From assembly GCF_001945605.1 (NCBI RefSeq), contig NZ_MPKA01000059.1, positions 13,906 through 45,905 of the forward strand: a stretch of DNA of 32,000 nt, given 5' to 3'. Position 1 is the first letter of the stretch, and the number at the start of each line of letters is the position of its first letter. The notes under the pieces were generated by a model that saw nothing but the letters and a program-made list of their open reading frames with translations, was not told the DNA's origin and searched no databases. Positions 1 through 32,000 of this stretch are shown piece by piece. This DNA comes from Dubosiella newyorkensis. GTDB taxonomy: Bacteria; Bacillota_I; Bacilli_A; Erysipelotrichales; Erysipelotrichaceae. The position numbers and the translations under genes are program-made.

Positions 1-1
1 G

Positions 2-295
2 CTAACAGGAAAGGGAAGCAACATTCCTGTATTGAAGGATATGGAAACGAGTTTCAACGCGGAAGCGATCGTTTATGAACCTTCAACGATCGGCGCTCGA
101 GATGGTGCTTTGATCGCAGATCTTGGCGCAGCCTATGTATGGCAGGATACGAATCGGATCCGTCAGGACGATCGGATCTCTGTCAACAACAACGAATTGG
201 AGGCGAGCATCGATTCCATCAACCAAAAAGCAAAAGATGGCGATGGCGGCTTCACTCGAAAAATGAAAAGTGTCATTTTGTCGGATAAAGATTAG
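2..295 (+). CDS. ftsA: Cell division protein FtsA, C-terminal fragment (5' end lies outside the window)
   Basis: The frame is open from the window edge (nt 2) to TAG 293-295. The translation [14 protein letters not shown]...[22 protein letters not shown] matches the conserved C-terminal FtsA segment (LTGG..PG....IGVRDP.Y..GLI pattern). It ends in a basic amphipathic tail ([11 protein letters not shown]) like the FtsA membrane-targeting helix, and it lies directly upstream of ftsZ. Confidence 0.8.
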
Positions 296-315
296 TAACA
301 GGAGGAACTGAGAAT

Positions 316-1434
316 ATGCCAGAATTTAATCAAGTAGCGAATATTAAAGTCTTCGGTGTGGGAGGCGGCGGAAGCAATGCCGTGAACCGTATGGTTGCCG
401 ATGGAGTAAAAGGAGTCGATTTCTTCATCTGCAATACCGATGTACAAGTGATGAAAAACTCGCCTGCCGAAAACAAGATCGTTTTAGGTAAAGAAACGAC
501 TAAGGGACTTGGCGCCGGCGGAAATCCAGAATATGGACGTAAAGCGGCAGAAGAGTCCGAAAACGAGATCCGTGACGCTGTCAATGGAGCCGATATGGTC
601 TTCATCACAGCAGGAATGGGCGGTGGAACAGGAACTGGCGCGGCTCCTCTTGTTGCGAAGATCGCAAAAGAAGAAGGGGCTTTGACCGTTGCGGTCGTAA
701 CTCGTCCTTTCACATTTGAAGGAAGAAGAAGAGCCAACAATGCTGCAGAAGGGATCGATGAACTTAAAAAGTATGTAGATTCTTTGATCATCGTTTCAAA
801 TGATAACCTTCTTGAAGTGATCGGAAGAAAACCAATCGAAGAAGCGTTCCAAGCAGCGGATAACGTGCTTCGTCAAGGTGTTCAGACGATTTCCGATCTT
901 ATTGCTGTCCCTGCGCTGATCAATCTTGACTTTGCGGATGTAAGAAGCGTGATGCAGAATCAAGGTCGCGCTTTGATTGGTATTGGTATGGCTGAAGGAG
1001 AAGACAAGGCAGTGGTTGCGGCTGAAAAGGCGATCCAATCTCCTCTTCTCGAAGCGCAGATCAGTGGCGCAAAATCAGCGATCATCAATATTACAGGTGG
1101 CGATAAAGTTTCGCTTTATGATGCGCAAAACGCAGTGGCTGTAATCCAAGATGCGGCTGGTGGCGATGTGGACTGCATTTTCGGTATTGCGATCAATGAG
1201 CAGCTCGGCGATGCGGTGATCGTTACGGTAATCGCGACTGGATTTGAAGAACCAGTAAAAAATAACACAAGAAAGAAAAGAAATGAAAATCCGCAAGTGC
1301 AGCTTGCGCAAAGCAACCAAGCACTATTTACTCAACCGACGATCCAGACGACTGTCAATCCAGGCGTTGTGACAACGGCTGTTGAAGAACCAAATCAGGA
1401 CGATCAAATTCCGAACTTTTTCTTCAATCGTTAA
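316..1434 (+). CDS. ftsZ: Cell division GTPase FtsZ
   Basis: AGGAGG at 302-307 precedes ATG 316. The protein has [13 protein letters not shown] and the tubulin signature [12 protein letters not shown], a variable Q/P/T-rich linker and a conserved C-terminal peptide (DDQIPNFF). Confidence 0.98.
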
Positions 1435-1437
1435 AAA

Positions 1438-1776
1438 ATGAAAGTCGCTCTATTTGATGCTGCGTTATTGAACACACCTTATATTCAGGCTTTTGTTCAA
1501 GAACACAACATCGGATGTGCTGTCGTTTCCAGTTTATATAAGGATATTGAAAATCCTTTAGATATCGAGATCTTTATTCAGAAGGATCTTTCTATCCAAA
1601 ACTTTGTATTTCAACCGATTAAGGATACATTGATTGTGTTTGATACAAAGACGCAAGCTTGGAAACGATACTACTTTCAGCTATTTTCCTTGGAAGAATC
1701 GGATACGATTTCCGTTTTGGCAGAGCAGATCAATTGTTCGATTGATAAATTTAATGCGAAATATTCAGGAAAATGA
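1438..1776 (+). CDS. Hypothetical small cytoplasmic protein (112 aa), function unknown
   Basis: The ORF starts 3 nt after the ftsZ stop and is followed by a strong terminator. It has no recognisable SD, TM segment or motif. It occupies the position where ylm/sepF/divIVA genes are usually found. Confidence 0.45.
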   Translation: MKVALFDAALLNTPYIQAFVQEHNIGCAVVSSLYKDIENPLDIEIFIQKDLSIQNFVFQPIKDTLIVFDTKTQAWKRYYFQLFSLEESDTISVLAEQINCSIDKFNAKYSGK

Positions 1777-1793
1777 TTTATAGAAGTGAGCGA

Positions 1794-1830
1794 AAAGGGA
1801 GAATAAGAATTCTATTATTCTCCCTTTTTC
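1794..1830 (+). terminator. Rho-independent terminator ending the ftsA-ftsZ-ORF112 unit
   Basis: Perfect 13-bp stem AAAGGGAGAATAA (1794-1806) / TTATTCTCCCTTT (1815-1827), an 8-nt loop, then a T-run. Confidence 0.85.
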
Positions 1831-1935
1831 TGTATTTATAGATATTTCATCAAGTGAATATGTGAAATTATCGAATTCCTCAATACTGAAAGTCTTATAT
1901 GATAAACTTTTAAAGTTGAAAGGGACGTCTTTACT

Positions 1936-3717
1936 ATGAAACAAAAACAAAAGAGAAAAGTGAGAAAAGGAATTCTTTCTAAATTGCTTTCACCGATTCT
2001 ATTTGTTCTTTCTTTAGTGTTGGCTTTTCAGATCTATCGTCTGAATATTTTGCCGGTTCAATATTTGCTGCCGATCTTGATCGTAATTGTTGTGTTGACC
2101 CTTATTTTATTGATTTGCAGCTATACAAAAACACATCGAGTTTGGATCCGAAGATTCACTACATTTATGACCGTCCTTTTGACGATCGTTTATAGTGTTG
2201 GAAATTATTATATTTATAAGACGGATGAATTGTTCGCTCGAATCGATGATCTTGCGACAAAGATAACGAATACGATATCAGTTCGAGTGATGAAGAATTC
2301 ATCGATCAAAGACGCAGATCAGCTCAATGGAGTCAAGGTTGGTGTTTGTCTTTCTCAAGATCAGACAGGAACGCAAAAAATGCTTGATTCCCTTCAGGAT
2401 AAAGGAGTTTCTGTTGAGCAGGAAGATTTTGATAGTCTAACGTCAATGACGGCTGCTTTGTATGATGGGCAGATCGACGCTATGATCTTGAATGACGCCT
2501 ATCTTGGTTTGGTCCATGATACTGAGCCGTTTACATTTATTACAACAGATACGAAAACGGTGGATCAATTGATCTATTATACTGATCGTACACATCAAGT
2601 CGAGGATTCTAAAGATCAAGTCAATGTGACCCAGCAGCCTTTTTCAGTGCTCATCAGCGGCAATGATACATATGGTTCTTTATCGGAAAATTCAAGAAGC
2701 GATGTCAATATGATCGTGACGGTCAATCCAAAAACGGGGGTCATCTTAATGACAAGCATTCCTCGCGATTATTATTTAGAGGTGGATTGTCCAAATCAAA
2801 ATGGCTGTCTAGCTGGTCAAATGGATAAATTGACCCATACTGGAATTCGTGGGGTGGAGACGACAGAAGCTACTTTAGAGAAGGCGCTAGGAATCAATAT
2901 CAACTATACGGTTCGAGTAAATTTTTCTTCGCTTGTTAATCTTGTCGACGCTTTAGGTGGGATCGATATCGATGTTCCAGAAGGTATGGCCGTCAAGACC
3001 TTTTATGCCAATGAGACATTGGAAGGTGTGAAAGAGGGAAGAAATCATTTGGAAGGGGAGCGGGCTTTAGCGTTTGCTCGAGAAAGGCATGCGTATGTAG
3101 ATGGGGATACCCAGCGCGTGCGAAACCAGCAAACCGTGCTTAGAGCGATCATCGATAAGATCACTTCTCCTGCGATCTTGATGAATTATGGGAAGTTTGT
3201 CGATGCGATCGGTGGCGCCTTCGAAACCGATATGCCTGCAAGCCAGATCAAGGATCTGATGCGTTTTCAGTTAGCTCGGAATCCACACTGGAAGTTTGAG
3301 AGTTATTCGCTGCGCGGAGAAGGCAGTACGGAATATTGTGCGGAGCTAGGAGACTATGCGTATGTTACAATGCCGGATGAGTACTCAGTCGAGATCGCCC
3401 GTCAAAAACTACAGGCTGTATTGAATGGAAAGTCGGCAGATTCGATCAAAGACGAGCAAGAGTTAGCGCCTGCAGGAGCTTTTAGCCAAGAAGATACATC
3501 GGAGCAAGACGAGGAAATCAATCAGGAAGAGGATTTCGAGGATCCATATCCAGTTTATGAGAATGCACCGACGTATGATGAACAGATCGACGAGGGGCTG
3601 TCAGCTTACGAAAATGAAGATCCTTTACAATATAACAGTTCTAATGAAGAAGAGGCTTATAATCCGAATTGGTCTTTGGATAGTGAATCTCAACAGTATC
3701 CTTCGTATGGAGAGTAA
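1936..3717 (+). CDS. LytR-CpsA-Psr (LCP) family glycopolymer-peptidoglycan ligase, Cps2A-like architecture (paralog 1)
   Basis: It has a basic N-terminus plus about 3 TM segments and an accessory extracellular domain. The LCP core has LISGNDTYG...SRSDVNMIVTVNP...LMTSIPRDYY and GERALAFARERHAYVDGDTQRVRNQQTVL. The C-terminal tail is acidic and Tyr/Pro-rich. Confidence 0.9.
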   Translation: MKQKQKRKVRKGILSKLLSPILFVLSLVLAFQIYRLNILPVQYLLPILIVIVVLTLILLICSYTKTHRVWIRRFTTFMTVLLTIVYSVGNYYIYKTDELFARIDDLATKITNTISVRVMKNSSIKDADQLNGVKVGVCLSQDQTGTQKMLDSLQDKGVSVEQEDFDSLTSMTAALYDGQIDAMILNDAYLGLVHDTEPFTFITTDTKTVDQLIYYTDRTHQVEDSKDQVNVTQQPFSVLISGNDTYGSLSENSRSDVNMIVTVNPKTGVILMTSIPRDYYLEVDCPNQNGCLAGQMDKLTHTGIRGVETTEATLEKALGININYTVRVNFSSLVNLVDALGGIDIDVPEGMAVKTFYANETLEGVKEGRNHLEGERALAFARERHAYVDGDTQRVRNQQTVLRAIIDKITSPAILMNYGKFVDAIGGAFETDMPASQIKDLMRFQLARNPHWKFESYSLRGEGSTEYCAELGDYAYVTMPDEYSVEIARQKLQAVLNGKSADSIKDEQELAPAGAFSQEDTSEQDEEINQEEDFEDPYPVYENAPTYDEQIDEGLSAYENEDPLQYNSSNEEEAYNPNWSLDSESQQYPSYGE

Positions 3718-3746
3718 AAAAGAGTGTACGAGATACACTCTTTTTC
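3716..3746 (+). terminator. Rho-independent terminator after LCP paralog 1
   Basis: Stem GAGTGTA (3722-3728) / TACACTC (3734-3740), a 5-nt loop, flanking A-run and T5 (3741-3745). Confidence 0.8.
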
Positions 3747-3774
3747 AAAGAGAAAGAGTCGTGTGAGGTGAGAT

Positions 3775-4905
3775 ATGAATAAAGAAAATGCGATCGAAGT
3801 TCGGAATATGTATAAACACTTTACCGTTGAATATGATAAAGCCAATACGTTAAAAGAACGTTTGATCTTTTGGAAAAGAGGAAACAAAGATGTCAAAGAA
3901 GTTTTGAAGGATATTAGTCTTGATATTAAAAAGGGCGAAACTGTGGCTTTGATTGGTACGAATGGAAGTGGAAAATCGACTTTATTAAAGTTAATGACCA
4001 AGATCATTTATCCAAATAAAGGGACTTTAGAAACGGATGGGAAATTGACTTCGCTTTTAGAGCTTGGGGCGGGTTTTCATCCTGATTTTACGGGACGAGA
4101 GAATATTTACTTCAACGCTTCCATCTTTGGCTTGACGCATCAAGAAATCGATAAAAGAATCAATGATATTATCGAGTTTTCTGAATTGGGTGAGAATATC
4201 GACAATCCAATTAGAACGTATTCGTCGGGTATGTATATGCGTTTAGCTTTTTCGGTCGCGATCAATGTGGATGCGGAGATTCTTTTGATCGACGAGATTC
4301 TCGCAGTGGGGGATCAGCATTTTCAGGATAAATGTTTTGCCAAATTAGAAGAATTAAAAAATAGCGATAAAACGATCGTGATCGTTACGCATTCGCTCGA
4401 TGTTGTAAAGAAGCTTTGTGATCGAGCAATATGGATCTATAAAGGAGAATTTCGTTTAGATGGAGATCCAACGTATGTCATCGATGAATATTTAAAGCAA
4501 GTTGAACTCGATCATCAATACGATATAAAAACCGCGATTTTAGAAGGTCGCCATAAAATAAAAGGAGTTATCTATATTGATTCTCCTAAAAATTTCTCAA
4601 AATTGTTTAAGGTTGAGGGGAATTTGGCCTTTCATGGATGGTCGATCCATAATGGGTATGATATTCGTTTAAAGATTTTTTTAGATAATGAACCAGTCGA
4701 AAATTACTCGCATAATCCTCGACCGGATGTTTATAATGCGTATGCAGAAGATTATGCCGGTTTTTTAAATAAAGATACTATTGGATGGTCTTTTGAAATG
4801 CCATACTCTGAACTTTCTTTGGGGAAACATATAATAAAAGCACAATTGGTCGATAAAGAATCGAATATTATTGAAGAAAAAGAAAGTGAATTCACAATAG
4901 AATAG
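3775..4905 (+). CDS. Polysaccharide/teichoic-acid export ABC transporter ATP-binding protein (TagH/Wzt-like) with an extra C-terminal domain
   Basis: SD GAGGTGAG precedes the ATG. It has Walker A GTNGSGKST, signature YSSGMYMRLAFS and Walker B LLIDEILAVGD. About 120 extra C-terminal residues lie beyond the NBD (see findings). Confidence 0.92.
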   Translation: MNKENAIEVRNMYKHFTVEYDKANTLKERLIFWKRGNKDVKEVLKDISLDIKKGETVALIGTNGSGKSTLLKLMTKIIYPNKGTLETDGKLTSLLELGAGFHPDFTGRENIYFNASIFGLTHQEIDKRINDIIEFSELGENIDNPIRTYSSGMYMRLAFSVAINVDAEILLIDEILAVGDQHFQDKCFAKLEELKNSDKTIVIVTHSLDVVKKLCDRAIWIYKGEFRLDGDPTYVIDEYLKQVELDHQYDIKTAILEGRHKIKGVIYIDSPKNFSKLFKVEGNLAFHGWSIHNGYDIRLKIFLDNEPVENYSHNPRPDVYNAYAEDYAGFLNKDTIGWSFEMPYSELSLGKHIIKAQLVDKESNIIEEKESEFTIE

Positions 4906-4916
4906 GAGGGAATCTC

Positions 4917-5705
4917 TTGAAATTATTTAAAGATTTGTATCAATATCGTGAATTATTGAAAACAAATATTAAAAAAGATATCCGCGGCCGATATAAAGGA
5001 TCTTTTCTAGGGATTCTCTGGTCATTTATCAATCCATTGCTGCAAGTAGTGGTTTACTGGATCGTATTTCCATACTTAATGGGAAGAGCTGCCATGGAAG
5101 GTGAAAACTATTTGATCTATTTGATTACTGGGCTTATTCCATGGACCTTTTTTATGACTGTAGTTTCTCAAGGAACAGTGTGCATAAAATCGAATGCGGG
5201 AATTATTAATAAAGTTTATTTTCCAAGAGAAATCCTTCCTATTTCAATGGTGGCGAGTGGTTTGGTCAATTTTTTTATTTCTTGTATCATCATTCTTGTT
5301 TTTTTATTAGGAAGTGGTGTCGGCATTTCTTATCATATCATTTTAGTTCCAGTTATAGCTTGCATTGAAGCTCTTTTGGCTTTAGGTTTGGTTTTTATTT
5401 TAAGTGCTATAAATGTGTATGTGCAGGATGTTGAAAATATCGTTCAATTCCTTTTGAATATGTTGATGTATGGATCTCCGATCATTTATCAACTTAAACA
5501 ATTTGACTCGGCTGGATTTTTATATAAATTGATCGAATGGAATCCTATGACGATCTTGATCACGGCTTATCGAGATGTTTTCATGTATCATCGTTGGGTC
5601 AATTGGCAAGATTTAGGGATTGTATTTCTTTTAGCACTCGTGCTAGTCGTTTTAGGTTATGAAGTCTTCAAGAAATTGGAGAAAGGCTTTGCGGAACAAT
5701 TATAG
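4917..5705 (+). CDS. ABC-2 type polysaccharide/teichoic-acid export permease (TagG/Wzm-like)
   Basis: TTG start 7 nt after AGGAGG (4905-4910). The N-terminus is typical of ABC-2 permeases (RELLKTNIKKDIRGRYKGSFLGILWSFINPLLQ), with about 6 TM segments. It lies directly after the ATPase gene. Confidence 0.88.
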   Translation: MKLFKDLYQYRELLKTNIKKDIRGRYKGSFLGILWSFINPLLQVVVYWIVFPYLMGRAAMEGENYLIYLITGLIPWTFFMTVVSQGTVCIKSNAGIINKVYFPREILPISMVASGLVNFFISCIIILVFLLGSGVGISYHIILVPVIACIEALLALGLVFILSAINVYVQDVENIVQFLLNMLMYGSPIIYQLKQFDSAGFLYKLIEWNPMTILITAYRDVFMYHRWVNWQDLGIVFLLALVLVVLGYEVFKKLEKGFAEQL

Positions 5706-5719
5706 GCAAGGAGAAGTGG

Positions 5720-8263
5720 ATGAGTAATATTTTTAAATCTTGTATTGATTCTATTGAATATAACGATAATCAATTTGAAAAAAATATCCGTTTAACTGGT
5801 TGGTGTTTTTTCGATGAAGGAAAGGTGGCAGAACTATCTATCCTTGTGAATAAAGAACCAATCGATTTTGAGATAACATCGATCCATAGACCAGATGTAT
5901 TAGGCTTATATCAATTTCATGATTCTTTTGAAAAAATAGGGTTTGTCATAACTGTACCATTGGAACATATTCAATTTTTAAAAAAGGTTGATGTTATTGC
6001 GTATTCTAAAAATACATCTGAAACGATTTATAGTTTATCTCATAATCTTCTTCATAAGTATCATAATCGTCAAGTTTTTCATTATTCAATAGATGATATT
6101 AAAAACAATCATGGGCAAATCGTTGTTTCTGGTTTCGTATATGTTCCTACTTTGGAACATGTAACAATAGAATTGTTGAATAAAGCTGGAAGAAGCGTTG
6201 AATACACATATGTTCCTGTACGACGGAGTGATGTCGTTGAACTTTATCAATTAGATTCGAACGATAAACTCATCGGCTTTCAGGTGATATTTACTTCTGT
6301 AGATCCAAAAGAAGCGTACTCTTTAAAATTTATTTATCAAAATGATGAATTAATTATTCCGATCATAGAGAGTAAAAGTGTCTTCTCTCTTGCAAAATCT
6401 TATATTAGGGCAGCCAATCCTAAACGTATTCAAAACGCATTCAATTATTTAACCAGAGAGGGATTTGATCGGTTTCTTGAGCGATTGAAAAAAGGGCCAT
6501 CTCAATTAAGTGATCCAAATGGACCATTATCTTATGATGAATACCATGAATGGTTCAATACAATGGCACCTACTTCTAAAGTACTTGAATCCCAAAAAAA
6601 ATATCATTTTGAGTTTGCGCCAAAAATCAGTCTGATTGTAGCTACTTATAATACGGATCCGAGCTTTTTGAAAGCTATGATTGATTCTGTCATTAACCAA
6701 ACGTATTCTAATTGGGAATTATGCATAGCGGATGGAAGTTCAAATAATCAAGTAGAAGAGTATTTTCGTTCTCATTATGATGATCAAAGAATCAAGTTTA
6801 AACGTTTACATTCCAATTTAGGAATTGCAGGAAATATGAATGCGGCTTTGGAACTATGCACTGGAGAATATATTGCATTTTTTGACCATGATGATTTATT
6901 GACACCGGATGCTCTTTTTGAAAATGTTAAAGTCCTTCAAAATAAAAATGTGAAATTTGTGTATTCAGATGAAGATAAATTAATTAGCGAAATCGGAATT
7001 TACAAAGATCCAAGGTTTAAACCAGATTTCAATCTAACGCTTCTTAGAACGCAGAATTATATTTGTCATTTTTTAGTTGTTTCTAAATCATTGATATCGA
7101 GAATTGGAGCATTTAAGTCAGAGTATGATGGGGCTCAAGATTATGATTTTGTTTTGAGAGCTAGCGAAGTTCTAAAACCGGAAGAGATCTATCATATCCC
7201 AAAAATTCTATATCATTGGAGAATGCATCAAGCTTCTACAGCGGCTAATCCTGAAAGTAAACTATATGCTTTTACGGCGGGAAAAAGGGCTCTTGAAGAT
7301 CATTTGATGCGCTTGAGATTACAAGCAACGGTTGAAATGGGTAAATCACTAGGAATCTATAATGTCCATTATGAGATTGTAGGAAATCCACTAGTTTCTA
7401 TTATTATTCCTAATAAAGATCATATTGATGATTTGGACCGTGCAATCGAATCGATTCAGGAAAAATCTTCTTATAGAAATTTTGAAATGATCATTGTGGA
7501 AAACAATAGTACGGATGAGTCCACTTTTGATTATTATAAAGAAATCGAAAATAAATACCCAAATGTAAAAGTTGTTTATTGGAAAGATGAGTTTAATTAT
7601 TCTGCGATCAATAATTTTGGATTTGAGTTTTCTAAAGGAGATTATATTCTTCTTTTAAATAACGATACAGAAATGATCGAGCCAAATAGTTTGAAAAGTA
7701 TGCTTGGTTATTGTCAGCTAGATGAAGTTGGAGCTGTTGGCGCTAAACTTTTATATCCTGATGATACGATTCAACATGCTGGAGTGATCATGGGATTAGG
7801 CGGAATCGCAAATCATGCTTTTGTTAATTTGAATCGCGAAAATGGGGGCTATTTCAATATGGCTTTTACTGCTAGCGAAGTTAGTGCTGTAACAGCGGCG
7901 TGCATGATGATAAAACGAAGTGTTTTTGAAGAAGTTGGAAAGCTGGATACAGACTTTAAAGTCGCATTTAATGATATTGATCTCTGCATGAAAATAAGAA
8001 AGAAGAATTATTCGATTATTTTTGATCCTCATGCTTTATTTTATCATTTTGAATCAAAGTCAAGAGGTTTAGAAGATACACCTGAAAAAATTGAACGTTT
8101 CAATGGAGAGATTGAACGATTTGAAACAAAATGGAAAGATATTTTAAAAAATGGAGATCCATATTATAATCCTAATTTTTCTTTACGATATCCGGGTGGT
8201 TATTATTTAAAATCGCCGGATGAGTTTTACGCGAATAGGAAAGAACAAGGTGGGGATCATTGA
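5720..8263 (+). CDS. Multidomain glycosyltransferase: two N-terminal small domains plus two GT2 (GT-A) catalytic domains
   Basis: SD AAGGAGAAG. GT2 domain 1 has ISLIVATYNTDPSFLKAMIDSVINQTYSNWELCIADGSS...FFDHDD. GT2 domain 2 has VSIIIPNKDHIDDLDRAIESI...MIIVENNSTDES...LLLNNDTE. This architecture is typical of polymerising enzymes in ABC-transporter-dependent glycan pathways. Confidence 0.88.
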   Translation: MSNIFKSCIDSIEYNDNQFEKNIRLTGWCFFDEGKVAELSILVNKEPIDFEITSIHRPDVLGLYQFHDSFEKIGFVITVPLEHIQFLKKVDVIAYSKNTSETIYSLSHNLLHKYHNRQVFHYSIDDIKNNHGQIVVSGFVYVPTLEHVTIELLNKAGRSVEYTYVPVRRSDVVELYQLDSNDKLIGFQVIFTSVDPKEAYSLKFIYQNDELIIPIIESKSVFSLAKSYIRAANPKRIQNAFNYLTREGFDRFLERLKKGPSQLSDPNGPLSYDEYHEWFNTMAPTSKVLESQKKYHFEFAPKISLIVATYNTDPSFLKAMIDSVINQTYSNWELCIADGSSNNQVEEYFRSHYDDQRIKFKRLHSNLGIAGNMNAALELCTGEYIAFFDHDDLLTPDALFENVKVLQNKNVKFVYSDEDKLISEIGIYKDPRFKPDFNLTLLRTQNYICHFLVVSKSLISRIGAFKSEYDGAQDYDFVLRASEVLKPEEIYHIPKILYHWRMHQASTAANPESKLYAFTAGKRALEDHLMRLRLQATVEMGKSLGIYNVHYEIVGNPLVSIIIPNKDHIDDLDRAIESIQEKSSYRNFEMIIVENNSTDESTFDYYKEIENKYPNVKVVYWKDEFNYSAINNFGFEFSKGDYILLLNNDTEMIEPNSLKSMLGYCQLDEVGAVGAKLLYPDDTIQHAGVIMGLGGIANHAFVNLNRENGGYFNMAFTASEVSAVTAACMMIKRSVFEEVGKLDTDFKVAFNDIDLCMKIRKKNYSIIFDPHALFYHFESKSRGLEDTPEKIERFNGEIERFETKWKDILKNGDPYYNPNFSLRYPGGYYLKSPDEFYANRKEQGGDH

Positions 8264-10020
8264 TGAATGAAACAACGAAAACTTCTAAGATCTATAAAGC
8301 TTTAGTCATTGTATTTTCTATTGCTTTAGTCGGTGTGACAGGTTTCTTTTTATATCAATTTTATTCACTACAAGCCCTTCCACCTCAGCTAGTGATCCCG
8401 ATCAGCTGTGCAATCGTTTTGTTTGTACTGATCTTAGTGATTTGCTGGAATCATTTTCAGCATTCGCTTTTTTCAAAGATCTTATTGAGTGTTTTGAATA
8501 TTGGTTGTCTCATCATTTTTTCAGTTGGTGATTTATATTTGAATAAAACGCACGATACTTTGACAACGATCACGCATCAAGCAACCAAAGTGACAAATAC
8601 GGTTTCTTTATTGGTCAAGGCCGATAGTACATACTCTTCAATTCATGATCTCGCCGACATTCAAGTAGGAAGATTAAAATCAATCGATTCTTTGGGAACA
8701 ACTAAGATGTTATCTGATCTAACGAAGCAATATGGTGTCGATACCGAAACGCTTTTACCATTCAAGCTCGTTGATTTTGATAGCGTGGAAAGTGAAGTAA
8801 AAGCTCTTTATGATAATGAAGTGCAAGCAATCATCTTGAATGATCGATATAAAGCGAATGTTGCTGAAATTGAACAATACGCGAACTTCGCGAATGAAAC
8901 TCGTTCTATTTATCAAATCACGTATGTGACCAAAGTGGACAACTCTCCGATCAAAGTACAAGAAATCACAAAGAATCCGTTCAATATCCTCATTTCCGGA
9001 AACGACACTTATGGAGATGTAGGAGAACTTTCTCGTTCGGATGTCAATATGGTTGTTACAGTAAATCCAACGACTAAAACAGTTTTACTAACAAGTATTC
9101 CGCGAGATTCTTATGTAGATGTGTATTGTAATGAACAAGATGCCTGTGCTCTAGGACAAAAAGACAAGATCACACACACAGGAATGTATGGTATCAACAC
9201 GACAAAGCAGACTGTCGAAAAATTGCTAGGTATAACGATCAACTATACATTTAGAGCGAACTTTTCTTCCGTCATGGATATTGTGGATGCGATCGGAGGA
9301 ATCGACGTAGAAATTCCAGAAGGAATGGCTGTGGAAACATTCTATGCCAACCATACACTTGAAGGTGTCAAAGAAGGAATGAACCATTTAGAAGGAGAGC
9401 GTGCCCTAGCGTTCGCAAGAGAAAGATATGCCTACATTGATGGAGATAATCAACGGGTTCGAAACCAGCAAACGGTTTTGAAAGCGATCATCGCAAAAGC
9501 GACATCTCCTGAAATCATCACGAATTACGCGAGTCTACTCGACGCATTCCAAGGCGCGTTCGATACGACCCTTTCCAAAGATGAAATTACGTCTTTGATC
9601 AAATATCAGATCCAAGAAAATCCGCAATGGAAATTTGAAAGCTACCAATTAACAGGAGAAGGCGATCAATTATTTTCTCCAGAATTAGGATCAACCGCGT
9701 ATGTAACGCTTGTAGATCCTACATCGATCACGATGGCACACGACAAGATCGAAGCGGTCCTGCATGGCAAATCAGCCGATTCAATCACCGAACCAGTCTC
9801 GGATTTTACTTCGAATGAGGGTTATGTTCCTTCTTCTAGCTCAAGCGATGGACTCCAAGAAGATTATTATGATCCATACTCAGGTATTCAAAGTTATCCA
9901 GATTATACAGAAAACAATACGTATTACGATCCATCGTATTACGATCAGCCTATAGATGAGCCAGTAACCCAACCAGAAGAAGAACCACTCCCAGGAGGAG
10001 AAGAAATGCCTTCTGAATAA
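8260..10020 (+). CDS. LytR-CpsA-Psr (LCP) family glycopolymer-peptidoglycan ligase (paralog 2)
   Basis: Its ATG overlaps the GT stop (ATGA 8260-8263). It has the same architecture as paralog 1, with ILISGNDTYG...SRSDVNMVVTVNP...LLTSIPRDSY and GERALAFARERYAYIDGDNQRVRNQQTVL. The tail is Tyr/Asp/Pro-rich. Confidence 0.9.
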   Translation: MMNETTKTSKIYKALVIVFSIALVGVTGFFLYQFYSLQALPPQLVIPISCAIVLFVLILVICWNHFQHSLFSKILLSVLNIGCLIIFSVGDLYLNKTHDTLTTITHQATKVTNTVSLLVKADSTYSSIHDLADIQVGRLKSIDSLGTTKMLSDLTKQYGVDTETLLPFKLVDFDSVESEVKALYDNEVQAIILNDRYKANVAEIEQYANFANETRSIYQITYVTKVDNSPIKVQEITKNPFNILISGNDTYGDVGELSRSDVNMVVTVNPTTKTVLLTSIPRDSYVDVYCNEQDACALGQKDKITHTGMYGINTTKQTVEKLLGITINYTFRANFSSVMDIVDAIGGIDVEIPEGMAVETFYANHTLEGVKEGMNHLEGERALAFARERYAYIDGDNQRVRNQQTVLKAIIAKATSPEIITNYASLLDAFQGAFDTTLSKDEITSLIKYQIQENPQWKFESYQLTGEGDQLFSPELGSTAYVTLVDPTSITMAHDKIEAVLHGKSADSITEPVSDFTSNEGYVPSSSSSDGLQEDYYDPYSGIQSYPDYTENNTYYDPSYYDQPIDEPVTQPEEEPLPGGEEMPSE

Positions 10021-10066
10021 AAAAGTCATGATTTCATTTTCTAGATGAAGTCATGACTTTCTTTTT
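10021..10066. terminator. Bidirectional rho-independent terminator between convergent LCP and MATE genes
   Basis: Arms GTCATGATTTCAT (10025-10037) / ATGAAGTCATGAC (10045-10057) with one G-T wobble. It is flanked by AAAA upstream and TTTCTTTTTT downstream, so it is T-rich in both directions. Confidence 0.75.
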
Positions 10067-11481
10067 TATTCTAAGGCAAGTTCTGGTTTGTTTTTTACTT
10101 CGAGTTCTTGACTTTCCTTTTCTTTCTGCAAGATCTTTGAAGCAGGACGCTTTATGAATAAAGCAACGATCAAACTTAAGGCTGCAAGACCTAATGAGAT
10201 AGGAAAGATCATCATGATCGTTTGAAAGCTTGGAAAGTTTGGAAATACAAAGGCTACCCAGCTGATTCGAGATCCACAAATCGACAAACTTGTTAAAAAT
10301 GCAGGAAGAAGCGAGATGCCAAAACCACGTAAATAACCAGAAATCACGTCATACGTAAGAGAAAAAGCATAGGCGGGGAAAATGATCATCATTCGCATAT
10401 AGCCTAGATTGATTACATCGGGATCGCCATTGAAGATCGAAAGCAAGTTTTTTCCAAAACAAAGAATTAAAACAATGGAAGCAAAAGTGAGCATCGCGCT
10501 TTCTGTTAAACATACTTTAAGTATTTGTTTGCATCGGGCAATTTGATGTGCGCCATAGTTTTGACCCACAAAAGTCGTGCACGCTTGTCCAAAGGAAGCT
10601 AAGACATTGAATGCGAAAATTTCAATATTCATAGCGGCACTGCTGGCTGCCATAACTAAAGTGCCAAGAGAATTTGTCGCTCCTTGAACGATCACGTTCG
10701 CGATCGAAAAAACTGAACTTTGGATACCAGCAGGGATCCCGATCCTCAAGATCCGAACGAGGACGTATCGATTAAAATCCAAATGTCTTAAATCTAGATG
10801 AATGATTGTTTTTGAACGAATAAGCTTGATCAATAAAATGGTCGAACTCATTGCGTTTGAGACAACTGTCGCGATCGCGACCCCTTCTACATCCAGCTTA
10901 AATCCAATAACAAATACTAAATTCAAGATTACATTCAGAACACCAGAAATAGACAAAACGAATAGAGGAGTTTTCGTATCGCCTGCTCCTCTTAAGATAG
11001 CGGCTTCAAAATTATAAAGCAGGATCACGGGCATTCCGATCAAATAGATACGCAAATAGATGGTCGCCATATTCATGACTTCAGAAGGCACGCTTAAAGA
11101 CGCTAATAGGGGATCGACGATCCATTGTCCGCCGATCGCGAGCAATATCCCTCCAGCCAAGGCGATCAAAATAGAAGTTCCGATCGCGCTATGAATCGTT
11201 CCATTTTGATTCGATCCGATCGCATTGGCGATCACAACATTGCTTCCTAAAGAGATTCCAACAAAGAAGTTGAGCAATAGGGCGACGATTGGAGCGTTCG
11301 CGCCCACAGCGGCCATGGCAGCCGCTCCTCTTTCTTGGGTAAATTGACCGACGATCGCGATATCTGCCGCATTGAACAACTGCTGAAGAATTCCTGTAAA
11401 CGCTAAAGGGATCGCAAATAAAAAGACATTTTTCCACAACGATCCATACAACATCGTAGACTTTTGTTGATCCATACTCAA
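10066..11481 (-). CDS. MATE family efflux transporter
   Basis: SD AAGGAGGG upstream. About 12 TM segments, with a NorM/DinF-like N-terminus (LWKNVFLFAIPLAFTGILQQLFNAADIAIVGQF...AAMAAVGA) and the internal repeat typical of MATE proteins. Confidence 0.9.
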   Translation of the reverse strand: MSMDQQKSTMLYGSLWKNVFLFAIPLAFTGILQQLFNAADIAIVGQFTQERGAAAMAAVGANAPIVALLLNFFVGISLGSNVVIANAIGSNQNGTIHSAIGTSILIALAGGILLAIGGQWIVDPLLASLSVPSEVMNMATIYLRIYLIGMPVILLYNFEAAILRGAGDTKTPLFVLSISGVLNVILNLVFVIGFKLDVEGVAIATVVSNAMSSTILLIKLIRSKTIIHLDLRHLDFNRYVLVRILRIGIPAGIQSSVFSIANVIVQGATNSLGTLVMAASSAAMNIEIFAFNVLASFGQACTTFVGQNYGAHQIARCKQILKVCLTESAMLTFASIVLILCFGKNLLSIFNGDPDVINLGYMRMMIIFPAYAFSLTYDVISGYLRGFGISLLPAFLTSLSICGSRISWVAFVFPNFPSFQTIMMIFPISLGLAALSLIVALFIKRPASKILQKEKESQELEVKNKPELALE

Positions 11482-11585
11482 AAACCCTCCTTAATGTAAG
11501 TATAAAGGAAATTCAAGACAAAAAAGAACATTTCTCAAAGAATGGAACAGTGTTTCAAAATGCTCGAGTAATAAGAGAAGTGGAT

Positions 11586-12428
11586 CTAAAATTTTGTTTC
11601 AATTTTACAAGTGTCTTCCATGATCGAATTTTCTTTAATAATGTGTCCAATCGAATCAGCTTTGATAAAACCACTTTTTGGATTCTTGACGGATTTGATG
11701 ATTCCTTTAATGGTCGCTTCGACTTGAGAGTATTCGAACGCAAGATCGGTATCGATCATTTCGTAGTCGATCAATTTCAAATTCTCGCAATAACAAAGTG
11801 GTTGTGTACCTATGATCTTACAGTTGATCAAGGTGAGGTTTTCAGAAAAATAAGCTAAATATTCACCTTTGATCGTCGAGTCTTTAACAATCACGTTTTT
11901 TGAATGCCAAAATGCGTCCTTTGTGTCTAGTATGGAATTTTCAATCAAGAGGTTTTCCATATATTGGAAGGAATACTTTCCTTTCATTTGAATGTTTTTT
12001 ACAAACACATCTTTCGAGTCTAGAAATAGATATTAACTTTCGATCGAAGAGTCGATGAGCTCTATATCTTTTGATTTCCATCCAAACTTTTTCGATCGGA
12101 TTTGGCTATTTTTGATTTGAATATTTTGACATTCACGAATCGCTTTGATATCAAATAGTTTTGTTTGATCGATTTTTCCAAACTTTGAATACCAAATTGC
12201 CGCTCTTGTTTTCTCATCGAAAGAAGAATCTTTTAAAACAAAAGTATCGACATGGCATAAAGGATAGCGAAGCGAAAAAGAAGAATCGAAGACTTCAATA
12301 TTCCTTGATTCCTTCAAGACCGATTCTCCATCTCGTATTCCAGCAAAAAGACAGTGATCAATTGTAACGTTTTTCGAATTATATAGTGCGCGTTCTTCAT
12401 CAAATTGTTTAATTTTTATAATTTCCAT
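11586..12428 (-). pseudogene. DUF3737-like beta-helix repeat protein gene interrupted by one in-frame TAA
   Basis: ATG 12428 sits 7 nt after AGAGGAG. The ORF-track pieces 12033..12626 (its 3' two-thirds) and 11586..12008 are in the same frame. They read ...SSIES-TAA(12033-12035)-YLFLDSKDVFVKNIQ.... The joined product of about 279 aa has repeated KN/ENxxIxxSxI motifs. The family name is from memory of DUF3737 proteins of about 280 aa. Confidence 0.7.
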
Positions 12429-12626
12429 GTTTTGTCTCCTCTTTGATTTCATAGCACAGTTGGTCAAGTATAGCCAACTTGTCTTGTTGTTTGTGAACTT
12501 CATCAAGCTGTTTTCGTCTAAGTTCGTTAAATATCGATTTGGTTGTCTATGATTTTGGTATTTTTCAATATCTTCATGCGAACATCCGCAATTTTTTAAA
12601 CAATCACAGACGTATCTTTGATCCAT
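12409..12626 (-). pseudogene. Small Cys-rich protein gene (CDC...CGC N-terminus) with a frameshift
   Basis: The N-terminal frame gives MDQRYVCDCLKNCGCSHEDIEKYQ. The plausible C-terminus (FNELRRKQLDEVHKQQDKLAILDQLCYEIKEE, stop at 12409-12411) is in another frame that opens only after a TAG near 12555. The 197-aa track ORF is therefore a chimera of this gene and the DUF3737-like gene. Confidence 0.5.
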
Positions 12627-12745
12627 TTTTCTTTCCTTCTATAGATGCGATATTCAAGTTATTTCTATATTTCCAATACTGGTTTTCTATAACTACTATA
12701 GGAATAATGAATAGGATTTTTTATAATGGAAGAGGGGTATTTTTA

Positions 12746-12922
12746 ATGGATATTCGAACAATGCGTTATTTTTTTAGCCGTGGTACCAGAAGAAAATATT
12801 ACGAGAGCTGCTCAAAGGATCCATATCACACAACCTTCGCTTTCTAAGCAAATGAGCGATTTAGAAGCTGAATAAGGAAAAAGCTCTTTGAAAGGGGGAG
12901 CAAAAGAAGACGTTCCAAATAA
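12746..12922 (+). pseudogene. LysR-family transcriptional regulator remnant (HTH region only, multiple lesions)
   Basis: SD GGAAGAGGGG plus ATG 12746 gives MDIRTMRYF. After a +1 shift at the T7 run (12769-12775) the frame reads AVVPEENITRAAQRIHITQPSLSKQMSDLEAE. A TAA (12873-12875) then sits where Leu (TTA) is expected, and a second shift at an A5 run gives GKKLFERGSKR. The remaining ~230 codons of a LysR protein are absent. Confidence 0.8.
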
Positions 12923-13085
12923 AGGATACACGGAAATAGAAGGAAATGTACGAGTAAATTCGAATTGGAATTTTTGAATGACTAAATTCCGATTTTGATG
13001 GTCTGGATTGGAATTTAAGTTTTCAGTTTACATAAAAATATTCGATACACAATCCTATTTTACGAAATCGTAAGGGATGTGTATA

Positions 13086-14966
13086 ATGAGAAATATGGAA
13101 ACTTTATATCAAACTAGATTGTATCAAAATTATCGTAGTGTTTTGATCGTTGTGATCGATCTTTTGATCGTTTTCGCAAGTTATGTATTTACATTTTTCA
13201 TGGATAACAATTTCTTTCTGGATGGAAAGATTTTGCATATTACGCATTTGATCCTTTATGGAATGCTTTTTTTGCTTCTTTTGCATCTCGTTGTTGGGTT
13301 GGTTTTTAGTACTCAAAAAGCATTATGGACCTATACAGGACCTCAAGATATCGTTCGGACTGGACTTAGTTCGCTGACTTGTACTGTAATTATGCTGATC
13401 TTCACGCAAACGATGCATTTATTTCATCCATCTTTGATCATTATTTCGGAAGTGATCGCCTTTTTGTTGCAGCTAGGCGTTCGTTTAGGCTATCGATATC
13501 TGCATCAATATCTACTCAATGTAGACCGAAGCGAAAAAGCGCTCGTGATCGGAGCGGGCAATGGTGGATATATCATGGTCAATGAAATTTATCGGGGAAG
13601 CCGATATCCATACAATGTCGTTGGCTATTTGGATGATTTTAAACCAAAAGGAACCCTGGTCGGCGGGAAAAAAGTGTTAGGAACGACCGAAGAGGTCAAA
13701 GAAATTGTTGAAAAATACGATGTAAAAAACATATTTATCGCAATTTCAAAGATCGATAAAGAAAACAAGCAAAGGATCATTGAACGGTGCGCGGAAACCC
13801 CATGTATCACAAAGATCATGCGCTTTTCTTTAGAAAACGATAAAGAACCTATTCGAGTGGATGAGATCCAAATTGAAGATCTATTGAATCGTCATACGGT
13901 CGATCTGAAAAATGAAGAAATTGGAATGTATTTATCGGATCAAGTAGTCTGCGTGACGGGAGCAGGAGGCTCGATCGGATCTGAATTATGTCGTCAGATC
14001 GTTCAATTTCAACCTAAAAAATTGATCATGATCGATATCAACGAAAATACGCTTTACATGCTTAAGCAAGAATTTATGCGTAAAATGCGGAATGGATCGA
14101 TTTCTCCAAATATTGAACTCATCTCTTTGATCATTTCGATTCGCGAACGAGAAGAGATGTTCAAGTTCATGGAGCAATATCATCCTGATGTTTTATTTCA
14201 TGCGGCAGCCCATAAACATGTTCCGTTGATGGAGGATCGTCCTATGGAAGCAATCAGAAATAATGTCTTCGGCACGAAAAATGTGATCGATGCCTGCATT
14301 CAAGGCGGTGTAAAACGGTTGATCATGATTTCAACCGATAAAGCAGTCAATCCAACCAATGTAATGGGGGCGACAAAGCGGATGACAGAATTGATCTTGC
14401 AGTCAAGAGAACATTCTGGAGAAATCAAGATGGCCGCTGTACGCTTTGGAAATGTTCTAGGTTCGGACGGGTCTGTTATTCCGATTTTTAAAGAACAAAT
14501 CAAGCAAGGTGGACCTGTCACAGTGACAGACTACAATATTCAGCGTTATTTTATGACAATTCCTGAAGCTGCTCAGCTTGTATTGCAAGCTGGTTATTAT
14601 GCCAGCCAACAAGAAATCTTCGTTCTTGATATGGGAAAACCAGTAAAGATCTTGGATCTGGCAGAGAAGATGATACGATTATCTGGATTTAAGCCTTATG
14701 AGGAGATCGCGATCCAAGAGATTGGCTTGAGGCCTGGCGAAAAAATGTTTGAAGAACTCGCTTTGGAGATCGAACAATGTCATCGTACAGACAATAAATT
14801 GATTTTTGTTCATGATCGTCTAGAAATTCCTCAACAGGAAATTGACCAAAAACTAGAAGTATTGAAAAAAACGATCGAAAATACGGACGATATCGCTACG
14901 ATCAAGTCCGTTTTACTCGATTTGATCAAAGATGATCCTGCGTATCGGAATCAAAAGAATCGATAA
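13086..14966 (+). CDS. Membrane-anchored UDP-HexNAc 4,6-dehydratase (CapD/PglF/EpsC-like polysaccharide biosynthesis protein)
   Basis: Four N-terminal TM segments, VTGAGGSIGSEL Rossmann motif, FHAAAHKHVPLME and STDKAVNPTNVMGATKR. ATG 13086 is preferred (AAGGGA 8 nt upstream) over the track start 13077, which has no spacer to the SD. Confidence 0.9.
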   Translation: MRNMETLYQTRLYQNYRSVLIVVIDLLIVFASYVFTFFMDNNFFLDGKILHITHLILYGMLFLLLLHLVVGLVFSTQKALWTYTGPQDIVRTGLSSLTCTVIMLIFTQTMHLFHPSLIIISEVIAFLLQLGVRLGYRYLHQYLLNVDRSEKALVIGAGNGGYIMVNEIYRGSRYPYNVVGYLDDFKPKGTLVGGKKVLGTTEEVKEIVEKYDVKNIFIAISKIDKENKQRIIERCAETPCITKIMRFSLENDKEPIRVDEIQIEDLLNRHTVDLKNEEIGMYLSDQVVCVTGAGGSIGSELCRQIVQFQPKKLIMIDINENTLYMLKQEFMRKMRNGSISPNIELISLIISIREREEMFKFMEQYHPDVLFHAAAHKHVPLMEDRPMEAIRNNVFGTKNVIDACIQGGVKRLIMISTDKAVNPTNVMGATKRMTELILQSREHSGEIKMAAVRFGNVLGSDGSVIPIFKEQIKQGGPVTVTDYNIQRYFMTIPEAAQLVLQAGYYASQQEIFVLDMGKPVKILDLAEKMIRLSGFKPYEEIAIQEIGLRPGEKMFEELALEIEQCHRTDNKLIFVHDRLEIPQQEIDQKLEVLKKTIENTDDIATIKSVLLDLIKDDPAYRNQKNR

Positions 14967-14975
14967 ATATATTTC

Positions 14976-14999
14976 AGAACTGCGAAAGCGGTTCTTTTT
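14976..14999 (+). terminator. Rho-independent terminator after the CapD-like gene
   Basis: Stem AGAACTGC (14976-14983) / GCGGTTCT (14988-14995) with one G-T pair and a GAAA tetraloop, followed by TTTTTAATTTTT. Confidence 0.7.
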
Positions 15000-15070
15000 A
15001 ATTTTTGAATATTGTTAACAAAACAGGATCTACAACAATTATCGCGAAAATCCGAAACGGGACGGAATCA

Positions 15071-15100
15071 TTTTTTTTAGAAGAAAGAGTATGCTAAAAT
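15071..15100 (+). promoter_or_regulatory. Candidate extended -10 promoter (TGcTAAAAT) for the glycosyltransferase operon
   Basis: TGCTAAAAT lies at 15092-15100, about 25 nt before the SD/ATG of the sugar-transferase gene and downstream of a terminator. There is no good -35, only a T8 tract at 15071-15078. Confidence 0.3.
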
Positions 15101-15124
15101 AGAACGGAATTGAAAGGAGAGACT

Positions 15125-15715
15125 ATGTATCAAAAGTATTTTAAGCGAGGAATCGATCTTTTTTTAAGCTTTTGCGGTATTGTGGTATTATCTCCTTTGC
15201 TGCTGATCTTAGCTGTTATCATAAAATGCACATCGAAAGGACCTGTACTTTTTAAGCAAAAAAGAATTGGAAAAAATGATACTCATTTCATGATCTATAA
15301 ATTTAGAACGATGTATACAGACACGCCGAAAGATATGCCGACCCATCTTTTGGAAAATCCTGACGCATTTATTACACCGATCGGTCATTTTTTAAGAAAA
15401 ACAAGTTTAGATGAGCTGCCTCAGCTTTTTAACATTCTTAAAGGCGACATGGCTGTCGTTGGGCCTCGGCCTGCTTTATGGAATCAATATGATTTGATCG
15501 CTCTGCGCGACGAAAATGGTTCTTCTACGATTCGACCAGGATTAACTGGATTAGCGCAAATCAGTGGGCGCGACGAACTCGAGATCCCGATCAAAGCGAA
15601 ACTAGACGGTCAATATGCTCAAAAGATCACATTCTTAGAAGATGTTCGTATTCTCTTCGCGACTGTTTTTTCAGTGCTTTGTTCCGAAGGCGTTCAGGAA
15701 GGGAAGCATTCATGA
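15125..15715 (+). CDS. Small monotopic undecaprenyl-phosphate sugar phosphotransferase (PglC/CapM-like initiating enzyme)
   Basis: ATG 15125 after AAAGGAGAG (the track TTG 15110 is rejected). It has a re-entrant helix (FCGIVVLSPLLLILAVII), KQKRIGKNDTHFMIYKFRTM and DELPQLFNILKGDMAVVGPRP, the bacterial sugar transferase signature. Confidence 0.9.
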   Translation: MYQKYFKRGIDLFLSFCGIVVLSPLLLILAVIIKCTSKGPVLFKQKRIGKNDTHFMIYKFRTMYTDTPKDMPTHLLENPDAFITPIGHFLRKTSLDELPQLFNILKGDMAVVGPRPALWNQYDLIALRDENGSSTIRPGLTGLAQISGRDELEIPIKAKLDGQYAQKITFLEDVRILFATVFSVLCSEGVQEGKHS

Positions 15716-16557
15716 AACGTGTTTTGATTACAGGAAAGCATTCCTATCTTGGCGGACAAGTAAAACAATATCTTGAACAATTTCCTGATTATGAGGTTGA
15801 AGAACTGGATCTTCATACAAATTGGAAAGATTTTGATTTTTCAAACTATGATTCGATATTTCACGTTGCGGGTCTGGCTCATTCGACTCCAAAAGAAGAA
15901 GACCGATCGCTCTATTATCAGATCAATACGGATCTTGCCTATGAAGTAGCTCAAAAAGCGAAAGAATCTGGTTGTAAGCAGTTTATATTTATGTCTTCGA
16001 TCATCGTTTATGGAAATCAAGTCGAGACGATCACTTCGAAAACACCCTTGCTTCCAGAAAATTTCTATGGAGATTCTAAAAAAAAGGCGGAAGAAAAAAT
16101 CTGGCCTTTGAATGATGAGAATTTTCGAGTCTGCATCGTTCGACCACCTATGATCTATGGTCCCAATTCAAAAGGGAATTATCGTCTGCTTTCAAATTTT
16201 GCAAAAAAGATTCCCCTATTTCCGAATGTTTCGAATCACAGAAGTATGTTGTTCGTTGGCAACTTTACAGCATTTATCAAAGGAGTGATCGATCATTCTA
16301 GTTCGGGATTCTTTTTACCTCAAAATAAAGAAGAAGTGGAAACAAGGTATTTAGTGAAAGAAATCGCAAAGATCCATCAACGACCAATGTGGATTTCCAA
16401 TATTTGGAATCCACTGATTCAATTGTTTAAAAATCAAGTTTATATAAAAAAGCTTTTTGGTAATTTAGTAATCGATCCTTCGCTATCTACGTTTGGTTTT
16501 GATTATCAAATCTATACCTTTCAACAATCGATCGTAATCAGTGAAGGAGGAGACTAG
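15712..16557 (+). CDS. NAD-dependent epimerase/dehydratase family SDR (CapN-like; probable 4-keto reductase/epimerase)
   Basis: ATG 15712 overlaps the upstream TGA (ATGA). N-terminus MKRVLITGKHSYLGG, MSS...YGDSKKKAE (S/YxxxK catalytic set) and IVRPPMIYGP. Confidence 0.85.
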   Translation: MKRVLITGKHSYLGGQVKQYLEQFPDYEVEELDLHTNWKDFDFSNYDSIFHVAGLAHSTPKEEDRSLYYQINTDLAYEVAQKAKESGCKQFIFMSSIIVYGNQVETITSKTPLLPENFYGDSKKKAEEKIWPLNDENFRVCIVRPPMIYGPNSKGNYRLLSNFAKKIPLFPNVSNHRSMLFVGNFTAFIKGVIDHSSSGFFLPQNKEEVETRYLVKEIAKIHQRPMWISNIWNPLIQLFKNQVYIKKLFGNLVIDPSLSTFGFDYQIYTFQQSIVISEGGD

Positions 16558-16558
16558 A

Positions 16559-17674
16559 ATGAATGTGGCTATCATTTCTGCATTTGATACCTATTTTGAT
16601 CGAGTGCGGCTTTTGAAGCGTTTTTTTGAAGCGCAAGGAAACCAAGTCACTGTCATTACTTCTGACTTTTCGCATCGAAAGAAAGAATATGTTCAATATA
16701 TTTCGGGAGCGGATATTTTGGTTCATGCCCGAAAATATCGTAAGAATCTTTCAGTATCTCGCTTGCTTTCCCATTATCGCTTATCTCGATCGATCAAAGA
16801 ACAAGTTGAACAAATCCATCCAGATTTGATTTATTGCTTATTACCATCGAACTCCCTTGCGAAAGAAATGGAATCTTATAAAAAAGAGCATCCATCGACG
16901 AAACTTGTTTTTGATGTGATCGACCTTTGGCCTGAAGCGATGCCAGTCCAAAAATTTTTAAATCTGCTGCCGTTTCGGTTTTGGAAAAATCTAAGAGACC
17001 ATCATTTAGATGCGGCAGATCAAATCTTTACAGAATGCAATTTATATCAAAATGTATTAAAAAAAGAAAATGACCCAAAATACGAAACGCTATATTGGGC
17101 TCGTTCAGAAATCCCTTGTTCTTTTTCGAATTTGATTTCGGAAGATGAATTGCACTTTATCTATTTGGGCTCGATCAATAATATTATCGATATCGATTTT
17201 ATTGTTGAGTTTTTGTGTTTATGTAAAAAAGAAAAGACTACGATCATGCATCTTATTGGACAAGGGGAATCTAAAAAACAATTGATCCAAAAATTAAAGG
17301 AAAAAGAGATCGAAGTGATCGATCACGGTATCGTATATTCACAAGAAAAAAAACAAGCGATCTTTGATCAATGTAATTATGCGCTCAATATTATGAAGCC
17401 AAGCGTTGTCGTCGGCCTTTCTATGAAATCTTTAGATTATTTATGTGGAGGCGTTCCTTTGATCAACACGATCCAAGGCGATACGTTTGATCTAGTTAAA
17501 AAGTATGATCTAGGTTTCAACATCGACCAAAATTCTATAGAACAGATCGTGCAGACGGTTTGTCACTATCCTTTACAAAAACAATTTGAACAAAGAGAAA
17601 ATTGCCGAAAAGTCTATCGCGAAATGTTTTATGAAGCTTCATTTATCGAGACTCTAAAAAAGAAAGGACTATGA
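16559..17674 (+). CDS. Glycosyltransferase, GT-B fold (GT4-like)
   Basis: ATG 16559 after GAAGGAGGAG (16543-16552), 1 nt after the upstream TAG. The C-terminal half has the GT-B donor-binding pattern (LIGQGESKKQL...GLSMKSLDYLCGGVPLINT). It lies next to the initiating transferase. Confidence 0.7.
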   Translation: MNVAIISAFDTYFDRVRLLKRFFEAQGNQVTVITSDFSHRKKEYVQYISGADILVHARKYRKNLSVSRLLSHYRLSRSIKEQVEQIHPDLIYCLLPSNSLAKEMESYKKEHPSTKLVFDVIDLWPEAMPVQKFLNLLPFRFWKNLRDHHLDAADQIFTECNLYQNVLKKENDPKYETLYWARSEIPCSFSNLISEDELHFIYLGSINNIIDIDFIVEFLCLCKKEKTTIMHLIGQGESKKQLIQKLKEKEIEVIDHGIVYSQEKKQAIFDQCNYALNIMKPSVVVGLSMKSLDYLCGGVPLINTIQGDTFDLVKKYDLGFNIDQNSIEQIVQTVCHYPLQKQFEQRENCRKVYREMFYEASFIETLKKKGL

Positions 17675-18504
17675 AATTGAACTTACATTCGAAAGAACCT
17701 GACATACCTGTTCCCTTATACGCCATTTTAGTCGCGTATAATCATTCATTAGAAAAATCGCCTTCTTATCAAGCATTGAACAAACATAAAGATATTCAGC
17801 TGATCGTTTGTGATAACAGTACGAATGGAGTGGATATTCGTTCAAATGTTGTCGAGGACGGAAATATTTATATTTCCATGCATGGGAATCGTGGGTTATC
17901 TAAAGCTTATAATCGAGCGTTGGATCAGATCCAAGTAGAAGATCCTACACTTGAAGGATACGTCATGTTGTTTGATGACGATACAAAGATATCGAATCAA
18001 TATTTTGAAGAAGTAAAAAAAGCCATTCAAACGAAAGAAGCGGATATCTATTTGCCTTTAGTGACTGATGGACACCCTGAACAAGGGTATTTATCTCCTT
18101 CAATTTTAAGGGAACCATATGTGCACCGAACAAAAACGCCATGGCTTTTGAAGGAACAAGAAATTTGCGGGATCAATAGCGGAATGTTGATTTCATTGTC
18201 TCTTTTTAAAGAATATAGATATAATGAAGAATTGTTTTTAGATCATGTAGATCATGACTTTATTCGTTCTATGCGAAAACAAAAGGCGATAATTAAAATC
18301 TTGAACGCAGAACTCAACCAAGATTTATCTTCCTTTCAAACCGATGGAACGAAAGCAATCAGCAGGTACGATATTTTAAAAAGGGATTTAAACGTATTCT
18401 ATAAAGAAGGATGGAAAAACCGTCTTTATTATTATTATGTATTATTCCGCAGAAAAGGAAGTATCTTTATGCAAACGAAAGACTGGCGGATATGGCTTCA
18501 TTAA
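17671..18504 (+). CDS. Glycosyltransferase family 2 (GT-A)
   Basis: ATGA overlap at 17671-17674. It has YAILVAYNHS...IQLIVCDNSTNG and the DxD-type motif MLFDDDTKI. Confidence 0.75.
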   Translation: MKLNLHSKEPDIPVPLYAILVAYNHSLEKSPSYQALNKHKDIQLIVCDNSTNGVDIRSNVVEDGNIYISMHGNRGLSKAYNRALDQIQVEDPTLEGYVMLFDDDTKISNQYFEEVKKAIQTKEADIYLPLVTDGHPEQGYLSPSILREPYVHRTKTPWLLKEQEICGINSGMLISLSLFKEYRYNEELFLDHVDHDFIRSMRKQKAIIKILNAELNQDLSSFQTDGTKAISRYDILKRDLNVFYKEGWKNRLYYYYVLFRRKGSIFMQTKDWRIWLH

Positions 18505-19202
18505 AGCGTCCGAGCGTTTCTGTCGCGTTAGCTGCTTACAATGGAGAAAAGTATCTTCATCGTCAAATTCAATCGATTTTAGAACAACTCAAAGAAGACG
18601 ATGAACTTGTTATTTCATTAGATCCAAGCCAAGATCAAAGCGAAGAACTTATACGTTCTTTTCATGATCCACGAATCAAACTATTAAAAGGGCCAGGAAA
18701 AGGATTGATCAAAAATTTTGAAAACGCGCTTCTTCATACAAGAAATGATGTTATTTTTCTCTCTGATCAAGATGATATTTGGTATTCTAACAAGATCCAA
18801 TCGATCTTACCAAAATTGAAAGATTCGATTCTTGTGATCCATGATTGTCGAATTGTCGTTGAATGTGGGAAAGAGATAGAACACTCCTTTATGCGGTTTC
18901 ATCATTCTAAGCCAGGCTTTTTACGGAATATAATCCGAAATTCATACATTGGTTGTTGCATGGCTTTTAAAAAGGAACTCAAACAATATATCCTGCCTTT
19001 TCCAGAACGGATTCCAATGCATGATCAATGGATCGGATTGATTGCTGAAAGAAAAGGCAACGTCTATTGGGATAAAACTATTTTGATGGACTATGTCCGT
19101 CATTCAAAGAACGCTTCTTCATTATCGCATGCCTCTATGATGCAAATGTTGAATTGGCGGATCGAATTATGGAAAGCATTAAAGAAAAGGAGTATTTTAT
19201 GA
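18492..19202 (+). CDS. Glycosyltransferase family 2 (rhamnosyltransferase-like)
   Basis: ATG 18492 overlaps the upstream gene by 13 nt. It has SVSVALAAYNGEKYLHRQIQSILEQ and FLSDQDDIW. The track start 18411 lies inside the previous gene. Confidence 0.85.
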   Translation: MASLKRPSVSVALAAYNGEKYLHRQIQSILEQLKEDDELVISLDPSQDQSEELIRSFHDPRIKLLKGPGKGLIKNFENALLHTRNDVIFLSDQDDIWYSNKIQSILPKLKDSILVIHDCRIVVECGKEIEHSFMRFHHSKPGFLRNIIRNSYIGCCMAFKKELKQYILPFPERIPMHDQWIGLIAERKGNVYWDKTILMDYVRHSKNASSLSHASMMQMLNWRIELWKALKKRSIL

Positions 19203-20188
19203 TATCGGTTGCGATGGCAACGTATAATGGCGAGAACTATATTAGCGAACAAATCGATTCGATCATAAACCAAACAAGAAAGGTGGATGAAATTATAATT
19301 GTAGATGATCATTCTACCGATCAAACGGTTCCGATTCTTCTCCATCTTCAAAAGGATCATCCGGAATGGAACATCAAGATCCATGTCAATACAAAAAATG
19401 TCGGATATAAAACGAATTTTAAAAACACGATCGAATTGACGAGCGGCGATTTTATTTTTTTATGTGATCAGGACGATATTTGGCATAAAGACAAAGTTGA
19501 AAAAATGATGAATATCCTTGATTCGAATTCAAGAATCTTAGCTTTAACGAGTAGTTTTGATTTGATCGATGGGAATGGTGATCCTTTAATGATCGAAGAA
19601 AAAGAAGGCCGTTCTAACCATAACTTATTGCTGAAGAAAGTAGAAGCAGATTCGATTACTGAAATCACATTTGAAGAATTCGTCTATCATAATTATTTTC
19701 AAGGGTGTTCTTCTGTCATCAGACAAGAATTGAAGGAAGATTTTTTAAACAATTTTTCAACCACCTTGCCTCATGATTGGTTGATTCATCTACTAGCAGC
19801 TAAGAAGAAGGGGATGTTTTTTTATAATCATCCGCTGTTTGATTATCGCATCCACGAAAAAAATACGATTGGTATGGTCGGTGAAATCAAACCAACTCTA
19901 AAACAAAAATGGAATTTGATGAACGATCTAGCTATTCGCGAACAATTTGCGAAGGAACGCGTTGAATCATTAAGTGTCGTAGAACAAATCGATCCTGATT
20001 TTATGAACCAGCATCCAGAATATATCAAAATGAAAGCTTTTTGCGAAAAGCATTGCCAGTATTTGGAAAACAAACAGTTCTTTCATTTGTTGTGGCAGAA
20101 CTTCAATCCGATCTATAAGCAATTAAAGACAAGGAATGCTCGGATGTATGATTTGATTTTTGCGTTGAATAAAGCAAATTATAATTAG
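19199..20188 (+). CDS. Glycosyltransferase family 2 (rhamnosyltransferase-like)
   Basis: ATG 19199 (ATGA overlap) after AAAAGGAG. It has MISVAMATYNGENYISEQIDSIINQT, IIIVDDHSTDQT and FLCDQDDIWHKDK. Confidence 0.85.
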   Translation: MISVAMATYNGENYISEQIDSIINQTRKVDEIIIVDDHSTDQTVPILLHLQKDHPEWNIKIHVNTKNVGYKTNFKNTIELTSGDFIFLCDQDDIWHKDKVEKMMNILDSNSRILALTSSFDLIDGNGDPLMIEEKEGRSNHNLLLKKVEADSITEITFEEFVYHNYFQGCSSVIRQELKEDFLNNFSTTLPHDWLIHLLAAKKKGMFFYNHPLFDYRIHEKNTIGMVGEIKPTLKQKWNLMNDLAIREQFAKERVESLSVVEQIDPDFMNQHPEYIKMKAFCEKHCQYLENKQFFHLLWQNFNPIYKQLKTRNARMYDLIFALNKANYN

Positions 20189-20263
20189 ATTTATTAAAAA
20201 AATTACTATGTTTCATTATTGGCATCAAGATTTAATGGGAAAAACTAAGACAGGGAGGTTGTA

Positions 20264-22018
20264 TTGAAAAAATTTTCTTTGAATATCAATACTAAGAAAT
20301 TGATTATTAAAAAGTTGTCGGTTTTTATAGCAGTTATATTATTACTGTTAGTGAGAATTGTTTCTTCTGAATATAGAACTATAATATATGATACTAATAG
20401 TTATAGTGATGAAAGATTGATGTTAGAGTATTCAGATCTAGAAAAGCATTTTGATCCAGAATTTGAAAATCCTCGTACTCTACAGAAAACGATGACTTTT
20501 TCTTGGTTTATAAACTTACCTAGAAAACTTGGTATTTCTTTAAATAAATTACTTGCTTTATGTTGGGGCTTGGCCGCAATTTTAACCTATTTACTATTGT
20601 TGAGGATTTCAAGAAATCGGATTTTATCTTTAATTGGATATGCGACCGTTTTATTCTGCCCTGCTGGATTTGAATTTAATACGGGGGTTCATTTTTATCG
20701 AAATTTAATAATTGCTCCATTCCTTTTTATATTTTTTTGTTCTTTATTAAATATACTTTATTTAAGCTGGAATCCAAAGAAAACAAGAATAATTAGCTAT
20801 ATAATTTATTCTGTGGTTTTAAGTATTATCTATCCTATGTGTTTTTATATTAAAGAAGATGGATTCTGGATGAAACCCGTATTATACTTTTTTTTATTTA
20901 CCGCATTTATAGGTTTAGTTATCAAACTATGTTTTATTAAAACTTTAAATATTAAAAGAATATTTCTGTTTCTAGTATGTCTTGTTTTACCAATAGTCAA
21001 TTTCAATATACAAACCGCAAAATATTTAAAAGCAAATGAAAAATCATTTAATTATTCGGATATAACTTTAAGGACTGGCGGCTCTTTTGCTTCTGTAGCA
21101 AATCAAGTTTATAAAATAGCATCAGATGAAAGAACCTATAGATTTTGGGCTCCAAGAGATGCGATAAAGAAAGCAATTGATGTCTCTCCAACATTACAAA
21201 GTATGCCCGATCTTATAGAAAGAATAGATAATTTTCCATGGTATGCAGGTACTGAAATACCAGGTGATTTTTTACCTTGGGTAATGTTATTTTCTTTAGA
21301 AGATACAGGAAGATATACGAACGCTGCAGATATTGAAAAAATTTACAGTAAAATTGATGAAGAAATACGACAAGCCTTTGAAAATGGTAGTTTAAAAAAA
21401 GATCAAAAATTTCAGTTAACGAAATCAGCTGGGGGAAGAAGTGTTCAGGAGATATTCTTAATGTTTCCAGATATTATCCAATTGTATGAAACCGTAATCT
21501 TCTTAAAAGGATATGATTCATCATATAAGATGCCTAGCCAAGAAGACCAGGATTATATTGGTTCGTTTACAGAACAACTAAATCAAGATTTAACATATCC
21601 TTCAAACTCAAAATTAAGAAATGATTTTATTTTTAAAAATGAAATAGGTAAAAAGATAACTGAGATTGACTTTAATATATATAGAATTTGGATTCCAGTG
21701 TTGTTTTTTACTGGAATATTAAGTTGGCTTTTATCGCTGCTTTTAGGATTTAAAAAAATCAAACCGAATACTCTAGATCAGTGGTTAAGTCTATTTTCAG
21801 TATTTGTTTTAATGGGTATTTCTTTCGCTTATGCGACAGGAATCGTTTGGTTCTCTGAATTTTTAGTTACAGCTGGTAATATTCAAACGGATGAAATATG
21901 GCGAATCATATTTTATGGTGTAGGAATTGTTCCGATGATCTATCTTTCTATTTTGATCGCCATGTGTTTGACTTGGAGTATTCTAAAATGGAGTTATTCG
22001 AGACTAAAGGATAGATAA
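20264..22018 (+). CDS. Polytopic membrane protein with a large extracytoplasmic domain; possible GT-C-type glycosyltransferase
   Basis: TTG start after GGGAGG. It has about 8 N-terminal TM segments with an acidic first loop (YSDERLMLEYSD), a ~220-aa soluble domain and 3 C-terminal TM segments. It is markedly more AT-rich than its neighbours. Function is only inferred. Confidence 0.65.
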   Translation: MKKFSLNINTKKLIIKKLSVFIAVILLLLVRIVSSEYRTIIYDTNSYSDERLMLEYSDLEKHFDPEFENPRTLQKTMTFSWFINLPRKLGISLNKLLALCWGLAAILTYLLLLRISRNRILSLIGYATVLFCPAGFEFNTGVHFYRNLIIAPFLFIFFCSLLNILYLSWNPKKTRIISYIIYSVVLSIIYPMCFYIKEDGFWMKPVLYFFLFTAFIGLVIKLCFIKTLNIKRIFLFLVCLVLPIVNFNIQTAKYLKANEKSFNYSDITLRTGGSFASVANQVYKIASDERTYRFWAPRDAIKKAIDVSPTLQSMPDLIERIDNFPWYAGTEIPGDFLPWVMLFSLEDTGRYTNAADIEKIYSKIDEEIRQAFENGSLKKDQKFQLTKSAGGRSVQEIFLMFPDIIQLYETVIFLKGYDSSYKMPSQEDQDYIGSFTEQLNQDLTYPSNSKLRNDFIFKNEIGKKITEIDFNIYRIWIPVLFFTGILSWLLSLLLGFKKIKPNTLDQWLSLFSVFVLMGISFAYATGIVWFSEFLVTAGNIQTDEIWRIIFYGVGIVPMIYLSILIAMCLTWSILKWSYSRLKDR

Positions 22019-22025
22019 GTATTCT

Positions 22026-23177
22026 ATGATGAAAACTGGAGATCTCGCTAAAATCGCAAATATAAGTTTACGAACTTTACGTTACTATGACAAAATAGGG
22101 CTTCTGAAACCTTCGCAGATCGCTCCAAATGGATATCGACAATACAATGAAGAAGATCTCATTCGATTGCAGAAGATCTTGTTATTAAAAAAGCTTGGCT
22201 TTTCTCTAGAAGAAATCGAAGGAATGCTGCTAGAAAAAGATCCTTCTTGGATCGATTCATTAAAAGAGCAAATTGGATTGGTCGATCAAAAGATTCAATA
22301 TTTTCAATTACTCAAAGAAACGATTCGAAAGACGATCGAGATCGTAGAGCGTAATGGAATGTCGGTTGAAAAAACAGTGCAGCTTCTTGAAATTATTTCT
22401 AAAGATGATCAGCTTGTAGAACAATATAAAAATTCAAAGAATCTTCATGTTCGTATTCGTCTTCATCATTTATATTCGACAAATCCTATTGATTGGTTTT
22501 CTTGGCTGAAAGAACAGATCGATTTTTCAAAAGGGTATCGGATTTTAGAATTAGGTGTTGGTAATGGCGATTTATGGATTGAACCAAAAGTTGATTTAAG
22601 AAATCGAGAAATTTTTCTTTCCGATATTTCGGAGGGAATGCTCGAAGACGCGAAAAAAAGACTTTCTGATGATTTTTCTTTTATGCAGATCGACGCGCAA
22701 AATATTCCATTTAAAAAAGACTTTTTTGATTTAGTGATCGCGAATCACGTTCTGTTTTACTTGAATGATCTTTCAAAGGGATTGAATGAAATCTATCGTG
22801 TATTGAAAAAAGGTGGAGTTTTTTATGCGAGCTCATATTCAAAAAGCCATATGAAAGAGATCACGGATCTCGCGAAAGAATTTGATTCAAGGATCCAACT
22901 GTCGCAAAACGTTTTACCTGATGTTTTTGGCAAAGAAAATGGAGAAAAATTGTTAGGTTCTTTCTTTTCTCAAGTTGAACGCAAGGACTACAACGATACA
23001 TTGGTGATCGACCAAGCAAAGCCGATCGTTGACTATATAATAAGTTGTCATGGAAATCAAAATGAGATCTTAAGTGGTCATATTCGCGAATTTTATCAAT
23101 TTGTAGAAGATAAGATCAAAGCGCAAGGGGCGATCACTGTCACCAAGGAAGCGTGTTTGTTCATTGCGAAAAAATAA
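22026..23177 (+). CDS. MerR-family transcriptional regulator fused to a class I SAM-dependent methyltransferase domain
   Basis: The N-terminus has a MerR HTH plus coiled coil (TGDLAKIANISLRTLRYYDKIGLLKPS...NGYRQYNEEDLIRLQKILLLKKLGFSLEEI). The C-terminus has MTase motif I ILELGVGNGDLW, then FLSDISEGML, FDLVIANHVLFY and LKKGGVFYAS. ATG at 22026 or 22029. Confidence 0.88.
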   Translation: MMKTGDLAKIANISLRTLRYYDKIGLLKPSQIAPNGYRQYNEEDLIRLQKILLLKKLGFSLEEIEGMLLEKDPSWIDSLKEQIGLVDQKIQYFQLLKETIRKTIEIVERNGMSVEKTVQLLEIISKDDQLVEQYKNSKNLHVRIRLHHLYSTNPIDWFSWLKEQIDFSKGYRILELGVGNGDLWIEPKVDLRNREIFLSDISEGMLEDAKKRLSDDFSFMQIDAQNIPFKKDFFDLVIANHVLFYLNDLSKGLNEIYRVLKKGGVFYASSYSKSHMKEITDLAKEFDSRIQLSQNVLPDVFGKENGEKLLGSFFSQVERKDYNDTLVIDQAKPIVDYIISCHGNQNEILSGHIREFYQFVEDKIKAQGAITVTKEACLFIAKK

Positions 23178-23209
23178 TTTTGTGAAATTATCAAATTGAA
23201 TCTTATATA

Positions 23210-23240
23210 TTGACCCTTACGTAACGTAAGGGTTTAATAT
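23210..23240 (+). promoter_or_regulatory. MerR-type promoter/operator candidate (also able to fold as a terminator hairpin)
   Basis: TTGACC (23210-23215), a 19-nt spacer, then TAATAT (23235-23240). A perfect dyad ACCCTTACGT-A-ACGTAAGGGT (23213-23233) sits in the spacer. It lies 29 nt before rfbA ATG 23269 (SD AAAGGAGA). The same dyad plus TTTAATATTTTT could terminate the upstream gene. Confidence 0.5.
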
Positions 23241-23268
23241 TTTTATAACGATAAAAAAGGAGACTACT

Positions 23269-24150
23269 ATGAAAGGTATAATTTTAGCGGGAGGTTCAGG
23301 CACTCGGCTGTATCCTTTAACAAAAGTAACGAGTAAGCAACTTCTTCCAATTTATGACAAACCAATGATCTATTATCCAATGTCTATTTTGATGCAGGCT
23401 GGAATTCGCGATATTTTGATCATCTCTACTCCAGAAGATCTTCCTCGTTTTGAAGAATTGTTGGGAGATGGTCATCAATTTGGAGTGAATCTTTCTTATA
23501 AAGTTCAGCCTTCTCCTGATGGATTAGCGCAAGCCTTTATTCTTGGAGAAGAGTTTATTGGAGACGATTCTGTCGCAATGATTCTTGGAGATAATATTTT
23601 TAATGGTCATGGATTGACGAAACGTCTTAGAGCTGCTGCACAAAAAGAAAATGGAGCAACCGTATTTGGCTATTACGTAGAAGATCCAGAACGATTTGGT
23701 GTGGTTGAATTTGATGAAAACGGAAAGGCGATCTCTTTAGAAGAAAAGCCTACAGAACCAAAGTCGAACTATGCTGTAACTGGACTCTATTTTTATGATA
23801 ACAATGTAGTGGATTATGCAAAAAATCTAAAACCGAGTCCTCGTGGAGAACTTGAAATTACGGATCTAAATAAAATTTATCTTGAAAAAGGAAATTTGAA
23901 TGTCACATTGCTTGGAGACGGTTTTACATGGTTGGATACGGGAACGCATGAATCTTTGGTAGACGCGACCAACTTCGTAAAAACGATGGAAGACCATCAA
24001 CATCGCAAGATCGCATGTTTAGAAGAAATCGCCTACGATAATGGCTGGATCGATCTAGATCAATTGAAAGAAACGTACGAAATCTATAAAAAGAACCAAT
24101 ATGGAACTTATTTGAAAAAGATCATGGACCGCAAATATATTAAAGACTAA
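23269..24150 (+). CDS. rfbA: Glucose-1-phosphate thymidylyltransferase (RmlA)
   Basis: [34 protein letters not shown], ...GDNIF.G and ...LEITD.N..YL. It is full length (293 aa). Confidence 0.97.
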
Positions 24151-24160
24151 AGGAGAGTAT

Positions 24161-24736
24161 ATGAAAGTAACAGAAACAAAAATTCCTGGCGTTTTGATCA
24201 TCGACACTGATGTGTTTGGAGATCATCGAGGTTATTTTACAGAAACGTATTCAAAACCAAAATATGAGAAGTTAGGAATCAATGTTGACTTTGTTCAAGA
24301 CAATATGTCCTTCAGCGCGCAAGAAGGAACTTTGAGAGGATTGCACTGGCAAAATCCTCCGTATGCTCAGTCAAAACTGGTATCTTGTACAAAAGGAAAA
24401 GTGATCGATGTAGCTGTTGATATTCGTAAAGGAAGTCCTACATTTGGACAGTGGGTTAGCGTAGAGCTTTCCGAAGACAATCATCGACAGTTCTTTATTC
24501 CACAAGGTTTCGCGCATGGATTCTTGACATTGACTCCAGATGTGGAGTTTCGCTATAAAGTAGATAATGTCTATAATAAGGAATCAGAAGGTGGTATGCG
24601 TTATGATGATCCGACAGTCAATGTGGATTGGGGAAGCCTCCTTCAAGGAATCGAACCTGTATTAAGTGAAAAGGACCAAATCGGACCTACTTTGGAGGAG
24701 TCGGATAATCAGTTTGTGTATGGAGAGAATTGTTAA
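24161..24736 (+). CDS. rfbC: dTDP-4-dehydrorhamnose 3,5-epimerase (RmlC)
   Basis: IPGVLII..DVFGDHRGYFTETY, RGLHWQ, QSKLVSCTKGKVIDVAVDIRKGSPTFGQW and PQGFAHGF. Confidence 0.96.
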   Translation: MKVTETKIPGVLIIDTDVFGDHRGYFTETYSKPKYEKLGINVDFVQDNMSFSAQEGTLRGLHWQNPPYAQSKLVSCTKGKVIDVAVDIRKGSPTFGQWVSVELSEDNHRQFFIPQGFAHGFLTLTPDVEFRYKVDNVYNKESEGGMRYDDPTVNVDWGSLLQGIEPVLSEKDQIGPTLEESDNQFVYGENC

Positions 24737-26832
24737 TGGATCTTCTTTATAAAAATCAAAAATATCTCAACGTTCTCCTTGGTGATATTGGGATTCTCTT
24801 CATAACTCTATTTGTTCATCGTTTTTTAGAGAATTCACAATTGATTCTTTATATTGGGCCAGTTTTGATTTTAGTTAATACACTTCAATTATGGTTTTCG
24901 AAAGAATTAAAAAAAAGTTTGGACTTTATTATTCGATATCGATATCCGATAGCTTTGTTCGTATTTTTAGTTCTCGTTTTTTTTAGAGTCAATGGCTCTT
25001 CTATTGGAGTTTTTGATACGATATATGGCAAAGAAGAAAATATAATCACTGAACTATTTGGAAAGGCTAGACCAATACGAAGTGACGAATTTGTGGTTCA
25101 GGTTCCTTATTTCTTTTCCCAATATTTCAATTCATTTGGATTGAATTCTCATATGATGTCGCTTTCAGGTCAAAATATGATCATAGGCTACAATAGCCCT
25201 GTACTGGACTTAACTTTGATTGGTAAGCCAGATATATGGGGATATATGTTATTTGGAAATGAAATAGGACTCTCGTGGTATTGGAATTTTCGGATCATTG
25301 CTTTTCTTCTCATTGGCTATGAGATGTTCGTCATTTTAACGAAGAATAAATACTTATCTCTTTTTGCTTCAATTTGTTTAGTTTTTAGTCCAGCGCTTCA
25401 ATGGTGGTTCGCGCCCCATATGTATCAAGTGTTTTTTTGGGCTTCTACACTTTTTGTAGTTGGTTACTACTTTTTCATTGCGCATCAAAAATGGAAAAAG
25501 GTTTTATTTACAATTTTATCCATAAGCGCTCTTGTAGGTTTTGTTGTTTCAATATTCCCTTCTTTGCAAGTTCCGCTTGGATTGCTCATGCTGATTTTAA
25601 TGGTTTGCTGTTTGATTCGAGATCGTCAAGAATTGAAATGGGAAAAAACCGATTTCTTGAGACTGCTTTTTGTTATAGTGATCGTTGGAATCGTTTTGGG
25701 AGTATTTTTAGTTGAATCGAAAGATGCTATTAAACTATTAAATGATACAGTTTACCCAGGAAAACGAATCAGCACGGGTGGCGATTATCCTTTCGCTAAT
25801 CTGTTTACAGATCCCGCTATGATGTTGACTCCATTTCAAGCCCCGAAAGCATTAAATGAATGTGAGATTAGCTGTTTCAATCATTTTGGAGTATTATTTA
25901 TACTTTATTATCCTTACCTTTACTATGTGGTGAAGAAAAAAGGAGGAAGTACAATTGTTGGAAATGCGTTATTTATTATCTTGCTCATAGAGATTTTCTT
26001 TATGATTATTGGCTTTCCAACCTGGTTGGCAAAAATCACATTGTTTTCTTATATGAATCGAATGGTACTCGTTTATGGATTTACGGCTTTTCTCTTTACA
26101 TTTTGGTCAATTCAAAAAGTATGGGAATATAGAAAGAATCTAAGAAAGTCGATCGCATTTGCTACAGGCTGTATTTATATTATTATATATTTGCTTGCTT
26201 ATCGAAATTATGGGTCATCGTTCTATTCAGGACATATCAGCAGTTTGATATATTTTGTTATTCCTTTTATCTTAGGAGGTTTTTCTATTTTATTATTCAC
26301 AAAATGGAGAAAATTGTTTTTCCCTGTCTTTGGGAGCTGGGTAATCTTGACAGGGATGTTTGTGAATCCAATTGTAATCGGAGCGGAATCGATTACAAAT
26401 CACACTCTTGTTTCGGAGGCTGTTAAAATCAATCTTGAGAATCCCAAAGAAAATTGGCTGTGCTTAAACTCTCTACATACTCAAAATCTTTTGATGGCGA
26501 ATGGAATTCCAGTTTTAAATGCAGTGAATTTTTATCCAGATGAGATGAAATGGAATTTGATTGATCCGGAACATGAGCAAGAGGATTTTTACAACCGCTA
26601 TTTGCATATGTTAATTGAGCTAACTTCAGATCCAACATCTTTTTCTTTAATAAGTAAAGATGCTTGTCAAATTCATTTAAATATAGAGGATTTAAAGAAA
26701 TGGGATATTCATTACTTAACAACAAATATAGGATCTGAAACAAAAACGGTATTACAGAATTATGGAATTCAGTATTCTGTTCTGTATACAGATCAAGCAT
26801 CCAATGAAGAAATTATAAAACTTGACTATTGA
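24736..26832 (+). CDS. Large polytopic membrane protein, probable GT-C-type extracytoplasmic glycosyltransferase
   Basis: ATG 24736 shares a base with the rfbC TAA (TAATG), with GGAGAG 8 nt upstream. It has about 14 TM segments, an acidic first external loop (ARPIRSDEFVVQVPYF) and a ~130-aa C-terminal soluble domain. It lies adjacent to GtrB/GtrA-like genes. Confidence 0.7.
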   Translation: MDLLYKNQKYLNVLLGDIGILFITLFVHRFLENSQLILYIGPVLILVNTLQLWFSKELKKSLDFIIRYRYPIALFVFLVLVFFRVNGSSIGVFDTIYGKEENIITELFGKARPIRSDEFVVQVPYFFSQYFNSFGLNSHMMSLSGQNMIIGYNSPVLDLTLIGKPDIWGYMLFGNEIGLSWYWNFRIIAFLLIGYEMFVILTKNKYLSLFASICLVFSPALQWWFAPHMYQVFFWASTLFVVGYYFFIAHQKWKKVLFTILSISALVGFVVSIFPSLQVPLGLLMLILMVCCLIRDRQELKWEKTDFLRLLFVIVIVGIVLGVFLVESKDAIKLLNDTVYPGKRISTGGDYPFANLFTDPAMMLTPFQAPKALNECEISCFNHFGVLFILYYPYLYYVVKKKGGSTIVGNALFIILLIEIFFMIIGFPTWLAKITLFSYMNRMVLVYGFTAFLFTFWSIQKVWEYRKNLRKSIAFATGCIYIIIYLLAYRNYGSSFYSGHISSLIYFVIPFILGGFSILLFTKWRKLFFPVFGSWVILTGMFVNPIVIGAESITNHTLVSEAVKINLENPKENWLCLNSLHTQNLLMANGIPVLNAVNFYPDEMKWNLIDPEHEQEDFYNRYLHMLIELTSDPTSFSLISKDACQIHLNIEDLKKWDIHYLTTNIGSETKTVLQNYGIQYSVLYTDQASNEEIIKLDY

Positions 26833-26845
26833 ACAGGAGGAATAT

Positions 26846-27766
26846 ATGAATCAAGATAAGAAGATCGCGGTGCTGCTTCCTTGTTATAACGAAGCGCTAA
26901 CTGTAGAAAAAGTAATCAAAGATTATAAAGAAGCCTTTCCAACCGCCGATATTTATGTTTATGACAACAATTCTACCGATGGAACAGGAGAAATTGCTAA
27001 AAAAGCAGGAGCGATCGTGAAAAGAGAATACGCACAAGGAAAAGGAAATGTGATTCGCGCGATGTTCAAAGATATCGATGCCGATTGTTATATTATGGCA
27101 GATGGAGATGATACGAATCCTCCAGTTCCTGAAATGGCCGACATGATTTTGCGAGGAGAAGCAGAAATGGTCATTGGTGATCGTCTTTCGAGCACATATT
27201 TTACAGAAAACAAAAGGCCTTTCCACAATACAGGAAATCGAATGGTTCGTGGTTTGATCAATACACTGTTCGATGTAAATGTTACAGATATTATGACTGG
27301 CAGCCGTGCTTTTAGTTATACATTTGTTAAAACTTTTCCAGTACTTTCCAAAGGATTTGAGATCGAAACGGAAATGACGATCCATGCCGCAGCACACAAT
27401 TTGAGAATGGTCGAAGTGCCTACCAATTATCGAGATCGTCCTGAGGGAAGCGAATCAAAGCTCAATACATATTCAGATGGAGCGAAAGTGCTTGGAACAA
27501 TCGCAAGATTATTTAAAGAATATAAGCCAATGGCATTTTTTGGACTGTTTGCCTTGATCTTTTTGATCATTTCGATTTGTTTGTTCGTACCTGTCTTTAA
27601 TGAGTATTTTGCGACGGGATTAGTTCCTAGATTTCCGACATTGATCGTAGCAGGTTTTTTGTTGATCATCGGTTTGCTGTTGTTTATGTGCGGATTGATT
27701 CTGGAAGTCATTGTAAAGAAGAACAGACAGATTTTTGAATTGTTTTATATAAGGACAAAACGATGA
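26846..27766 (+). CDS. GtrB/CsbB-like GT2 polyprenyl-phosphate glycosyltransferase
   Basis: ATG 26846 after AGGAGG (26835-26840). It has IAVLLPCYNEALTVEKVI, YVYDNNSTDGT, MADGDDT and two C-terminal TM helices, the typical GtrB topology. Confidence 0.88.
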   Translation: MNQDKKIAVLLPCYNEALTVEKVIKDYKEAFPTADIYVYDNNSTDGTGEIAKKAGAIVKREYAQGKGNVIRAMFKDIDADCYIMADGDDTNPPVPEMADMILRGEAEMVIGDRLSSTYFTENKRPFHNTGNRMVRGLINTLFDVNVTDIMTGSRAFSYTFVKTFPVLSKGFEIETEMTIHAAAHNLRMVEVPTNYRDRPEGSESKLNTYSDGAKVLGTIARLFKEYKPMAFFGLFALIFLIISICLFVPVFNEYFATGLVPRFPTLIVAGFLLIIGLLLFMCGLILEVIVKKNRQIFELFYIRTKR

Positions 27767-28146
27767 AGAAACTGATTGAACAAATTTTAAAGTTCGGATT
27801 TGTTGGGATACTCGCTTTCTTTATTGATTACGGATTAATGATCTTTTGTACAGAAGTATTAGGTATTTATTACTTATGGTCATCTTTGATTTCCTTCACT
27901 GTATCCGTGGTCTTCAATTACATAATGAGTGTAAAGTGGGTATTTAATGTCGATAATGGAAAAACACAAACACAAAATTTAGTTTTCTTTATTACGTTTA
28001 GCGTCATTGGACTTGGACTCAATCAACTGCTTATGTGGTTGGGTGTAGATAAAATTGGAATTAATTATATGATCGTGAAACTGTTTGCGACCGGAGTGGT
28101 CATGGTATTCAACTATATCACCCGCAAATGGTATTTTGAAAAATAG
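27763..28146 (+). CDS. GtrA family membrane protein (putative polyprenyl-P-sugar flippase)
   Basis: ATGA overlap at 27763-27766. The protein is 127 aa with 4 TM segments, an N-terminus FGFVGILAFFIDYGLMIF and a C-terminus NYITRKWYF, all typical of GtrA-like proteins. Confidence 0.88.
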   Translation: MKKLIEQILKFGFVGILAFFIDYGLMIFCTEVLGIYYLWSSLISFTVSVVFNYIMSVKWVFNVDNGKTQTQNLVFFITFSVIGLGLNQLLMWLGVDKIGINYMIVKLFATGVVMVFNYITRKWYFEK

Positions 28147-28157
28147 GAGGAATAACG

Positions 28158-29192
28158 ATGAAAATTTTAGTTACAGGTGGAGCTGGATTTATTGGTGGTA
28201 ACTTTGTTCATTATATGGTCAATAAATATCCAGAAGATATGATCATCAATGTGGATAACTTAACGTATGCAGGAAATTTGGAAACTTGTAAGCCTGTAGA
28301 AGATAAGCCAAACTATAAGTTTTATAAAGGCGATATCGCGGATCATGATTTTATATTTGATCTTTTTGAAAAAGAACGTCCAGATATTGTAGTAAACTTT
28401 GCGGCTGAATCGCATGTCGATCGTTCGATTGAAGATCCAGAAATCTTTGTTCGTACGAATGTGATGGGAACAACTACTCTACTAGATGCTAGCGTAAAGT
28501 ATGGAGTAAAACGTTTTCACCAAGTTTCCACTGATGAAGTATACGGGGATCTTCCGCTTGATCGTCCTGATTTATTTTTTACAGAAGAAACACCACTTCA
28601 TACAAGTTCACCATACTCTTCCGCAAAAGCGGCTGCGGATCTTTTCGTATTAGCTTACAACAGAACGTATGGACTTCCTGTGACGATTTCTCGCTGCTCG
28701 AACAACTATGGTCCATATCACTTCCCAGAAAAGCTGATTCCTTTGATCATTTCGCGTGCGCTGAACGATGAGAAGATTCCGGTTTATGGGGATGGAGCGA
28801 ATGTACGAGATTGGCTGCATGTTTATGATCATTGCGTGGCGATCGATATGATCATCCGAAATGGTCGGGTTGGAGAAGTGTATAACGTTGGCGGTCACAA
28901 CGAAAGAACGAATTTACAAGTCGTTAAAACGGTCTTGAAGGCACTTGGAAAATCAGAAGATTTGATTACGTTTGTAGAAGATCGCAAAGGACACGATATG
29001 CGATATGCGATTGATCCAACAAAATTGGAAACAGAACTTGGATGGAAGCCAAAATATACATTTGATACAGGAATTCCTCAAACGATCCAATGGTATCTCG
29101 ATAATAAAGAATGGTGGGAAAACATCATTTCTGGTGAATACCAAAACTATTTCCAAAAAATGTATGTGGATAAAGGAAGAGTTGAAGAATAA
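28158..29192 (+). CDS. rfbB: dTDP-glucose 4,6-dehydratase (RmlB)
   Basis: MKILVTGGAGFIGGNF, FAAESHVDRSI, STDEVYGD, YSSAKAAADL and RCSNNYGPYHFPEKLIP. Confidence 0.97.
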   Translation: MKILVTGGAGFIGGNFVHYMVNKYPEDMIINVDNLTYAGNLETCKPVEDKPNYKFYKGDIADHDFIFDLFEKERPDIVVNFAAESHVDRSIEDPEIFVRTNVMGTTTLLDASVKYGVKRFHQVSTDEVYGDLPLDRPDLFFTEETPLHTSSPYSSAKAAADLFVLAYNRTYGLPVTISRCSNNYGPYHFPEKLIPLIISRALNDEKIPVYGDGANVRDWLHVYDHCVAIDMIIRNGRVGEVYNVGGHNERTNLQVVKTVLKALGKSEDLITFVEDRKGHDMRYAIDPTKLETELGWKPKYTFDTGIPQTIQWYLDNKEWWENIISGEYQNYFQKMYVDKGRVEE

Positions 29193-30043
29193 TGAAAATT
29201 TTAGTTACAGGTGTTAAAGGACAACTTGGTTATGATGTTGTGAACGAAGCTACCAAACGGGGAATTGAAGCGGTTGGTGTCGATATTGACGAAATGGATA
29301 TTACGAATCAAGAGCAAGTTGAAAAAGTCATTAAAGAAGGTAATTATGATGCGGTCGTTCATTGTGCGGCTTGGACTGCAGTAGATAAGGCCGAAGAACC
29401 TGAACTTCTTGATAAAGTTCGCGCAGTCAATGCGACAGGGACCAAATATATCAATGATGTTTGTAAAGAATTGAATATTCCTATCATGTATTTTTCGACG
29501 GATTATGTTTTCAATGGTGAAGGAGAAACGCCTTGGAATGAATATGATGAATTTGAACCGTTGAACGTATATGGAATTACGAAAGGCGAAGGAGAAAAAT
29601 TCGTTCTTGAAAACCCGAAACATTTTATTATTCGAATTGCTTGGGTTTTTGGAAAGAATGGAAACAACTTTATCAAAACGATGCTTCGTCTAGGAAAAGA
29701 AAGAGGAGCTGTTTCGGTCGTAAACGATCAAATCGGACTTCCAACATATACCTATGATTTAGCGAGACTTGTCGTGGATATGATTCAAACCGAAGAGTAT
29801 GGAACGTATCATGCGACAAACTCAGGAGACTTTATTTCATGGTATGACTTTGCGAAAGAAATTTTCAAACAAGCCAATATGGATGTAGAAGTAACTCCAG
29901 TAGATTCTTCTCAATTTCCAGCGAAAGCAAAACGTCCCCATAATTCGCGAATGAATCAAACTGAATTGGATAAACATGGATTTGAACGTCTTCCCGATTG
30001 GAAAGATGCTTTGGCGAGATACTTAGTTATTTTGGCTGATTAA
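29192..30043 (+). CDS. rfbD: dTDP-4-dehydrorhamnose reductase (RmlD)
   Basis: TAATG overlap with rfbB. It has MKILVTGVKGQLGYD, HCAAWTAVDKAE, STDYVFNG, YGITKGEGE and RIAWVFG. Confidence 0.95.
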   Translation: MKILVTGVKGQLGYDVVNEATKRGIEAVGVDIDEMDITNQEQVEKVIKEGNYDAVVHCAAWTAVDKAEEPELLDKVRAVNATGTKYINDVCKELNIPIMYFSTDYVFNGEGETPWNEYDEFEPLNVYGITKGEGEKFVLENPKHFIIRIAWVFGKNGNNFIKTMLRLGKERGAVSVVNDQIGLPTYTYDLARLVVDMIQTEEYGTYHATNSGDFISWYDFAKEIFKQANMDVEVTPVDSSQFPAKAKRPHNSRMNQTELDKHGFERLPDWKDALARYLVILAD

Positions 30044-30049
30044 ACTCTT

Positions 30050-30085
30050 AAAATAGTCGTATAATATATTATATGACTATTTTAA
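30050..30085 (+). terminator. AT-rich hairpin, probable terminator of the rml operon
   Basis: AAAATAGTC (30050-30058) pairs with GACTATTTT (30075-30083), enclosing the palindromic TATAATA/TATTATA. The T-run is part of the 3' arm. Confidence 0.6.
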
Positions 30086-30104
30086 TTGGAAAGGGTTAGA
30101 AGTA

Positions 30105-31760
30105 ATGATGAGTAAAAAACAAATCAGGCTTTGGTTATGGAGTGCTTCTATATTAGCGGTTTTCAATATCTTGACAAAAATAAATGATCAATCACTAACG
30201 GGTATAGTAGTTCAACTATTATTAAAAACAGGTATTAATTTAATAATAATATTTATATTGATTCTTTTATATAATATTTTCTATAAAAAGTATTTTCGAA
30301 AATTTAAATCAAAAAGAATAACAAAATCAACATATTCTTCAAGTAGAATAATGCTTATATTTTTTCTTCTTTTAGTTTTATTTTGGATACCAGCTTTTTT
30401 AGCATTGTTTCCTGGAACATTTGGTGCTGATGCACCAATTCAATTAGCTATGTATGATGGTATTTATCCTTTATCTGATCATCAACCAATTTTACATACT
30501 TTTTTAATTGGAGGTTTAATTCATTTAGGGGATGTTCTTTTTAAAAACTCAAATATAGGATTAGCAATATATACTTTTGTATTTCAAATCTGTTTTTGTG
30601 CCTATTCTATTTCATATTCGTTGAGCTATCTTTATAAAAGACAAGTGTCATTGAAGCTGCTATTGTTATTAATTATATTTATGGGAGTTAATCCAATAGT
30701 TCAATCTCTTATATGCTATGTTACAAAAGATATTATGTTTGCCGCGACATTTCTTTTGTTTATTGTAAATTGTTGTGAATATCTATTTCCCTCTGATAGA
30801 TTAAGAAGGAATAAAAGATTTTTAAAAATAACTCTTATTAAAATAGGGTTATTTGGCTTCTTATCTATTCAATTAAGAAGTCAAGGTATTTATATATTTA
30901 TTGTTGCATTATTAATATTGTTGATTTGTTGGTGCAGATTATTTAAAGAAAACGCTCTATATAAAGAATTTATTTTTATGCAAATTTTTGTTATAGGGAT
31001 ATCTATGTTAATTACTATGATTACTCCTTATTTTTTAAACAGTGGGTATAGAGATAGTCGAGAAGCATTATCTGTTCCTATCCAACAAATTGCTACTATT
31101 TTAAAAAAAGATCTAGAAAGAGATAATAAGTTATTGAGTTCTAATATATATGATCAAGCAATTTCTTATTTTGAAAATTTTGACAAAGATCGTATTGATC
31201 AATATTCGGCTGATTATCCCAAAAGCATGTTTTTAACTGATAAAGTTAAAGAAAATCCAATTGGATTTTTAAAATTATATATTTATTTGGTTTTTTCTGA
31301 TTTGCCAACATCCGTTAATAGTTATTTAGATTTGATTACACCATATTTTGATTTTAGATTAAGTCCTTACAATGGTCTAGCCATCAATACTAGTTTTGAA
31401 GACTTAAATCCCAACAGAAATATAAAAACATATTCACTATTTCCTGGTTATTATCAGTATTTGAAAGATGTATTATATGATTCATCTAGTTTAAATTGTC
31501 CTTTTTGGATTAGAATATTTGATCCAGCAATAGTTCTGTATTTAATAATATTTATGTTGATTTATAGTTTGATATATAAAAGAACATTTTCCTTATTCGT
31601 TTTGCTTTACCCAATATTATATATAGGAACAATGTTTTTAGGACCTGTTTCACTTCTTCGATATTCATTTGTATATTCTTTAGAAGGACCTTTTTTGCTA
31701 GGTGTTATGATTTACAGTATAAATAATCAACGTTTTAAAAATAGATTACCTATAAAATAA
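30105..31760 (+). CDS. Polytopic membrane protein, possible GT-C-type glycosyltransferase (DUF6020-like by recollection)
   Basis: ATG at 30105 or 30108. It has about 11-13 TM segments and a first external loop FPGTFGADAPIQLAMY (Asp...Gln pattern seen in GT-C-like families). It is very AT-rich. Function is inferred only. Confidence 0.65.
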   Translation: MMSKKQIRLWLWSASILAVFNILTKINDQSLTGIVVQLLLKTGINLIIIFILILLYNIFYKKYFRKFKSKRITKSTYSSSRIMLIFFLLLVLFWIPAFLALFPGTFGADAPIQLAMYDGIYPLSDHQPILHTFLIGGLIHLGDVLFKNSNIGLAIYTFVFQICFCAYSISYSLSYLYKRQVSLKLLLLLIIFMGVNPIVQSLICYVTKDIMFAATFLLFIVNCCEYLFPSDRLRRNKRFLKITLIKIGLFGFLSIQLRSQGIYIFIVALLILLICWCRLFKENALYKEFIFMQIFVIGISMLITMITPYFLNSGYRDSREALSVPIQQIATILKKDLERDNKLLSSNIYDQAISYFENFDKDRIDQYSADYPKSMFLTDKVKENPIGFLKLYIYLVFSDLPTSVNSYLDLITPYFDFRLSPYNGLAINTSFEDLNPNRNIKTYSLFPGYYQYLKDVLYDSSSLNCPFWIRIFDPAIVLYLIIFMLIYSLIYKRTFSLFVLLYPILYIGTMFLGPVSLLRYSFVYSLEGPFLLGVMIYSINNQRFKNRLPIK

Positions 31761-31941
31761 TTATATAACAAATAATTAGCGTTTCTTTATCCTTCATGAA
31801 TCAAAATAAAGATTAAAAATTCAATTAACAAAATCTTTAAGATAAATCATTTATTACAATAGAATGATTAGTGGGCAGTGTCAATATTTTTGTGTAAATT
31901 GTTTTCTTAGTAATTAGTTCTGAGTTTGTTAAGGTGAATGA

Positions 31942-31983
31942 GCGAACACTAAGAAAAGTCATGCCTTTTCTTAGTGTTCGCTG
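31942..31983. other. Perfect 18-bp inverted repeat (hairpin) of unknown function at the window edge
   Basis: AGCGAACACTAAGAAAAG (31942-31959), loop TCATGC, then CTTTTCTTAGTGTTCGCT (31966-31983). There is no flanking T-run on either strand. Confidence 0.6.
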
Positions 31984-32000
31984 CTCGTCGGCTGACGGGA

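Follow-up and report, generated by a model that had tools for sequence, protein, structure and literature searches.

A putative long-spacer MerR-type promoter before a dTDP-rhamnose operon and its association with a MerR–methyltransferase fusion protein

Many Gram-positive bacteria carry rhamnose-rich wall polysaccharides as major structures of their surface, and to our knowledge very little has been established on the transcriptional control of rhamnose precursor supply. The 32-kb stretch of DNA analysed here (from this point on, the window) raises that question in a compact form: a gene for a MerR–methyltransferase fusion protein is followed, after a short intergenic segment, by genes of the dTDP-rhamnose (rml) pathway. 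In MerR-family systems, a dimer of the regulator binds a dyad in the promoter spacer, and the long spacer makes for a poor promoter until the activated regulator untwists the DNA. Is the intergenic segment a promoter of this kind, a terminator of what lies upstream or both, and which protein acts on it?

The element and the operon behind it

The preliminary description of this site had placed between the two genes a TTGACC hexamer, a 19-nt spacer, a TAATAT hexamer and a perfect 10+10 dyad, all of which are confirmed from the sequence (Table 1). The layout is that of a MerR-type promoter, with hexamers 19 bp apart, a dyad overlapping the spacer and a protein with a MerR helix-turn-helix (HTH) encoded upstream. 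The open reading frame of this presumed regulator lies where it had been described, and its end is 32 nt from TTGACC rather than the 33 nt first given. The dyad takes in the final three bases of the -35 hexamer and stops 1 nt short of the -10 hexamer; the TTG of the -35 is outside the dyad and is kept in relatives with unalignable upstream flanks. A start at the predicted position would give rfbA a 5' untranslated region of about 22 nt that contains the ribosome-binding site (RBS) AAAGGAG.

A second copy of the dyad, as would be expected of autoregulation or a larger regulon, was not found in the window when up to 3 mismatches were allowed, and 0 of 100 shuffled sequences yielded a match. A scan for TTGNNN, 19 nt and TANNNT in which at least 8 of 10 centred pairs had to be complementary returned one site in the window, against a shuffle mean of 0.035 (n = 200). 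The shuffles, this pattern scan and the cross-genome count of the core given below together led us to reject a chance origin of the site. A search of positions 22800-23500 for known RNA families gave no Rfam match at E-values up to 1. About 20 nt 5' of the -35, at window positions 23181-23190, lies the motif TGT[GA]AAATT, which recurs at aligned positions in loci L004 and L007 and is kept in relatives of the Dubosiella clade amid varying bases; it could be a UP-like element or a mark of shared ancestry alone.

Table 1. Features of the window and promoters of distant MerR–methyltransferase (MerR-MT) clades
Feature	Position	Strand	Basis or remark
MerR–methyltransferase fusion, 383 aa, presumed regulator	22026..23177	+	Pfam, PDB matches, AF2 model
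-35 hexamer TTGACC	23210..23215	+	read from sequence
Spacer between hexamers, 19 nt, CTTACGTAACGTAAGGGTT	23216..23234	+	read from sequence
-10 hexamer TAATAT	23235..23240	+	read from sequence
Putative operator, perfect 10+1+10 dyad ACCCTTACGT-A-ACGTAAGGGT	23213..23233	.	TipA/Mta class
Dyad as RNA hairpin with U-rich tail	23213..23245	+	top match of terminator-like scan
Predicted transcription start	23247	+	sigma-70 promoter geometry, ~7 nt past -10
RBS AAAGGAG of rfbA	23256-23262	+	ATG at 23269
rfbA	23269-24150	+	Pfam
rfbC	24161-24736	+	Pfam
DUF7657/DUF7654 membrane protein, 700 aa	24730-26832	+	Pfam
GT2	26822-27766	+	Pfam
GtrA-like	27763-28146	+	Pfam
rfbB	28158-29192	+	Pfam
rfbD	29192-30043	+	Pfam
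Distant-clade promoter TTGAAG-GTGACGTAACGTCATCTTT-TATACT	before rfbA		
Distant-clade promoter TTGACA-GTGACGTAACGTCATCCTT-TATACT	before rfbA		
Distant-clade promoter TTGAAG-GTGACCTAGCGTCACCTTT-TATAAT	before rfbB		
Distant-clade promoter TTGACA-GTGACCTAAGGTCACCCTT-TATAGT	before rfbA		
Distant-clade promoter TTGACA-CTTCCCTTACGTCACCCTT-TATGAT	~45 nt before MerR-MT start		Anaerostipes-named cluster

The seven genes from rfbA to rfbD (23269..30043) overlap or are separated by gaps of at most 11 nt, tight enough packing for a single operon, and the same gene order is found in the closest relatives. Pfam bore out the rfbA, rfbC, GT2, GtrA, rfbB and rfbD assignments made earlier; the 700-aa protein, named GT-C there, matched DUF7657/DUF7654. 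The remaining window is a wall-polysaccharide cluster of the ABC-transporter type, with LCP proteins, a Wzm/Wzt-like transporter, GT2 and GT4 enzymes, a CapD-like enzyme and an initiating sugar transferase. C-terminal extensions of O-antigen Wzt proteins bind the capped glycan terminus. The Wzt/TagH-like ABC ATPase of the window (3775-4905, 376 aa) matches Aquifex Wzt and TagH structures over residues 12-265, its nucleotide-binding part, and its last ~110 residues have no match in Pfam or by PDB sequence; a connection of this extension with the methyltransferase was considered and dropped. On the minus strand, two adjacent open reading frames correspond to the N-terminal and C-terminal halves of the DUF3737 profile (12033-12626 to profile positions 2-127, and 11586-12008 to positions 140-274); this gene (11586-12626) appears to be split and is a probable pseudogene.

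The MerR–methyltransferase protein

The 383-aa protein, which we will refer to as MerR-MT together with its relatives, has a MerR winged HTH and coiled coil at its N-terminus (residues ~1-110) and, beyond helical linkers, a class I SAM-methyltransferase domain (~164-290) with a C-terminal cap. Pfam reports MerR_1 (1.7e-17), MerR-DNA-bind and Methyltransf_11 (1.2e-19), as well as Methyltransf_25 and Methyltransf_31, and no specific NCBIfam family is assigned to the protein. Its nearest relative is a Dubosiella newyorkensis protein of 95% identity. By sequence, the closest solved structures for residues 4-104 are those of MtaN (1JBG/1R8D, E-value 2.6e-15), followed by the Bacillus cereus MerR protein 3HH0, TipAN (2VZ4), Lmo0526 (3QAO) and SkgA (7CLA), all of which outrank BmrR, CueR and MerR in the PDB sequence search. 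An S-x-R-T-L-x-x-Y-D helix and a G-Y-R-x-Y wing are common to the HTH of the regulator, MtaN, TipAN, Lmo0526 and SkgA. Pfam finds no TipAS domain in the 383-aa protein, which is thus not a member of the TipA class despite its TipA/Mta-like HTH.

An AlphaFold (AF2) model, with an alignment of 28 homologues as input, has a pLDDT of 83 and shows, besides the HTH and a Rossmann-type domain that bears a C-terminal cap, a long helix at residues 75-110 and two linker helices. Foldseek places the C-terminal domain near small-molecule SAM methyltransferases, namely OxaG, GtmA, TmtA, JHAMT and BioC (E-values of ~1e-13 to 1e-11), with RoqN and AtmM/RebM as further neighbours. These structural neighbours methylate small molecules that are too diverse for the fold to indicate a substrate, and that line of reasoning was dropped. 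The ExGxGxG motif (E175, G177, G179, G181) and D200 are invariant across the 28 homologues, as are many further positions, among them the stretches RNR, FGxENG and SCHGNQ. The domain thereby combines a Rossmann-like fold, ExGxGxG and an acidic residue after beta-2, the marks of a class I SAM methyltransferase; judged by these alignments, it is under strong constraint and can probably still bind SAM. The HTH of MerR-MT is likewise retained and conserved.

Only 7 nt separate the regulator gene from the gene upstream, with which it is probably co-transcribed. Its position at the end of an upstream glycosyltransferase operon implies that it is not autoregulated in this genome; the gene lies 5' of the promoter. 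A TipAS-like short isoform starting at the internal Met111 was also considered, and was dropped for want of a convincing RBS.

The operator and its probable regulator across genomes

Published binding probes are available for tipA (TTGCACCTCACGTCACGTGAGGAGGC), mta (TTGACCCTAACGTTGCGTGATTGTTT) and skgA (TTGACCCTCACGCCACGTCAGACCTG) (PMC7762955). The corresponding window sequence, TTGACCCTTACGTAACGTAAGGGTTT, agrees in 20 of 26 positions with the mta promoter probe and has a TTGAC-CCT-ACG..ACGT core in common with it, and an ACG-NN-ACGT core is common to the window site, tipA and skgA. At the level of sequence, this comparison confirms that the operator belongs to the TipA/Mta class. A resemblance to this class had been suggested for both dyad and HTH, and the probe match and the ranking of MtaN and TipAN among the structures closest to the HTH agree with it.

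A 24-nt core of the element (pattern TTGACCCTWACGNNACGTWAGGGT) was then searched on both strands of one genome per species, 596 Gb in all, and returned 42 sites in 42 genomes, against an estimated chance level of ~0.3. Twenty-seven of these, from Erysipelotrichales and relatives, are linked to rfbA, and all lie 55-75 nt before its start; the genera include Dubosiella, Faecalitalea, Holdemanella, Floccifex, Faecalicoccus, Absicoccus, Erysipelothrix, Thomasclavelia and Solobacterium. Thirteen sites, from Coriobacteriia, Acidobacteriota, Christensenellaceae and Clostridiales, are found just 5' of MerR-HTH genes, and TipAS (PF07739) was confirmed in all five of the products tested; this is the classical autoregulated TipA arrangement. 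The remaining two, from Gemmatimonadota, were placed in neither group. Positions 1, 2 and 6 of the -10 hexamer had been left out of the search pattern, and T1, A2 and T6, the bases of greatest weight in a -10 hexamer, are invariant in 41 of 41 distinct sites, including GC-rich ones without a T-tract, as is the 19-nt spacing; the -10 bases between T1/A2 and T6 are free to vary in GC-rich genomes. Fixed spacing together with invariant T1, A2 and T6 is the signature of a promoter with a 19-bp spacer and not of a hairpin with a U-tail, which supports the long-spacer MerR-type promoter that had been proposed.

The same picture is seen in individual contigs. The order of regulator, then rfbA, is kept in contigs whose regulators are 95%, 75%, 71% and 56% identical to that of the window; their flanks have diverged, and TTGACC, the dyad and TAnnnT at a distance of 19 nt are retained, with the central base alone changing. 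In L013, a Holdemanella-type locus, two GT4 genes stand between regulator and rfbA, and the element lies directly before rfbA. Symmetric double changes occur within the operator, CTAACGT/ACGTTAG in L013 and ACCATTACGT/ACGTAATGGT. As a separate observation, an extended -10 (TGATATAAT) is found 10-15 nt past the MerR-type -10 in L013 (9400-9425), L018, L024, L047 and L056, all Holdemanella/Solobacterium-type loci, and could act as an additional rfbA promoter, possibly a constitutive one; this element is absent from the window.

MerR-MT is encoded in the flank of 16 of the 27 rfbA sites. In 8 of these 16, 1-15 nt separate the end of its gene from TTGACC, or the two overlap; the rest have the gene 0.1-3.4 kb away, several of them with glycosyltransferase genes in between. 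At 7 of the 27 sites, unrelated genes lie directly 5', with no MerR-MT within the 1.3-5.6 kb of upstream flank, and the last 4 had too little flank to be judged. Metagenome contigs extend the distance between regulator and operator to as much as 6.5 kb, and L093 has rml genes that are convergent with the regulator gene, the operator lying at the far side together with rfbA. The position of the element is therefore tied to rfbA and not to the 3' end of an upstream gene.

Read as RNA, the dyad folds into a hairpin with a 9-bp stem and a loop of 3 nt (-11.8 kcal/mol); the tail behind it, UUAAUAUUU, has 6 U among its 9 bases and A as the third. A hairpin with a T-rich tract had been pointed out before and does form in RNA, its stem being 9 bp and not the 8 bp then counted. 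Stem energies at the rfbA-linked sites range from -10.6 to -11.8 kcal/mol. The tail has 4-7 U in 9 at rfbA-linked sites and 2-5 in 9 at TipA-linked sites, and its third base is always the interrupting A of the -10 hexamer. Since the regulator gene is followed by too little space for a terminator of its own (32 nt from stop codon to -35 in the window, 1-15 nt in eight relatives), a side role as a leaky terminator or insulator is possible. Such a dual element, a MerR-type promoter that is also a partial RNA terminator, would insulate rfbA so that the regulated promoter sets rml expression. Hairpin and U-rich tail are both there to serve it, and we entertain the idea tentatively; however, the U-tract is weak and perhaps just reflects an AT-rich -10 and discriminator, the comparative data do not demand termination, and the extra extended -10 downstream in some relatives suggests basal expression by other means.

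Whether the MerR-type promoter answers to MerR-MT can be approached from the side of the regulator. A metagenome scan with the 28-sequence alignment returned 80 MerR-MT relatives of 44-55% identity. In the closer clade, 33 of 42 have a TipA-type operator and rfbA within 6.5 kb. The more distant clades (44-49% identity) still adjoin rml genes, and their promoters have different dyads and always the form TTGAnn-19 nt-TAnnnT (Table 1). In the Anaerostipes-type clade, MerR-MT is followed after 17 nt by rmlD-rmlC-rmlA-rmlB and the promoter precedes the regulator gene, a layout that is, by its predicted elements, an autoregulated MerR-MT-rmlDCAB operon. In the Fusicatenibacter/Mediterraneibacter clade, an rfbB-like gene lies just upstream of MerR-MT and there is no rfbA in the flank. 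As far as gene neighbourhoods tell, the link between MerR-MT and rml genes spans Erysipelotrichales and Lachnospiraceae and outlasts changes of gene order, operator sequence and bacterial class. Moreover, the operator changes with the regulator clade, which is the pattern expected for a cognate pair of regulator and operator. The co-localisation (16/27 and 33/42) and the clade-wise promoters thus speak for the adjacent fusion protein as the likely rml regulator, as had been surmised. A search for a residue-to-base rule gave no clean correlation between HTH variants and operator variants; a change of the wing from GYR to GAR or GIR tracks a TGACGT-type operator in some loci and is broken by L112, which combines GYR with TGACGT.

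Three further observations concern the neighbourhoods of MerR-MT genes. In L099, L101-L103 and L106-L109, on the minus strand at ~4849 (~2595 in L103), a promoter TTGACT-ATAGGGTTACCCTATCCTT-TATAAT with a 19-nt spacer and the dyad ATAGGGT-T-ACCCTAT lies ~2 kb from the MerR-MT gene of these Fusicatenibacter-type loci and points away from it. In L118, from Coprobacillus cateniformis, TTGACC-ACTCCATTAAGGAGTGGTT-TAATTT (6940-6970; 19-nt spacer, different dyad) is found directly 5' of MerR-MT, and a TipA-type site lies before rfbA, 5 kb away; here the regulator may itself be controlled by another MerR protein. In L010 (6159-11158), where the regulator is 58% identical, the rml genes are replaced by AbiEi/AbiEii, ToxN and a Schlafen/AlbA_2-type gene, so that the usual place of rfbA looks like a defence island, and no operator was found within the 140 bases read after the regulator gene.

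The operator might be real and yet belong to another TipA/Mta-class regulator encoded elsewhere, MerR-MT being linked to the pathway in another way, for instance by methylating a rhamnose-containing product. MerR+TipAS regulators in other phyla do use the identical operator, seven rfbA sites have no MerR-MT in the flank, and the methyltransferase domain, by its motifs and its model, appears catalytically intact. An autoregulated TipA gene predicts, however, a second strict operator match, and none exists in any scanned genome; furthermore, MerR-MT clades with divergent HTHs adjoin divergent rml promoters with 19-nt spacers, in Anaerostipes within a single operon, and MerR-MT keeps a conserved HTH. 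We therefore consider another regulator improbable, noting that the true binder, or a competing one, could be a TipA-class paralogue encoded at another place in the genome.

Least credible by far is that the dyad is an intrinsic terminator only, of the regulator gene or the upstream operon, next to hexamers present by coincidence: the element is the top match of the terminator-like scan, its stem is stable, and in eight genomes the dyad starts 1-15 nt past the regulator stop codon, but it stays before rfbA despite unrelated genes, glycosyltransferase insertions of 0.3-6.5 kb and the convergent layout of L093, its stem is kept in sequence beyond what pairing requires while the outside TTG and the -10 T, A and T are invariant, and it stands in identical sequence before TipA-class genes in GC-rich genomes, with a poor and invariably interrupted U-tail. 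Of the terminator alternative offered in the preliminary description, the added, partial role is what survives.

A proposed MerR-type switch for a glycan-decoration operon

Taken together, these results make it quite likely that the site is a sigma-A MerR-type promoter of the rml/glycan-decoration operon, most likely run by the adjacent MerR–methyltransferase. In the mechanism that we propose, a dimer with a TipA/Mta-like winged HTH would bind the dyad, the most likely candidate being the MerR–SAM-methyltransferase fusion encoded just upstream. Inactive, it would leave the promoter poor or repressed; active, it would untwist and bend the 19-bp spacer, allowing RNA polymerase to use both hexamers. 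By analogy, the methyltransferase domain would replace the drug-binding domain TipAS as the signal-receiving module, with SAM/SAH, a small-molecule methyl acceptor or a pathway metabolite as candidate signals. Folded as RNA, the dyad might in addition hold down read-through into rfbA from the transcript of the upstream glycosyltransferase and regulator genes.

The class of mechanism is already known. What appears to be new is a promoter of the TipA/Mta class serving a nucleotide-sugar operon, and a MerR branch with a SAM-methyltransferase C-terminal module tied to rml genes. Full-text searches of open-access papers and preprints found no description of a MerR-controlled rml operon, in agreement with the earlier statement that none was known, or of a MerR–methyltransferase fusion; the first matches were false, being hits to the names Merriman and Merritt. 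The locus points to an undescribed gating of cell-wall sugar supply in gut Firmicutes. It also offers a testable unit, delimited to the base, of regulator, operator and target operon, which recurs in common gut commensals of mice and humans. A promoter class of multidrug sensors would seem to have been rewired to a biosynthetic operon, and a SAM methyltransferase would join the small set of known MerR-family effector modules. More speculatively, MerR-MT may be a conserved, undescribed class of enzyme-regulator for the dTDP-rhamnose pathway of abundant gut Firmicutes, in Erysipelotrichales (such as Dubosiella, Holdemanella, Faecalitalea and Erysipelothrix) and Lachnospiraceae (such as Anaerostipes), in which an active methyltransferase has replaced TipAS and its occupancy or turnover couples methyl-donor status, a metabolite or a toxin to wall rhamnose supply. 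Candidate ligands would be SAM/SAH, a methyl acceptor and possibly a rhamnose-pathway intermediate. If the methyltransferase is the sensor, the locus might provide a new ligand-responsive switch for anaerobic gut Firmicutes.

PutA and BirA are examples of trigger enzymes, or fusions of enzyme and regulator. MerR-MT resembles them in joining a DNA-binding domain to a seemingly intact enzyme domain near a metabolic operon, whereas it is hypothetical here that the methyltransferase works in the rhamnose pathway or that catalysis is coupled to regulation. With the distortion promoters of MerR, CueR and BmrR, the window site has in common a spacer of 19-20 bp, a dyad in that spacer and a dimeric MerR-family regulator; it differs in effector module and physiological output, and its distortion is a prediction. 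TipAL at ptipA in Streptomyces and SkgA in Caulobacter have the same operator architecture, and the exact 24-nt core precedes 13 MerR+TipAS genes; unlike these regulators, the window protein lacks TipAS, and nothing around Met111 indicates a short effector-only isoform. The TipA mechanism is a release of autoinhibition via the alpha6-alpha7 region of TipAS (PMC7762955), and this switch, which needs the TipAS helices, is not transferable to a methyltransferase domain. There is a likeness, too, to Mta of Bacillus subtilis (MtaN-DNA structure 1R8D) at the mta promoter, where the -35 is also TTGACC, the dyad also starts inside the -35 and the core also contains ACGT. Mta, however, uses TipAS as its effector domain, regulates its own gene and acts on multidrug-efflux genes, whereas in the window a SAM methyltransferase stands in the effector position, the putative target is a nucleotide-sugar and glycan operon, and the promoter lies 3' of the regulator gene.
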